Below, piece by piece: positions 1-58,189 of a DNA stretch of 58,189 nucleotides. Positions within the stretch are counted from its first letter, which is position 1, and each line of letters opens with the position of its first letter. Both the position numbers and the translations under genes were made by a program. The stretch comes from an uncultured Pseudomonadota bacterium (GTDB taxonomy: Bacteria; Pseudomonadota; Gammaproteobacteria; Methylococcales; Methylomonadaceae): assembly GCA_903848905.1 (NCBI GenBank), contig CAINHP010000018.1, positions 1 through 58,189 on the forward strand. Direction: 5' to 3'. Under the pieces are notes generated by a model. That model saw only the letters and a program-made list of their open reading frames with translations. It did not search any database and was not told the origin of the DNA.

Positions 1-134
1 GCTTTCGCACTGGCAATTTGTGTGCCCGTCAAAAATAGGAGCGAACCAAAGGTGATATTTTTTAAGAATTTGCGTCTTGAAGACAAATCAATTTCATTAG
101 GCATTTTCAGTTTTTTAAATGTCGAATTTGGCAT
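1..134 (-). CDS. 5' end of an exported protein with a twin-arginine (Tat) signal peptide; the gene continues past the window start
   Basis: Hand translation of the minus strand (too short for the ORF track). ATG at 134 or in-frame ATG at 104 gives (MPNSTFKKLK)MPNEIDLSSRRKFLKNITFGSLLFLTGTQIASAK. S-R-R-x-F-L-K, a hydrophobic core and A-x-A form a Tat signal. An in-frame stop lies upstream at 156-158. Confidence 0.4.
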   Translation of the reverse strand, partial: MPNSTFKKLKMPNEIDLSSRRKFLKNITFGSLLFLTGTQIASAK

Positions 135-253
135 AAGTATTGTTAAAAAGTTTCGCTAGTGGCCACATTGTCGGGGGGCAATCTTAAATTACCCTTAAAC
201 CGTAACCGATTAATAATATTGCTAAAATGTGTTTTCCAAACAAATTAAGACAC

Positions 254-2287
254 TTATTTTTGAGAATTTACTTGAGGTTTAAGCATTAACGTATTTACTT
301 CTTTATAGTTATCTAAACTATAAGCAGTAATCTGATTGCTAGATAAAGTGTATAAACTGTCATCTACACGCAAAATTCTATCTATAAAATAATTAGTCGC
401 TTCTGACTGCCAATAACTCTCAGTTTTAGGTGTCATAGCATCAGGAATTTGTGATAGCTTTGCTTTAAGTGTAAAACCCTTTTCAGGTGTAACTTCATAA
501 ATATAAGCACCTTGATAGCTAGGTTGGCCATAATTCCACGGCTTTTGTGGATCGAAAGGTTCTGTTAAATGCGACTCTTGAACAGGAAAGCCGAACAAAT
601 GCTTTTCTGCATCCCAATAAAGTGCTTTATGATCCCAAAGTATGGGTGAATCCGTTCCACGATCACCAATAGTGACTGAATCTATCTGCTTAGGATTCTT
701 CATATCTGCCACATCAAACAAAGCTACTTTCATACCTTGATAAAATGCAGAACCCCCTGTCCACCAAGGTGTATCAGTACTAGGGTTATCCTCGTTTGTT
801 TTTTCAGGCCGGTAAATAGCCGCATCTTTTCCAAATCCAATGAGATGCTTTTCATCAATGGGATGCAAATAATTACTGTATCCCGGAATTTTTAACTCAC
901 CCATTACGACTGGTTTTTCAGGCGTAGATAAATCAATAGCAAATAATGGATCCGTTAATTTAAAGGTCACAATATAACAACGATTCCCCATGAATCTTGT
1001 CGCATAAATATCTTCACCTTTACCTAACTCATCAATTTTACCTACCGTTTTCATATCCTTGTTCAAAACAAACATCGAACTGTAAGATTCATTCGTTCCA
1101 CTAGACCAATTGTGCGTTGTGGTCGCAATTCGAAAATAATCGCCTTGTTCATCCATAGAAAACTGATTTAAAGCCGTGCCTTTTACTTCACCAGCTGCGG
1201 CAAAATTTATTTGTCCTGCATCAATTCCTATTTTAAAAATCTGAGTGGTCGTTATATTTTGTGGAACGACATCCCCATTTCCCCCAAAATTATATTTAGA
1301 CGCCGACAAATATAAATTTTCATGTGACGCATAAACCAAATCACCCGCCCCTAAATAGGCTTTAGTCACTACTTTTTTTTGAGGCTGCTCTAAATCAATA
1401 CTCGCCACCACGACATAATCCGGTTCCACAAAATCAGGGAAATACACAACATCTTTAATCGCCAATGTTTTAGTTGTCGTTTTCCCTGCCTTAATATCAG
1501 TGACACTCGGCAAGATATCTTTTGATTTCATGAACCAAGGATTCGTGGAAACCATAGTAGGAGCCATAAAATAGCGTGGGTAGGAGCGCGTGATAAAATA
1601 CAGGTAATTTCCGATACGACGCGAATCTAAATAGTCACCATCAACCACGACATCACGAATCTGCTTAGGATGGGATTGATCACTCACATCATAAATTAAT
1701 GCACGCGTTTGCGTATTTCGCATATATCCCCACCAACCACCATAAGCTATTTTTGCGGTTGGTGATGTGGCTGTATTTTCAATTCCTACTGGAGGAGATA
1801 ATTCTTGCCACGTATTGCCCACGATAACCAATTTACCATTTTGAAGATAAAGTCCCGTTGGGACGAAATTATCTTGAGGCAATTTAATGACAGCACTCTG
1901 ACTAAGTTGCGCTGCGGGAAATGCTTTAGCGATTATGACTTGATTATTGACAAGTTGATAAATATAGCCGATGTCATCTACTTTTACTCGATCCCTTTCA
2001 TCAACGCCAGTCACTTGGACATTCGTATCAGTATGACTAACTGAAATGGATTTTGCTACGGCACCATCAGCCATTGCAACGACACTTCTGTTCAAGTAAG
2101 CAACTCTCATTCTTCCAAAACGATTGGTATTATGTTTCTTAAGCAAATTTGCTAAAGCAAATGTCGATGCAATTTTTTGCGGTTGTATTTTTTTAGCTAT
2201 TTGTTCTGCAAAATTAGGCTCTGAAATACAAAGAATAGACAAGCTACCCAATAAAAACACAGCTCGCTGACCAGTAAAATAAAACAT
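254..2287 (-). CDS. Secreted beta-propeller domain protein (uncharacterised Beta_propel-type family)
   Basis: The ORF is open to 2353, but Met at 2287 gives a signal-peptide-like MFYFTGQRAVFLLGSLSILCISEPNFA. The C-terminal block RFMGNRCYIVTFKLTDPLFAIDLSTPEKPVVMGELKIPGYSNYLHPIDEKHLIGFG matches my recollection of the conserved core of the bacterial/archaeal secreted beta-propeller family. Confidence 0.7.
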   Translation of the reverse strand: MFYFTGQRAVFLLGSLSILCISEPNFAEQIAKKIQPQKIASTFALANLLKKHNTNRFGRMRVAYLNRSVVAMADGAVAKSISVSHTDTNVQVTGVDERDRVKVDDIGYIYQLVNNQVIIAKAFPAAQLSQSAVIKLPQDNFVPTGLYLQNGKLVIVGNTWQELSPPVGIENTATSPTAKIAYGGWWGYMRNTQTRALIYDVSDQSHPKQIRDVVVDGDYLDSRRIGNYLYFITRSYPRYFMAPTMVSTNPWFMKSKDILPSVTDIKAGKTTTKTLAIKDVVYFPDFVEPDYVVVASIDLEQPQKKVVTKAYLGAGDLVYASHENLYLSASKYNFGGNGDVVPQNITTTQIFKIGIDAGQINFAAAGEVKGTALNQFSMDEQGDYFRIATTTHNWSSGTNESYSSMFVLNKDMKTVGKIDELGKGEDIYATRFMGNRCYIVTFKLTDPLFAIDLSTPEKPVVMGELKIPGYSNYLHPIDEKHLIGFGKDAAIYRPEKTNEDNPSTDTPWWTGGSAFYQGMKVALFDVADMKNPKQIDSVTIGDRGTDSPILWDHKALYWDAEKHLFGFPVQESHLTEPFDPQKPWNYGQPSYQGAYIYEVTPEKGFTLKAKLSQIPDAMTPKTESYWQSEATNYFIDRILRVDDSLYTLSSNQITAYSLDNYKEVNTLMLKPQVNSQK

Positions 2288-2400
2288 TTCACACTTCCAA
2301 AAATTGAATTTAACGCAAGGTGGCAGTCTATTCTTCATAATTCTAATAATCAAACGTTTAGATGCAAAACTGTGAACTTGTTCACAAATTCATCCACTAT

Positions 2401-2781
2401 TCATTTGTAAATTTGATCAGGTGCTTTTAATACACTTTCGATTATGCGCCACTCACCATCTACTAGTCGACGATAAAAACAACTTTGTCGTCCCGTATGA
2501 CAAGCAATCCCACCTTCTTGTTCTATACTTAAAAGTATGACGTCTTCATCGCAATCGAGTTGAATATGCACAATTTTTTGTTTATGTCCTGACTCCTCAC
2601 CTTTACGCCACAATTTCCCCCGTGAACGCGACCAATAAACAGCGTAACCTTCATCGACCGTTAATTGCAACGATTCACGATTCATCCAAGCGAACATTAC
2701 TACTTTACCCGTCTCTGAATCTTGCGCTATGGCAGGAATTAAACCGTCTGCAGTCCAGCGAATTTCATCAAGCCAACTCAT
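2401..2781 (-). CDS. hisI: Phosphoribosyl-AMP cyclohydrolase (monofunctional HisI)
   Basis: 126 aa. PRA-CH motifs [17 protein letters not shown] and [18 protein letters not shown]. Overlaps hisF by 4 nt. Confidence 0.93.
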
Positions 2782-3551
2782 AAACGCACCTCAATACCAC
2801 TTGCTTGCATCCGTGCTTTCGCTTGACCAATGGTATATTCGCCAAAATGAAAAATACTCGCTGCGAGCACTGCATCCGCTTTTCCTTCCAAAATACCTTC
2901 AACCAAATGATCTAAATTACCCACACCACCTGATGCAATAACGGGAACAGAAACCGCTTCACTTACAGCACGTGTCAAAGGTAAATTAAAACCCGATTTT
3001 GTACCGTCTTTATCCATACTCGTTAATAAAATTTCACCTGCGCCAAACTCCACCATTTTTCGCGCCCATTCCACCGCGTCAAGTCCTGTGCCTTTGCGAC
3101 CACCATGCGTAAAAATTTCCCAACGAAGCGGCTCATTTTCCGCGCTTACTTTTTTAGCATCAATAGCAACAACAATACATTGCGAACCAAATTTATCGGC
3201 AGCTTCTTTCACAAAATGTGGATTAAAAACCGCAGCGCTATTAATGCCTACTTTATCTGCACCCGCGTTGAGCATTCGACGAATATCTTCAAGTGTTCGA
3301 ATACCACCACCAACGGTTAGCGGAATAAACACTTCACTGGCAACCTGTTCAACCACATGCACCATAGTATTACGATTGTCGTGCGTAGCCGTAATATCTA
3401 AAAACGTAATTTCGTCTGCCCCTTCACTATCATAACGACGGGCAATTTCGACGGGATCACCCGCGTCGCGTATATCCACAAATTGAACACCTTTCACCAC
3501 GCGACCATTATCAACATCTAAACACGGAATAATACGTTTTGCTAAACTCAT
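2778..3551 (-). CDS. hisF: Imidazole glycerol phosphate synthase, cyclase subunit HisF
   Basis: 257 aa. [33 protein letters not shown] and ASGG motifs of HisF. Confidence 0.96.
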
Positions 3552-3560
3552 TGCTATTTC

Positions 3561-4292
3561 CTAAAACGCTAACGCAATTTTCTGTGCTTGCCCGAAATCG
3601 AGCGTCCCTTCATAAATGGCTCGCCCAGTAATGGCCCCCATGACACCATCGTCTTTTACTTTGCCCAAAGCATAAATATCATCTAAATTAGTAATACCGC
3701 CTGATGCAATCACCGGAATGGAAATCGCCCTCGCTAATCGTGCAGTCGCTTCTACATTTACGCCTTGCATCATGCCATCACGAGAAATGTCGGTATAAAT
3801 AATCGCGGCAACGCCATTTTGTTCAAATTCTAATGCTAAATCAACAACATCATATTGTGAAACAGTCGCCCAACCATCTGTTGCCACTTTACCGTCTTTT
3901 GCATCTAAACCCACTATGACATGACCAGCAAACTTTACTGCCATTTCGCGGACAAATTCAGGTTCTTGAACCGCTTTTGTGCCGATAATAACGTATTGCA
4001 CACCCGCATTTAAATACGCCTCAATGGTTGCCTCATCACGAATACCGCCACCAATTTGAACAGGAACAGAAGGATAAGCCTTAGCAATAGCATTAATCAC
4101 GTCAGCATTACGTGGTTTACCTGCAAATGCACCATCTAAATCCACTAAATGAATTCGTTGTGCACCTTCATTTACCCAACGTCCTGCCACTTCAACAGGA
4201 TTATCCGAAAACACGGTATCGTCCTCCATGCGCCCTTGACGCAAACGCACACATTTCCCTTCTTTTAAATCGATTGCTGGAATAAGTAACAT
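3561..4292 (-). CDS. hisA: ProFAR isomerase HisA
   Basis: [20 protein letters not shown] is the canonical HisA N-terminus. The ORF-track extension to 4328 would run into the guaB terminator hairpin, so the start at 4292 is preferred. Confidence 0.93.
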
Positions 4293-4316
4293 AAAATCAA
4301 AACCTATTTTTAAAAC

Positions 4317-4361
4317 GTAAAAAAACAAACGCCTTGACTGTTAATAACGAATCAAGGCGTT
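4317..4361 (-). terminator. Rho-independent terminator after guaB
   Basis: 10-bp perfect stem aacgccttga / tcaaggcgtt (4328-4337 and 4352-4361) with a 14-nt loop. On the minus strand it is followed by gtttgttttttt. Confidence 0.7.
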
Positions 4362-4384
4362 CAGAAAAAGTAAAAAATACGCAA

Positions 4385-5860
<1,476 letters not shown>

Positions 5861-5909
5861 CTAACAGTTAAGAAAATATCGCTCCATTATAGGGCGAAAT
5901 ACTTGTATT

Positions 5910-6887
5910 TTAAAAAAACAATCCATCAATAGGCGAAGAAGCTGATGCAAAACGTTTTCGAGGCATTCGACCCGCCAAAAATGCTTCACGCCCTGCCTCA
6001 ATTCCTTTGCGCATGGCTGATGCCATTAAAATTGGATGTTTTGCTTCTGCAATTGCGGTATTCATCAAAACGCCAGCACACCCTAATTCCATCGCCATAG
6101 CAGCATCTGAAGCCGTTCCAACACCTGCATCCACTAAAATAGGTACATTTGCATTTTCAACGATAGTTAAAATATTATAGGGGTTACGAATGCCGAGTCC
6201 AGAACCAATGGGCGCCGCAAGAGGCATCACTGCAACACATCCCATGTCTTCTAAGCGTTTAGCCGCAATAGGATCATCATTGGTATAAACCATCACTTGA
6301 AACCCTTCACGCACTAAAATTTCAGCGGCAATATATGTTTCAACCACATTTGGAAATAATGTTTTTTGATCTGCAAGAACTTCTAATTTCACTAAATTAT
6401 GCCCACCGAGTAATTCACGTGCAAGGCGACAAGTTCTCACCGCTTCTTCAGCGGTATAACAGCCTGCCGTATTAGGGAGAATAGTATATTTATCGGGTGA
6501 AATGACATCGAGTAAATTAGCTTCATTGGCGTTTTGACCAATATTTGTGCGACGAATGGCTACAGTCACAATTTCCGCCCCACTAGCTTCAATGGCTAAA
6601 CGGGTTCCCTCTAAATCTTTATATTTCCCTGTGCCAACAAGCAGACGAGATTGATAAGATTTACCCGCTATAACAAAAGAGTCATCCTGTCCACCACCGA
6701 TAGCATGCACAATTTCTAACTTATCATTTGCCTGTAAAGAATGTGTTTCAAACGATTGGAACGGCAAAATTTCTTGATTCAATTCAATCGCTATTTTTTT
6801 GCCTTGTAATTCTAATTTTGTCACAACATCGAAAACCGTGCTGTTTTCTGCAATTTCGCGTTCGCTGCCATTCACATAAATGATCAT
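5910..6887 (-). CDS. thiSG: Fused sulfur-carrier ThiS / thiazole synthase ThiG
   Basis: Residues 1-66 (MIIYVNG...[10 protein letters not shown]) form a ThiS-type ubiquitin-like carrier ending in GG. They run in frame into ThiG ([35 protein letters not shown]). Confidence 0.9.
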
Positions 6888-7954
6888 ATTTTTACACTCC
6901 GTCTTTTTTGTACTGCATTCGCTAAATTTTTAAGCAATGGCAGCGTATCCTCCCATGATAAACAAGCATCTGTAATACTTTGACCATACACCAAAGTCTG
7001 CCCTTCAATAACCGATTGTTGCCCTGCTTTGAGATGACTTTCAATCATAACACCCATTATACGTTTATCACCACTCGCAATTTGCAACGCAACATCTTCA
7101 CCCACTATCAATTGGCGTTGACATTGTTTCAAACTATTTGAATGACTGAAATCAATCATAATATTTGGGCGGAGTTGCGCTTTTTCCATTCCATGCGCTA
7201 CTAGATTCACATTCACTGCATCATAATTGGGCTGTTTATTTCCACCACGCAAAATGATATGAACATCTTCATTACCCGTTGTCGAAAAAATAGCGGAATG
7301 TCCCGATTTTGTCAGAGACAAAAAGTGATGCGGACTCATCGCCGCTCCAATCGCGTCAATGGCAATTTTAATCGTTCCATCGGTTGCATTTTTAAAACCA
7401 ACAGGGCATGACAACCCCGAGGCTAATTCACGATGCACTTGACTTTCAGTCGTTCGCGCACCAATTGCGCCCCAAGCAATTAAATCAGAAATATATTGCG
7501 GCGTTATTAAATCCAAATACTCTGTCGCGGCTGGAATACCATTATTATTCAAATCTAATAATAATTGCCTTGCGATACGCAGCCCTTTATTAATGTTAAA
7601 ACTTGAATCTAAATCAGGATCATTAATTAATCCTTTCCAGCCAACCGTTGTTCGCGGCTTTTCAAAATAAACACGCATGACAATGAGAAGTTCATCACTA
7701 AATTGAGCTATCGCCTGTTTGAGCAACATAGCGTATTCGTGTGCAGCTTTTGTATCATGAATTGAACAAGGACCCACTACAACCACTAGGCGATCATCTC
7801 CACCTGTTAATATATTGTGAATCGCTTGCCTTGTATTAAATATAGTTTGAGCAGCTTGATTGGTGATTGGCATTTCAGTATGTACTTCAACAGGAGCAAT
7901 GACCTGTGTCATACCAGAAATGCGTAAATCATCCGTATTATAATTACTGTGCAA
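6884..7954 (-). CDS. aroG: Class I (AroF/G/H-type) DAHP synthase; feedback specificity cannot be determined from sequence alone
   Basis: 356 aa, collinear with E. coli AroG. Motifs [47 protein letters not shown]. Overlaps thiSG by 4 nt. Confidence 0.93.
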
Positions 7955-7976
7955 AACGGGTTTCTCCTATTTTCAT

Positions 7977-9806
7977 TTATTCTACCGTCACAGATTTAGC
8001 CAAATTACGCGGCTGATCTACATCAGTACCCTTTAAAACAGCAACATGGTATGACAATAATTGCAACGGCAAGGTATAAAGCATCGGAGAGATATGGTTA
8101 TCTACTTTTGGTACTTTAATAATTTGAACATTATCATCGGGTGTTGGCGATAGTGTTTCATCCATAAAAACAATTAATTGCCCACCACGCGCAGACACTT
8201 CTTGCATATTAGACTTCAATTTTTCAAGTAAACTGTTATTTGGCGCAACTGTAATAACCGGCATTTCAGCATCAATTAATGCTAATGGACCATGTTTTAA
8301 TTCGCCCGCGGGATAAGCTTCTGCATGAATATAAGAAATCTCTTTCAATTTCAATGCACCTTCCATTGCAATAGGATAATGTGAGCCGCGTCCTAAAAAT
8401 AAAGCATGGTGTTTTTCTGTAAAGCGCTCAGCTAAAATTTCTATTTCTTTATCCAGCTGCAAAACACTTTCCATTTTACGCGGCAATTTAAACAACTCAT
8501 CCGTGATATGTTGCTCTAAAACTTGATTTAGCTCAAATCGTCTTCCAATAGCAAGTACAAGTAACATAAGCGACACTAGTTGCGTCGTAAACGCTTTTGT
8601 TGACGCCACGCCAATTTCTGGACCTGCACGCGTTAGTAAAACCAAATCAGATTCACGCACTAGCGAACTTTCAGGCACATTACAAATGGCCAATGTGTAT
8701 TTTGCACCTAAACGCTTTGCCTCTTTTAGCGCAGCTAATGTATCGGCAGTTTCACCCGACTGGGAGATAGTCACAACCAACGTATCCGCTGCCAATACAG
8801 GATGGCGATAGCGAAATTCACTTGCAACCTCAATACTACAAGGCACACGAGCTAATTCCTCAAACCAATATCTTGCAACTAATCCTGCATGATAGCTTGT
8901 GCCACAGGCTAAAATTTGAATAGATTTTATTTGATCAAAAATGCGAGCCGCATCAAACCCAAATGCACTATCTTGCAAACGCTGGGCAATAAAACGCCCT
9001 TCTAACGTTTGCGTAATCGCAAAAGGCTGCTCATAAATTTCTTTGAGCATGAAATGCCGATATTCCCCTTTTTCAACAGCATCGGCTTTTAATTGACTTT
9101 CTTTTGTATCTCGACTAACAACATTATTCTTGTCATCATAAATAATTAACGAATCAATTTTAATTTCAGCAACGTCGCCTTCTTCAAGGAATATAAAGCG
9201 TTGCGTCACAGGTAAAAGTGCAGTGACATCTGATGCAACAAAATATTCACCAATTCCCACGCCAATCACTAATGGACTCCCTTTGCGTGCAATGATCAGT
9301 GTATCTGGCTCATCAGCACACATAATGGCTAATGCATACGCACCCTCCAATTTAGGCAATGTTTCCTTTACTGCTTGCAATAAATTATCACTTGTTTGGC
9401 GGGCGTGAAAAACCTCATGAACAATGACTTCAGTATCGGTTTCAGAAGTAAACGCATAATTATTTTTAAGTTGAGTGGCTTTGAGTTGTTCATAATTTTC
9501 AATAATCCCGTTATGAACAACAGCCACATTATTGCAACTAATATGTGGATGAGCGTTTGCGGTACTCGGTTTACCGTGCGTTGCCCAGCGCGTATGTGCA
9601 ATTCCAATATGGCCAGACATTGGATCAGCTTTGAGTGAATCATCGAGTCCTTTCACTTTACCTAAAACTCGTTGACGCATAATCGTATGTTCGTAAATAA
9701 CGGCAAGGCCAGCTGAATCATAACCTCGATATTCTAGACGTTTCAAACCTTCCAATAAAATAGGGATGACATTTCGTTGCGCGATACCTGCGACAATTCC
9801 ACACAT
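7977..9806 (-). CDS. glmS: Glutamine--fructose-6-phosphate aminotransferase
   Basis: 609 aa. N-terminal MCGIV nucleophile, two SIS domains, C-terminal AKSVTVE. Confidence 0.97.
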   Translation of the reverse strand: MCGIVAGIAQRNVIPILLEGLKRLEYRGYDSAGLAVIYEHTIMRQRVLGKVKGLDDSLKADPMSGHIGIAHTRWATHGKPSTANAHPHISCNNVAVVHNGIIENYEQLKATQLKNNYAFTSETDTEVIVHEVFHARQTSDNLLQAVKETLPKLEGAYALAIMCADEPDTLIIARKGSPLVIGVGIGEYFVASDVTALLPVTQRFIFLEEGDVAEIKIDSLIIYDDKNNVVSRDTKESQLKADAVEKGEYRHFMLKEIYEQPFAITQTLEGRFIAQRLQDSAFGFDAARIFDQIKSIQILACGTSYHAGLVARYWFEELARVPCSIEVASEFRYRHPVLAADTLVVTISQSGETADTLAALKEAKRLGAKYTLAICNVPESSLVRESDLVLLTRAGPEIGVASTKAFTTQLVSLMLLVLAIGRRFELNQVLEQHITDELFKLPRKMESVLQLDKEIEILAERFTEKHHALFLGRGSHYPIAMEGALKLKEISYIHAEAYPAGELKHGPLALIDAEMPVITVAPNNSLLEKLKSNMQEVSARGGQLIVFMDETLSPTPDDNVQIIKVPKVDNHISPMLYTLPLQLLSYHVAVLKGTDVDQPRNLAKSVTVE

Positions 9807-11179
9807 TATAATTTCTCCTTTTTAATTGGACGCTGCCAATTAGGCACCGAAACTTGTTTCGCACGACTGAGCGTTAATTGCCCAGCAGGCGTGTCTTTTG
9901 TAATAGTTGAACCCGCTCCAATTGTCGCATTTTCTCCAACAGAAACAGGCGCAACTAATTGTGTATTGGATCCAATAAATGCACCATCTTCAATAATGGT
10001 TTGCGATTTATTGGCACCATCGTAGTTACAAGTAATTGTGCCTGCACCGATGTTAACTTTTCGACCAACAAGCGCATCGCCAATATAACTTAAATGATTA
10101 ACTTTGCTGCCTTGTCCAATATGTGATTTTTTAATTTCCACAAAATTACCGATATGTGTATCACTGGCTAAAACGCTTTCAGGGCGAAGTCGCGCAAAAG
10201 GCCCAATACGACTATTTTGACCTATCACTGCATTTTCTATCACACAATTTGGTAAGATTTCTACATTATCGCCAATTATCGCATTTTTGATATTTGTATT
10301 AGCACCAATCTTAACATTGTTTCCAATTTTATTGTCGCCTTCAAAAACGACATTAATATCAATTTCAACATCTTGTCCTAATTCAACAATATGTCCTCGC
10401 AAATCAAAACGTGCTGGATCACGCAACGTAGCACCACGCTTCATAATTAGGTCAGCTTGTTGTAATTGGTAAACACGCTCTAATTGTGCTAATTGTAATT
10501 TATCATTTACACCCAAAACTTCATTTTCGCTTTCAGGCGAGCACGTTTTGATAGTAAATCCGTCAGCGACCGCCAAAGCAATAATATCGGTTAAATAATA
10601 TTCACCTTGTGCGTTATTGTTATTTAATTGTGTCAACCAATTTTTTAATGCATATCCTTGCACCGCTAAAATTCCGGTATTCGCCTCTTTAATTAATTTT
10701 TCTGTTTCATTCGAATCCTTCTCTTCAACAATACGCAACACCTGATTATGTTCATTACGAACAATGCGACCATACCCTGTTGAATTTTTTAAATTCACCG
10801 TAAGTAGCGACAAGGTTTTCTCGTTTACATTTGAAAGCAATTTTTGCAATGTATTTTCTTGAAGTAGCGGTACGTCACCGTATAGGATCAAGACTGTTGT
10901 CTCTGAATCAATTTCATCTGCCACTTGCTGCACAGCATGCCCTGTACCCAATTGCTGTAGTTGCTCAACCCAATGAATTAATGAATTTGAGAATGTACTT
11001 TTCACCAAATAAGCGCCATGCCCAATAACGACATGTATGGTATTGTTTTCAAATTTTGCACTTAAATCATATACGTGACGCAATAATGATTTGCCGCCAA
11101 TAGAATGTAAAACTTTTGGGTATTGAGAACACATCCGCGTTCCTTTACCTGCAGCGAGAATAATTGTAGTAAGAGTCAT
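9806..11179 (-). CDS. glmU: Bifunctional GlcNAc-1-P uridyltransferase / GlcN-1-P acetyltransferase
   Basis: 457 aa. LAAGKGTRM nucleotidyltransferase motif plus a C-terminal left-handed beta-helix with hexapeptide repeats. Sits downstream of the atp operon, as is usual. Confidence 0.96.
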   Translation of the reverse strand: MTLTTIILAAGKGTRMCSQYPKVLHSIGGKSLLRHVYDLSAKFENNTIHVVIGHGAYLVKSTFSNSLIHWVEQLQQLGTGHAVQQVADEIDSETTVLILYGDVPLLQENTLQKLLSNVNEKTLSLLTVNLKNSTGYGRIVRNEHNQVLRIVEEKDSNETEKLIKEANTGILAVQGYALKNWLTQLNNNNAQGEYYLTDIIALAVADGFTIKTCSPESENEVLGVNDKLQLAQLERVYQLQQADLIMKRGATLRDPARFDLRGHIVELGQDVEIDINVVFEGDNKIGNNVKIGANTNIKNAIIGDNVEILPNCVIENAVIGQNSRIGPFARLRPESVLASDTHIGNFVEIKKSHIGQGSKVNHLSYIGDALVGRKVNIGAGTITCNYDGANKSQTIIEDGAFIGSNTQLVAPVSVGENATIGAGSTITKDTPAGQLTLSRAKQVSVPNWQRPIKKEKL

Positions 11180-11202
11180 TTTCTTTTGTATGTAAAGTAA
11201 AC

Positions 11203-11234
11203 GAAAAAACCCGATAGCGTAGAACGTTATCGGG
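11203..11234 (-). terminator. Rho-independent terminator after atpC
   Basis: The minus strand reads cccgataacg-ttcta-cgctatcggg (one internal mismatch) followed by tttttt. Confidence 0.65.
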
Positions 11235-11267
11235 CTTTTATCTAAGACAAGGGCGATAACTGAATAG

Positions 11268-11690
11268 TTACCCGCCGCGTTTTCTAAATCTTTCGAGTGT
11301 GCGCAACTGCATTACCGCTTGAAATAAATCATTTTCAGCGGTTGCATAATCAACTCTGCTTGTTTTATCCGATAAAATTTCTTCTGCTCTCATTTTAGCT
11401 TCAATGGCAGCAGCCTCATCAATATCTTTAGCACGAATAGCTGTATTTGCTAAAATCGATACAACATGTGGCTGTACTTCGAGTAATCCACCAGAAATAA
11501 AAAACGAATAACTTTCTGTGCTGCTGATTCTAACACGCACTTCACCCGGATTGAGCTTAGTAATTAACGGCGCGTGGCGCGGTGAAATACCGACCTCACC
11601 TTCTTCAGCTGGTGCAAATACCATTTCAGCCAAACCAGAAAAGATCTCTTTCTCCGCACTCACGATGTCTACATGCACTAACATGGTCAT
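11268..11690 (-). CDS. atpC: F1 ATP synthase epsilon subunit
   Basis: 140 aa. Its position after atpD and its N-terminal beta-sandwich sequence are typical of epsilon. Confidence 0.93.
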   Translation of the reverse strand: MTMLVHVDIVSAEKEIFSGLAEMVFAPAEEGEVGISPRHAPLITKLNPGEVRVRISSTESYSFFISGGLLEVQPHVVSILANTAIRAKDIDEAAAIEAKMRAEEILSDKTSRVDYATAENDLFQAVMQLRTLERFRKRGG

Positions 11691-11776
11691 CTTTTGTTAC
11701 CTAAAATTTATAAAGTTAGTAGACAACATAGGTACATAGCGCGATTAACGCGAAATTCAATTTCGCGTCTCTCACC

Positions 11777-13168
<1,392 letters not shown>

Positions 13169-13220
13169 TCAAAACAACCCTACAACTAGGGAAAATTATT
13201 TTTTTGAAAATCTCGAAACA

Positions 13221-13240
13221 CCCCCATAACTCTATGGGGG
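13221..13240 (-). other. Perfect 8-bp hairpin in the atpG-atpD spacer
   Basis: cccccata-actc-tatggggg lies in a 113-nt intergenic spacer inside the atp operon. It may be an mRNA stability or processing element. Confidence 0.4.
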
Positions 13241-13269
13241 AACACTACGCTACTTACTTAATCACGAAC

Positions 13270-14139
13270 TTAAACAGCGGCTGCACCAGCGACAATTTCT
13301 GAAATTTCCTGAGTAATAGCGGCCTGTCTAGCTTTGTTATAAATCAATTGCAATTCTTTAATTAAGTTACCCGCATTATCCGAAGCACTCTTCATTGCAA
13401 CCATTCGAGCAGCTTGCTCACAAGCATTATTTTCAACTAATCCTTGATAAACAATTGACTCTACATATCGCGTCAACAAATGATCCAATACCTCTTTAGC
13501 ATCAGGTTCATAAATATAATCCCAGTGCCGATTACTCAATTGTTCATCTAAATCACTTGGTACTATAGGCAAAAGCTGATCAATTGTAGGATGCTGCGTC
13601 ATGGTATTCACAAAACCATTACTCACTAGGTGCAGTTCGTCAATGTCACCCTGAACATAAGCATCCAACATCAATTTTATAACACCTATAATATCATTTA
13701 GATGCGGAGTATCACCCAGTTTTGCAACATGACCTATTACTTTGATTTTTTTAAGCCCGCCAAAAAAACCATAAGCTTTTGAACCCACAGTGCATACATC
13801 AACCTCAATACCCGCAGTATCCCAATGTTTTAGTTGCGTTAACACTTTTCTAAATAAATTAGAATTTAGACCGCCACACAGTCCACGATCTGAGCTAATT
13901 GCAATAACGCCAACTCGCTTAACATCACGTTTAACGAGAAATGAATGCTTATATTCAGGATTAGCATGAGCAAGATGTTTAATAATCTTTGCTATCTTCT
14001 TAGAATATGGACGTGTTGCCAACATTCTATCCTTCGTTTTACGCATTTTGCTTGCAGCAACCATTTCCATGGCGCGAGTAATCTTCTGTGTATTCTTAAT
14101 ACTGGCAATCTTTGTGCGTATCTCTTTACCAACAGCCAT
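13270..14139 (-). CDS. atpG: F1 ATP synthase gamma subunit
   Basis: 289 aa. N-terminal [30 protein letters not shown] and C-terminal [15 protein letters not shown]. Confidence 0.97.
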
Positions 14140-14151
14140 AAGAAGACCTTT

Positions 14152-15693
14152 TTACCAACTGTGAGTTTTTACAAACGTTTCAATGCCTGATCGAATGCTT
14201 GAGCTAATTTCATTATTGAAATCACCCGTTGCATTAATTGAGTCCATTAATTCCGTATGTTCCGATTTAAAATATGAAAGCAACGCAGCTTCAAAATCCA
14301 AAACTTTATTCACTTCAATATTATCAAGGAAGCCTTCATTAGCAGCAAAGAGTGAAACACCCATTTGCGCAACAGACATCGGAGAATATTGCTTTTGCTT
14401 CATTAATTCAGTTACGCGTTGACCACGTTCAATTTGCTTACGTGTACTTTCATCTAAATCAGAGGCAAATTGCGCAAAAGCGGCTAATTCACGATATTGA
14501 GCTAAATCTAAACGCGTACCACCACCTAATTTTTTGATGATCTTTGTTTGTGCTGCACCACCTACTCGAGATACTGACAAACCAGCATTAACAGCAGGTC
14601 GAATACCAGAGTTAAACAAATTACTTTCTAAGAAGATTTGACCATCCGTAATTGAAATCACGTTAGTTGGAACGAAAGCTGATACGTCGCCGCCTTGTGT
14701 TTCAATAATTGGCAACGCAGTAAGCGATCCAGTTTTACCGATCACTCGCCCACCAGTCAACTTTTCAACTTCTTTTGCATTGATACGTGACGCGCGTTCA
14801 AGTAACCGTGAATGCAAATAGAAAACGTCACCAGGATAAGCTTCACGTCCCGGCGGTCTTCTGAGCAATAATGATACCTGACGATAAGCCCATGCTTGCT
14901 TGGTTAAATCATCGTAAATAATTAACGCATCTTCACCTTGATCACGGAAAAACTCACCCATGGTGCAACCAGTGTAAGGTGCGATAAATTGAAGTGCCGC
15001 TGATTCTGATGCTGATGCAACTACAATAATTGTATGTGCAAGCGCATCATGTTCTTCCAATTTACGAACAACATTGGCAACCGACGACCGTTTTTGACCA
15101 ATCGCAACGTAGATACATTTAATGCCAGTCCCTTTTTGATTGATAATTGCATCAACGGCAATAGCAGTCTTACCTGTTTGTCTATCACCAATGATTAATT
15201 CACGTTGACCACGACCTACAGGAATCATAGAGTCAATTGATTTCAAACCTAATTGCACAGGTTGATCGACAGATTGACGAGCAATTACACCCGGTGCGAT
15301 TTTTTCGATAGGGGACGTTTCAACACAATTGATTGGCCCTTTGCCATCAATCGGATTACCTAGCGCATCAACAACGCGACCTAAAAGAGCCTCACCTACT
15401 GGCACTTCCAGAATTTTCCCGGTACATCTAACTGTATCGCCTTCAGAAATATGTTGATAAGCACCTAGAATAACCGCACCGACAGAGTCTCTTTCTAAAT
15501 TAAGTGCCATACCAAAAGTATGATCAGGAAACTCTAACATTTCCCCTTGCATAGCTTGAGAAAGACCGTGAATTCTCACAATCCCGTCAGTTACGCTGAC
15601 AACGGTGCCTTCTGTGTGGACTTGTGTGCTTAAGTCGAAGTTTTCGATCTTCTTTTTAATCAGATCACTGATTTCAGATGGATTTAATTGCAT
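14152..15693 (-). CDS. atpA: F1 ATP synthase alpha subunit
   Basis: 513 aa. Walker A GDRQTGKT. Confidence 0.98.
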
Positions 15694-15713
15694 GTGGTTT
15701 TCTCGCTCTAAAT

Positions 15714-16244
15714 TTAGAGTCTTTGTGCTAATTGTTGAAGTTGCCCTCTAATCGAACCGTCAATTACTTGATCTCCTGCTCGAACTAGAACGCCACCTAT
15801 TAATGACGAGTCAACAACGACTTTCATGTTGACTTTTTTGCCAAAGTTTTTTTCAAGCACTTCATTAAAATGCTGTTTAGATTCTTTGGTAAAAGCATAA
15901 GCAGTCGTCACATCAATATCGATAAAGCCTTCATCTTCTGCTTTATACGTTTCAAATAATTCCACAATAAAGGGAATTAGGTTCAACCTATTATTTTCAA
16001 TAAGTAGCTTTAATAAATTGCCACCTTCTTGATCAAGCTGATCAGCACAGATATCTAGTAATAATGTAAGCAACCTAGCTCTTCCAACTTTGGGATCATC
16101 AATCATCCCAAATATTGCATTATCATTTAATACTGCCGCCAAAAAAGATAAATTCTTTGACCATTTCTTAGATGAATTTGTTTCTTTTGCACGCTTAAAT
16201 ACGGCAACAGCGTAAGGTCTTGCCAATGTTGCTATTTCGTTCAT
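15714..16244 (-). CDS. atpH: F1 ATP synthase delta subunit (OSCP)
   Basis: 176 aa. [10 protein letters not shown]-terminus. Lies between atpF and atpA. Confidence 0.92.
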
Positions 16245-16249
16245 GACGT

Positions 16250-16723
16250 TTAGCCTAATTGGTTAGAAACTTTATTAAGAATATCTTGGTGTTTAGCTTT
16301 ATCGATTTCTGCACCTAAAATTTGTTGCGCAGCCGCCAAAGCCAATGATGTTACTTCTTGACGTAATCCGTCTTTTGCTTGCTGAATTTCTTGATCAATT
16401 TGTGCTTTTGCAGACAAAATTAAACGCGCACCTTCATGTTTCGCATTTTCTTTTGATTCTTCCACAATCTCATTAGCACGCTTTTGAGCAAGCGATACAA
16501 TTTCAGCCGAACGATCTTTAGCTTCTTTCAGAACAATAATAGCCTTTTTCTCAGCCAATACAATTTGCTCTTGCCCTTTTTCTGCAGCCGCTAAACCGTC
16601 AGCAATCTTCTTTTTTCTTTCTTCTAAAGAGTCAAATAACGGTGGCCAAATGTACTTCATGGTAAACCATACCAGAAGTGCAAAGGTAATCATTTGCCCA
16701 ATCAGAGTAGCATTGATACTCAC
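16250..16723 (-). CDS. atpF: F0 ATP synthase subunit b
   Basis: 157 aa. One N-terminal TM helix followed by a long charged helix. Confidence 0.92.
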
Positions 16724-16761
16724 GATGCGTTCCTATTGTTGCGATTAAAAAAAAACAGCAT

Positions 16762-17064
<303 letters not shown>

Positions 17065-17124
17065 TTATAAAAAATGTAAAAAAATAAAAAGTAAACTTAA
17101 TTAAAATAATATGTTTGAATTATT

Positions 17125-17907
<783 letters not shown>

Positions 17908-17931
17908 TCACTTAATTTTTAACTTAATAAC

Positions 17932-18288
17932 TTAACGCATGAGTAGTGCGAACCAAAAAACCGATAACGCACTCACATAACATGTTAACAGTGGTAATAA
18001 TTTTATATCTGGCATTTTGTACACGAGAAAGAACAGTATAACTGTCATGAAAAGCTTAATTGACTCACTCGCGTAGAAAGAATTTATGAATTTTTTTGCC
18101 TCTAACTTGAATGATCTCATCAAACGTATCCCTAAATAGGCATTTGGAATAATCGCAACCAACCCACCTAAAAATGCAAACTTTCCGCTTACCTCATCTA
18201 ACGTTAATGTGAAAATCACACTAATAACCAACGTTATTAAAATTTGATATGCAATAATTTTAATAATTGATGATGCGTTTGCAATCAT
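17932..18288 (-). CDS. atpI: ATP synthase protein I
   Basis: 118-aa polytopic membrane protein, first gene of the atp operon. Confidence 0.8.
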   Translation of the reverse strand: MIANASSIIKIIAYQILITLVISVIFTLTLDEVSGKFAFLGGLVAIIPNAYLGIRLMRSFKLEAKKFINSFYASESIKLFMTVILFFLVYKMPDIKLLPLLTCYVSALSVFWFALLMR

Positions 18289-18322
18289 AAATTCAATTTA
18301 AAAGGCTAAATATATTCTGGTG

Positions 18323-18351
18323 ATTATATAGAGCGAATCATGTTAAATCAA
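18323..18351 (-). promoter_or_regulatory. Putative sigma-70 promoter of the atp operon
   Basis: The minus strand reads TTGATT, a 17-nt spacer, then TATAAT. The -10 hexamer ends about 35 nt upstream of the atpI start. Confidence 0.5.
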
Positions 18352-18380
18352 GGCAGTTTCAAGATTGATTGATTTTTTAG

Positions 18381-19229
18381 TTAAACTATTTTACTTAAAA
18401 TACCATTGAGTTCTTCTTGCGTAGTGTAGAAAAAAACCAATTTTCCACTTCCATTTTTTTTACTTTCCACTTTTAGCCTACCGTCAAACTTAAGATCTAA
18501 TTCAGCCTGAAATTGTGTAGTTTGTGTATCAATGCGCGTTGCGTCATCCATCTGATTCGGATTCAATATACCTTTTACTAATTGCTCTGTTAATCGCACC
18601 GACAATCCTTGATTAACTATTTTGCGTGCCACCAAAATTTGCTGTTCTCCAATCAAAGACAGCAATGCTCGCGCATGTCCCATATCCAATTGATTGTTCA
18701 ACAACATTTTCTTTACTTCTGGCTGTAATTCCAGCAAACGCAACAAATTTGTAATCGTGGCTCTTGATTTCCCAACAGCATCTGCAACTTGTTGATGTGT
18801 CATGGTGAATTCTGTTAATAAACGATGCAGCGCCTCTGCTTCTTCTAACGCATTTAAATCTTCTCGCTGGATATTCTCAATCAACGCAATGGCAATAGCG
18901 GTGCGATCATCCATTTCTTTAATAATGACAGGCACATGATGCAAACCGGCAATCTGGGCAGCTCGCCATCTGCGCTCACCAGCTATAATTTCATAGCGCC
19001 CATGTGAAATACCACGGACAATAATAGGCTGAACAATCCCTTGCATCGCAATTGAATTCGCTAGTTCCTGCAGCTTTTCTTGATTTATATCTCTACGCGG
19101 CTGATATTTTCCTCGCTGCAACACGTCTATGGGCAGTGAATGACTTCCCATTTCATCTTTTGATGTAATGGGCATTTCACCCAAGAGCGCATCCAACCCT
19201 CGCCCTAAGCCTCGTTTTTTTACATTCAT
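18381..19229 (-). CDS. parB: Chromosome partitioning protein ParB/Spo0J
   Basis: 282 aa. N-terminal KKRGLGRGLDALL peptide, the ParB box GERRWRAA, and an HTH region. Confidence 0.96.
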   Translation of the reverse strand: MNVKKRGLGRGLDALLGEMPITSKDEMGSHSLPIDVLQRGKYQPRRDINQEKLQELANSIAMQGIVQPIIVRGISHGRYEIIAGERRWRAAQIAGLHHVPVIIKEMDDRTAIAIALIENIQREDLNALEEAEALHRLLTEFTMTHQQVADAVGKSRATITNLLRLLELQPEVKKMLLNNQLDMGHARALLSLIGEQQILVARKIVNQGLSVRLTEQLVKGILNPNQMDDATRIDTQTTQFQAELDLKFDGRLKVESKKNGSGKLVFFYTTQEELNGILSKIV

Positions 19230-19450
19230 GATAATGTTGAGTTATGTGTATTAAAAAAATCGAGTTGTTGAACTAATTGTTCAAATGTATCGAGCAATTG
19301 CTTTAGTTGTTGCGCTTCTAAAAGCAGTTGTTCCTTCTGCTGTACAAGTAAATTTTTTTGTTCAAGTTTTAACGATACGTTTTTTTCACTAGGCACTTCA
19401 CTAAGTAAAGCTTCAAGTCCGCGACCTAAACGTGGTGCTTTAGTTGCCAT
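19226..19450 (-). CDS. Small protein with a ParB-N-terminal-like LGRGLEALL peptide and a coiled-coil-like tail (uncharacterised)
   Basis: MATKAPRLGRGLEALLSE... followed by a Leu/Gln/Glu-rich tail. The ORF track start at 19465 is also possible. It overlaps the parA 3' end and shares ATGA with the parB start. It fills the whole 210-nt parA-parB gap. Confidence 0.55.
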   Translation of the reverse strand: MATKAPRLGRGLEALLSEVPSEKNVSLKLEQKNLLVQQKEQLLLEAQQLKQLLDTFEQLVQQLDFFNTHNSTLS

Positions 19451-20219
19451 TTTCACCTGCCGCATTTGCTAATATTTCTTTTGCTAACGCCATGTAGGCG
19501 ATAGCCCCCCTGGAGCTTTTATCATAATTAAGCACGGGCAAACCATGACTTGGGGCTTCTGCAACACGGATATTACGTGGAATACAAACTTTAAACACAT
19601 CCGTTCCAAAATAACGAATCAACTGTTCAGACACATCTTTTGTTAAACGATTTCTATCGTCAAACATCGTCCGTAAAATACCCTCTAAATGCAATGTTTT
19701 ATTGACCGTACTTTGAATATTTTTCAAAGTATTCATTAACGCTGAAATCCCCTCTAGCGCGTAATATTCGCATTGCATTGGAATAAGCAAACTATTTGCC
19801 GCCACCATCGCATTAAGCGTCAACATATTGAGAGATGGTGGGCAGTCAATAAGTATATAATCATAGTTCGATCTAATTTTTTCTAAGGCATGTGCAAGTC
19901 TTAACTCTTTACGTTCAGCCTGCATCAATTCAACTTCCGCAGCAGTTAAATCCGCATTTCCCGCAATCACATCAAATTTTAACGAAGGCAAATGAATAAC
20001 TGTTTGTGAAGCCTCAACCACTTCCATTAACAAATCATAACCAGAATGCGTAATATCATGCTTATCTATCCCGCACCCCATTGCTGCATTACCTTGCGGA
20101 TCCAAATCTACAAGTAATACTCGCTTTTTTAATGAAGCCAGTGACGCTGCCAGATTAACACTAGTGGTTGTCTTTCCCACGCCACCTTTTTGATTTGTAA
20201 TGGCAATAATTTTTCCCAC
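19440..20219 (-). CDS. parA: Chromosome partitioning ATPase ParA/Soj
   Basis: 259 aa. Deviant Walker A NQKGGVGKTT. Lies in the rsmG-parA-parB context. Confidence 0.96.
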   Translation of the reverse strand: MGKIIAITNQKGGVGKTTTSVNLAASLASLKKRVLLVDLDPQGNAAMGCGIDKHDITHSGYDLLMEVVEASQTVIHLPSLKFDVIAGNADLTAAEVELMQAERKELRLAHALEKIRSNYDYILIDCPPSLNMLTLNAMVAANSLLIPMQCEYYALEGISALMNTLKNIQSTVNKTLHLEGILRTMFDDRNRLTKDVSEQLIRYFGTDVFKVCIPRNIRVAEAPSHGLPVLNYDKSSRGAIAYMALAKEILANAAGENGN

Positions 20220-20235
20220 GTTTTTTCCTCAACTG

Positions 20236-20853
20236 TTAAGAAATTTGTATTTTAACTAAACAACGTTCAGCTTCAATGTGCGGTACGTTAAGCGATATTA
20301 ATGTCGTTTTTGCCTTGATATCTTGCAACTCCTCTTGAGGAATCTGACCTTTCATGCAAAGTAACACGCCATTTTTGTCTAAAACATGTTGCGTTAAATC
20401 AATAATTTCAGGCAAACTCGCAAATGCACGGGTCAGCACCATATCAAATCTATTTTCTATTATAAATTCTTCTATGCGACTATGCGTCACTTTGACATTG
20501 GGTAATTTCAATTCCAATATAGCCTGTTGAACGAAGCGCGTTTTTTTTGCGTTACTATCTATCAATTGAAACTCGATATCTGGCCGACAAATTGCGAGCG
20601 GTATTCCTGGTAAACCTGCCCCAGTGCCAACATCCATAATATGCGACCCTTGCAGGTAAGGCAAAATTGCTAGACTATCAAGTAAATGTAAATTCACCAT
20701 GTCTTTGCGATGGCGAATTGCAGTCAAATTATAGGTTTTATTCCATTTCTCTATTAAATAAATAAATGCCAACAATTTAGATACCATCTCATCGCTAACC
20801 GAAATATTTAGGACGCTCAAACCTTCACATAATAATTTTTCGTCTTGATTCAT
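20236..20853 (-). CDS. rsmG: 16S rRNA m7G527 methyltransferase RsmG (GidB)
   Basis: 205 aa. SAM motif [15 protein letters not shown]. Lies downstream of mnmG. Confidence 0.94.
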
Positions 20854-22721
20854 GCTGCTTTCTTTTTCAAATACACCAACAATAATGAAATAGCCGCAGG
20901 CGTAATTCCTTGCATTCGCGAAGCTTGCCCTAACGTTTCTGGGCGTTGTTTTTGTAATTTCTCAGACACTTCATTTGATAATCCTAACACCGCTTTATAA
21001 TCTAACGTAGTCGGTAATTTCAAATGATCATAACGCAGAGATTTATCTATATCTGCCTGTTGCCGAGTGATATAGCCTTGATATTTCGATTGAATTTCAA
21101 CTTGCTCTGCCACATCATCCGCAAACTCGTGACCATCATCTAAAAACGATAATAAATTTTTAATATCAACTTCTGGTCGACGAAGCAACTCTGTCAGATT
21201 CGCTTCTTTATTTAATGATTTACCCCAAAACTGCTCTACTTTTTGCGCATTTTCAGTATCAGTATGAATCCATTTTTGTTTTAGGTTTTGCTGCAATTTA
21301 TCAATGTTTTCGCGCTTAATTTCAAAAGCCCGCCAACGTTTATCATCCACTAAATTTAATTCACGTCCTTTTTGCGTTAAACGTAAATCCGCATTATCCT
21401 CACGTAAAAGCAAACGATATTCTGCACGACTGGTAAACATTCGATAAGGCTCTTGGGTTCCACGTGTAATTAAATCATCAATCATCACACCAATATACGC
21501 TTCATCTCGACGCGGGCACCACCCTTCAAGACCTTGCGTCAATCGAGCTGCATTTAAACCCGCAATTAAACCTTGCGCAGCAGCTTCTTCATAACCAGTT
21601 GTACCATTAATTTGACCCGCGAAAAATAAACCGTCCAAATGTTTTGACTCAAGTGTCATTTTTAAATCACGAGGATCAAAAAAATCGTATTCAATCGCAT
21701 AACCTGGACGCATAATTTGCGCATTTTCAAATCCTAGCATCGAACGCACAAATTCATATTGCACATCAAAGGGTAAACTTGTTGAGATACCATTTGGATA
21801 AATTTCGTGTGTTGTTAACCCTTCTGGCTCAATAAAAATTTGATGCGAATCGCGATCTGCAAAGCGAACGATTTTATCTTCAATAGAAGGGCAATAGCGT
21901 GGTCCTATACCTTCAATTACGCCAGAGTATAAAGGCGATCTATCAAGACCATTTCGAATAATATCATGGGTTTTTTCATTAGTGCGCGTGATATAACAGG
22001 GTATTTGCTTTGGATGCTGCTCAGCATTGCCTAAAAAAGAAAAAACAGGCACGGGCGTGTCGCCATGCTGTTCTTCTAATACGGAAAAATTAATCGTTCG
22101 CGCGTCAATACGCGGCGGTGTTCCTGTTTTGAGTCGATCAATGCGCAAAGGTAATTCATGTAATCGCGCCGCTAATGCAACAGAAGCAGAGTCACCCGCT
22201 CTCCCACCACTGTAATTTTCAAGGCCAATATGAATTTTGCCCGCCAAAAAAGTTCCCGCTGTCAAAACGACTGATCGCGCCATAAAATCAAGGCCCATCA
22301 AGGTTTTCACGCCAATCACTTGTGATCCCTGAATGATTAAATCAGCAACAGTTTGCTGAAACAACATTAAGTTCGGCTGATTTTCCAATGCGTGGCGAAT
22401 GGCTTGCTTATAAAGCTGACGATCGGCTTGCGCACGGGTTGCTCGAACCGCTGGCCCCTTACTTGCGTTGAGAATACGAAATTGAATACCACCCAAATCA
22501 ATGGCTTGCGCCATAATACCGCCAAGCGCATCAATTTCTTTAACCAAATGCCCTTTGCCAATTCCACCAATTGCAGGGTTGCAACTCATTTGCCCGAGCG
22601 TGTCAATATTTTGAGTCAAAAGCAATGTTTGCGCCCCAGTCCGAGCCGCTGCAAGCGCAGCTTCAGTCCCCGCGTGACCACCACCCACCACAATAACGTC
22701 AAATTCTTTTTTAAATTTCAT
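20850..22721 (-). CDS. mnmG: tRNA uridine 5-carboxymethylaminomethyl modification enzyme MnmG (GidA)
   Basis: 623 aa. FAD motif [12 protein letters not shown]. Confidence 0.97.
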
Positions 22722-23382
22722 TTTGTATTAAAGCCACAAGTTCAGGTAAGGAATTGAGGGTATAGGTTGCATTCAAATCAGCCATCGTATATTGCCCAGC
22801 GTAACCATAAGACACCGCAACCGTTTTAAAATCTGCCTGATTTCCTGCACTAATATCGTTAATTGAATCACCTATCATCCACGTTCTGCTTGGATCTACA
22901 CCTATTTTTTTCGCAGTTTCAAGTAACGGTATTGGACTGGGTTTCATTTCAGAAAACGTATCACCTGATGCAATAAAATCAAAATAAGGGGCAAGTCCCG
23001 CTGTTTCCATCAAAGGATTAGTGAAACGAGCTGTTTTATTTGTGACGCAAGCAAGCTTCAATCCTATTCCTTTTAATTCTTGCAACGTATTTAGTACACC
23101 GTCATATAAACGACTATGTACCCAATCATTCGCAGCGTAATACGTTTTAAATAGCGCAAACGCTGCGTCAAAATCTACCGGATCTGATTCAACGTACCAA
23201 CCTCCAACGAGTGAGCGCTTCACTAGCACATCAGCACCATTACCAATCCACTGTTGAATACTTGCCTGTGAATGCAGAGGTTTATTTAATTTTGACAGTG
23301 CAAAATTGACCGCCTCGACCAAATCAGGGGCAGAATCAATCAACGTACCATCTAAATCAAAAATAATCAGCTCCGGTTTCAT
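22711..23382 (-). CDS. gph: Phosphoglycolate phosphatase (HAD superfamily)
   Basis: 223 aa. HAD motif [12 protein letters not shown] and motif IV GDSINDI. Follows rpe, as in many Gammaproteobacteria. Confidence 0.8.
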
Positions 23383-23387
23383 CGTAA

Positions 23388-24059
23388 TTAAACTGCCTTT
23401 GCAAGCTCTGCACGCATTTCATCAATGACTTTTTTATAGTCAGGTTGACTGAAAATGGCTGATCCCGCTACAAATGTATCTGCACCTGCAGCTTTAATTT
23501 CACGGATATTATCCACTTTAACACCGCCATCAATTTCAAGGCGAATATTACGTCCACTTTCATCAATACGTTTTCTCACTTCACGCAACTTCGTCAATGC
23601 TGAAGGAATAAATGATTGTCCGCCAAATCCTGGATTGACAGACATTAATAAAATTATATCGATTTTATCCATCACATAATCTAAATAATGCAATGGTGTA
23701 CTTGGATTAAAAACTAAACCTGTTTGGCAACCGTGATCTTTAATCAATTGCAACGTGCGATCAACATGAACAGAGGCTTCGGGGTGAAACGTAATAATAC
23801 TTGCACCCGCTTTTGCGAAATCAGGAATAATTCTATCCACAGGCTCGATCATCAAATGCACGTCAATTGGTGCTGTCACGCCATGTTTACGTAGTGCTTC
23901 ACACACCAACGGCCCAATTGTAAGATTTGGCACAAAGTGGTTATCCATCACGTCAAAATGCACAACATCAGCACCCGCTTTTAATACGTTATCCACTTCT
24001 TCGCCTAATTTTGCAAAGTTTGCAGATAAAATCGAAGGTGCAATCCAATTATCATTCAT
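23388..24059 (-). CDS. rpe: Ribulose-phosphate 3-epimerase
   Basis: 223 aa. [30 protein letters not shown]. Confidence 0.96.
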
Positions 24060-24084
24060 AGGTAAATCCTCTTTATACTTAAAA

Positions 24085-24119
24085 TTAAAAAATAGTTAAT
24101 TAAAGGCATTAGTGCCTTT
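24085..24119 (-). terminator. Possible terminator after the lipoprotein gene
   Basis: Hairpin aaaggca-ttag-tgccttt (24102-24119). On the minus strand the T-run begins only about 9 nt after the stem, so the call is weak. Confidence 0.35.
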
Positions 24120-24159
24120 ATGGGCTATAAAAAGCCAAAAATTGATTGTCGATAAATGC

Positions 24160-24753
24160 TTATTCTGTTTTGATGTCGTCATGTAGTAGAAGATAAATCG
24201 CGTCAATCAATCCCTCACTATCATTACTCGCTTTAATGACTACACCATCGTTATTTTGTGATTTTTGCTCATTGCGACTCGCTAATTCAGCTTGAATTAG
24301 CGTATCATCCCCTTGAGATGAAAGCGTCAGCAAATAGATCGTTTTTGATTCTTCTTCGTTTAAGAAATTAATGACATTGGTTAAAACACCCTGTGAATGG
24401 TAATTAACGTAGTAATTGTATTTACCTTTTTCATAATCGGTAATTTTAATATCACTCTGTTTCAGCGCCATTCCTAGTGTACGCCATGCCTGCGTTATGG
24501 GCTGTTTAATCAGTACGCGCTTATTCTCAACGTCACCCAATAGCGTGACAGTCGAATTGAGTCCTGGACGTTTTTTCTTAGGTTCGATACTGTCATCAAT
24601 AATTACATTGCTATTTTGTGTTTTTTGTTGCAAAGCTAATGTGGGCGGTCGCTCAAGCATTGCTGTATCACGATAACGACTACTCCCACTCGAACACGAC
24701 AGGACAAGAAAGCTTAACGCGAGAATCACTGCTCCATTTTGTTTCTTAATCAT
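24160..24753 (-). CDS. Outer-membrane-type lipoprotein with a BamC/NlpB-like N-terminal region (short form)
   Basis: 197 aa. Lipobox LVLSC followed by SSGSSRY, which resembles E. coli BamC CSSDSRY. There is no Asp at +2. Starts 3 nt after the C-N hydrolase gene. Confidence 0.45.
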   Translation of the reverse strand: MIKKQNGAVILALSFLVLSCSSGSSRYRDTAMLERPPTLALQQKTQNSNVIIDDSIEPKKKRPGLNSTVTLLGDVENKRVLIKQPITQAWRTLGMALKQSDIKITDYEKGKYNYYVNYHSQGVLTNVINFLNEEESKTIYLLTLSSQGDDTLIQAELASRNEQKSQNNDGVVIKASNDSEGLIDAIYLLLHDDIKTE

Positions 24754-24756
24754 ATT

Positions 24757-25575
24757 TTATTCACAATAAAACAGGCGATGCGTCAAAACTGGAAAACCTG
24801 CGCGCACTTTAACCAATCTTTCATGATCAATTTCTGCAGATACAAACCCACTGCCCGTTTTATAACAATCCAGTACCACACCCCATGGATCAATAATCAT
24901 GCTATGACCGTAAGTTCGGCGACCATTTTTATGGAAGCCTCCTTGATTAGGTGCGATGATGTAACATAAATTCTCCACAGCACGAGCGCGTAATAATAAT
25001 TCCCAATGTGCGGCGCCTGTTTCAGCAGTAAACGCAGAAGGCACAATAATCACTTCGGCACCTTGCTCACTCATTTTGCGGAAAAATTCAGGAAAACGTA
25101 AATCATAACAAACTGCAATACCCACTCGCCCAAAAGGTGTATCAATGACTAATGCTTGATTACCTGCTTCAATTGAATCCGATTCACGATAAATTTCATT
25201 AGTATTAGGAACATGTACGTCAAACAAATGGACTTTGTCATAACGCGCCACACGTTGTCCTAAATGATTGTAAATTAAACACGCAGCACGAACTTTGTGC
25301 TCATCAGCACCTGCGATTGGAATCGTGCCACCAACAATCCATACACCGTATTTTTTTGCAGTTGTTTCTAAAAAATTTTGAATAATGCCTAGACCATCCG
25401 CTTCCTTCGCGTGAACCTTATCGAGTTCATTATTACCCATTAACGCAAAATTTTCAGGCAATGCGACTAATTTTGCCCCTGATTTTACCGCTTCAGCAAT
25501 CAGTTTTTCTGCTTCTAATAAATTTGCGCTAATATTTGGACTTGACGCCATTTGAATGGCAGCACATTTACTCAT
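24757..25575 (-). CDS. Carbon-nitrogen hydrolase (nitrilase superfamily, omega-amidase-like)
   Basis: 272 aa. Glu-Lys-Cys triad context (LPENF, YDKVHLF, AVCYDLRFPE). Overlaps the yhdP 3' end by 8 nt. Confidence 0.85.
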   Translation of the reverse strand: MSKCAAIQMASSPNISANLLEAEKLIAEAVKSGAKLVALPENFALMGNNELDKVHAKEADGLGIIQNFLETTAKKYGVWIVGGTIPIAGADEHKVRAACLIYNHLGQRVARYDKVHLFDVHVPNTNEIYRESDSIEAGNQALVIDTPFGRVGIAVCYDLRFPEFFRKMSEQGAEVIIVPSAFTAETGAAHWELLLRARAVENLCYIIAPNQGGFHKNGRRTYGHSMIIDPWGVVLDCYKTGSGFVSAEIDHERLVKVRAGFPVLTHRLFYCE

Positions 25576-28500
25576 GATAAGCCTCTTTAGAATTAAATTG
25601 TTGGTGTAGCCATGGAAACTGCGTCAACTGCCCCCATGTTTTTTGCATTAAGCCTTCGTTTTCATGTAGTGCAATCACTTGCGTATTTCCCCATGACCCT
25701 GTAATTTGATATTGTGATCCAAAGAAAAAACCTTCTTGATCTTTACCAGTTAGAGTTTGCCCGACTAAATTCATAATTTTTCCTATAATTGTACCAGCAA
25801 TAGGAACCGCGTCAGCACTTTTAGGTGTCACATTCACTAAATAGTTCACATTTTCAGCCACAAAATCCGTATCACCTTTTAAGAGAATTTTCGCTGGAAT
25901 AGCATCCACTATAAGATTTTGCGTACTTGCTTTACCTTGCAGAAAGTCAAAATGTCCACTAATCGTATTAAACATTAACCCTTCTTGATACAGATCACTA
26001 AAATCTAAACTTAATCTTTTTAACCACTGTTCAAGCGCCAACATACCCAGTATTCGCCCAAAACCCGGTTCAATACTTAAAATCCGTCCATTTTTTAAAT
26101 TTAGTTCCGCTTGTCCGTGCATTTTTTCTAAACTAAATTGCTGCGGTGACCCTTGCCAATCTAAATTAATATCGATATCACCTGTCGTTTCAGAAATATC
26201 TTTAGTAATGCCTAAATGTGAAAATAATTGCCCCGCTTTGAGTAAAGTCAATTTACCCCGCAAATCTGTTTGCAAAATTGGTGCGTTAAACCAATCACCC
26301 GTCAACTTCAAATTATGCGTTGGTGCTTGTAAAGAAATTGTTTTAAAGCCGATACTACTCGCTCGAACCTCTGTTTCAATCATTAGCTTTCCTAATTCAC
26401 AATCCTGCCAATAAGTCCGCTGACTCTCCAAAAATAACGTAGGCAAATTCATAAAATTTGTTGTAAGCGATACAGACTCAGGTGAACCAGTCGTTTCTGT
26501 TGATTGTAATTGTTTAAAGAAAGCTAAATCAAATATATCAAGCTTCAACCTTAAAACACCTGTTTGCGTCATTTTCTCAGGCATGGCCCACTGCAACTGC
26601 CCTTTGGCAAACGTACTATCTAAAACACCGCGCCACGATGTTGAATCATGTTTTAAAACTAAATCAAATTTCCCCAATGAAGCCTTCTTCCAAAATGCAT
26701 TGTCACTTTGCATAGCGAATGTATGAATAGTGGCCACCGTATTTTCTACTTTTTCTGTCGAATTAGGTATTTGTAATACCGCAAGTTTAAGCCAATCTTG
26801 AAGCATCAAGTGATCGCGCACAATTTTAACAGTAATTCCTTCATTTTGGGGCAATTCAACCTTCCCCTCACCAAGCAGTACTTCGCCACGTTGAAATCGC
26901 TTATTCTTAGTATCAACCATTAAAGCCGCTTTCAATTGCGCGTTATAATTCACCATCAATGGCAACATTAAATCATCACCTAATGTAAACGTCATGCTTA
27001 ACGGCGTTTTTTGTGATTTATCTTTAGATAGTTCATCAGGCAGATTTAAAACGATGCCTTCTAATTGAGATTCAAGCAGTAATGTCACCGGCTTTTGCTC
27101 TTTAGGTAAATTCAATGTTAATTGATAATCACCCACCCCTTCAATCCATGGTTTTTGTTGAGATGTCGTCACTAACGAAGATAATTTTAATTGTGCAAAC
27201 AAATCCTCAATCGCTACATTACCTAAAACAGTAATGACGGTTTGTTTATTATAATTTTCTAATGTTATTTTAATCGGTTTTTTAAATGCTACCCCATTAA
27301 TAACATCACTAAAAACGCCATCTTCAGTAAACTTCAACACACCATTAAGAGAGTTGATAGGTAAATCTATTGACTTCACCTTTAATTTAGCTTGATGGAA
27401 TTGTGCCGAGCCTTTCACTTTTGACAAAAAACCATCTTCTAACGGTATTTGCAAATCCAAACCTACTTGCGTACTACCTTGGGGCGTCACGGCATTTAAA
27501 ATGCTATCAAAAGAGGCATGCAATGGTGTATTTCTCATGAAATCAAGTATATCCATCACTGCACCATCAAGTTCTCCAATAATCGATACATAATGACTCG
27601 TGGACATCGAAGGGATAATCACTTCGGCAGACTTAATAGTGGCGTTTTGTGCCATTCCCTCTAAATTGACTTGTAAACTATCTTGGAAAAAACGTACGTT
27701 AGCATTTAGATTCGTTAATGAAGGCCAGTTGGGTGCATAAAAAAGCTGCGTATCTTTTGCATCAAAAAGAACTTCGAAAACACCTTGATTTTTATCAAAT
27801 GGAAACTCTGCAGGATTGCCATAAAGTAAAAATTGTCCATTCTTCAACTGCCCTTTTTCAAATGCACGATCAAGCCACGCAACCGTATATTTTCCCATCA
27901 CACTAACTGGTAAATAGCGAAACGCTTGTGTTGCATCGTCCGCTGAAAAACGTGTTTGTAAATCTATAAAACTGGAGCCATTTTTGGACAAAGTGTATTT
28001 CACCCGACTTTCACTTTGGATATCTTTATTATTTAACACAATTTGGTCACTGGAAATAATCCATGCATCCGGCACTTGCTGCCAGTTGAACACTGTATTT
28101 AACTGTAAGGTTGGAAAAGCGTCTCGAAATAATGAAGGAATAAACGCTTCTACCTTATTTGCATTTAACGCTATATTCCCAATTTGTTCATTGCCGTGTA
28201 CAACACCACCAATATGCTCAATGTGTAATTTAGAGGCAACATCATAAAAACTCAAATCATCAAATTCGCTGTGAATGGCGAATTTTTGCAGAGCTGGTTG
28301 AGCAAATAAACGGATATTTTTCACAGTACCGCTTAATTTAGCTTGCTCAAAAGAAGAAATAGCTTTATCTGGTGCAAAAAAATGCGCGAACGAACTAAGA
28401 GGAGCAAGCTCTAATTGCGCCAAATCAAGCGCAATGCTGTTTTGTTTCGTATCATTTTCATTAATTGCAACGGAAATAGCGCCATTAGCACTGGTTTCTG

Positions 28501-29422
28501 GAAGCGTTAATTGCACAGTAGGGAGTGTCACACGCCACATTTGATTTTCATGTTGTAGCTGAAAAGCACTGCTTAACCTATTTATGTTCAAATTTGCATG
28601 TTGTGGACGTGTCAATACCATTTGAGATGCACTAACTCGACCGTGAACATTACTAATTTGACCTTGTTTCCATGTTGCAAAAACCTGAAGATTTGCCTGA
28701 CCTTTTGAGATATTGAGCGAAAGTGGCAGAGGTAGTGCAGAAAAATCAACCAAATTTATTTTTTTGGACTCAATGAAAATGGAACCGTCTAATTGGTTAG
28801 GATCAAATACGCTACCTGTAAACCTCATCGACACACGCAATGGCGCCGACTGTTGCGACAATTGAGCAAGAACGTTAACGCGATGTTCATCACCATCGTT
28901 CATGATAGCTATATTGACAGGTGAAATCTGGCGCGGTTCTGCATGTGTTTTTTCGTCACGCCAAATGACCGAACTTTGCAGAATTTGATATTTTCTCCCT
29001 TGAAGTAACCAAAGCGGCTCACCTTCGCTCGCTTTTAAGCCTTCAATGCCAATAGTGTCATCTGTATGTCGAATAATGGTAATTTTCGCACCGACTAGCA
29101 TGACGGATGTGGCTGCCAGCAAATCTCGCTGTTTAATCAATTCCCAGGCATCTATACCTAAACGAATTTCTTTAAGTTGAATTTTTTCAGCGGCAATATT
29201 AAGTTGTAGAAGTCTTATTTCGGGCGTTAATCCGCGCAATTTAGCACGTAATTGCCCAATTTTGACCGGCGCATCAATAGCTTGACTCAATTGCGTTTCT
29301 AAATCGATTTTATAATTTTCTATACTCGCAAATAAAAAATGCACACCAATAAGTCCACCCGCTAAAGTAAGCAGTGTCCAGAACATCACATGTCGAGCAA
29401 ATCGCGTTAAATGGTGTTTCAT
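25568..29422 (-). CDS. yhdP: YhdP-family AsmA-like envelope protein (putative phospholipid transport bridge)
   Basis: 1284 aa. Single N-terminal TM helix, long beta-rich body, C-terminal YQITGSWGNTQV-type motif. The linkage to a C-N hydrolase gene is conserved. Confidence 0.8.
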   Translation of the reverse strand: MKHHLTRFARHVMFWTLLTLAGGLIGVHFLFASIENYKIDLETQLSQAIDAPVKIGQLRAKLRGLTPEIRLLQLNIAAEKIQLKEIRLGIDAWELIKQRDLLAATSVMLVGAKITIIRHTDDTIGIEGLKASEGEPLWLLQGRKYQILQSSVIWRDEKTHAEPRQISPVNIAIMNDGDEHRVNVLAQLSQQSAPLRVSMRFTGSVFDPNQLDGSIFIESKKINLVDFSALPLPLSLNISKGQANLQVFATWKQGQISNVHGRVSASQMVLTRPQHANLNINRLSSAFQLQHENQMWRVTLPTVQLTLPETSANGAISVAINENDTKQNSIALDLAQLELAPLSSFAHFFAPDKAISSFEQAKLSGTVKNIRLFAQPALQKFAIHSEFDDLSFYDVASKLHIEHIGGVVHGNEQIGNIALNANKVEAFIPSLFRDAFPTLQLNTVFNWQQVPDAWIISSDQIVLNNKDIQSESRVKYTLSKNGSSFIDLQTRFSADDATQAFRYLPVSVMGKYTVAWLDRAFEKGQLKNGQFLLYGNPAEFPFDKNQGVFEVLFDAKDTQLFYAPNWPSLTNLNANVRFFQDSLQVNLEGMAQNATIKSAEVIIPSMSTSHYVSIIGELDGAVMDILDFMRNTPLHASFDSILNAVTPQGSTQVGLDLQIPLEDGFLSKVKGSAQFHQAKLKVKSIDLPINSLNGVLKFTEDGVFSDVINGVAFKKPIKITLENYNKQTVITVLGNVAIEDLFAQLKLSSLVTTSQQKPWIEGVGDYQLTLNLPKEQKPVTLLLESQLEGIVLNLPDELSKDKSQKTPLSMTFTLGDDLMLPLMVNYNAQLKAALMVDTKNKRFQRGEVLLGEGKVELPQNEGITVKIVRDHLMLQDWLKLAVLQIPNSTEKVENTVATIHTFAMQSDNAFWKKASLGKFDLVLKHDSTSWRGVLDSTFAKGQLQWAMPEKMTQTGVLRLKLDIFDLAFFKQLQSTETTGSPESVSLTTNFMNLPTLFLESQRTYWQDCELGKLMIETEVRASSIGFKTISLQAPTHNLKLTGDWFNAPILQTDLRGKLTLLKAGQLFSHLGITKDISETTGDIDINLDWQGSPQQFSLEKMHGQAELNLKNGRILSIEPGFGRILGMLALEQWLKRLSLDFSDLYQEGLMFNTISGHFDFLQGKASTQNLIVDAIPAKILLKGDTDFVAENVNYLVNVTPKSADAVPIAGTIIGKIMNLVGQTLTGKDQEGFFFGSQYQITGSWGNTQVIALHENEGLMQKTWGQLTQFPWLHQQFNSKEAYHE

Positions 29423-29530
29423 GCGTTAATTTAAGTAAAAATCGTTAATATTATCAGGCGTATTTCACGCATTAATCACGATTTACTGGTCCGTCCTACA
29501 TTTTTGAGTAGATGAAAATGAATATAATAC

Positions 29531-29569
29531 ATAATAAATAAGCCACAAAATGATGCGCTATTCTGTGGC
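29531..29569 (-). terminator. Rho-independent terminator after hrpA
   Basis: The minus strand reads gccacagaat-agcgcatc-attttgtggc (10 bp with one G-U pair) followed by ttatttatt. Confidence 0.5.
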
Positions 29570-29618
29570 GATAATCAACGCGCCTAAAACAATACAAAAC
29601 AATAAGTAACTTGTTTTA

Positions 29619-32600
29619 TCAACTCCCCCACGATTTATCAAGGCGTTGAGCCGATACGGGAATAGCTGTTTTTAGTTGTTGCGCAAAAAGTGACACCGCA
29701 AATTCTTCAAGCATCCATCGAAAAGATTCTTGCTCAGGCGTCACAATTTCTTTTTTACTGCGCTCAGCGACGAATTTCCAATAACGAATTTGAAATTTCG
29801 CCAATTCATTGGCTTTTTGTAGCGTATTATCACGTTTATCTAAACGGTATTGCATCGCCTTTAAATAACGCGGTAAATGTTTAAATTGCGAAAAAGAAAT
29901 AGTACGAATAAATCCAGCATAAATTAAAAAATTCAGCTGTTCACTAATACTCTTTGTTAAGGGATCATTTGAATTCATTTTCTGTAAATCTGCATTTAAA
30001 TCACCATAAAGTTTCATAATTTCAAGCGCAATGGTACTTATTTCATTCGCACGCGTCACTAATTGACTTCGGTTTTCATTTAAACTCTGCTCAAATGCAC
30101 TTTGTGTACGAATGATTTTACCTTCCACAAAGATGCTATTTAGCAATAATGTTAAGATATCGTTTTTATAATCAGCCATCTGATCAGATTTTAATATCGA
30201 ATGGGCTGGTAGACGATTATAAACTAATTCTAGCCCTGCATTTTTGGGCATATTTTTAATCGCATAGGTGCATTCTTTGCGCTGATATAATTGAAATAAA
30301 CGAATTAACCCTGCAATATGCTGCAACTGGGCTTTGCGCTGTGTATCAAAAATTTTCACTCCTACACTATCACTCTCATCAACCAGGGAAGGATAGCCAA
30401 TAAATGCCTGCCCTTTTTGCATAAAACTGTATTGCTCAGGCAAATCATCAAATGCCCATTGAATATAACCCGTGTAATTGAGCTCATCCGCCGCAATTTG
30501 ATTAAAACTCTCACCTGCTTGCGTTACGTGCTTTGCCTGTAATTTTTTTAAATCTCGGCCATAATCAAGCAACTGCCCTTCTTCATCAATGATACGAAAA
30601 TTCATTTTTAAATGTTCAACCAAACCATCAAAGCTCCACGCATTAAGCGGAATCGCTTCACCAGTTAATTTGCGCAATCGATTTCCAAGCCATTCTTCTA
30701 CGGCGCCTTTAAAATCAGGTTCAATTTCAAGGCAACGCTTAACAGTTTCGGGTACAGGCACAAAATGCTTGCGAATATTTTTAGGCAAGGCTTTCACAAG
30801 CGCAATACATTTTTCCTCAAGCATCCCCGGCACCAGCCAATCAAAAGGCGTTTGCGTCATCTGATTGAGTTGATGTACTGGAATAATCGCACTCACACCA
30901 TCTTCATCATGCCCTGGCTCAAAACGGTATTGCAACGCGATGGTGAGTTTTCCGACTTTTTTGTGATCGGGAAAATCCCATTCATTCACAAAATCCTCAC
31001 CCTTTTCGCGCGTTAAATCTTCTTTTGTTAAAAATAAAAATGCTTTATTGTCACGTTCGATCTTTTTACGCCATGTATCAAGTGTGACACCACTAATGAT
31101 CTCAGCAGGTAATTTATGATCATAAAAGGCATACAGCCATTGCTCATCTTCGACTAAATCCACGCGACGACCTTTGTGTTGAATCATGCCCACTTCTTCA
31201 AGCAACTTCTGATTCGCCACATAAAAGGGCGCATTACTGTGGTAATCGTGATCAACTAATGCACTTCGAATAAAAATCTCTCGCGCCGATTTCGCGTCAA
31301 CGTGGTCATAAGGTAATTTTCGACCCGTTTGCAAAGTCAAACCATGCAACAATGTGCGTGAATAGACCATGGCGCGCGCACTTTTCTTTTCCCAATGGGG
31401 ATCATAATAATTATGTTTAACTAAATGCGCTGCGCAATCTTCAATCCACTCAGGCTCAACTCGCGCTACAGTTCGTGCGTAGACCTTGCTGGTTTCAACT
31501 TGCTCCGCAGCAACTATCCATTTAGGGCGTAATTTATGCAGTCCCGACCCAGGGAAAATAAAAAACTTAAGGCTACGGCCGCCCAGATATTCATATTGTT
31601 CATGGCGAAAGCCAATATTGGATAATAAACCGGTTAATAATGCTCGATGAATTTGATCATAACTCGCGTCATTTTCATTTGGGTGCATTTTCAAGTCACC
31701 TTTTATAACTTGCAAAATTTGCGTGTGATTATCGTGCCATTCGCGCATACGCATATACGATAAAAAATTATCCGTGCAATATTTACGCAACTTATTATTT
31801 GATAATTTTCTCTTCTGCTCTTCAAACACATTCCACAAATTAAGCAACGATAAAAAATCCGATTCTGGATGTTTAAAAACCGCCTGTTTCGCTTCGGCTT
31901 GCTGCATTTTATCCGCTGGTTTTTCACGTGGATCTTGAATACTCAGCGCGGCAACAATGACGCTTACTTCTTTTAGGCAAACTTGCTCTTGCGCCGCGAT
32001 GAGCATTCGCGCTAATTTGGGATCAGTTGGAAATTTAGCGAGTTGTTTACCGATTTCTGTTAATTTTCCAGCTTTATCGAGCGCATTGACTTCAAGTAAC
32101 GACGATTTACCATCACGAATCATTTTATCGTCAGGTGGTTCGATAAAAGGAAAATCGGCAATATCACCCAAATTTAAGGCGGTCATCTGTAAAATAACGG
32201 CGGATAAATTTGTCCGCATGATTTCAGGTTCAGTAAATGGCGGACGTGCTTCGTAATCTTCGCGTGAATACAGTCGAATACAAATCCCTTCGGCAACTCG
32301 CCCACAACGCCCAGCGCGTTGATTTGCACTGGACTGGGAAATTCGCTCAATAGGTAATCGTTGAATTTTACTGCGTGGACTATAGCGACTAATTCGTGCA
32401 TGCCCCGTATCAATCACACCACGAATATTAGGCACCGTTAATGACGTTTCCGCGACGTTTGTTGATAATACAATGCGAATTTTGCCGCCTTTCGGTTTAA
32501 AAACACGCTCTTGCTCGCTCACACTGAGTTTTGAATACAGTGGTAAAATTTCATATTGATTAGGATGATGTTTTTTAAGTGATTCGGTGGTTTCGCGAAT

Positions 32601-33503
32601 TTCATTCTCACCACTCAAAAAAATCAAAATATCGCCTCTCAAATCACGAGAAAGCTCATCCACGGCGTCTAAAATAGCATGTTGCAAATCATCCGTCGTT
32701 TCGTCTTCCTCATCCTCTTTCGCTTCGATAGGACGATATCGCATTTCAACAGGATACGTTCGACCTGAAACTTCAATAATGGGTGCATGGTTAAAATGTG
32801 CTGAAAAACGCTTCGTATCAATGGTTGCTGATGTCACAATCAACTTTAAATCGGGGCGTTTAGGCAATAACCATTTCATGTACCCCAGTAGAAAATCGAT
32901 ATTTAAACTACGTTCGTGCGCTTCATCAATAATAATGGTGTCATACTGACTTAGAAACGGATCATTTTGTGATTCTGCCAGCAAAATACCGTCTGTCATT
33001 AATTTAATTAATGAATCCGCATGCGTTTTATCATTAAAACGAATTTTATAACCGACGGATTTCCCAATTGACTCACCAAGTTCTTCAGCAATACGATCTG
33101 CGACAGTACGTGCCGCAATTCGACGAGGCTGTGTGTGGCCAATAAATCCTGCGGCGCCACGCCCTATTTCTAAACAAATTTTAGGTAACTGCGTTGTTTT
33201 TCCTGAACCCGTTTCACCACACATAATCACGACTTGATTGTTTTTTATCAACTGAGCAATATCATCCTTTTTACCTGTAACAGGTAAATCAGGAAAATTT
33301 AATGCAGGGAAACTTGCACGACGTTTTTCATATTGCACAGATGATGTGTCGATGCGACGACGCAGCGTATCAAAAGCAGAAAGTTCAGCTTTTTTATTAC
33401 GACGCAATGCATCAAGTTGCCGCTTTAAACCATGACGGTCTTTTGCTAAACAGAATGAAAGTTGTTTTGAGAGCTGAGTAATTAAATCAGAGGTTAACAT
33501 CAA
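29619..33503 (-). CDS. hrpA: ATP-dependent RNA helicase HrpA (DEAH-box)
   Basis: 1294 aa. GETGSGKTTQ, DEAHERS, SATID, TNVAETSLT and QRAGRCGR motifs, plus the long HrpA C-terminal extension. Confidence 0.96.
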   Translation of the reverse strand: MMLTSDLITQLSKQLSFCLAKDRHGLKRQLDALRRNKKAELSAFDTLRRRIDTSSVQYEKRRASFPALNFPDLPVTGKKDDIAQLIKNNQVVIMCGETGSGKTTQLPKICLEIGRGAAGFIGHTQPRRIAARTVADRIAEELGESIGKSVGYKIRFNDKTHADSLIKLMTDGILLAESQNDPFLSQYDTIIIDEAHERSLNIDFLLGYMKWLLPKRPDLKLIVTSATIDTKRFSAHFNHAPIIEVSGRTYPVEMRYRPIEAKEDEEDETTDDLQHAILDAVDELSRDLRGDILIFLSGENEIRETTESLKKHHPNQYEILPLYSKLSVSEQERVFKPKGGKIRIVLSTNVAETSLTVPNIRGVIDTGHARISRYSPRSKIQRLPIERISQSSANQRAGRCGRVAEGICIRLYSREDYEARPPFTEPEIMRTNLSAVILQMTALNLGDIADFPFIEPPDDKMIRDGKSSLLEVNALDKAGKLTEIGKQLAKFPTDPKLARMLIAAQEQVCLKEVSVIVAALSIQDPREKPADKMQQAEAKQAVFKHPESDFLSLLNLWNVFEEQKRKLSNNKLRKYCTDNFLSYMRMREWHDNHTQILQVIKGDLKMHPNENDASYDQIHRALLTGLLSNIGFRHEQYEYLGGRSLKFFIFPGSGLHKLRPKWIVAAEQVETSKVYARTVARVEPEWIEDCAAHLVKHNYYDPHWEKKSARAMVYSRTLLHGLTLQTGRKLPYDHVDAKSAREIFIRSALVDHDYHSNAPFYVANQKLLEEVGMIQHKGRRVDLVEDEQWLYAFYDHKLPAEIISGVTLDTWRKKIERDNKAFLFLTKEDLTREKGEDFVNEWDFPDHKKVGKLTIALQYRFEPGHDEDGVSAIIPVHQLNQMTQTPFDWLVPGMLEEKCIALVKALPKNIRKHFVPVPETVKRCLEIEPDFKGAVEEWLGNRLRKLTGEAIPLNAWSFDGLVEHLKMNFRIIDEEGQLLDYGRDLKKLQAKHVTQAGESFNQIAADELNYTGYIQWAFDDLPEQYSFMQKGQAFIGYPSLVDESDSVGVKIFDTQRKAQLQHIAGLIRLFQLYQRKECTYAIKNMPKNAGLELVYNRLPAHSILKSDQMADYKNDILTLLLNSIFVEGKIIRTQSAFEQSLNENRSQLVTRANEISTIALEIMKLYGDLNADLQKMNSNDPLTKSISEQLNFLIYAGFIRTISFSQFKHLPRYLKAMQYRLDKRDNTLQKANELAKFQIRYWKFVAERSKKEIVTPEQESFRWMLEEFAVSLFAQQLKTAIPVSAQRLDKSWGS

Positions 33504-33579
33504 AAATGCCGCACAAATAAAACCAATTATACGTTATCCTTCCTGTAATTTGTGCTGTCTCACGATTTAAACATCACTT

Positions 33580-34377
33580 TCAATCAGGGGCCTTATCGAG
33601 AATTTCAACACTAACTGACATATTTAACGCTAATACGGCAGGGCCAAATTGATTAAAAATAGCGACATCCGTGGCATCACGCCCATACGCTACGCGAACA
33701 CGCCCGCCTTTGGGTTGCTTTTGCGTAGGATCAAATGTGTACCACTGACCACCGACATACGCTTCAAACCATGCATGAAAATCCATCGGTTCAAGTCCGT
33801 GCAGATATCCCACCACCATCCGCGCCGGAATACAAAGTCCACGACAAAGTGCAATACCTAGGTGTGCAAGTTCTCGACAAACTCCTTCGCGTTGCTGATT
33901 CACTTCAACTGCAGATAGTTGAAAATGCGTCGAGTTTGAATTAAAGCGAATGTTTTTCTGTATCCACAATACAATTTCACTGACCTGATCGTAACCCGGT
34001 TTTGCGTCACCCACAATTTCTCGCGCCAAATCAACAAAACGATCAGATTCGCAGTAGCGTGTAGGCAGTAAATACGTTAATACATTGTCGGGCAAATACT
34101 CAATATTTTCAAACGGTGCGCCAGCACATACGTCAATATCCTCTGCCGTTAGAATATCCGATGAAGTATGAATTGAAAAATCACCTGAAGGTGCAATTAA
34201 ACGCTGACAAAGATTCCCGTAGTTATCGGTAAACTCAACCACTGGCACACTAGGTTTGACTGTATAAGATTCACGAGAAACCCACTGCTCAACGCCACTA
34301 CGCGGACGAAGCATGAGTATAAAAGGCGTTTCAATACTGAGTTCAAAAGTCATAATACAGCCGGTTCTAAGCCACAT
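33580..34377 (-). CDS. Transglutaminase-like cysteine protease-fold protein
   Basis: 265 aa. Core motifs [11 protein letters not shown] (Cys), DFHAWFE (His) and TFDPT (Asp). AGGA lies 8 nt upstream of the ATG at 34377. Confidence 0.8.
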
Positions 34378-34439
34378 TGCATTTTTCCTTTTGTTTGCGG
34401 AGTGATTACTATCACATGGGATTTAATAAAATCCCGTTT

Positions 34440-35210
34440 TTATTTTTCCATAAGTGTTATTAGAAGATTTGCAAGTGTTTCAAAATCTTCAGCTCCACGA
34501 CTTTTTGGGGCATAATCACGCACCGGTTTCGCACTTCCAAAGGCTTCTGCTAATTTAATATCACTACGAATACCCCCCAAAACGCGCAAGGTACCAAATT
34601 GACGTGTCATTTGTGAATTGATATCTCGATGTTGACGCACATTACCCGCCACCATCATGGGTAAAAAACCCAAAATTTTAAGCGTCGGATTTTGCTCTGA
34701 TATGATTTTAAATAAAACACGTACTAATTGACGTACCCCCTCAAATGAAAGAGGATGAGGAACATACGGAACGAGCACCCAAGTCCCCGCACATAGGGCA
34801 TTTAAAAGAAGATTATCTAATGAAGGTGGTGTATCAACAATCACTAAGTCAAATTTTTCAGACACCGCGTCTTGGCTCAGCGCCCTTAAAAGTAATTGTT
34901 GATCATGACCACATCTGTCATGCTGAAAAGTCGTATTCGCGGGTAATAATGAAACATTTTCAACAGACGTTTGACGCACACAATCCAAAATAGACCAATT
35001 TGATTCGGTAAACATATCGTGAACAGTCAACTCACCTACATTCACTTTCACCCCCAAACCAACCGCGCAATGCCCTTGCGAATCTAAATCGATAAGCAAC
35101 ACTCGCTGACCAGTAGCGGCAAACTCAGAAGCAAGATTCACCGATACAGTGGTTTTCCCTGCACCACCTTTTCGATTACTAATGACCAAAACGCGAACAC
35201 GCTCTCTCAT
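34440..35210 (-). CDS. Orphan ParA/MinD-family ATPase
   Basis: 256 aa. Deviant Walker A SNRKGGAGKTT with the signature Lys, and the DTPP Walker B region. It is a distinct paralogue of the chromosomal parA at 19.4-20.2 kb. Confidence 0.85.
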   Translation of the reverse strand: MRERVRVLVISNRKGGAGKTTVSVNLASEFAATGQRVLLIDLDSQGHCAVGLGVKVNVGELTVHDMFTESNWSILDCVRQTSVENVSLLPANTTFQHDRCGHDQQLLLRALSQDAVSEKFDLVIVDTPPSLDNLLLNALCAGTWVLVPYVPHPLSFEGVRQLVRVLFKIISEQNPTLKILGFLPMMVAGNVRQHRDINSQMTRQFGTLRVLGGIRSDIKLAEAFGSAKPVRDYAPKSRGAEDFETLANLLITLMEK

Positions 35211-35578
35211 AAATTCAATGTTTCTTGAATCACATCTTGTAGTTGCTGGTGTGTAAAGGGTTTTTGCAAAATACCTTTCACGCCTAACATTTCAGCTGAA
35301 TCTAAATTAAAACCGGCTGTAATTGCCCGTCTACCGCCTGAAATAGCAATAATGGGTAATTCAGGATTCGCATTAAGTAATTCCATAATCACCTCAATTC
35401 CATCTTTATTTGGCATTATGATATCGGTAATAATTAAATCTGGTTTAAATTGATAAAAGCTTCGCACACCCTCTTCACCATCTTGTGCCATGAAAACTTG
35501 ATGACCATCACGTGTTAGCATCTTTTTTAATAAATCACGCAATTGCTCTTCATCGTCAATTACTAATATTTTCGCCAT
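35207..35578 (-). CDS. Single-domain response regulator (CheY-like receiver)
   Basis: 123 aa. Acidic pocket VIDDEE, phospho-acceptor ITD (D52), ISGG (S82) and QKPF (K105). Shares an ATGA overlap with the downstream ParA-like gene. Confidence 0.88.
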   Translation of the reverse strand: MAKILVIDDEEQLRDLLKKMLTRDGHQVFMAQDGEEGVRSFYQFKPDLIITDIIMPNKDGIEVIMELLNANPELPIIAISGGRRAITAGFNLDSAEMLGVKGILQKPFTHQQLQDVIQETLNL

Positions 35579-35936
35579 AAATAAAGCCTTTCAGAAAAAA
35601 TAAAAATTACCACATTCTCACATAATGCCACAAATTAGAAAAGCTCAAATTTAGGTGGGGAATATTCAGCACTGAGCATTGGTGACTGGATCTATGCGAG
35701 CGCTGTTATCTTTAGCAACACTTTAAGCGTTCGATGTGTTTTCAGCGAGAGTCATAGTAATTGCCTTTTAAAAGTTTTAAATTTATGAGAGATCGGTTTT
35801 TTAGTTGGAGATGACTAAACTTCTCCCGTCGGCCACATTAAAATAGATTTCAATATTTTTATTACAGTTTTTAAGGCTACCTATCCATTCATTTTGCTTT
35901 CGCTGGCAAATCACGGTAAACGTATTGCTTAGAATT

Positions 35937-35945
35937 TGCTATAAT
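35937..35945 (+). promoter_or_regulatory. Candidate extended -10 promoter element for gyrA
   Basis: TGCTATAAT (TGnTATAAT) lies about 105 nt upstream of the gyrA ATG. No good -35 sits at the correct spacing. Confidence 0.35.
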
Positions 35946-36049
35946 CTAACCATTATTTATGGTGTATCTTTTAAAGATTATATAAAAATAATTTTCGCAC
36001 CAAAAATACCACTCATTCATTTTTGCAACACTTAAAAAAATAGAGAGCC

Positions 36050-38686
36050 ATGTCAAACTTCGCCAAAGAAATTATTCCCGTTAATCTCGAAGATGAGATG
36101 AAGCAGTCCTACCTTGATTACGCGATGAGTGTCATTGTGGGGCGTGCGCTACCTGATGTGCGTGATGGCTTAAAACCCGTACATCGACGCGTGCTTTATG
36201 CTATGAGTGAATTAGGAAATGATTGGAATAAATCCTACAAGAAATCCGCACGTGTTGTCGGGGATGTCATCGGTAAATACCATCCTCATGGTGATACTGC
36301 TGTTTACGACACAATGGTTCGGATGGCCCAGCCATTTTCAATGCGGCACATGCTAATTGATGGACAGGGTAATTTCGGTAGTGTTGACGGTGATTCTCCT
36401 GCTGCGATGCGATACACTGAAGTACGTATGGCTAAAATCGCCCACGAAATGCTCGCCGATATAGACAAAGAGACCGTCGATTTCACCCCAAACTATGATG
36501 AATCCGAGTCTGAACCGGCTGTTCTACCAACGCGTATCCCAACGTTACTAATTAATGGATCATCGGGCATTGCTGTTGGAATGGCAACGAATATTCCCCC
36601 ACACAATCTCAGCGAAGTAATTAGTGCTTGTTTAGCCTTAATTGACGACCCTGATCTCACCATTGCCGACTTGATGACGCATATTCACGGCCCTGACTTC
36701 CCGACAGCTGGTTTTATAAACGGGGCTGCAGGTATTGGCCATGCTTATGAAACAGGACGCGGAAAAATTTATTTACGTGCACGTTGCCACTTTGAACCTA
36801 TCGGGGATAGCTCGCGCGAAGCAATCGTGACGACTGAACTTCCTTATCAAGTCAACAAAGCGCGCTTACTTGAAAAAATCGCAGAACTAGTTAAAGAAGG
36901 TAAATTAGAAGGAATTTCAGGTCTACGCGATGAATCTGACAAAGATGGCATGCGCATGGTTGTCGAACTCAAACGTGGTGAAGTAGCTGAAGTAGTTTTA
37001 AATAATCTTTATAAACAAACACAATTTCAAACTGTTTTTGGCATGAATATGGTCGCACTACTTAATGGGCGTCCTTACTGCTTAAACTTAAAAGAAATTC
37101 TGGATGCGTTTATCAATCACCGCCGTGAAATTGTGACTCGTAGAACCGTCTATTTGCTTCGTAAAGCCCGTGAACGAGCGCATATTCTTGAAGGTTTAGC
37201 TATAGCCTTAGCTAACATAGATGAAATGATTGCAATGATCAAGGCCGCAAAAACGCCTGCTGAAGCAAAGGAAGGCTTATTGGCAACGCAATGGGAAGCC
37301 GGTCTTGTTTTATCACTTATTGAACGCACCAATGCGGTTGATTCACGCCCCGATAATTTAGCACTCGAATTTGGTTTAGCGGGGAATTTTTATCGCTTAT
37401 CCGAAGCGCAAGCACAAGCCATTTTAGAATTGCGCCTACATCGCTTAACTGGCTTAGAACAAGAAAAAATCGTCAATGAATACACACAATTGCTTGAGCA
37501 AATTGCCTTTTATTTGCATATCCTAGCGGACGATTTACGCTTAATGGAAGTGATACGTGAAGAGTTAGTTGCCATAAAAGAACAATACAGTGAACCACGC
37601 CGTACTGAAATCATGATAAATCAATCGGATTTAACCAATGAAGATTTGATTACAGAAGAAGATATGGTAGTCACTGTTTCTTATGAAGGTTATGTCAAAG
37701 CACAACCTTTAAGTGACTATCAAGCCCAGCATCGCGGTGGACGTGGCAAATCAGCCACAGCGACAAAAGAAGCTGACTTTATCGAGCAGCTTATTGTTGC
37801 CAATACGCACGACACTATTCTTTGTTTTTCATCAAAAGGCAAAGTTTACGCACTCAAAGTATATCAACTCCCGATTGCAAGTCGCGCATCGCGTGGTAAA
37901 CCTTTTGTTAATTTACTGCCTTTAGAAGCGAACGAAAAAATTAATGCGTTTCTAGCCACGCGTGATTATGATGAAAACAAATTCGTCTTTATGGCAACTT
38001 CTGCTGGCACTGTTAAGAAAACACCGTTAAGTGAATTTGCTTATCAGCGAACAAGCGGCAAAATTGCCATTGATTTACGCGAAGACGACACGTTAATTGG
38101 CGTGGCCATCACCGATGGCCAGCAAAACATCATGCTTTTTAGCAGCAATGGTAAAGCTATTCGCTTTAATGAAGCCGATGTTCGCTCAATGGGGCGAGGT
38201 GCTGCCGGTGTACGTGGATTTAGATTAACAGAAGATCAAAAAGTGATTTCACTGATTGTTGCTTCAGAAGGCGATGTGCTAACTATTACGGAAAATGGAT
38301 TTGGTAAACGGACTATTGTTGACAAATTTCGTCATCAAGGACGTGGCGGTTCGGGTGTTATTGCGATGCAAACCTCAGAGCGAAACGGCGAAGTCATTGG
38401 TGCATTGCTCGTGAGCGATAATGATGAACTCATGATCATTACCGATGGTGGCACACTTGTTAGGACGCGAGTAGCCGAAATTTCAGTTGTTGGTCGCAGT
38501 GCTCAAGGGGTTCGTGTAATTCGTTTAGATGAAGGTGAAAAAGTGGTCGGCGTGGATCGTATCGCTGGATTGCCCGATGATGAATTGAACGCTACCGACG
38601 ATTTTATTAGTGATGATGACAGCGAAAACCCTATTATTCACGACATAAATGACGATGAAATTCTCGACAATTCACAAGATGATTAA
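36050..38686 (+). CDS. gyrA: DNA gyrase subunit A
   Basis: 878 aa. [14 protein letters not shown], active-site AAMRYTE, a C-terminal beta-pinwheel and an acidic tail. Confidence 0.98.
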
Positions 38687-38691
38687 ACACA

Positions 38692-39114
38692 ATGGAAAAC
38701 TTTACCCCTTATTCCGCGCTGATTGGCGGCTGTCTAATAGGCTTATCAGCCGCGTTATTGTTATTTTTTAATGGCAGAGTTGCTGGCATATCTGGCATAA
38801 TTGTTGACAGTTTTAGTGCGGAAATAGAAAATCGTTACTGGCGAGCATTTTTCTTAATAGGATTAATGTTCAGTGCGGCCATTGTGAATACTTTTTTCCC
38901 CGTTGTACCTGTAACCTATTCTCGTAATATTTTACTGGTCATTGTGTCGGGTATTTTAGTTGGATATGGCACACGCCTTGGTAATGGATGTACAAGTGGA
39001 CATGCCGTTTGTGGTTTAGCGCGATTTTCATTGCGCTCAGCGGTGGCAACAATTACATTCATGTCAACAGCCATATTAACATCGTATATCATGCGACATA
39101 TTTTAGAGTACTAA
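38692..39114 (+). CDS. YeeE/YedE-family half-size membrane protein (sulfur-compound transport component)
   Basis: 140 aa, four TM segments. Conserved GNGCTSGHAVCG motif. Starts 5 nt after the gyrA stop. Confidence 0.75.
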   Translation: MENFTPYSALIGGCLIGLSAALLLFFNGRVAGISGIIVDSFSAEIENRYWRAFFLIGLMFSAAIVNTFFPVVPVTYSRNILLVIVSGILVGYGTRLGNGCTSGHAVCGLARFSLRSAVATITFMSTAILTSYIMRHILEY

Positions 39115-39115
39115 A

Positions 39116-39535
39116 ATGACCAAAAATATAGTAGCTTTAATTTGTGGAATATTATTTGGTCTAGGATTAACCATTTCTCAGATGAGTAATCCTGATAAAG
39201 TCCTTGCTTTTTTGGATATTGCAGGAAACTGGGACTTGAGCTTAATGCTTGTGATGTTTAGCGCCCTAACCACACTAAGTGTGGCGCAATATTTTATTTT
39301 AAAACGCCAAAAACCTGTATGTGATAGTCAATTTTATTTACCTAAAAAAGGTAATATCATTGAAGTTAGACTTATTTTAGGTGCAGTATTTTTTGGTGTA
39401 GGTTGGGGACTTGTCGGGTATTGTCCAGGTTCAGCGCTCGCAGCACTGAGTGATGGCAAACGTGAACCCTTTATTTTTACCATTGCCTTAGGGATAGGCA
39501 TGATGTTATTTAGTCGGTTCCATAATAAAAAATAA
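39116..39535 (+). CDS. YeeE/YedE-family half-size membrane protein, second half
   Basis: 139 aa, four TM segments. GYCPGSAL motif. Starts 1 nt after the previous stop. Confidence 0.7.
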   Translation: MTKNIVALICGILFGLGLTISQMSNPDKVLAFLDIAGNWDLSLMLVMFSALTTLSVAQYFILKRQKPVCDSQFYLPKKGNIIEVRLILGAVFFGVGWGLVGYCPGSALAALSDGKREPFIFTIALGIGMMLFSRFHNKK

Positions 39536-39573
39536 TGTAATTTAAATTACCGCGTACTTGGAGACGTCATACT

Positions 39574-41391
39574 ATGAAAAAACATTTCATGAACATTTTC
39601 TTTATTCTTGCCATCAGTAGTGCGAGTTACTTTGTTTTTGAACGAATGAACTCTGAACCACCTGTTGATAATTCACTGGCATATTCAGACTTTATTTCGC
39701 GTGTTAAAAATAAACAAGTTGACCGTGTTGAAATAATGGGGCAAATGATCAAGTTACGTACATCAGATGGCGAAACTTACGAAACATTTAACCCAGGTGA
39801 TGGCCATCTCATTGACGATTTACTGGCTGCTGATGTACAAATTCGCACAAGAGTGCCCACTCAACAATCGATGTTTATGCAAATCTTCATCGCTTGGTTC
39901 CCCATGTTCTTATTTATTTTAGTATGGATCATTTATATGCGTCGTTCACAAGGAATGGGCGCAAATGGATTTGGTAAAAGCAAAGCGAAAATGCTAGAAG
40001 AAGATAAATTAACCGTTAAATTTGCAGATGTTGCAGGTTGCGAGGAAGCAAAAGAAGAAGTATCGGAATTAGTTGATTTTCTAGCTGATCCACAAAAATT
40101 CCAAAAATTGGGCGGTCAAATTCCACGCGGTATTTTAATGGTTGGTCCTCCAGGAACGGGTAAAACGTTAATTGCAAAAGCGATCGCTGGTGAAGCAGGC
40201 GTTAAATTCTTTAGTATTTCAGGTTCTGACTTTGTTGAAATGTTTGTAGGTGTTGGTGCATCTCGCGTTCGTGATATGTTCGCACAAGCAAAAGAGCATT
40301 CACCTTGCATTATTTTCATAGATGAAATTGACGCCGTCGGTCGTCAACGTGGTGGTGTTGGCATGGGAGGAGGCAACGATGAACGTGAGCAAACTTTAAA
40401 CCAATTACTCGTCGAAATGGACGGTTTTAACGGAAATGAAGGCGTCATTATTATTGCGGCAACAAATCGCGCTGATGTACTTGATAAAGCGCTACTTCGT
40501 CCAGGTCGATTTGATCGTCAAGTAAATGTTGGTTTACCTGATGTACGTGGTCGCGAACAAATCCTCAATGTTCACATTAAAAAAGTACCTGCCGCTTTAG
40601 ATGTCAAGTTATACGACTTGGCACGAGGTACACCAGGCTTTTCTGGAGCGGATTTGGCTAATATTGTCAATGAAGCAGCTTTACTCGCTGCACGATCTAA
40701 TAAAAAAGAAGTTACCATGAGTGACCTCGAAAAAGCCAAAGACAAAATTCTAATGGGCGCTGAAAAACGCACCATGGTGATGAGCGAAGAAGATAAATTA
40801 CTCACTGCATACCACGAAGCGGGACATTGTATTGTCGGTCAACTATCACCCGAACATGATTCTGTTTATAAAGTCAGCATTATGCCACGTGGTCGCGCCT
40901 TAGGTATTACGATGTTCCTACCTGAACAAGACCAATACAGCGCAAGTAAACGCAAGCTTGAAAGTCAAATTGCAAGTTTATTTGGTGGACGCATTGCCGA
41001 ATTGATGATTTACGGTGGGGATCGTGTTACAACCGGTGCATCTAACGATATCGAAAGAGCGACTGAATTAGCACGTAACATGGTAACTCGATGGGGATTT
41101 TCTGAAAAATTAGGTCCTCTAGTTTACGGTGAAGAAAGTGGTCAACCTTTTATGGGATATGCGGCTAAAGGTGGTAAAAACTCTGAATCTGTAACCCAAC
41201 AAATAGATGAAGAAATTCGTGGGGTGATTGATTCGAATTACCAACGTGCTGAGAAAATTTTGCAAGATAACATCAGTATTTTGCATAATATGGCAAAAGC
41301 ATTAATGAAATGGGAAACCATTGATAAGACACAAATCGATGCGCTAATGATGGGCAATGAGCCATTGCCACACCCAGAATTCCCGCAATAA
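39574..41391 (+). CDS. ftsH: ATP-dependent zinc metalloprotease FtsH
   Basis: 605 aa. Two N-terminal TM helices, GPPGTGKT, the SRH region and the HEAGH zinc site. Collinear with E. coli FtsH. Confidence 0.96.
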
Positions 41392-41400
41392 ATTCTTAAA

Positions 41401-41440
41401 ATACCGCGAATACTATTTTGGTATTCGCGGTATTTATTTC
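41401..41440 (+). terminator. Rho-independent terminator after ftsH
   Basis: Perfect 13-bp stem ataccgcgaatac / gtattcgcggtat with a 7-nt loop, followed by ttatttc. Confidence 0.75.
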
Positions 41441-41452
41441 GCAAAATCCTCT

Positions 41453-41800
41453 ATGAAAATAACACTCTACCATAATCCTCAATGTAGTAAATCACATAAA
41501 ACATTAAAAATTTTGCAAGAAAAAGGTGTTGAAGTGATTATTATTGAATATCTAAAAAACCCGCTTACACTTTCTGAGTTAGAATCTATTTCACAAAAAC
41601 TCAATATGCATCCGCGTCAATTTATGCGTACAAATGAAGATGCCTATAAAACAGGAAATTTAGCGGATGCGACTTTATCCAATAAGGATCTTTTTCAAGC
41701 CATTATCAATCATCCAAGGTTACTTGAACGCCCTATTGCTATTTCGCAAAACAGTGCAGCAATTGGTCGTCCACCTGAAAACGTTTTAGCGTTATTGTAA
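41453..41800 (+). CDS. arsC: ArsC-family (glutaredoxin-type arsenate reductase-like) protein
   Basis: 115 aa from the ATG at 41453. The ORF-track extension overlaps the ftsH terminator. ITLYHNPQCSKS carries the catalytic Cys, and the RPI...GRP end is collinear with E. coli ArsC. Confidence 0.75.
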   Translation: MKITLYHNPQCSKSHKTLKILQEKGVEVIIIEYLKNPLTLSELESISQKLNMHPRQFMRTNEDAYKTGNLADATLSNKDLFQAIINHPRLLERPIAISQNSAAIGRPPENVLALL

Positions 41801-42171
41801 TGGTTAAATTTGAAGCAAAATTCTATTATTGGCTAGCACTCAGTGCATTTTTAGGATTATTTACCTTACTTATGCTTTGGAATACTGTTCTGGCACCTTC
41901 GACACGTTTTCCCATTGCCCTACTCCTTTTAATTACCGTTACACCGCTATTAATTCCCCTCAGAGGCATGCTTAAGGAGAAGAGAAAGAGTTGCGGATGG
42001 ATGGCCTATATTAGTCTATTTTATATCATTCATGGTATAACTGAATGCTATGCAAACGATGCAGAACGCTATTATGCGTCTTTAGAAGTTTTTTTTAGTA
42101 TACTACTGTTTTTAGGGTCTGCATTTTATGTGCGCACTGTCAGCAAAACAATCCAAATACCTCATGTCTGA
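41800..42171 (+). CDS. Small four-TM membrane protein, DUF2069-like
   Basis: 123 aa, hydrophobic. As I recall, DUF2069 genes lie next to arsC-like genes in other Gammaproteobacteria. Not verified by search. Confidence 0.45.
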   Translation: MVKFEAKFYYWLALSAFLGLFTLLMLWNTVLAPSTRFPIALLLLITVTPLLIPLRGMLKEKRKSCGWMAYISLFYIIHGITECYANDAERYYASLEVFFSILLFLGSAFYVRTVSKTIQIPHV

Positions 42172-42868
42172 ACAATATCCTCTTCATTTTGAATTTCTAG
42201 CAAATCAGACGTTTAATGATTTTTTTTCTGGAGAAAATCAACCAATCATCGAAAATCTACAACATTGCGTTTTAGGAAATGGAGAGAAAAATATTTTTCT
42301 ATGGGGAAAGTCTGGGCAAGGAAAAAGCCATCTACTCCAAGCGTGCTGTCATTTTGCACAACAACATCAAAAACCTTCTTTTTATTTTGATTTATCACGT
42401 AATTCCAGACATCAACCAGCCATTCTAAAAGGTATTGATGAATATGATGTAGTGTGCCTTGATAATGTAGACACTGTTGTTGGAAATGAAAGCTGGGAAC
42501 TTGCTATATATGAACTGATGAAATATCAATATCAGAAAGGACACCAATTAATTATTTCATCAAGTTATTTGCCAAATCACTTGGAAGTTATCACGAGTGA
42601 CCTGAAAGAATACTTAAACTGGGGTTTAATTCTACAATTGAAAACCCTAGTAGATACAAATAACATTGACGCACTCATTTTCAAAGCAGATTCAATGGGA
42701 TTTGAAATTTCACCGCAAGCAGGTCGATTTTTAGTGATTCAACATCAAGCTGAATTACATGATCTGTGGCTTTTACTTGAAAAAATAGACCGCGCGTCAT
42801 TAGCTGCCAAGCGAAAATTAACGGTTCATTTTCTTAAACAATTATTCAACACCACCAAACTCTATTGA
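42164..42868 (+). CDS. hda: DnaA regulatory inactivator Hda
   Basis: The start at MSEQYPLHFEF gives a clamp-binding-like QxPLxF N-terminus. AAA+ GKSGQGKSHLL, and a C-terminal end ...DRASLAAKRKLTVHFLKQL collinear with E. coli Hda. Confidence 0.88.
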   Translation: MSEQYPLHFEFLANQTFNDFFSGENQPIIENLQHCVLGNGEKNIFLWGKSGQGKSHLLQACCHFAQQHQKPSFYFDLSRNSRHQPAILKGIDEYDVVCLDNVDTVVGNESWELAIYELMKYQYQKGHQLIISSSYLPNHLEVITSDLKEYLNWGLILQLKTLVDTNNIDALIFKADSMGFEISPQAGRFLVIQHQAELHDLWLLLEKIDRASLAAKRKLTVHFLKQLFNTTKLY

Positions 42869-42956
42869 TGTGCAATGGTCAATTAAATTCTTAAAAGAAC
42901 ATCTTTTTAGTTCGGACTCTATGCATTTTGAGTGAATTATTCAAAAAATAAGCATA

Positions 42957-43001
42957 TAAAAAACCCACTCAAAGCTTTAAACCTAGAATGGGTTTTATTT
43001 A
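42957..43001. terminator. Possible bidirectional terminator between convergent hda and tal
   Basis: aaaacccactc ... gaatgggtttt forms an 11-bp stem (one mismatch or wobble pair depending on strand) with a 15-nt loop. An A-run precedes it and a T-run follows. Confidence 0.5.
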
Positions 43002-43012
43002 TTAAACGAAAA

Positions 43013-43999
43013 TTAAGCTTCTAGAGCAGCTAAACGGTTCGCTAACAATTCTTCCAAAACAACAAGCGCTTTTGCAAAACCATCAATGCCTTCTGCAAGT
43101 TTTTCTGAAGCCATACGATTTTCAGCATGCATATGCTCAAACGTTCCATGATCAACACTAATTTTCTCAATTGACGATGCAGCAGCATTCTCTACTGTCA
43201 ATTTACGTGGCAATTCACCCTGTGTTTTTTGTAATTCATCAAGTAATGAAGGGGCAATTGTCAGTAAATCACTACCTGCTAATTCTGTAATTTCGCCAAC
43301 GTTACGGAAACTTGCGCCCATAACTTCAGTGTGGTAACCGAATTTTTTATAATAATTATAAATTTCAGTAACAGATACAACACCCGGATCTTCAGCAGGC
43401 GTATATGAATCACGACCTGTATCTTTTTTGTACCAATCTAAAATACGACCCACAAAAGGTGAAATTAACGTAATACCATTTTCAGCACACGCAATCGCTT
43501 GATGCAAACCAAACAGTAATGTTAAGTTACAGTGAATACCTTCTTTTTCTAAAACTGCTGCAGCTTGGATACCTTCCCATGTTGCTGCAATTTTAATCAA
43601 TACACGCTTACGATCAATGCCTGCAGCTTCATACTGCGCGATTAACTCACGTCCTTTGGTAACCGTCGCATCGGTATCAAAAGATAAACGTGCGTCTACT
43701 TCTGTTGAAACACGACCAGGAATGATTTCTAAAATTTTCAAACCAAACGAGACGGCTAAACGATCAAACGCTAATGTGACAACATCCGCTGCAGATGCAC
43801 TTGCACCTAAAGTCCCACGCGCCCCTTTCAATGTATCATCAACAATACCTTGATATTGTGGCATTTGAGCAGCTGCTGTGATTAAAGACGGGTTTGTTGT
43901 TGCATCACGCGGCGTAAAAGCTTCAATAGCTTGAATATCACCAGTATCTGCCACAACCACTGTGACTTCTTTCAATTGCTCAAGTAAAGACTTACTCAT
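43013..43999 (-). CDS. tal: Transaldolase (TalB type)
   Basis: 328 aa. DATTNPSL and the Schiff-base Lys context [11 protein letters not shown]. Confidence 0.95.
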
Positions 44000-44039
44000 T
44001 GTAGATTACCTATGTTATAAATTAAATAATGAATATAAA

Positions 44040-44642
44040 TTAGCGTTGACCTTGCAAATATTTCTCAACACCTGTCACAGCAACACTTTCAACCACAGCG
44101 TTTACGACCGCAATTGCTTCAGCTTTAGCTTGAGAAGCCGTTACAAGAGCTTGTCTAGCTAAATATTTACTGACACTGCTTGTAGTTGTTTCAGGGCGAC
44201 TTTGCAAATAACTTTCAACGCTAGTTGTTTTTTGTTTTGGCGGTGTATGTCTATCTGCTACATTTTTTTTAAGCATATACTTCGCGACACCACTCATAGG
44301 CGTGTTAATCTGACTTGCCAAATAACGTTCAACACCAGATTTTACAACAGGTGCACTATCTTTATTGTTATTTAAATATTTCGCAACACCCGTTAACACG
44401 ACAACAGGCTTATTTCGCTCGTTAATAGCTTGTCGTGCTAAATACTTAGCCACACCACTAGGTTGATTGAGCTCTTGACTTTTCAAGTATTTATCAACTT
44501 TACTGAGCGAAGGTGTTGTTGTTTGGATTTCTAAATAACGACTTACACCAGTCCCATCATGAGCTAAAATAGCATTTCGCGTAGGGGATGACGTGTAAGC
44601 ATTTTCAGAATGTGTACCAAAAAGACTTGAAAAAAAGCCCAT
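44040..44642 (-). CDS. Soluble repeat protein with nine G-V-x-K/R-Y-L-type motifs (uncharacterised)
   Basis: 200 aa with no signal peptide. N-terminal MGFFSSLFG, then motifs centred on Y36, 52, 67, 89, 107, 122, 145, 160 and 195 (for example SGVAKYLARQ, SGVERYLASQ, TGVEKYLQGQ). Linkers are rich in S/T/P/N/K. Starts 2 nt after the upstream stop. Confidence 0.7.
   Translation of the reverse strand: MGFFSSLFGTHSENAYTSSPTRNAILAHDGTGVSRYLEIQTTTPSLSKVDKYLKSQELNQPSGVAKYLARQAINERNKPVVVLTGVAKYLNNNKDSAPVVKSGVERYLASQINTPMSGVAKYMLKKNVADRHTPPKQKTTSVESYLQSRPETTTSSVSKYLARQALVTASQAKAEAIAVVNAVVESVAVTGVEKYLQGQR
44055..44552 (-). repeat. Array of nine degenerate coding repeats ([ST]-[GSK]-V-x-[KRS]-Y-[LM])
   Basis: Read from the translation. 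Spacing is 15-23 residues, except 35 before the last copy. Confidence 0.8.
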
Positions 44643-44644
44643 AA

Positions 44645-45283
44645 CTACCCCCGATCTGTATCGTTTTGAGCAGATGATTTGTGTGCGACATTTTGTCTAG
44701 CAATATATCGAGCCACATTGGTTGGAATCGTGTTGCGTTCTAAATATTTACTTACTCCTGATACTTTAGGAATTCTTGCATTTAAGTAACGTGTCACACC
44801 CGTTTCACCTGAAGCATAAACGCTATGGTGAGATACAGTTGAAGACGTTTTAGAACTTTTAGCAAAAGCAAAGCCACCCACTGCTGCCGCCGCTAACAAC
44901 CCTAAAAACAACAAATTAGAATTACCTTCTTTTTCTACTGTGGCAACAGATACATTTTCGCTCACAGTTGATGCTGATTGAATTGAAGGTGCTGATTTGG
45001 TATGTTTATAGCTTGCATCACTATAAAGCACTTTAGGCTCGAAATTTGTTGCAGGGTATCTTGCATCGAAAGCTTCTTCAACTACTGGTGCAGGAGTTGC
45101 CGCGGGTGCGGATTTTGTTGTTGCTGTGGGAGCAGCCGGTGCAGAAGATTTCACAGAAGCGTCTTGATATAGAACTTTAGGTTCAAAATCTGCTGCTGGG
45201 TATTGATTACCAGCAATTGCGACAAATGAATTGGCCATCAGCAACGTGGTGACAGCAATTTGTAGTAAATTATTTTTTTTCAC
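44645..45283 (-). CDS. Signal-peptide, single-TM protein with a C-terminal tail carrying three G-V-x-K/R-Y-L motifs (uncharacterised)
   Basis: 212 aa with a GTG start and AGGTG 5 nt upstream. Signal peptide MKKNNLLQIAVTTLLMANSFVAIA, two 18-aa repeats, TM LLFLGLLAAAAVGGFAFA followed by KSSK, then TGVTRYLNAR, SGVSKYLERN and NVARYIARQ. Confidence 0.7.
   Translation of the reverse strand: MKKNNLLQIAVTTLLMANSFVAIAGNQYPAADFEPKVLYQDASVKSSAPAAPTATTKSAPAATPAPVVEEAFDARYPATNFEPKVLYSDASYKHTKSAPSIQSASTVSENVSVATVEKEGNSNLLFLGLLAAAAVGGFAFAKSSKTSSTVSHHSVYASGETGVTRYLNARIPKVSGVSKYLERNTIPTNVARYIARQNVAHKSSAQNDTDRG
44702..44803 (-). repeat. Three copies of the G-V-x-K/R-Y-L/I motif in the post-TM tail
   Basis: The motifs centre on Y166, Y180 and Y193 of the 212-aa protein. 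This is the same motif as in the downstream 200-aa protein. Confidence 0.75.
45008..45205 (-). repeat. Two copies of an 18-aa unit (QYPAADFEPKVLYQDASV / RYPATNFEPKVLYSDASY) separated by an Ala/Pro/Thr linker
   Basis: Residues 27-44 and 75-92 of the 212-aa protein. Confidence 0.8.
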
Positions 45284-45364
45284 ATTGACACCTATCGATT
45301 AAAAGCAATCGTCACCCATTTATCATAGAGAAAACAGATGACGAGTACTAAATAAATTTAGAAA

Positions 45365-47350
45365 TTAAAGTACCGCTTTAACGTGTTTGACTACATTTTC
45401 AACGGTGAAACCAAAATGCTCAAATAATACGCCACCAGGTGCAGACTCACCAAACGTATCGATACCAACTACTTCACCTTCTAAACCAACATATTTACGC
45501 CAAAAATCAGATACACCTGCTTCAATAGCGACGCGTTTCACGCCAGGTATCAAAACACTGTCTTTATAAGCTTTATCTTGACGATCAAAAACATTAGTTG
45601 AAGGCATTGAAACAACTCGTGCATGAATCCCTTCTGCTTCAAGTGCAGCTTGCGATTTGATCGCTAAAGCAACTTCAGAACCTGTCGCAATTAATACTAC
45701 ATCTGCTTTGCTTGATGCTTCAGCAATAATATAAGCTCCTTTACGCATTGCTGCAATTTGAGCTTCATCGTGTGCAATCGCAGTAATAGCTTGTCGACTT
45801 AACACTAAACTTGTTGGGCCATTATGACGTTCAATAGCACTTACCCAAGCAACAGCTGTCTCAGTTGAATCAGCTGGACGCCAAACATCCATATTTGGAA
45901 TGTAACGTAATCCAGATGTATTTTCGATAGGTTGATGTGTTGGACCGTCTTCGCCTTGACCAATAGAATCATGGGTTAACACGGCAATAGTACGCTGTTT
46001 CATCAATGCAGCCATGCGTAATGCACTTTTTGCATAGTCTGAGAACATATGGAATGTGCCACCAAATGGAATAAATCCACCGTGCAAGGCCATACCATTC
46101 ATAATGGCATACATACCAAATTCACGAACACCATAAGAAATATAGTTACCAGGTTTTTTACCGCTAACGTGTGTAAAACTTGGACAACTAGTCAAATTTG
46201 AACCCGTTAAATCTGCAGAACCACCTAAAAATTCAGGTAATGTTGCCGCTAAACCGGCAATGACTTTTTGTGATGATTGACGAGATGCTAAATTTTCAGC
46301 TTTTTCGTTAAATGCGTGGATTAAATCGCTCGTTACAGTTGCCCAGTTAGATGGCAACTCTCCTGCTACTCGACGTTTAAACTCCGCTGCTAATTCTGGA
46401 TGTGCTACTGCATAAGCATCAAATTTTGCATTCCATGCCGCTTCTACTGAATTGCCTTTTGCTTTTGCATCCCAACCTGCGTAAACATTTTCTGGAATAA
46501 CAAAAGGAGCATGCGTCCAGCCTAACGCTTCACGCGTTAACGCAACTTCTGCATCACCTAATGCCGAGCCGTGACAATCGTGACTGCCACTTTTATTGGG
46601 TGAACCAAAACCAATAATGGTTTTGCAGCAAATCATGGATGGCTTATCTGTTACCGCTTTTGCAGCAGTCACTGCAGCATTTATTGCATCTGCATCGTGA
46701 CCATCTACAGATTGAACATGCCAACCGTAAGCTTCAAAACGTTTTACTGTGTCATCGGTGTACCAGCCATCAATATGGCCATCAATAGAGATGTTGTTGT
46801 CATCCCAAAATGCGACTAATTTACCTAGCCCCCAAGTACCGGCTAATGCACACGCTTCATGAGAAACGCCTTCCATCAAGCAGCCATCACCTAAAAATAC
46901 ATATGTATGATGATCAACAATGTCATGGCCTGGACGGTTGAATTGATCAGCCAATAATTTCTCTGCCATGGCAAAACCAACACCGTTGGTAAGACCTTGA
47001 CCTAATGGACCTGTTGTAGTTTCGATACCTGGCGCATAGCTGTATTCAGGATGTCCTGCACATTTGGAATGCAATTGACGAAACGACTGCAATTCTTTCA
47101 TTGGCAAGTCGTAACCAGATAAGTGGAGAAGTGAGTAAATTAGCATTGAACCATGACCATTTGATAATACAAAACGATCGCGATCTGCCCAATTTGGATT
47201 TGTTGGATTATGTTTTAAATGGTCGTTCCACAACACTTCAGCGATGTCTGCCATACCCATTGGCGCACCGGGGTGTCCTGAATTGGCTTTTTGAACTGCA
47301 TCCATGCTTAAAGCGCGTATGGCATTCGCTAATTCTCTACGCGAAGTCAT
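45365..47350 (-). CDS. tkt: Transketolase
   Basis: 661 aa. SGHPG, the ThDP motif [13 protein letters not shown], and [16 protein letters not shown]. Confidence 0.97.
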
Positions 47351-47382
47351 ATTTTTCTCCTTTTGATAATTGGATTAAAAAA

Positions 47383-47413
47383 TTGCACTATTAAAAAAAT
47401 TTTAATAGTGCAA
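47383..47413 (-). terminator. Terminator/attenuator-like hairpin just upstream of tkt
   Basis: Perfect 14-bp palindrome ttgcactattaaaa-aaa-ttttaatagtgcaa. On the minus strand it is followed by tttttt, then AAGGAG and the tkt ATG. Confidence 0.5.
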
Positions 47414-47444
47414 CCCGTTTTTTATTACGTGAGTAACCAAAACA

Positions 47445-47480
47445 GTTAAAGTGAACAATTCTACAATTATTCACTTTAAC
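47445..47480 (-). other. 11-bp hairpin immediately after the phi stop
   Basis: gttaaagtgaa / ttcactttaac with a 14-nt loop. On the minus strand it is followed by tgttttggtt. Confidence 0.4.
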
Positions 47481-47489
47481 ATTAATTAC

Positions 47490-48023
47490 TTATTCTAAAT
47501 TAGCGTGTCTTGAACGCATAATCTCTTCAGGAATGCCTTTCTCATGGATAATATGAGAAATAGTAGATTCCAAAAAGAGCAATGTTGACAATTCAAATAC
47601 AGTCCCCATTGGCATTCCAACCACTTTACCATACAAATCAGAACGACCAATTTGGAACAAACCGTCTGCCATATCACCAATAGTTGATTTTGATTGTGCT
47701 GAAATCAACATGATTTTAGCGCCAATTTTTTTCGCACTTTTAGTGAACGCAACAAGCTGTTCAGTTTCACCTGATCCTGAGATGACAATGAGTAAATCGC
47801 CTTGTTGAATGCTCGGGGTAACGATTTCACCGACAACATTAACGTTGTAACCACCATGCACCAACCGCATTGCAAAGAAATTGCCGACAAGTTTTGAACG
47901 ACCTGCGCCCGCAATGAAAATGCGAGCAGCTTCATCGAGCATAGCTGTCAGTTTTTCATCGTATGATTCCTCAGTTGCTTCAAGGATGCCTGTGATTTTT
48001 TCTAAGATTAGCTCTTGGTGCAT
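47490..48023 (-). CDS. phi: 6-phospho-3-hexuloisomerase (SIS domain)
   Basis: 177 aa. GAGRS and SGSGET SIS motifs. Lies directly downstream of hps. Confidence 0.88.
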   Translation of the reverse strand: MHQELILEKITGILEATEESYDEKLTAMLDEAARIFIAGAGRSKLVGNFFAMRLVHGGYNVNVVGEIVTPSIQQGDLLIVISGSGETEQLVAFTKSAKKIGAKIMLISAQSKSTIGDMADGLFQIGRSDLYGKVVGMPMGTVFELSTLLFLESTISHIIHEKGIPEEIMRSRHANLE

Positions 48024-48035
48024 AAGGATTCCTAA

Positions 48036-48677
48036 TTAAACTGCGTCTACTAATTCACGAATTTCACGTGCTGCTTCTGCTGGAGATGCTGCACCGTAAA
48101 TTGCTGCACCAACCACGATGATGCTAGCACCAGCGCGAACTACGTCTTGAACGGTTTTAGTATTGATACCGCCAGCAACTGAAATACGAACGTTTAATCC
48201 TAAAGAAGCAATCAAGCTTAAATCTGCAAACGGTGTGTGACCTGCTGCTTGAGCGTCTAAACCAGTGTGAACACCGATAATTTGCGCACCAGCATCAACA
48301 GTTGCGCGTGCGCAAGCTGCTTTATCATCAACATTAATTAAATCAATTTGCGCTTCAGCTGCGTGTGCATTAGCTGCTTTGATAACACCTTTGCAAGTTG
48401 CTAAACCTGAAACACCTAATACTGTACAAATATCCGCACCAGCTGCATAAAAAGGTGTTGCTTCATATTCGCCAGCATCCATTGTTTTCAAATCAACTAA
48501 CAATAATTTGTCAGGGAATTCAGCACGCAATGCTCTAACTAAGTTAACACCGTTGTGTTTAATGCAAGGTGTGCCGATTTCAAAAATATCAACAAAAGGC
48601 GCAACTTGTTTCGCTAATGAAACTGTTGCATCGAAATCTAATGAATCTAATGCCATTTGAATTAATGGTCTTGCCAT
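48036..48677 (-). CDS. hps: 3-hexulose-6-phosphate synthase
   Basis: The start MARPLIQMALDSLD has GGAG 8 nt upstream. The track's GTG at 48686 abuts the SD. OMP-decarboxylase-fold motifs DIFEIGTP, DLKTMDAG and GVHTG. Confidence 0.9.
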   Translation of the reverse strand: MARPLIQMALDSLDFDATVSLAKQVAPFVDIFEIGTPCIKHNGVNLVRALRAEFPDKLLLVDLKTMDAGEYEATPFYAAGADICTVLGVSGLATCKGVIKAANAHAAEAQIDLINVDDKAACARATVDAGAQIIGVHTGLDAQAAGHTPFADLSLIASLGLNVRISVAGGINTKTVQDVVRAGASIIVVGAAIYGAASPAEAAREIRELVDAV

Positions 48678-48740
48678 GATGTACACTCCAAAAAAGTTAT
48701 AGTTATAGTTAATTGTTACGCTAATTTATGCGGGGTTAAC

Positions 48741-48768
48741 TTTAAAGTAGAAATGGTAGGCGTGTCAA
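48741..48768 (-). promoter_or_regulatory. Putative sigma-70 promoter of hps-phi
   Basis: The minus strand reads TTGACA, a 16-nt spacer, then TTTAAA, about 60 nt upstream of the hps ATG. Confidence 0.45.
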
Positions 48769-48780
48769 TGCAAAATGTAT

Positions 48781-50442
48781 CTAATCCTTCTCCCCATTAT
48801 CACGCAGTGTCACTGTTCGGTTAAACACCAATTTATCTAAAGTACTTTCTAAATCTAAACAAAAATAGCCTGTACGTTCAAATTGATAACGATTTTCAAG
48901 TGTTGCGCTACGTAAACTCGCCTCAACACGACAATCCCTTAATATTTGCAATGAATGCGGGTTGACCACATCTAAAAAGCTTTCCTCATTATCTGGTTGA
49001 GGCACAGTAAACAGGCGATCATACAAACGTATTTCTGCTGGGCATGAATGCGCCTGTGATACCCAATGAATAACACCCTTTGCTTTACGACCCTCAGGAT
49101 TTTTACCTAATGTATTTTCATCGTAAGTACAGCGCAACTCAATGATTTCACCCGCCTCATTCTTAATGACTTCATCGCAACGAATCACATAAGCACCACG
49201 CAAACGCACTTCCTCTCCTTGAATTAAGCGTTTATATTTTGGTGGTGGATTTTCTGAAAAATCATCCCTCTCAATCAAAATAGTCTTAGAAAATGGTACG
49301 ATACGTTTACCAAACTCTTCTCTTTGAGGATGATTACTCACTTCTAGGTTTTCCACTTTATCGTCAGGATAATTGGTAATCACAATGCGTAGTGGATTTA
49401 AAACTGCCATAGCTCGAAACGCATTGATATTGAGATCTTCACGAATGCAATATTCCAAAACCCCCATTTCAATCCATGAATTTTGCTTGGTAATCCCAAT
49501 ACGCTCACAAAAATCCTTAATTGCCTGAGGCGTAAATCCTGCACGACGCAGTCCCGCAATGGTTGGCATACGCGGATCATCCCAACCTGATACCTGTTTT
49601 TCTGTCACCAGTTGATTTAATTTACGTTTACTTACGATTGTGTATTCAAGTTGCAACCGTGCAAACTCAATTTGCTGTGGATGACAGGGTGTTTGAAGCT
49701 TATCAAGTACCCAATCGTAAAGTGGACGATGATCTTCGAACTCTAAAGTACAAAGTGAATGTGTAATTTCTTCAATTGCATCTGAAATACAATGTGTGTA
49801 ATCGTACATCGGGTAAATGCACCATGCGTCGCCAGTTCGTTGATGATGAACTCGACGAATGCGATAAATAGCTGGGTCACGCAAATTGATATTAGGAGAA
49901 GCCATATCTATTTTTGCACGCAACACATATTGTCCATCTGCAAATTCACCTGCACGCATACGAGAAAATAGATCCAAATTTTCCTCAATTGAGCGGTTGC
50001 GATCAGGACTTTCTCTTCCCGGTTGGGTCAACGTACCACGATAAAGCCGAATTTCTTCAGCCGACAAACTGTCAACATACGCTAAATTATGCTCAATTAA
50101 ATCAATAGCATATTGATACAGTTGCTCAAAATAATCTGATGCATGACGGAGTTGTGTCCATTCAAAGCCTAGCCATGCAACGTCACGTTTAATGGACTCC
50201 ATGTATTCAATACTTTCTTTTTCTGGATTAGTGTCATCAAATCGCAAATTGCAATTGCCATTATTTTCTAAAGCCGTTCCAAAATTTAAACAAATTGACT
50301 TTGCATGACCAATATGCAAATAACCATTAGGCTCAGGTGGAAAGCGAGTCACCACTTTTCCATCATGCTTATTTGTCTGCAAATCATTTGCAACGATTTG
50401 GCGAATAAAATGAGAAGGTTGTGTAAATTCGGTTTTTTGCAT
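48781..50442 (-). CDS. glnS: Glutaminyl-tRNA synthetase
   Basis: 553 aa. HIGH motif [14 protein letters not shown] and the KMSKS-type VSKRKL. Confidence 0.96.
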
Positions 50443-50676
50443 AATTTAGGGTTAATTTCAAGGAAAAAATATAAACAAACAACGCGATAAACTGCGTCAA
50501 ATCGAGGATTTTCCACCATAGTAAAGCAATCTGTTTCGTCTAACAAGGCATGAAGCGACAGATAAACTTTACAAATCACAAGTGAATTGTATCTTGTTCA
50601 AGCCTTTAGATTGTTTTACTATTCGCCTCGCTTTGCTCTTTTGGTAAAGTAAAAACACGGAAATTTGATAAACTCA

Positions 50677-51525
50677 ATGAATTCTTTACCTTTGCTCTTA
50701 CAAATTATTATTTTTACCTCGGTGGGTGGCGTACTGAGCGTATTGGCGGCGGGATTATTTTTACTTCTCCCCCAAAAACAACGCAATCAAGTTCTGCCAC
50801 ATGGAATTAGCTTTGCTATTGGCGCACTACTAGCGGTTGCATTTTGGGGACTTATTCCCGAAGCTTTTGAACATGCAAAACCTGATCAGATACAGTTACT
50901 ATCAGGCACTATTTTAGCTGGAATATTAGGTTTTTTTGTACTTGAAAAATTGTTAATTTGGCGACATTGTCATTTTGGTGAATGCGAAGCCCATGGGGAT
51001 GATGAACATCAACATCCCGAAAATTATCAACATGACCATGACACACATTCTCATGGTCACGGGGCAAAAACAGCCGGTATTTTCATTATTTTAGGTGATA
51101 GCATTCACAATTTTGTGGATGGTGTACTCATTGCTGCTGCATTCCTAATGGATCCCCATTTAGGGATTGTGACCAGTTTAGCAGTTGCTACCCATGAAAT
51201 CCCTCAAGAGGTAGGCGATTTTGCTATCTTGCTACAAAGTGGTTATTCACAACGAAAAGCCCTTTTTTATAATGTATTATCGAGCTTGACAACCGTTGTG
51301 GGTGGGGTACTCGCTTATTTTAGTTTGGAAACATTACATGAAAAGTTGCCTTATTTTCTGGCATTAGCTGCGTCTAGTTTTATCTATATTGCCGTTGCAG
51401 ATTTAATTCCTTCATTACATAAACGCACGGATATTAAAACATCACTTCAGCAAATTACCTTAATTGGCGCGGGTGTTGCGCTAATCTGTACACTACAAAA
51501 TATTGCACACCATGTGGAATTATAG
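50677..51525 (+). CDS. ZIP-family divalent metal (zinc) transporter with a His-rich loop
   Basis: ATG at 50677 (the track uses TTG at 50665). HNFVDG and HEIPQEVGDF ZIP signatures. Loop CHFGECEAHGDDEHQHPENYQHDHDTHSHGHG. Confidence 0.85.
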   Translation: MNSLPLLLQIIIFTSVGGVLSVLAAGLFLLLPQKQRNQVLPHGISFAIGALLAVAFWGLIPEAFEHAKPDQIQLLSGTILAGILGFFVLEKLLIWRHCHFGECEAHGDDEHQHPENYQHDHDTHSHGHGAKTAGIFIILGDSIHNFVDGVLIAAAFLMDPHLGIVTSLAVATHEIPQEVGDFAILLQSGYSQRKALFYNVLSSLTTVVGGVLAYFSLETLHEKLPYFLALAASSFIYIAVADLIPSLHKRTDIKTSLQQITLIGAGVALICTLQNIAHHVEL

Positions 51526-51542
51526 ATAATATTTGCTTTACA

Positions 51543-51567
51543 ATAATTGACTATTTTAGTTGGTTAA
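51543..51567 (+). promoter_or_regulatory. Candidate IscR type-1 operator
   Basis: ATAATTGACTATTTTAGTTGGTTAA matches the type-1 consensus ATASYYGACTRWWWYAGTCRRSTAT at 21 of 25 positions by hand alignment. It overlaps the -35 and spacer of the candidate iscR promoter. Confidence 0.5.
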
Positions 51568-51574
51568 GTATAGT
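51547..51574 (+). promoter_or_regulatory. Putative sigma-70 promoter of iscR
   Basis: TTGACT, a 16-nt spacer, then TATAGT, ending 38 nt upstream of the iscR ATG. Confidence 0.5.
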
Positions 51575-51612
51575 TAAGTAACTTTTTATTTTTTTCTGTA
51601 AGGATATTACCC

Positions 51613-52083
51613 ATGCGTTTAACTACTAAAGGTCGTTATGCTGTAACAGCCATGCTGGATTTAGTGCTTCACAGCCAAAATACACCTGTAACATTAACTG
51701 AAATTGCAACGAGACAAACTATTTCTTTATCCTATTTAGAACAACTATTTTCACGTCTGCGCAAAGCGGATTTAGTCAAAGGTGTTCGTGGACCAGGTGG
51801 AGGCTATAGAATTCGTCAAACACCTGAATTAATTAGCATTGCGTCGATTATTGAAGCCGTTAATGAGCCTATTGATTCAACTAAATGTGGTGGTGAAGAA
51901 AATTGTCAACATGACAGCATTTGCCTTACCCACGATTTATGGGCTGGATTAAGTGACCACATTCAAGATTATTTATCACAAATCACGTTGGCAGACTTAA
52001 TTGCGCAGCGTGATGAACGTCGTAATATAGTTAAATGCAGCGAATCCATTGTCAAGTTTCAAAAACCACTCAAGTACGGTTAA
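51613..52083 (+). CDS. iscR: Rrf2-family Fe-S cluster regulator IscR
   Basis: 156 aa. MRLTTKGRYAVTAMLDL winged-helix N-terminus and cluster ligands C-x5-C-x5-C-x2-H (CGGEENCQHDSICLTH). Confidence 0.9.
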   Translation: MRLTTKGRYAVTAMLDLVLHSQNTPVTLTEIATRQTISLSYLEQLFSRLRKADLVKGVRGPGGGYRIRQTPELISIASIIEAVNEPIDSTKCGGEENCQHDSICLTHDLWAGLSDHIQDYLSQITLADLIAQRDERRNIVKCSESIVKFQKPLKYG

Positions 52084-52106
52084 CAAATTAGCCATTTAAG
52101 CTGAAT

Positions 52107-52135
52107 AAAAAACCGCTCTTGTGGCGGTTTTTATT
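52107..52135. terminator. Bidirectional terminator between convergent iscR and dnaE
   Basis: aaaaaccgc-tcttgtg-gcggttttt: an A-run, a GC core, then a T-run. Confidence 0.55.
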
Positions 52136-52160
52136 TACACGAAAAATATGAACTCAATAT

Positions 52161-55100
52161 TTAGTAGGTTATACGAACTGCACTTTGACCTAGCCATAAT
52201 ATTAATTGATGTATAAACTCGTCTGTTGCTTTGACACGCCACTCCGGTCCCAATTGTAACTGTGCCCGAGCTTTTTCAGTACTATAATCAATTGTTATAA
52301 GCGTATCCCCTCCCTTAAATTCACTCAACAACGCTTTCATCTTGTCCAAATTTCTTGCTGCATTTGCATCATTATTTTGCCATTTAAGATGTACTTCCCT
52401 TCTCGCTTGCTCAATGGGATATATATGCTCAATTTTTAATAACGGTATATTTAAATAGCTATCTATCGCTAAACTGCCTTCCGCAATTAAAAGCTTATCT
52501 CGAAAATTCGAGGAAAACATCGCTTGATTGACTTCAAAACTTTCACGCTGCGCACTCATTTCAAGACGACCTGTATTGTCATCAAATATAACAGATCCGC
52601 GCGACTTACCTTGTTTGTTTTGCCGAATACCAATTTCAATAGCAAGTCCTGCGACCCGCACTGAGTTATTCCATTGATTGGGTGATAATTCTTCAAGTAA
52701 TCGAGCAATATTTTTAGGTGCAATTAACTTTAATTCATTTGCATATTGATCAATGGGGTGCCCCGTTAAAAACAAGCCCAACACGGCCTTTTCCTCGGAA
52801 AATCGCACGCTCTCAGACCATGGTTCCACTACGGTCGTATAGGTCGGCGTATCACTTGTTTCACTTGACACCTCGCTGCCTAAACCAAACAAATCACTCT
52901 GACCAACCGCTTTCATGCGTATGTGATGCTCAGCCACTTTTAAAATGGTAGGTAACTCTGCTAAATGGGCTGCGCGATTGACATCAAACTCATCAAACGC
53001 ACCCGCACGGATAAGCGCTTCCAGCACACGGCGATTAAATTTACGCAAATCCACACGCTGACACAAATCATACAAATTTAAAAAAGAGCCATTATTCTCA
53101 CGTTCGCTTAGCATATCTAAAATCGCATTCTCACCTGCCCCTTTGATTGCCCCCAAACCATAAATCAAATCATCATTGTCGTTGACGGTAAATTTATAAT
53201 GCGACACGTTAATTGATGGTGGAATAATGTTCAGTTTCATTTGTCGACACTCATCAAGCGCAATGACAACTTTGTCTGTATTGTCCATATCGGCAGATAA
53301 CACAGCAGCCATAAAGGCGGCTGGATGATGCGCTTTTAGCCATGCTGTTTGATACGCAACTAATGCGTAAGCGGCAGAATGCGATTTATTGAAACCGTAT
53401 CCAGAAAATTTATCGACCAAATCAAAAATATAATTCGCAATTTCGTCACTGACATCATTAGTCAAGGCACCACTAACAAAGACATCACGTTGCTTTGCCA
53501 TTTCTTTTGCGTCTTTTTTACCCATTGCACGCCGTAAAATATCGGCGCCACCCAATGTGTAACCCGATAATTCACGCGCAATTTGCATGACCTGCTCTTG
53601 GTATAAAATAACGCCATTAGTAGGCTCAAGAATAGGCTCAAGCAATGGATGCGCATATTCAGCGGCTTTGGTTTTATGTTTCACGTTCACATAATCATCC
53701 ACCATACCCGACTCTAAGGGCCCTGGACGATAAAGCGCAACGAGCGCGATAATATCGTTAAAACAATCAGGTTTCAGTTTTTTGATGAGCTCTTTCATTC
53801 CACGCGATTCTAACTGGAATACCGCCGTGGTTAGGCCTTTTTTAAGTAATTCATAAGAAGCAACATCATCACGCGCAATGGCACTTATATCAACAATTGA
53901 TCTGCCTAACTTTTTCTGTTTCGCATTGATGGTCTTTAGCGCCCAATCAATAATGGTAAGCGTACGCAAACCTAAAAAGTCAAACTTCACCAGTCCGACC
54001 GATTCCACATCATTTTTATCAAATTGCGTAACTAAATTATTCCCTTCAATATCACAGTAGAGCGCCGTAAAATCTGTTAATTTTGTCGGCGCAATGACCA
54101 CACCACCAGCGTGTTTACCCGCATTTCGAGTTGTTCCCTCTAGTGAGAGTGCCATATCAATAAGGGATTTAACGTCTTCTTCTGTATCGTAAGCTTGCTG
54201 AAGATCAGGACTACTTTTCAGCGCATCTGAGAGCGTAATGCCAATTTCCATGGGAATCAGTTTTGCAAGTCGATCCACAAAACCATAAGACAAACCAAGT
54301 ACGCGCCCTACATCTCGAATAACTGCTTTTGCCGCCATTGAGCCGTATGTAATAATTTGCGACACTTGATTTCGCCCATAACACTCAGCAACATAATCAA
54401 TGACTTCATCACGTCGATCCATACAAAAGTCGATATCAAAGTCAGGCATCGAAATACGTTCGGGATTTAAAAATCGCTCAAATAAAAGTTCAAATTCAAT
54501 CGGATCTAAATCCGTAATTTTTAGCGCATACGCCACAAGCGATCCCGCACCCGAACCCCGACCAGGTCCAACAGGAATATCATGATTTTTTGCCCATTGA
54601 ATAAAATCTGCAACAATCATGAAATAGCCCGAAAAACCCATTTGGGTAATCACATCAAGCTCAATTTTAAGACGCTCTAAATACACCGCTTCATTTTCAC
54701 TTTGACTACCACTACCCGTTAACGCATATTTTTCAAAACGCTCACGTAACCCTTTCTCTGATTCACTAATAATAAAATCATTAATTGTCATGCCCTCAGG
54801 AACGGGAAAATCCGGCAGAAAGTTTTTACCTAGTGTTAGCGTTAAATTACAACGTTTGGCAATTTCAACAGTATTTTCTAGCGCCTCAGGAAAATCAGCA
54901 AACAACGCCACCATTTCATCTTCACTGCGCAAATACTGCTGATTGGTGTAGTCTTTTGGACGACGCGGATCATCAAGAACACGTCCTTGGTTAATACATA
55001 CCCGTACTTCATGAGCAGCAAAATCACTTTCTTTTAAAAAACGAACGTCATTTGTTGCAACAACAGGCAACGCCAACTCCGCCGCCAACTCTGCCGCTAA

Positions 55101-55649
55101 GGCAATATATAGCTCTTCATCAACCTTTCCAACGCGCTGAAGTTCCAAATAAAATCGATTAGGGAATAAATTTTTCCAATATATTGCAAGTGTTTTGGCT
55201 AATGCGTTATTTTCATTGAGCAATGCCTTGCCAATATCACCCTGCATCGCACCTGAAAGTGCAATCAGCCCAGCATTATTTTGCTCAATCCATTCTCGCT
55301 GCAAAATAGGCACACCATCTTTGTTTTGACCTTGCTGATAAGCTTGCGATACTAATTCTGTCAACGTGATATAGCCGGCATGATTGATTGCAAGCAGCGT
55401 TAAACGATAAGGCGCATCTGGTGCTTCAGGATTTACAACTAGTACATCCGAACCAGCAATCGGCTTGATACCTTGCGCTATTGTTGCTTTATATAATTTC
55501 ACTAAACCAAATAAATTAACGTGATCAGTTAGCGCAATGGCTGGCATATTGAAATCTGTTAATTGCTTGATTAGTGGCTTGATCTTAACTAAACCGTCAA
55601 TTAAGGAGAATTCGCTGTGAACTCTAAGATGAATAAATCGTGGCTGCAT
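52161..55649 (-). CDS. dnaE: DNA polymerase III alpha subunit
   Basis: 1162 aa. PHP N-terminus FIHLRVHSEFS and the palm motif PDFDIDF. Full length with no intein. Confidence 0.97.
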   Translation of the reverse strand: MQPRFIHLRVHSEFSLIDGLVKIKPLIKQLTDFNMPAIALTDHVNLFGLVKLYKATIAQGIKPIAGSDVLVVNPEAPDAPYRLTLLAINHAGYITLTELVSQAYQQGQNKDGVPILQREWIEQNNAGLIALSGAMQGDIGKALLNENNALAKTLAIYWKNLFPNRFYLELQRVGKVDEELYIALAAELAAELALPVVATNDVRFLKESDFAAHEVRVCINQGRVLDDPRRPKDYTNQQYLRSEDEMVALFADFPEALENTVEIAKRCNLTLTLGKNFLPDFPVPEGMTINDFIISESEKGLRERFEKYALTGSGSQSENEAVYLERLKIELDVITQMGFSGYFMIVADFIQWAKNHDIPVGPGRGSGAGSLVAYALKITDLDPIEFELLFERFLNPERISMPDFDIDFCMDRRDEVIDYVAECYGRNQVSQIITYGSMAAKAVIRDVGRVLGLSYGFVDRLAKLIPMEIGITLSDALKSSPDLQQAYDTEEDVKSLIDMALSLEGTTRNAGKHAGGVVIAPTKLTDFTALYCDIEGNNLVTQFDKNDVESVGLVKFDFLGLRTLTIIDWALKTINAKQKKLGRSIVDISAIARDDVASYELLKKGLTTAVFQLESRGMKELIKKLKPDCFNDIIALVALYRPGPLESGMVDDYVNVKHKTKAAEYAHPLLEPILEPTNGVILYQEQVMQIARELSGYTLGGADILRRAMGKKDAKEMAKQRDVFVSGALTNDVSDEIANYIFDLVDKFSGYGFNKSHSAAYALVAYQTAWLKAHHPAAFMAAVLSADMDNTDKVVIALDECRQMKLNIIPPSINVSHYKFTVNDNDDLIYGLGAIKGAGENAILDMLSERENNGSFLNLYDLCQRVDLRKFNRRVLEALIRAGAFDEFDVNRAAHLAELPTILKVAEHHIRMKAVGQSDLFGLGSEVSSETSDTPTYTTVVEPWSESVRFSEEKAVLGLFLTGHPIDQYANELKLIAPKNIARLLEELSPNQWNNSVRVAGLAIEIGIRQNKQGKSRGSVIFDDNTGRLEMSAQRESFEVNQAMFSSNFRDKLLIAEGSLAIDSYLNIPLLKIEHIYPIEQARREVHLKWQNNDANAARNLDKMKALLSEFKGGDTLITIDYSTEKARAQLQLGPEWRVKATDEFIHQLILWLGQSAVRITY

Positions 55650-55790
55650 GGCGTTTGCTGTAAAAATAGAAAGGTGGAATCGACTTTTGAATGTGCATAA
55701 TCATAACTGAATTTAGAGCGTCGATGTTACCAACGCATTTATGCGCTATAATGTACAAAAATTTCCTTTTGGCCTTTAATAAAAAAAAGA

Positions 55791-56786
55791 ATGAGTTCAT
55801 CTTCTCAAAATCCAACAATTGATTTCAACGCCATTAAACAATTAAGCAGCCTCGAAGCAAAAGCGGTTGATCAGCTGATTATTGACGAACTACGCTCCGA
55901 TGTTATTTTAATTAACGAAATTGGTCGATACATTATCAGTAATGGTGGAAAACGCTTGCGTCCCATGTTACTTTTACTTGCAGCTAAAGCACTAGGTGGC
56001 GTATCAGATAATCATCTCATTTTAGCTGCCGTCATCGAGTTTATTCATACCGCAACATTACTGCATGATGATGTCGTTGATGAATCCGAATTACGTCGCG
56101 GAAATCAAACCGCTAATGCCGTTTGGGGAAATGCAGCAAGTGTTTTAGTAGGTGATTATCTCTACTCCAGCGCGTTTGAAATGATGGTACGCACAGACAA
56201 TATGCGCGTCATGGGCATTTTATCTAAAACCACAACAGCCATTGCCGAAGGCGAAGTCCTTCAACTACTCAACTGCAACAACCCCCAAACTACCGAAGCA
56301 AAATACCTAGAAGTCATTGCCCGCAAAACTGCTATTTTATTTAGCGCCGCAACGCAACTGGCAGCGGTTATATCGAATGCGAGTGATGAAATTGAAACTG
56401 CATTAGCCAGCTACGGTCAACATTTAGGCATTGCTTTTCAACTTATTGATGACGCACTGGATTATCAAGCAACCTCTGAAGAACTTGGTAAAAACCTTGG
56501 GGATGATTTAGCTGAAGGCAAACCTACGCTTCCTCTAATTTACGCTATTGAACACGGCACAAGCGAAGAAGCAGACATTATTGTTGATGCCATTAAAAAT
56601 GGCAGAAGAGATGCGTTCAATGCGGTTTATGAAATCATTACACGCACAAAAGCGATCGAATACACAACAGACCGTGCGGATGAAGAAGCTCAAAGAGCCA
56701 TTGATGCACTAAACGTTTTACCCAATTCCGAGTATAAAGAAGCGCTTATTTTATTGGCCAAATTTGCTGTACAACGTAATTATTAA
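55791..56786 (+). CDS. ispB: Octaprenyl-diphosphate synthase (long-chain trans-prenyl diphosphate synthase)
   Basis: 331 aa. First DDxxD region LLHDDVVDE and second DDxxD IDDALD. Confidence 0.9.
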   Translation: MSSSSQNPTIDFNAIKQLSSLEAKAVDQLIIDELRSDVILINEIGRYIISNGGKRLRPMLLLLAAKALGGVSDNHLILAAVIEFIHTATLLHDDVVDESELRRGNQTANAVWGNAASVLVGDYLYSSAFEMMVRTDNMRVMGILSKTTTAIAEGEVLQLLNCNNPQTTEAKYLEVIARKTAILFSAATQLAAVISNASDEIETALASYGQHLGIAFQLIDDALDYQATSEELGKNLGDDLAEGKPTLPLIYAIEHGTSEEADIIVDAIKNGRRDAFNAVYEIITRTKAIEYTTDRADEEAQRAIDALNVLPNSEYKEALILLAKFAVQRNY

Positions 56787-56910
56787 ATTAAAACTCTCTG
56801 GCTTTACAATGTAGTACAAAATAGTTATCACAAATAGTCATGTCATAATTGAATGCAGCATAACGCAATCATGGCAACGTAATTAAAAACTAATTGAAGT
56901 GGAGCGATGT

Positions 56911-58155
56911 ATGTCGTGGAATGAACCTGGTGGCGGTAAAAAAGATCCTTGGAGTGGTCGTGGGGATGACAAAAATGTGCCCGAATTAGATGAGGCAATC
57001 CGTGTTCTGCAGTCAAAATTAGATAAATTATTTGGCGGGTCAGGCAGCAACCACGATGACAATGGGTTTTCAGGAAATTCACTGAAAGGCTTAGGTTTAC
57101 TTGCCATCGGTGCAGGTGTTATCTGGGGATTAAGTGGCTTCTACATTGTTGATGAAGGAAATCACGGCGTGGAAACGCGTTTTGGTAAATATATTGGCAC
57201 CACGCAAGCGGGCCTGAATTGGCATATTCCATCGCCTATTGAATCTGTTACATTAGTAAATGTAAAACAACAGCGTTACATTGAAGTGGGTTACCGAAGT
57301 AATGGTGGCGATCAATCTATAGGCGGCTCTGTTCCTAAAGAAGCCCTCATGCTCACCAAAGATGAAAATTATGTTGATGTCCGTCTTGCTGTTCAATATC
57401 AAGTCAAAGACGCGAAAGCCTTTATTTTTAATGTATCAAACCCAGCGGCTACGCTTAAGCACGTTACCGAAAGTGCACAGCGTGGCGTGATTGGTGGCAG
57501 TACCATGGATTTCGTGTTAACGGAAGGACGTGGTGAAATTGTCGCACAAATCAAAACTGAAATTCAGCAGGTGATGGATAGTTACAATACAGGAATCCAA
57601 GTCACCAGTGTGAATTTACAAGATGCACAACCGCCTGAGCAGGTTCAAAATTCTTTTGCTGATGCGATTAAAGCGCGAGAAGATGAGCAACGTTTAATTA
57701 ACGAAGCGCAAGCCTACGCCAATGATGTTATTCCTAAAGCTCGCGGTGCTGCCGCTCGTAAGATGCAAGAAGCCGAAGGCTATAAAGAGCAAGTACTCGC
57801 TCAAGCGCAAGGCGAAACAAGTCGTTTTTCACAATTGTTAACACAATACAGCAAAGCACCCGATATAACACGCAAACGTTTATATATTGACGCCATGGAA
57901 TCCGTATTAAGCAGTACAAATAACGTGATTGTGGACGTTAAAAACGGCAGCAATGTGATGTACTTGCCGCTTGATAAACTCGCGCAAATGCCACAAAACA
58001 CAAATACGGCACCTATCATTAATGCCCCGCATGTATCATCAGCAAGTGTTGAGCCACCTTCACCTGCCCCAGTGATTCAAAATACACCGATGTCAGTACC
58101 CAGTATTGAACATTCAAATGGGCGTAGTCGCATCAATGATATGAGAGGTCGTTAA
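56911..58155 (+). CDS. hflK: FtsH protease modulator HflK (SPFH/band-7)
   Basis: The ATG at 56911 gives MSWNEPGGGKKDPW, like E. coli MAWNQPG. GGAG lies 6 nt upstream, and the track's GTG at 56899 is less likely. One TM helix and an SPFH domain. Confidence 0.92.
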   Translation: MSWNEPGGGKKDPWSGRGDDKNVPELDEAIRVLQSKLDKLFGGSGSNHDDNGFSGNSLKGLGLLAIGAGVIWGLSGFYIVDEGNHGVETRFGKYIGTTQAGLNWHIPSPIESVTLVNVKQQRYIEVGYRSNGGDQSIGGSVPKEALMLTKDENYVDVRLAVQYQVKDAKAFIFNVSNPAATLKHVTESAQRGVIGGSTMDFVLTEGRGEIVAQIKTEIQQVMDSYNTGIQVTSVNLQDAQPPEQVQNSFADAIKAREDEQRLINEAQAYANDVIPKARGAAARKMQEAEGYKEQVLAQAQGETSRFSQLLTQYSKAPDITRKRLYIDAMESVLSSTNNVIVDVKNGSNVMYLPLDKLAQMPQNTNTAPIINAPHVSSASVEPPSPAPVIQNTPMSVPSIEHSNGRSRINDMRGR

Positions 58156-58156
58156 A

Positions 58157-58189
58157 ATGAATAACAATCAAGTGATAATTGGCATGGCA
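58157..58189 (+). CDS. hflC: First 11 codons of the gene after hflK, presumably hflC
   Basis: ATG 1 nt after the hflK stop, translating MNNNQVIIGMA. The call rests on conserved hflK-hflC pairing only. Confidence 0.5.
   Translation, partial: MNNNQVIIGMA

Follow-up and report, generated by a model that had tools for sequence, protein, structure and literature searches.

The window, by which we mean the whole stretch of 58,189 nucleotides that was analysed, contains a chromosomal partition locus. On the minus strand the genes follow one another in the order mnmG (20850-22721), rsmG (20236-20853), parA (19440-20219), a small gene that we call X (19226-19450) and parB (18381-19229), and then atpI and atpB. 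The product of parA is a Soj-type protein of 259 aa (Pfam AAA_31, 6.4e-66, and CbiA) and the presumed target of X, and parB encodes a full-length protein of 282 aa that comprises ParB_N, HTH_ParB and ParB_C by Pfam (TIGR00180, 2.5e-59). The gap of 210 nt between parA and parB (19230-19439) is wholly filled by X, which we read as a truncated ParB paralogue, or 'mini-ParB', on the basis of its open reading frame and its homology to ParB. The frame ends at 19226 and can begin at 19465 or at 19450, giving 79 or 74 aa and an overlap with the 3' end of parA of 26 or 11 nt, respectively. In an alignment of 23 homologues the start that is kept is the MA(T)K at 19450 (74 aa), and not the ATG that lies upstream of it at 19465. 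A first-pass annotation made from the sequence had already described a frame that fills the gap, overlaps both neighbours and shares an ATGA with parB; all of this is borne out by a check of the coordinates, and its description of X is correct in every checkable detail.

The signals around X can be read from the sequence. A Shine-Dalgarno-like AGGTGA (19453-19458, minus strand) lies within the 3' end of parA, 2 nt 5' of the X start, and this hexamer is complementary to the 3' end of 16S rRNA. At the other end of the gene the X stop codon (TGA) and the parB start codon share the tetranucleotide ATGA (19226-19229, minus strand), an overlap that also occurs in seven further loci (L001-L007). The 25 nt that precede the parB start show no Shine-Dalgarno sequence. 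Neither a σ70-like promoter nor a terminator motif was found on the minus (coding) strand within X, so a separate parB promoter inside X has no support. Translational coupling, as suggested in the first-pass annotation, is plausible for an X with a good Shine-Dalgarno sequence and a parB that lacks a visible one and starts at the ATGA overlap. In the clade of the window, the translation of ParB probably relies on ribosomes that come fresh from translating X. This coupling is specific to certain lineages and not universal, because in loci of the Methylobacter type a spacer of ~110 nt lies between X and parB, and the ATGA overlap is found between parA and X instead. We infer that X would be co-transcribed with parA and parB, and that in the lineage of the window translational coupling to parB would fix the ratio in which X and ParB are produced.

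X belongs to a family of small proteins. Its close homologues in a protein search form 32 clusters (53-95% identity, all 59-79 aa), and every one of them is annotated as 'hypothetical'. At E<=1e-3, a profile search of 1.84 billion representative proteins gave 47 clusters, nearly all of small proteins (65-147 aa), and a profile of the wider family gave 816 clusters, the members of the X family ranging from 65 to 159 aa. Taxonomic breadth was taken from named matches, which place the family in Methylobacter (Methylobacter psychrophilus, M. marinus and Methylobacter sp. S3L5C), Methylomonas (Methylomonas sp. 11b, MK1 and MO1), Methylovulum (one MAG) and uncultured Methylococcales (many MAGs); it occurs in cultured strains too. 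The proteins of Methylomonas sp. MK1 and 11b bear the accessions WP_020484526 and WP_026602357. A scan of a genome collection used patterns specific to the clade of the window and yielded 5 true loci only, numbers that are unusable for taxonomic prevalence. In all 17 loci that we inspected X lies directly 3' of the chromosomal parA, and in nearly all of them immediately 5' of parB, the exception being L016, in which parB was not found downstream. The X frame stays open and alignable across the examined loci, and the gaps in the alignment are whole codons.

Pairwise Nei-Gojobori estimates for eight loci of the window clade, with a dS that is high and near saturation for many pairs, gave dN/dS values of 0.05 for parA, 0.09 for parB and 0.165 for the whole of X. 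For the least saturated pair (the window and L004, dS 0.9) ω was 0.155. Constraint is distributed unevenly within X: the ratio is 0.05 in the N-terminal peptide, 0.20 in the linker and 0.13 in the conserved helix, and the last ten codons are without constraint at the protein level. As judged from these substitution patterns X is under purifying selection. Hence the first-pass annotation was right to treat X as a genuine gene, which is conserved, shows coding constraint and keeps its place in the parA-X-parB arrangement. An embedded parS does not explain this conservation, since no site matching the parS consensus TGTTNCACGTGAAACA with <=2 mismatches exists in the 58-kb window.

The most constrained part of X is a ParA-binding motif, RLGRGLEALL, at residues 7-16 (19403-19432, minus strand), which is invariant in our alignments of the family (A1 and A3). 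The parallel that had been drawn between the N-terminus of X, MATKAPRLGRGLEALL, and that of ParB, MNVKKRGLGRGLDALL, is borne out by the sequence, and X indeed combines an intact ParA-binding motif with the absence of a DNA-binding or CTP-binding module. By our own count 11 of 16 positions of the peptide are identical to the N-terminus of Thermus thermophilus Spo0J. The N-terminal 20-mer of that protein reportedly stimulates the Soj ATPase, in work by Leonard et al. from 2005. The motif of X also fits the LG(R/K)GL pattern given for ParA-binding motifs (PMC12462528, and keyword-retrieved passages of PMC12704722). Seven of the eight residues of LGRGL.ALL that X and parB share are specified by different codons in the window, and 3-7 of them in other genomes. 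Gene conversion between X and the 5' end of parB, which we considered as a cause of the identity of the motifs, is rejected on these codon differences, from which it also follows that each copy of the motif is held independently by selection. Moreover, X consistently reads LEALL(V/A)D, whereas the reading is LDALLG in 113 of the 120 closest ParBs, a stable difference between the paralogues. As a ParA-binding motif, the peptide of X thus appears to be of functional grade.

By itself the X of the window gives no significant match in Pfam or NCBIfam, neither to PF02195 nor to HTH_ParB, and its homology to ParB only emerged via family members of intermediate length. Among these are forms of 147 aa, which match Pfam ParB_N and sit between parA and parB, as in L011. 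One of them, P0052, is 53% identical to and collinear with residues 1-146 of the window ParB (BLASTP E 4e-51). In a fold search the AF2 model of P0052 matches the N-domains of ParB, Noc, KorB and PadC (the PadC structure 6RYK is among the structural neighbours of long-form X), with C. crescentus ParB-CTPγS (7BM8, E 1.3e-9) as its best match. Members of the X family end at ...EFEAMVRxL, just where ParB runs on into its HTH domain. The CTP-binding boxes of the 147-aa forms have degenerated, from QPR(R/K) to LPPD in Box I, from GERRW to GESRW in Box II and from ENIQRED to ETIQKEN in Box III. In other members the Srx core is deleted or swapped for a variable, apparently disordered spacer, and lengths vary even among sister lineages (147, 132, 143 and 65 aa in L011-L014). 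Two modules are kept throughout the family, an N-terminal peptide of the KKRGLGRGLEALLVDV type and a C-terminal helix of the type ...IQKE..LLQEAEALK.L.DEFE..V. The X of the window is among the most reduced forms, with the peptide (residues 1-16), a short linker and one long predicted helix.

These forms show that X arose by a tandem duplication of parB that left the first copy directly after parA. This copy was cut off just 5' of the HTH and therefore lacks the DNA-binding and the C-terminal dimerisation domains. After the duplication the CTP-binding boxes decayed, and the ParB/Srx core was deleted in many lineages including that of the window. Taken together, X is very probably a real, selected and truncated ParB paralogue. 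Common descent is seen in the BLASTP match of P0052, in an hhalign probability of 98.9 (E 1e-17) between the X family profile and residues 96-142 of the window ParB, and in a PDB profile match (1.8e-7) that aligns the X family profile with residues 1-17 and about 113-150 (α3-α4) of C. crescentus ParB (6T1F/7BM8). Of the modules that define a ParB, the N-terminal LG(R/K)GL motif with its hydrophobic residues is present in X; the Srx CTPase fold (the C-motif of Box I, GERRxRA of Box II and ENxQRxxL of Box III) is without a counterpart, and both the parS-recognising HTH and the C-terminal dimerisation domain (PF23552) are absent. X should not be annotated as ParB, although it descends from ParB, because three of these four modules are missing.

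This history changes part of the picture given in the first-pass annotation, which had regarded X as a mimic of the ParB N-terminus with a coiled coil and without an HTH or a ParB box. The likeness of the ParA motif and the absence of the HTH stand. An unrelated or convergent origin does not, X being a tandem duplicate of ParB, and the helix does carry a remnant of Box III and is homologous to α3-α4 of ParB. As a whole, that interpretation is partly supported.

One lineage is without X. It comprises L010 and an independent 4.1-kb contig whose ParB (P0193) is 99% identical. ParB of this lineage begins with MASKPSRLGRGLEALLGD..., an N-terminus of the X type, which overlaps the end of parA and is fused straight onto the linker of ParB. 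Such a chimera might be an artefact of assembly, but this is unlikely, given that the independent contig has the same chimera. We also considered L010 as the ancestral, unduplicated state and rejected this, as L010 is nested inside the X-bearing clade in the ParA tree as well as in the ParB tree. For the same reason we take L010 to have lost the interval between the two repeated motifs by a secondary deletion. This natural swap implies that the peptide of X would be able to act as the ParA-interaction motif of ParB. It also means that X is dispensable at least in this lineage, which has lost X and is apparently viable.

The second kept module is the helix. AF2 and the heptad pattern predict a long amphipathic helix for X residues 22-73 (19232-19387, minus strand). 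Its core, residues 27-57 (19280-19372, minus strand), is homologous to α3-α4 of ParB and consists, in a collinear alignment (A4), of the Box III remnant and the 'EEAxAL..L..EF' helix. In the same alignment the α4 signature E-A...L..L..EF is invariant in X and ParB. In the clade of the window the α3 half has strongly diverged, and good conservation is limited to α4 and a C-terminal extension peculiar to this clade. The AF2 model of the window X has a mean pLDDT of 79.8, with values >90 over about residues 31-65, and 8 of 12 a/d positions of the heptads are hydrophobic (L35 L42 L49 F56 L63 / L52 L59 F66). For short and long X alike AF2 draws α3-α4 as a single continuous helix; the runs were of monomers only, and such runs by default return a long helix on its own. 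In the open ParB clamp α3 and α4 bundle within one subunit (Jalal et al. 2021, PMC8367383). When CTP binds, α3 swings outwards through 101° and comes to lie against α4' of the other subunit, which closes the N-gate (PMC8367383).

What might a protein made of these two modules do? The ParA dimer has two sites for ParB peptides (Schnabel et al. 2025, PMC12462528). Stimulation of ParA is weak with single peptides or with open dimers of ParB and strong with closed clamps, which juxtapose two peptides, so that activation is normally confined to partition complexes (PMC12462528). On balance we lean towards X being a ParB-derived paralogue that would modulate ParA in trans without parS or CTP; X would then probably tune the motor of chromosome segregation without touching the centromere. 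Unable to bind parS or CTP, X would act in trans. Its peptide would occupy the pocket in which ATP-bound ParA dimers receive ParB, and its helix, by binding either another X or ParB, would place two peptides side by side. In this way X might serve as a centromere-independent modulator of ParA ATP turnover and set the level of ParA-ATP on the nucleoid. If X is oligomeric, it would pair its peptides constitutively and, as a diffusible activator, lower the amount of nucleoid-bound ParA-ATP; a monomeric X would compete with ParB, but weakly.

A more specific version of this proposal, tentative and in our view rather doubtful, is that X is a 'closed-gate mimic', a constitutive dimer with exchanged α3-α4 or a heterodimer with ParB, which would present paired peptides without CTP, parS or clamping. 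If this were true, Methylobacter, Methylomonas, Methylovulum and their uncultured relatives would have a three-component chromosomal Par system, in which a diffusible mini-ParB sets the global turnover of ParA-ATP or gates the closure of the ParB clamp and full-length ParB supplies the localised sink.

The main rival to modulation of ParA, with which it is not mutually exclusive, is that X acts chiefly on ParB. In that case the α3-α4-derived helix would change places with one of these two helices (α3 or α4) in a subunit of ParB. The CTP-dependent N-gate would thereby be capped or destabilised, or open ParB would gain a further peptide that binds ParA, and X would tune how the clamp closes or slides, or how strongly partition complexes stimulate. 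It speaks for such a role that the only module kept beyond the peptide consists of the very helices that swap between ParB subunits when the gate closes, with an α4 signature that is invariant in both proteins, and that in the lineage of the window X and ParB are made from coupled cistrons. However, an action on the gate does not account for the fact that constraint in X is strongest on the ParA-binding peptide (ω 0.05), and the α3 half is poorly kept in the window clade. We consider this reading unlikely as the principal function.

Two further explanations were considered. X might be a non-functional relic of the parB duplication, translated only in order to deliver ribosomes to the start of parB in the manner of a leader or uORF. 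It fits this view that parB of the window clade lacks a Shine-Dalgarno sequence and overlaps the stop codon of X, that X varies greatly in length (65-159 aa) and is decaying in its middle part, and that one lineage has lost the gene. Yet a leader needs no specific amino acids, and peptide and helix are conserved at the protein level from Methylomonas to the lineage of the window while synonymous sites diverge; X is conserved in Methylobacter-type loci as well, despite the ~110-nt spacer before parB. This makes a mere relic quite improbable. If anything slightly less probable still is that X works like McdB or PomX and, as an adaptor, links a cargo other than the chromosome to an ATPase of the ParA type. 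The first-pass annotation had put forward an adaptor role, and the partner might be the second ParA-like protein that it noted about 15 kb away. Such an ATPase gene is present at 34440-35210, and X does resemble the small ATPase-activating adaptors in its architecture, with an activating peptide at the N-terminus that is followed by a disordered linker and a coiled coil. But the orphan ATPase has its own operon with a receiver-like ORF, within a receiver-ATPase-transglutaminase cluster, and in every inspected locus X has the chromosomal parA directly before it and no cargo genes beside it. The peptide that it carries is the canonical motif of chromosomal ParB, and no cargo-binding domain came to light in X. 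We thus found no evidence that X serves another cargo or the orphan ParA as an adaptor, X being always tied to the chromosomal parA.

The comparison with known systems places X closest to chromosomal ParB/Spo0J (TIGR00180; PF02195 + PF17762 + PF23552), to which it is homologous by descent. The two share the LG(R/K)GL motif, the X helix corresponds to α3-α4 of ParB and the long family members keep the ParB/Srx fold. X differs in having no HTH and hence no parS binding, no C-terminal dimerisation domain, degenerate or deleted CTP boxes and only 74 aa compared to 282 aa, and it cannot form a DNA clamp. Noc, a neofunctionalised protein of Firmicutes, is likewise a parB duplicate that was retained beside the par locus. 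However, Noc has kept the full ParB architecture and the CTP switch and has lost the ParA-binding motif (according to keyword-retrieved passages of PMC12704722). X is the mirror image of Noc, for it has kept the ParA-binding motif and lost the parts that bind DNA and CTP. PadC of Myxococcus xanthus, a ParB/Srx protein without parS binding, engages ParA off the centromere (PMC12704722, in the passages retrieved by keyword), much as we propose for X. But PadC binds CTP, has a bactofilin-binding domain and is not encoded between parA and parB, whereas the X of the window has no Srx core, no CTP motifs and no recognisable anchoring domain.

A different kind of likeness links X to McdB, the N-terminal peptide of PomX and the tails of ParG and ω, which also combine a short, flexible N-terminal activating peptide with an oligomerising helical part. 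These proteins are analogous and not homologous to X, and theirs is a role tied to a cargo (carboxysome, division complex or plasmid centromere), whereas no cargo is evident for X. The C-terminal cargo-binding region of McdB has an invariant Trp; X contains no Trp, and in the inspected loci it follows the chromosomal parA instead of adjoining an McdA-type ATPase gene and cargo genes. Synthetic N-terminal peptides of ParB and open ParB dimers resemble X in that the same motif is detached from parS and CTP. Such peptides bind ParA and stimulate it weakly unless they are juxtaposed (PMC12462528). In contrast to them X is natural, genome-encoded and conserved, and it has its own putative pairing helix.

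In current models ParA is activated only at partition complexes, where clamp closure that depends on CTP and parS must pair two ParB peptides. A protein made of the peptide and a gate-swap helix would be a natural third player, which might make the activation of ParA independent of the centromere or act back on the gate of ParB. X also offers a minimal natural reagent for testing the 'juxtaposition' model, and it is a clear case of paralogue evolution by domain loss. We found no description of the X family in the literature that we searched. A recent survey devoted to the ParB-CTPase fold deals with orphan ParBs as well as with motifs that bind ParA, and the passages retrieved from it by keyword do not mention the X family (PMC12704722). 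Our findings give reason to re-annotate hundreds of 'hypothetical proteins' of methanotrophs, several of which come from cultured strains.

The small gene X (74 aa), a truncated ParB paralogue lying between parA and parB, has been deleted in a sister lineage, between two repeats coding for LGRGL, part of the ParA-binding motif. The ParB of this X-less lineage is a chimera with an X-derived N-terminus (MASKPSRLGRGLEALLGD...). We found the deletion and the chimeric ParB in two independent assemblies, namely in the related locus L010 (L010:2247-3888) and on the separate 4.1-kb contig that carries P0193, a ParB 99% identical to the L010 copy.

In the window lineage, translation of parB probably depends on termination-reinitiation from X. 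The X stop and the parB start overlap in ATGA, and no recognisable Shine-Dalgarno sequence was found ahead of parB (window 19230-19254, minus strand, ttaatacacataactcaacattatcATG). In the last 10 codons of X (window 19226-19255, minus strand) dN (0.66) exceeds dS (0.33). Selection may act here on the nucleotides, because parB translation is initiated in this region, and not on the amino acids of X; with 10 codons only, the excess could also be noise.

The mnmG-rsmG-parAB-atp stretch of the window looks like an origin-proximal region. Despite this appearance, a search of window 1-58189 for sequences resembling parS (TGTTNCACGTGAAACA, allowing at most 2 mismatches) was negative. Among the relatives, rsmG is preceded either by mnmG (L011, L014, L016 and L017, as in the window) or by a 505-aa ORF (L002, L003 and L010), with weak DUF87/TrwB-like ATPase matches for the ORFs of L002 and L003; origin-proximal gene order is therefore variable in this group. 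HicA/HicB-type toxin-antitoxin genes adjoin the par locus in two distinct lineages (L016:3001-5649 and L017:3427-3857). In L016 they directly follow X, together with a T5orf172-domain gene, and parB was undetectable in the 2.4 kb from X downstream to the contig end.

The window also encodes a second ParA/MinD-like ATPase of 256 aa (34440-35210, minus strand; Pfam AAA_31, 1.5e-38), whose Walker A motif reads NRKGGAGKTT and which stayed under every NCBIfam cut-off. No ParB-like partner adjoins it in the window. The start of the ATPase gene is overlapped by the stop of a 123-aa ORF (35207-35578, minus strand) resembling, by eye, a CheY-type receiver, and the gene that comes after the ATPase is transglutaminase-like (33580-34377, minus strand).

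Follow-up and report, generated by a model that had tools for sequence, protein, structure and literature searches.

Motif-sharing repeat proteins X and Y in the RuMP gene cluster of a Methylomonadaceae genome: a putative multivalent tether or scaffold

The window analysed here is the whole stretch of 58,189 nucleotides from an uncultured bacterium of the family Methylomonadaceae (GenBank assembly GCA_903848905.1, contig CAINHP010000018.1), and its minus strand, on which all the features below lie, carries the gene string hps-phi-tkt-X-Y-tal. The RuMP-specific enzymes are encoded by hps and phi at the head of the string (47490..48686), with 3-hexulose-6-phosphate synthase at 48036-48686 (TIGR03128, 244 bits against a cut-off of 200) and 6-phospho-3-hexuloisomerase at 47490-48023 (TIGR03127, 193 bits against a cut-off of 160). 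The transketolase gene tkt (45365..47350; TIGR00232, 961 bits) lies directly upstream of X, and the transaldolase gene tal (43013..43999; family profile match) directly downstream of Y. Gene X (44645..45283, 212 amino acids, GTG start) and gene Y (44040..44642, 200 amino acids, ATG start) come from the list of open reading frames; a gap of 2 nt separates the TAG stop of X from the ATG of Y, and a Shine-Dalgarno-like sequence lies ahead of both starts. An earlier interpretation made from the letters alone (the sequence-only reading) had placed two such closely spaced frames between tkt and tal, and the open reading frame coordinates and the profile matches of the flanking enzymes bear this out. 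The GC3 values of X and Y equal those of the adjoining genes; around X and Y stand hps, phi, tkt and tal, and no shell or Rubisco gene is nearby. A terminator-like or attenuator-like hairpin with a 16-pair stem, recognised by consensus match only, lies in the gap between phi and tkt (47445..47480) and may set the expression of tkt-X-Y-tal below that of hps-phi.

Gene X is predicted to encode a bitopic type-I membrane protein with, in order, a signal peptide, two YPAxDFxPKVLYxD units, one transmembrane (TM) helix and a tail with three motifs, the tail probably being cytoplasmic. The signal-peptide-like segment (residues 1-24, 45212..45283) is of the Sec type, with MKKNN, a hydrophobic core and an A-I-A end; A24 is invariant across the alignment of homologues (A2), and AlphaFold2 gives a helix at residues 5-17. 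The two presumably periplasmic units, QYPAADFEPKVLYQDASV (residues 27-44, 45152..45205) and RYPATNFEPKVLYSDASY (residues 75-92, 45008..45061), were assigned from the sequence and from conservation in A2, and are identical at 13 of their 18 positions. Across 21 X homologues, Y28, P29, A30, F33, P35 and D41 of the first unit are invariant, as is P77 of the second, in which Y76, A78, P83, K84, V85, D89 and Y92 are found in at least 90 % of homologues. A peptide form of the YPAxDFxPKV-type unit is YPAADFEPKVLY. The TM helix, LLFLGLLAAAAVGGFAFA (residues 124-141, 44861..44914; hydropathy classifier, with an AlphaFold2 helix at 125-135), is followed by KSSK on the putative cytoplasmic side. Beyond it lies the motif block (44702..44803), consisting of TGVTRYL (161-167), SGVSKYL (175-181) and TNVARYI (188-194), in which G162, V163, Y166, G176, V177, Y180, V190 and Y193 are invariant and the AlphaFold2 helices begin at residues 162, 176 and 189. 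Save for the signal-peptide, TM and motif helices, X is unfolded in the AlphaFold2 model. X shows the marks of a type-I membrane protein, namely an n-h-c signal peptide with an AxA site, one hydrophobic stretch of some 18 residues and positive residues next to it towards the cytoplasm; this topology was judged by inspection and hydropathy only, and cleavage of the signal peptide is presumed. The same layout of signal peptide, two 18-residue units, one TM helix with KSSK and a three-motif tail had been proposed in the sequence-only reading, and is upheld by the sequence, the A2 alignment and the AlphaFold2 helices.

Gene Y encodes a 200-residue disordered protein (AlphaFold2 pTM 0.19) with nine copies of the motif, the V residues of which are at positions 33, 49, 64, 86, 104, 119, 142, 157 and 192. 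The array (44055..44552; sequence and AlphaFold2 helices) has its cores at 44532-44552, 44484-44504, 44439-44459, 44373-44393 and 44319-44339 (copies 1-5), and at 44274-44294, 44205-44225, 44160-44180 and 44055-44075 (copies 6-9), and the AlphaFold2 model contains nine short helices, each starting no more than one residue from a motif V. G stands before V in six of the nine copies and K or S in the other three; one copy has S for K/R and one has M for L. The start-to-start spacings are 16, 15, 22, 18, 15, 23, 15 and 35 residues, so that the nine copies claimed earlier are all present and the claimed interval of 15-23 residues holds for seven of the eight spacings, failing at the one of 35. The N-terminal segment MGFFSSLFG (44616..44642) is hydrophobic and Phe-rich, is kept in close orthologues, and is a possible membrane- or partner-binding element. 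Its description as amphipathic is unproven, with a hydrophobic moment (0.16-0.23) not above that of shuffles and no AlphaFold2 helix at this position, and the hydrophobic moment likewise leaves an amphipathic membrane-targeting helix of the MinD/FtsA type unsupported. The net charge of Y ranges from -13 to +14 per 100 amino acids across lineages with the motif unchanged, being basic in most lineages and strongly acidic in one, and all four RuMP enzymes are net acidic in each lineage checked. Charge complementarity between Y and the enzymes was considered as a diagnostic and set aside, being true in most lineages and failing in the one with acidic Y; since Y is there charged like its presumed clients, electrostatics cannot be the general driver.

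The motif common to X and Y was refined to [ST]-G-V-x-[KR]-Y-L, an example peptide being SGVAKYLARQAINE. Counted as V-x-[KRS]-Y-[LIM], it occurs nine times in Y, three times in X and not once in the other 40 long open reading frame segments of the window (17.7 k residues in total), and 20,000 shuffles per protein gave means of 0.03 (Y) and 0.015 (X) with a maximum of 2. Elsewhere in the open reading frames of the examined loci (322 k residues) only antisense artefacts contain it. No DNA-level tandem repeat is present, and an origin by tandem repetition at the DNA level is therefore rejected. Every invariant column of the Y alignment (A1) falls inside the motifs, and at equal dS the dN of motif codons is 0.007-0.124 against 0.030-0.343 for linkers, the motif values being several-fold below those of the spacers in three of four comparisons. 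Whole-gene dN/dS is 0.12-0.28 for X and Y (X, 0.17-0.28; Y, 0.12-0.18) against 0.02-0.12 for the flanking enzymes, and falls to about 0.02-0.13 within the motifs of Y. The motif is under enzyme-like purifying selection, and linkers, charge and copy number drift. Over the loci and the protein set, the number of motifs varies from 8 to more than 15 in Y and from 2 to 5 in X, and the spacings peak at 15-16, 20 and 22-23 residues. Both proteins thus have the sticker-and-spacer form, with at least three short conserved motifs on disordered, poorly conserved spacers and a copy number that varies among orthologues around a constant motif.

In the AlphaFold2 models the motif caps and starts a short helix and neither protein has a globular fold; model confidence is low (pLDDT 55-66, pTM <0.2 for both), so that fold matches to these models would be meaningless. 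The disorder of the motif-bearing linkers, suspected earlier from their composition, is in keeping with the missing fold. At a mean hydrophobicity of -0.3 to 0.1 the motif helix is polar, and its hydrophobic moment is moderate, which sets it apart from amphipathic helices that bind lipid; this polarity, taken with the essentially invariant V and Y, argues for a protein receptor.

Four architectures share a common motif logo, drawn from 2146 Y, 399 X, 59 W and 507 Z motifs, with S/T at position -2 in 95-100 % and G at position -1 in 65-84 %, neither position having been used for motif finding. W is a small form with an N-terminal TM segment and the same kind of motif array, which sits in the RuMP cluster and takes the place of Y in some lineages. 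Z, a large fourth family, combines the motif with a Cys3His C-terminal domain and is a stand-alone gene in unrelated contexts outside RuMP clusters; these contexts are not conserved and contain no pointer to a partner. X and W carry TM anchors, and the N-termini of Y and Z are conserved and hydrophobic or helical. The earlier picture of one membrane anchor and one soluble protein with a common motif therefore stands in its motif sharing, and Y is possibly not simply soluble, given its conserved hydrophobic N-terminus and its replacement by TM-anchored W in some lineages. One member of Z, on a contig of 56 % GC, is labelled Thiolapillus, a sulfur oxidiser; with this label and the position of Z outside RuMP clusters, the receptor of the motif need not be a RuMP-specific enzyme.

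Homologues are few, numbering 343 among 1.84 billion representative proteins; X has 117 homologues, every one annotated as hypothetical, and Y has 165. The eukaryotic matches P0296 and P0334 are unrelated repeat proteins matched by chance. Named sources of X and Y are gammaproteobacterial methanotrophs (Methylococcales) or unclassified Pseudomonadota/Gammaproteobacteria metagenome-assembled genomes (MAGs). The 49 genome loci all read hps-phi-tkt-X-Y-tal where the contig reaches. Among their carriers are Methylobacter and Methyloglobulus, both with a cultured strain (M. tundripaludum SV96 and M. morosus KoM1, respectively), as well as Crenothrix, Methyloprofundus and a mussel symbiont. Eight further metagenome or MAG loci are also RuMP clusters, three of them with Y shifted beside hps. 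X, Y or W is thus within the RuMP cluster in 57 of 57 loci, through several independent rearrangements (hps::phi-Y-hps-phi-tkt-X; hps-Y-hps-phi-tkt-miniX-tal; hps-phi-tkt-Y-hps-phi-tkt-X-tal; X-W-tal), and the X/Y pair remains syntenic at as little as ~31 % identity to the window proteins. In several lineages tkt has been swapped for a type of ~67 % identity with the motif unchanged. No fusion of the motif to an enzyme (a ‘Rosetta stone’) was found in the open reading frames of 64 loci or among about 40 inspected of the 150 matches listed, and the neighbourhoods listed showed neither pmo nor mxa nor xox genes. The sequence-only reading had suggested a survey of gene neighbourhoods, in which homologues proved to stand beside RuMP genes at all 49 genome and 8 further loci; the restriction to RuMP-cluster methanotrophs which it implied is seen in the named sources and loci of X and Y, and does not extend to Z, which shares the motif outside RuMP clusters. 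Membership of the RuMP operon may merely mean co-expression during C1 growth.

None of the four proteins X, Y, W and Z reached a curated cut-off in Pfam or NCBIfam (best E >= 0.0003); sub-threshold matches, among them U1snRNP70_N, an LPXTG anchor and a Phd antitoxin, were set down to chance, and the PF12220 labels that some homologues carry from precomputed annotation are that spurious match again. Profile searches of the PDB with alignments A1, A2 and A3 returned nothing below E = 0.07. The motif, which had earlier been said to belong to no named domain, accordingly has no match in Pfam, NCBIfam or the PDB. Literature searches on methanotroph hexulose scaffolds or condensates, disorder, proteomics, membrane-bound Hps, cryo-ET and phase separation turned up no account of the X/Y proteins, neither transcript nor protein evidence for them, and no cytological report of RuMP enzyme clusters. 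The hexulose phosphate synthase of Methylococcus capsulatus is reportedly membrane-associated, a claim ascribed to Ferenci, Strom and Quayle (1974) that is unrepeated in the papers citing it and carries no weight in what follows.

The anatomy of X and Y, their conservation pattern, their synteny, their taxonomic restriction and the lack of a known domain all agree with the scaffold proposed in the sequence-only reading, and the case for X and Y as a multivalent tether or scaffold is strong; the presence of the motif on Z outside RuMP clusters and the possibly non-soluble nature of Y go against that proposal in its original form. Our preferred reading, to which we give a probability of about 0.45 and so hold tentatively, is of a disordered scaffold with a shared motif, in which X and W would pin a partner cross-linked by Y, most likely a RuMP enzyme, at the membrane. 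The mature N-terminus of X would present its two YPAxDFxPKVLYxD units to the periplasm or the lumen of intracytoplasmic membranes, and its C-terminal tail would present 3-4 motifs to the cytoplasm. Y would offer its 8 to more than 15 motifs with short, flexible stretches between them, and W, in lineages where it replaces Y, a similar array on an N-terminal TM helix. Each motif helix would act as a ‘sticker’ docking into one site of an oligomeric cytoplasmic partner, Y would cross-link many partner molecules by avidity, and X and W would hold the assembly on the cytoplasmic side of the membrane, at the point of arrival of formaldehyde. Binding of the motif to a protein, and the identity of that protein, we infer from the pattern of conservation and the genomic position; a RuMP enzyme is the most likely partner because the genes are always in a RuMP cluster and Y stands beside hps after rearrangement. 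Candidates would be Hps/Phi in the first place and Tkt or Tal in the second, and the tethering of Hps/Phi by X and Y is, on sequence grounds, a putative function. A bolder form of the preferred reading, a membrane-tethered, pyrenoid-like Hps/Phi assembly in gammaproteobacterial methanotrophs, seems to us doubtful. In it, the stickers of Y would cross-link Hps/Phi into a condensate or dense layer, which X and W would pin to the cytoplasmic face of the intracytoplasmic membranes, and on the other side the periplasmic units of X would touch the methanol- or methane-oxidising machinery.

Several other explanations were weighed against this one. X and Y might be non-functional, that is, spurious or decaying low-complexity intergenic reading frames, as the complete lack of a known domain, an annotation and expression data could suggest; this is effectively refuted by the conservation data, namely the retention of the syntenic pair down to ~31 % identity, dN/dS of 0.12-0.28 that becomes enzyme-like within the motifs, GC3 like that of the neighbours and the Shine-Dalgarno-like sequences at both starts. 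The motif helices might instead associate with one another or with lipid, giving a self-assembled membrane coat or gel with no separate client. Many identical short helices on flexible spacers would suit such a coat, and the oligomerising sticker motifs of PYCO1 are a precedent (PMC10288592), but AlphaFold2 shows no helix-helix packing (pTM 0.19), the helices are polar, no more than three residues making up their hydrophobic face, and such a coat would leave the RuMP location unexplained; we consider self-assembly improbable. Regulatory sequestration of the CP12 kind, in which disordered X and Y would bind and inactivate or buffer enzymes of the sugar-phosphate cycle such as Tkt and Tal, has likewise a small chance of being right. 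These disordered proteins are indeed encoded amid such enzymes, X always right after tkt, and if one Z protein comes from a Calvin-cycle autotroph, as is possible, this would suit a partner common to the RuMP and Calvin cycles, for example Tkt; redox-sensitive Cys pairs are absent, however, the CP12 family is unmatched, simple inhibition would need neither a high and variable multivalency nor membrane anchors, and the motif stays constant where the type of Tkt changes (~67 % identity) in several lineages.

The remaining alternative keeps the shared-motif tether and changes its receptor, which would be part of the intracytoplasmic membrane system (pMMO, its cytoplasmic face or another membrane complex) or a general cell component. 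X, Y and W would then arrange membranes, set their spacing or stack them, or link methanol and methane oxidation in the periplasm to something in the cytoplasm via the YPAxDFxPKV units of X, and the site in the RuMP operon would only secure co-expression with C1 metabolism. This agrees with the TM anchors of X and W, with the putative membrane contact of the hydrophobic or helical N-termini of Y and Z, and with conserved periplasmic motifs that are X's own; the named sources of X and Y are methanotrophs or unclassified MAGs, with RuMP methylotrophs that lack intracytoplasmic membranes unnamed among the matches, and Z is unlinked to RuMP genes and in one case labelled as from a sulfur oxidiser. 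On the other side, all 57 loci keep X, Y or W in the RuMP cluster and Y relocates beside hps, the neighbourhoods listed contain no pmo, mxa or xox gene, and the polarity of the motif helix is too high for it to bind lipid directly. We judge a receptor outside the RuMP pathway to be somewhat unlikely, and retain the RuMP enzyme as the preferred partner.

Methylococcales methanotrophs are a major biological methane sink and platform organisms for methane bioconversion, and in their metabolism formaldehyde is the central carbon intermediate but also toxic. How these cells move it without leakage from periplasmic oxidation to cytoplasmic fixation is an old question to which we know of no settled answer. 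If the preferred reading is true, tethers and linkers embedded in the operon would provide a concrete molecular handle on this passage; the motif would serve as a short peptide bait, a localisation phenotype would be predicted, and the system might be transplanted into synthetic methylotrophs for formaldehyde capture. Should the pyrenoid-like form be true, it would be a trans-membrane metabolon catching toxic formaldehyde on entry to the cytoplasm, and the first known sticker-and-spacer organiser for C1 assimilation other than CO2 fixation. Even with a partner outside the RuMP pathway, the proteins would represent a new bacterial short-linear-motif system with four architectures and hundreds of unannotated members.

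Known systems resemble X and Y in part. CP12 is a small disordered Calvin-cycle regulator that forms supramolecular complexes, is monovalent and has redox-active Cys pairs; X and Y are similarly small, disordered and found alongside sugar-phosphate-cycle enzymes, but have no Cys pairs, many repeats, membrane anchors and no match to the family. The encapsulation peptides of bacterial microcompartments are also short helices on poorly conserved linkers that target proteins to an assembly, but occur in single copy on the cargo enzyme itself, whereas the helices of X and Y are multiplied on dedicated carrier proteins with no shell genes. CsoS2 and CcmM, reportedly characterised by Oltrogge et al. 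in 2020 and by Wang et al. in 2019, respectively, are likewise multivalent repeat proteins encoded in the operon of the pathway that they organise, and CsoS2 is largely disordered and bridges a cargo enzyme to a boundary layer. X and Y differ in having neither the domains of these scaffolds (no Pfam match to CsoS2 repeats, gamma-CA or SSUL/RbcS) nor a cso/ccm operon, shell genes or Rubisco genes, and a TM helix would connect them to a lipid membrane as their boundary in place of the protein shell of a carboxysome. PYCO1, the linker of the diatom pyrenoid, is a repeat protein with short conserved stickers, which self-associate and bind the Rubisco small subunit, on disordered spacers (PMC10288592); it is unrelated in sequence, and AlphaFold2 gives no sign of self-association for the present system. 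EPYC1 of the Chlamydomonas pyrenoid (structure preprint, 10.1101/2020.08.16.252809) is also unrelated in sequence, its [DN]W[RK]xx[LIVA] motif contrasting with the [ST]GVx[KR]YL motif described here and being absent, like any Trp, from X and Y. Its motifs are spaced by ~60 residues and not by ~15-23, and X and Y are bacterial proteins from an operon of RuMP and not Rubisco genes. The pyrenoid membrane proteins RBMP1, RBMP2 and SAGA1 are said, in work attributed to Meyer et al. in 2020, to share the Rubisco-binding motif with EPYC1. In both systems a disordered linker with repeated helix-forming stickers, variable in copy number and spacers, would be paired with membrane proteins bearing the same sticker and tied to the enzyme that first fixes carbon in an assimilation cycle, and in the RuMP cluster the shared motif is found on Y, which has no TM helix, and on the TM proteins X and W, encoded by adjacent genes.

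The RuMP cluster of the window is a minus-strand string in which comparison with NCBIfam and Pfam identified hps (48036-48686; RuMP_HxlA, 244 bits against a cut-off of 200), phi (47490-48023; RuMP_HxlB, 193 bits against a cut-off of 160), tkt (45365-47350; transketolase match, 961 bits) and tal (43013-43999; transaldolase match, 607 bits). Two further ORFs, X (44645-45283, GTG start, 212 aa) and Y (44040-44642, 200 aa), lie between tkt and tal on the same strand; 2 nt separate the X stop from the Y start, and Shine-Dalgarno-like purine runs are found 5' of both starts. A terminator-like hairpin of 16 pairs followed by a T-rich tail (47445-47480, minus strand) lies between phi and tkt, and may be an attenuator dividing highly expressed hps-phi from tkt-X-Y-tal. 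Neither fba nor rpiA follows tal in the window, and in many related loci tal is followed by fba. The remainder holds ordinary chromosomal genes (gidAB, parAB, the atp operon, glmSU, gyrA, ftsH, hda, glnS and dnaE) with a GC content of 39.8 %, and the GC3 of X and Y equals that of the adjoining genes. Genes for ribulose-phosphate 3-epimerase and a HAD phosphatase lie paired elsewhere (22711-24059, minus strand), about 20 kb from the RuMP cluster. Directly 3' of gyrA, two adjoining ORFs of about 140 aa (38692-39535, plus strand) encode polytopic membrane proteins which, judged by eye, resemble a split YeeE/YedE-type sulfur transporter.

At the N-terminus of X, residues 1-24 resemble a signal peptide and end in A-I-A. 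They are followed by two 18-residue units, QYPAADFEPKVLYQDASV and RYPATNFEPKVLYSDASY, identical at 13 of 18 positions and set in linkers rich in Ala, Pro, Thr and Ser, then by a single hydrophobic span (residues 124-141) with KSSK after it, and by a 71-residue tail carrying TGVTRYL, SGVSKYL and TNVARYI. Y begins MGFFSSLFG and contains nine motifs of the same type, with start-to-start spacings of 16, 15, 22, 18, 15, 23, 15 and 35 residues. X and Y together hold 12 copies of the core V-x-[KRS]-Y-[LIM], which is absent from the 40 other long ORF segments of the window, and 20,000 shuffles of each protein never gave more than two copies. The DNA shows no tandem repeat, so the motif repeats are old and it is at the level of the protein that they are maintained.

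A single scan covering 185,579 species genomes gave 49 loci, all of which have the gene order hps-phi-tkt-X-Y-tal as far as the contig extends. Methylobacter tundripaludum SV96, Methyloglobulus morosus KoM1, Crenothrix polyspora, Methyloprofundus, the methanotrophic symbiont of Bathymodiolus puteoserpentis and many lake MAGs are represented, and one of the lake MAGs (L001) is 99 % identical to the window. Each of the 49 contains exactly two plus-strand ORFs with at least three motifs, X carrying 3-4 of them and Y 8-15; the Y proteins of Methylobacter and Methyloglobulus are as long as 385-406 aa. Two transketolase types occupy the same position in these loci: identity to the window Tkt is about 66-68 % in L024-L043 and 81-99 % in L001-L023 and L044-L049. 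Hps, Tal and the motif stay conserved, which suggests that tkt was swapped for a paralogue in the Crenothrix/Methyloglobulus-like group.

In eight further loci looked up for gene context, the motif genes stay within the RuMP set even where the cluster is rearranged. The orders found include an hps::phi fusion gene upstream of Y in hps::phi-Y-hps-phi-tkt-X (L051, 6563-10802), hps-phi-tkt-X-Y-tal-fba, X-W-tal-fba, hps-phi-tkt-(frameshifted X)-W-tal, two hps copies flanking Y in hps-Y-hps-phi-tkt-miniX-tal-fba (L057, 8215-11204), and a full tandem duplication of hps-phi-tkt in hps-phi-tkt-Y-hps-phi-tkt-X-tal-fba (L059, 994-9144). In the loci examined tkt always precedes X, and a displaced Y ends up beside hps. 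The sequence-only reading had described motif-repeat proteins embedded in the RuMP operon; that observation is confirmed and extended. Apart from antisense read-throughs of Y, the ORF segments of all 64 loci, 322,000 residues in all, contain no other ORF with the motif. The antisense ORFs crossing X/Y, which repeat KYLATPV (L047 8528-9043, L023 7778-8206 and L042 8267-8551, all minus strand), were rejected as genes: the TGVxKYL codons read (x)KYLxTPV on the reverse complement, so that these ORFs merely follow from the repeat.

In some lineages Y's place between X and tal is taken by a third architecture, W (L053 875-1285; L050 8001-8378), a protein of 110-140 aa in which an N-terminal TM helix (MEENYL...FKK) precedes 4-5 motifs and the ending SGVEKYLNNRG. 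The 950-nt gap between tkt and W in L050 (7052-8000) holds X fragments in three frames (YPATDFQPKVVYQD, YPAANFQPEVLF and VTGVEKYLKD), which are either a decayed X or frameshift errors, the contig being labelled as 3x coverage.

The fourth architecture, Z, is a stand-alone gene whose neighbourhood is not conserved, and no RuMP genes were near it in the loci examined (L055 403-1137, L056 1246-2088, L061 8001-8945, L062 8001-8711 and L064 8001-8777). It has a MAKNLLEQL-like segment at the N-terminus, TGVxKYLAKQ motifs in 4-7 copies, and a long linker rich in Ala, Pro, Glu and Lys that leads to a conserved Cys3His module of about 55 residues at the C-terminus (QCQAxTxKGTxCxR...TINKQKYxFxxCSQH...FxP); Z has no match in Pfam, NCBIfam or PDB. 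Among the 481 members at E ≤ 0.001 the named sources include Methylobacter, Methylomicrobium, Methylosarcina, Methylomagnum ishizawai, the Gigantopelta methanotrophic symbiont, and Methylococcaceae and unclassified Gammaproteobacteria MAGs. One, on a contig of 56 % GC (values of 50-58 %), is labelled Thiolapillus sp., a sulfur oxidiser of the Chromatiales. The motif is therefore part of a broader system at the level of the lineage.

Among 5.8 billion clustered proteins, 165 homologues of Y and 117 of X were found, all annotated as hypothetical, with named sources that are Methylococcales, Methylococcaceae or Methyloprofundus MAGs, or else unclassified Pseudomonadota or Gammaproteobacteria MAGs. 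The Y profile gave only 343 matches against 1.84 billion representative proteins, and the approximately 40 inspected include Y-like proteins of up to 631 aa, some strongly acidic. It also matched the eukaryotic repeat proteins P0296 (2902 aa) and P0334 (1466 aa), which were rejected as homologues, their TGVKKMM or MTVEEYLKS repeats being chance short-repeat similarity.

In an alignment of 22 Y sequences (35-95 % identity) every invariant column falls within motifs, the linkers vary freely, and longer orthologues have gained whole additional motif units. In X the invariant positions are A24, residues of the periplasmic YPAxDFxP...D, G, V and Y in the tail motifs, and G212 at the C-terminus; some homologues have one or three periplasmic units (three YPAxDFxPKV units in some, with P0197 and P0369 cited for unit-number variation), and tail motifs number two to five. 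A 125-aa mini-X (L057, 13901-14278) has one YPAxDFxPKV unit and only two cytoplasmic motifs. A logo built on 2146 Y, 399 X, 59 W and 507 Z instances refines the motif to [ST]-G-V-x-[KR]-Y-L-x-x-[QK], with S/T at -2 in 95-100 % and G at -1 in 65-84 %, neither position being part of the search pattern. Against four orthologous loci, whole-gene dN/dS (Nei-Gojobori) was 0.12-0.18 for Y, 0.17-0.28 for X and 0.02-0.12 for the flanking enzymes, and dN was 0.000-0.124 in motif codons versus 0.030-0.343 in the rest of X/Y at similar dS. X and Y are thus genuine protein-coding genes with selection concentrated on the motif.

AlphaFold2, run with family alignments, predicted no globular fold for Y (pLDDT 65.6, pTM 0.19) or X (pLDDT 55.0, pTM 0.15). 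Nine helices are predicted in Y (33-40, 48-58, 63-76, 85-92, 103-112, 118-132, 141-148, 156-185 and 193-197), each with its first residue no more than one position away from a motif V; in X only the signal peptide, the TM span and three motif helices are predicted helical, the periplasmic part being unstructured. From this placement [ST]-G is best read as a helix N-cap, and V, Y and L as a single small helix face in the model. The motif helices are polar (mean Eisenberg hydrophobicity -0.3 to 0.1, hydrophobic moment 0.3-0.45), and this profile, together with the invariant V and Y, agrees better with docking onto a protein than with binding to lipid. The MGFFSSLFG start of Y, earlier thought amphipathic, is conserved, yet it is not measurably amphipathic and not predicted helical.

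The analysis establishes a group of disordered proteins, some of them anchored in the membrane, that share a helix-forming short linear motif at variable valency, with selection confined to the motif, and three of the four architectures are locked into the RuMP cluster of gammaproteobacterial methanotrophs. In the most economical mechanism, Y would be a sticker-and-spacer scaffold for one oligomeric partner at the cytoplasmic membrane face, with X and W as membrane tethers for that same partner. The earlier proposal of a scaffold tethering or clustering RuMP enzymes is partly supported, in its architecture, conservation and RuMP linkage; its partner is putative, with synteny pointing to a RuMP enzyme. 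Hps/Phi is favoured, since a Y that has moved is found next to hps and formaldehyde is captured by Hps; Tkt is an alternative, since X always follows tkt and Tkt is also expected in a Calvin-cycle sulfur oxidiser. All four cluster enzymes are net acidic, and the majority of Y proteins are basic, with a median of +5 per 100 aa; charge is not the conserved determinant, given the acidic Y of one lineage.

The receptor need not be RuMP-specific if the protein labelled Thiolapillus does come from that genus, and one outside the RuMP enzymes, for example in membrane organisation or pMMO, would suit the stand-alone Z genes; set beside the synteny of X, Y and W, such a receptor seems rather unlikely. 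CP12-like regulatory sequestration, in which the disordered proteins would hold enzymes of the cluster in check, is improbable, and so is self-association of the motif helices. Besides the scaffold with a RuMP partner, the YPAxDFxPKV units in the periplasmic part of X suggest that this protein has another, independent interaction on the opposite side of the membrane.

No mention of these proteins was found in the literature searched, and profile comparisons with Pfam, NCBIfam and PDB placed X, Y, W and Z in no described family, in line with the sequence-only reading, which recognised no named domain in the motif; every test for homology-based membership in the pyrenoid (EPYC1), CsoS2/CcmM or PYCO1 families failed. 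The likeness is one of design. In the Chlamydomonas pyrenoid a single Rubisco-binding motif is common to the repeat linker EPYC1 and to membrane proteins, and this is the closest counterpart to Y with X and W; CsoS2 and CcmM of carboxysomes and PYCO1 of diatoms are less alike. The X/Y system has the architecture of a multivalent shared-motif scaffold with a putative client and, as far as sequence can indicate function, appears to be a known kind of system by design, carried by previously undescribed protein families.
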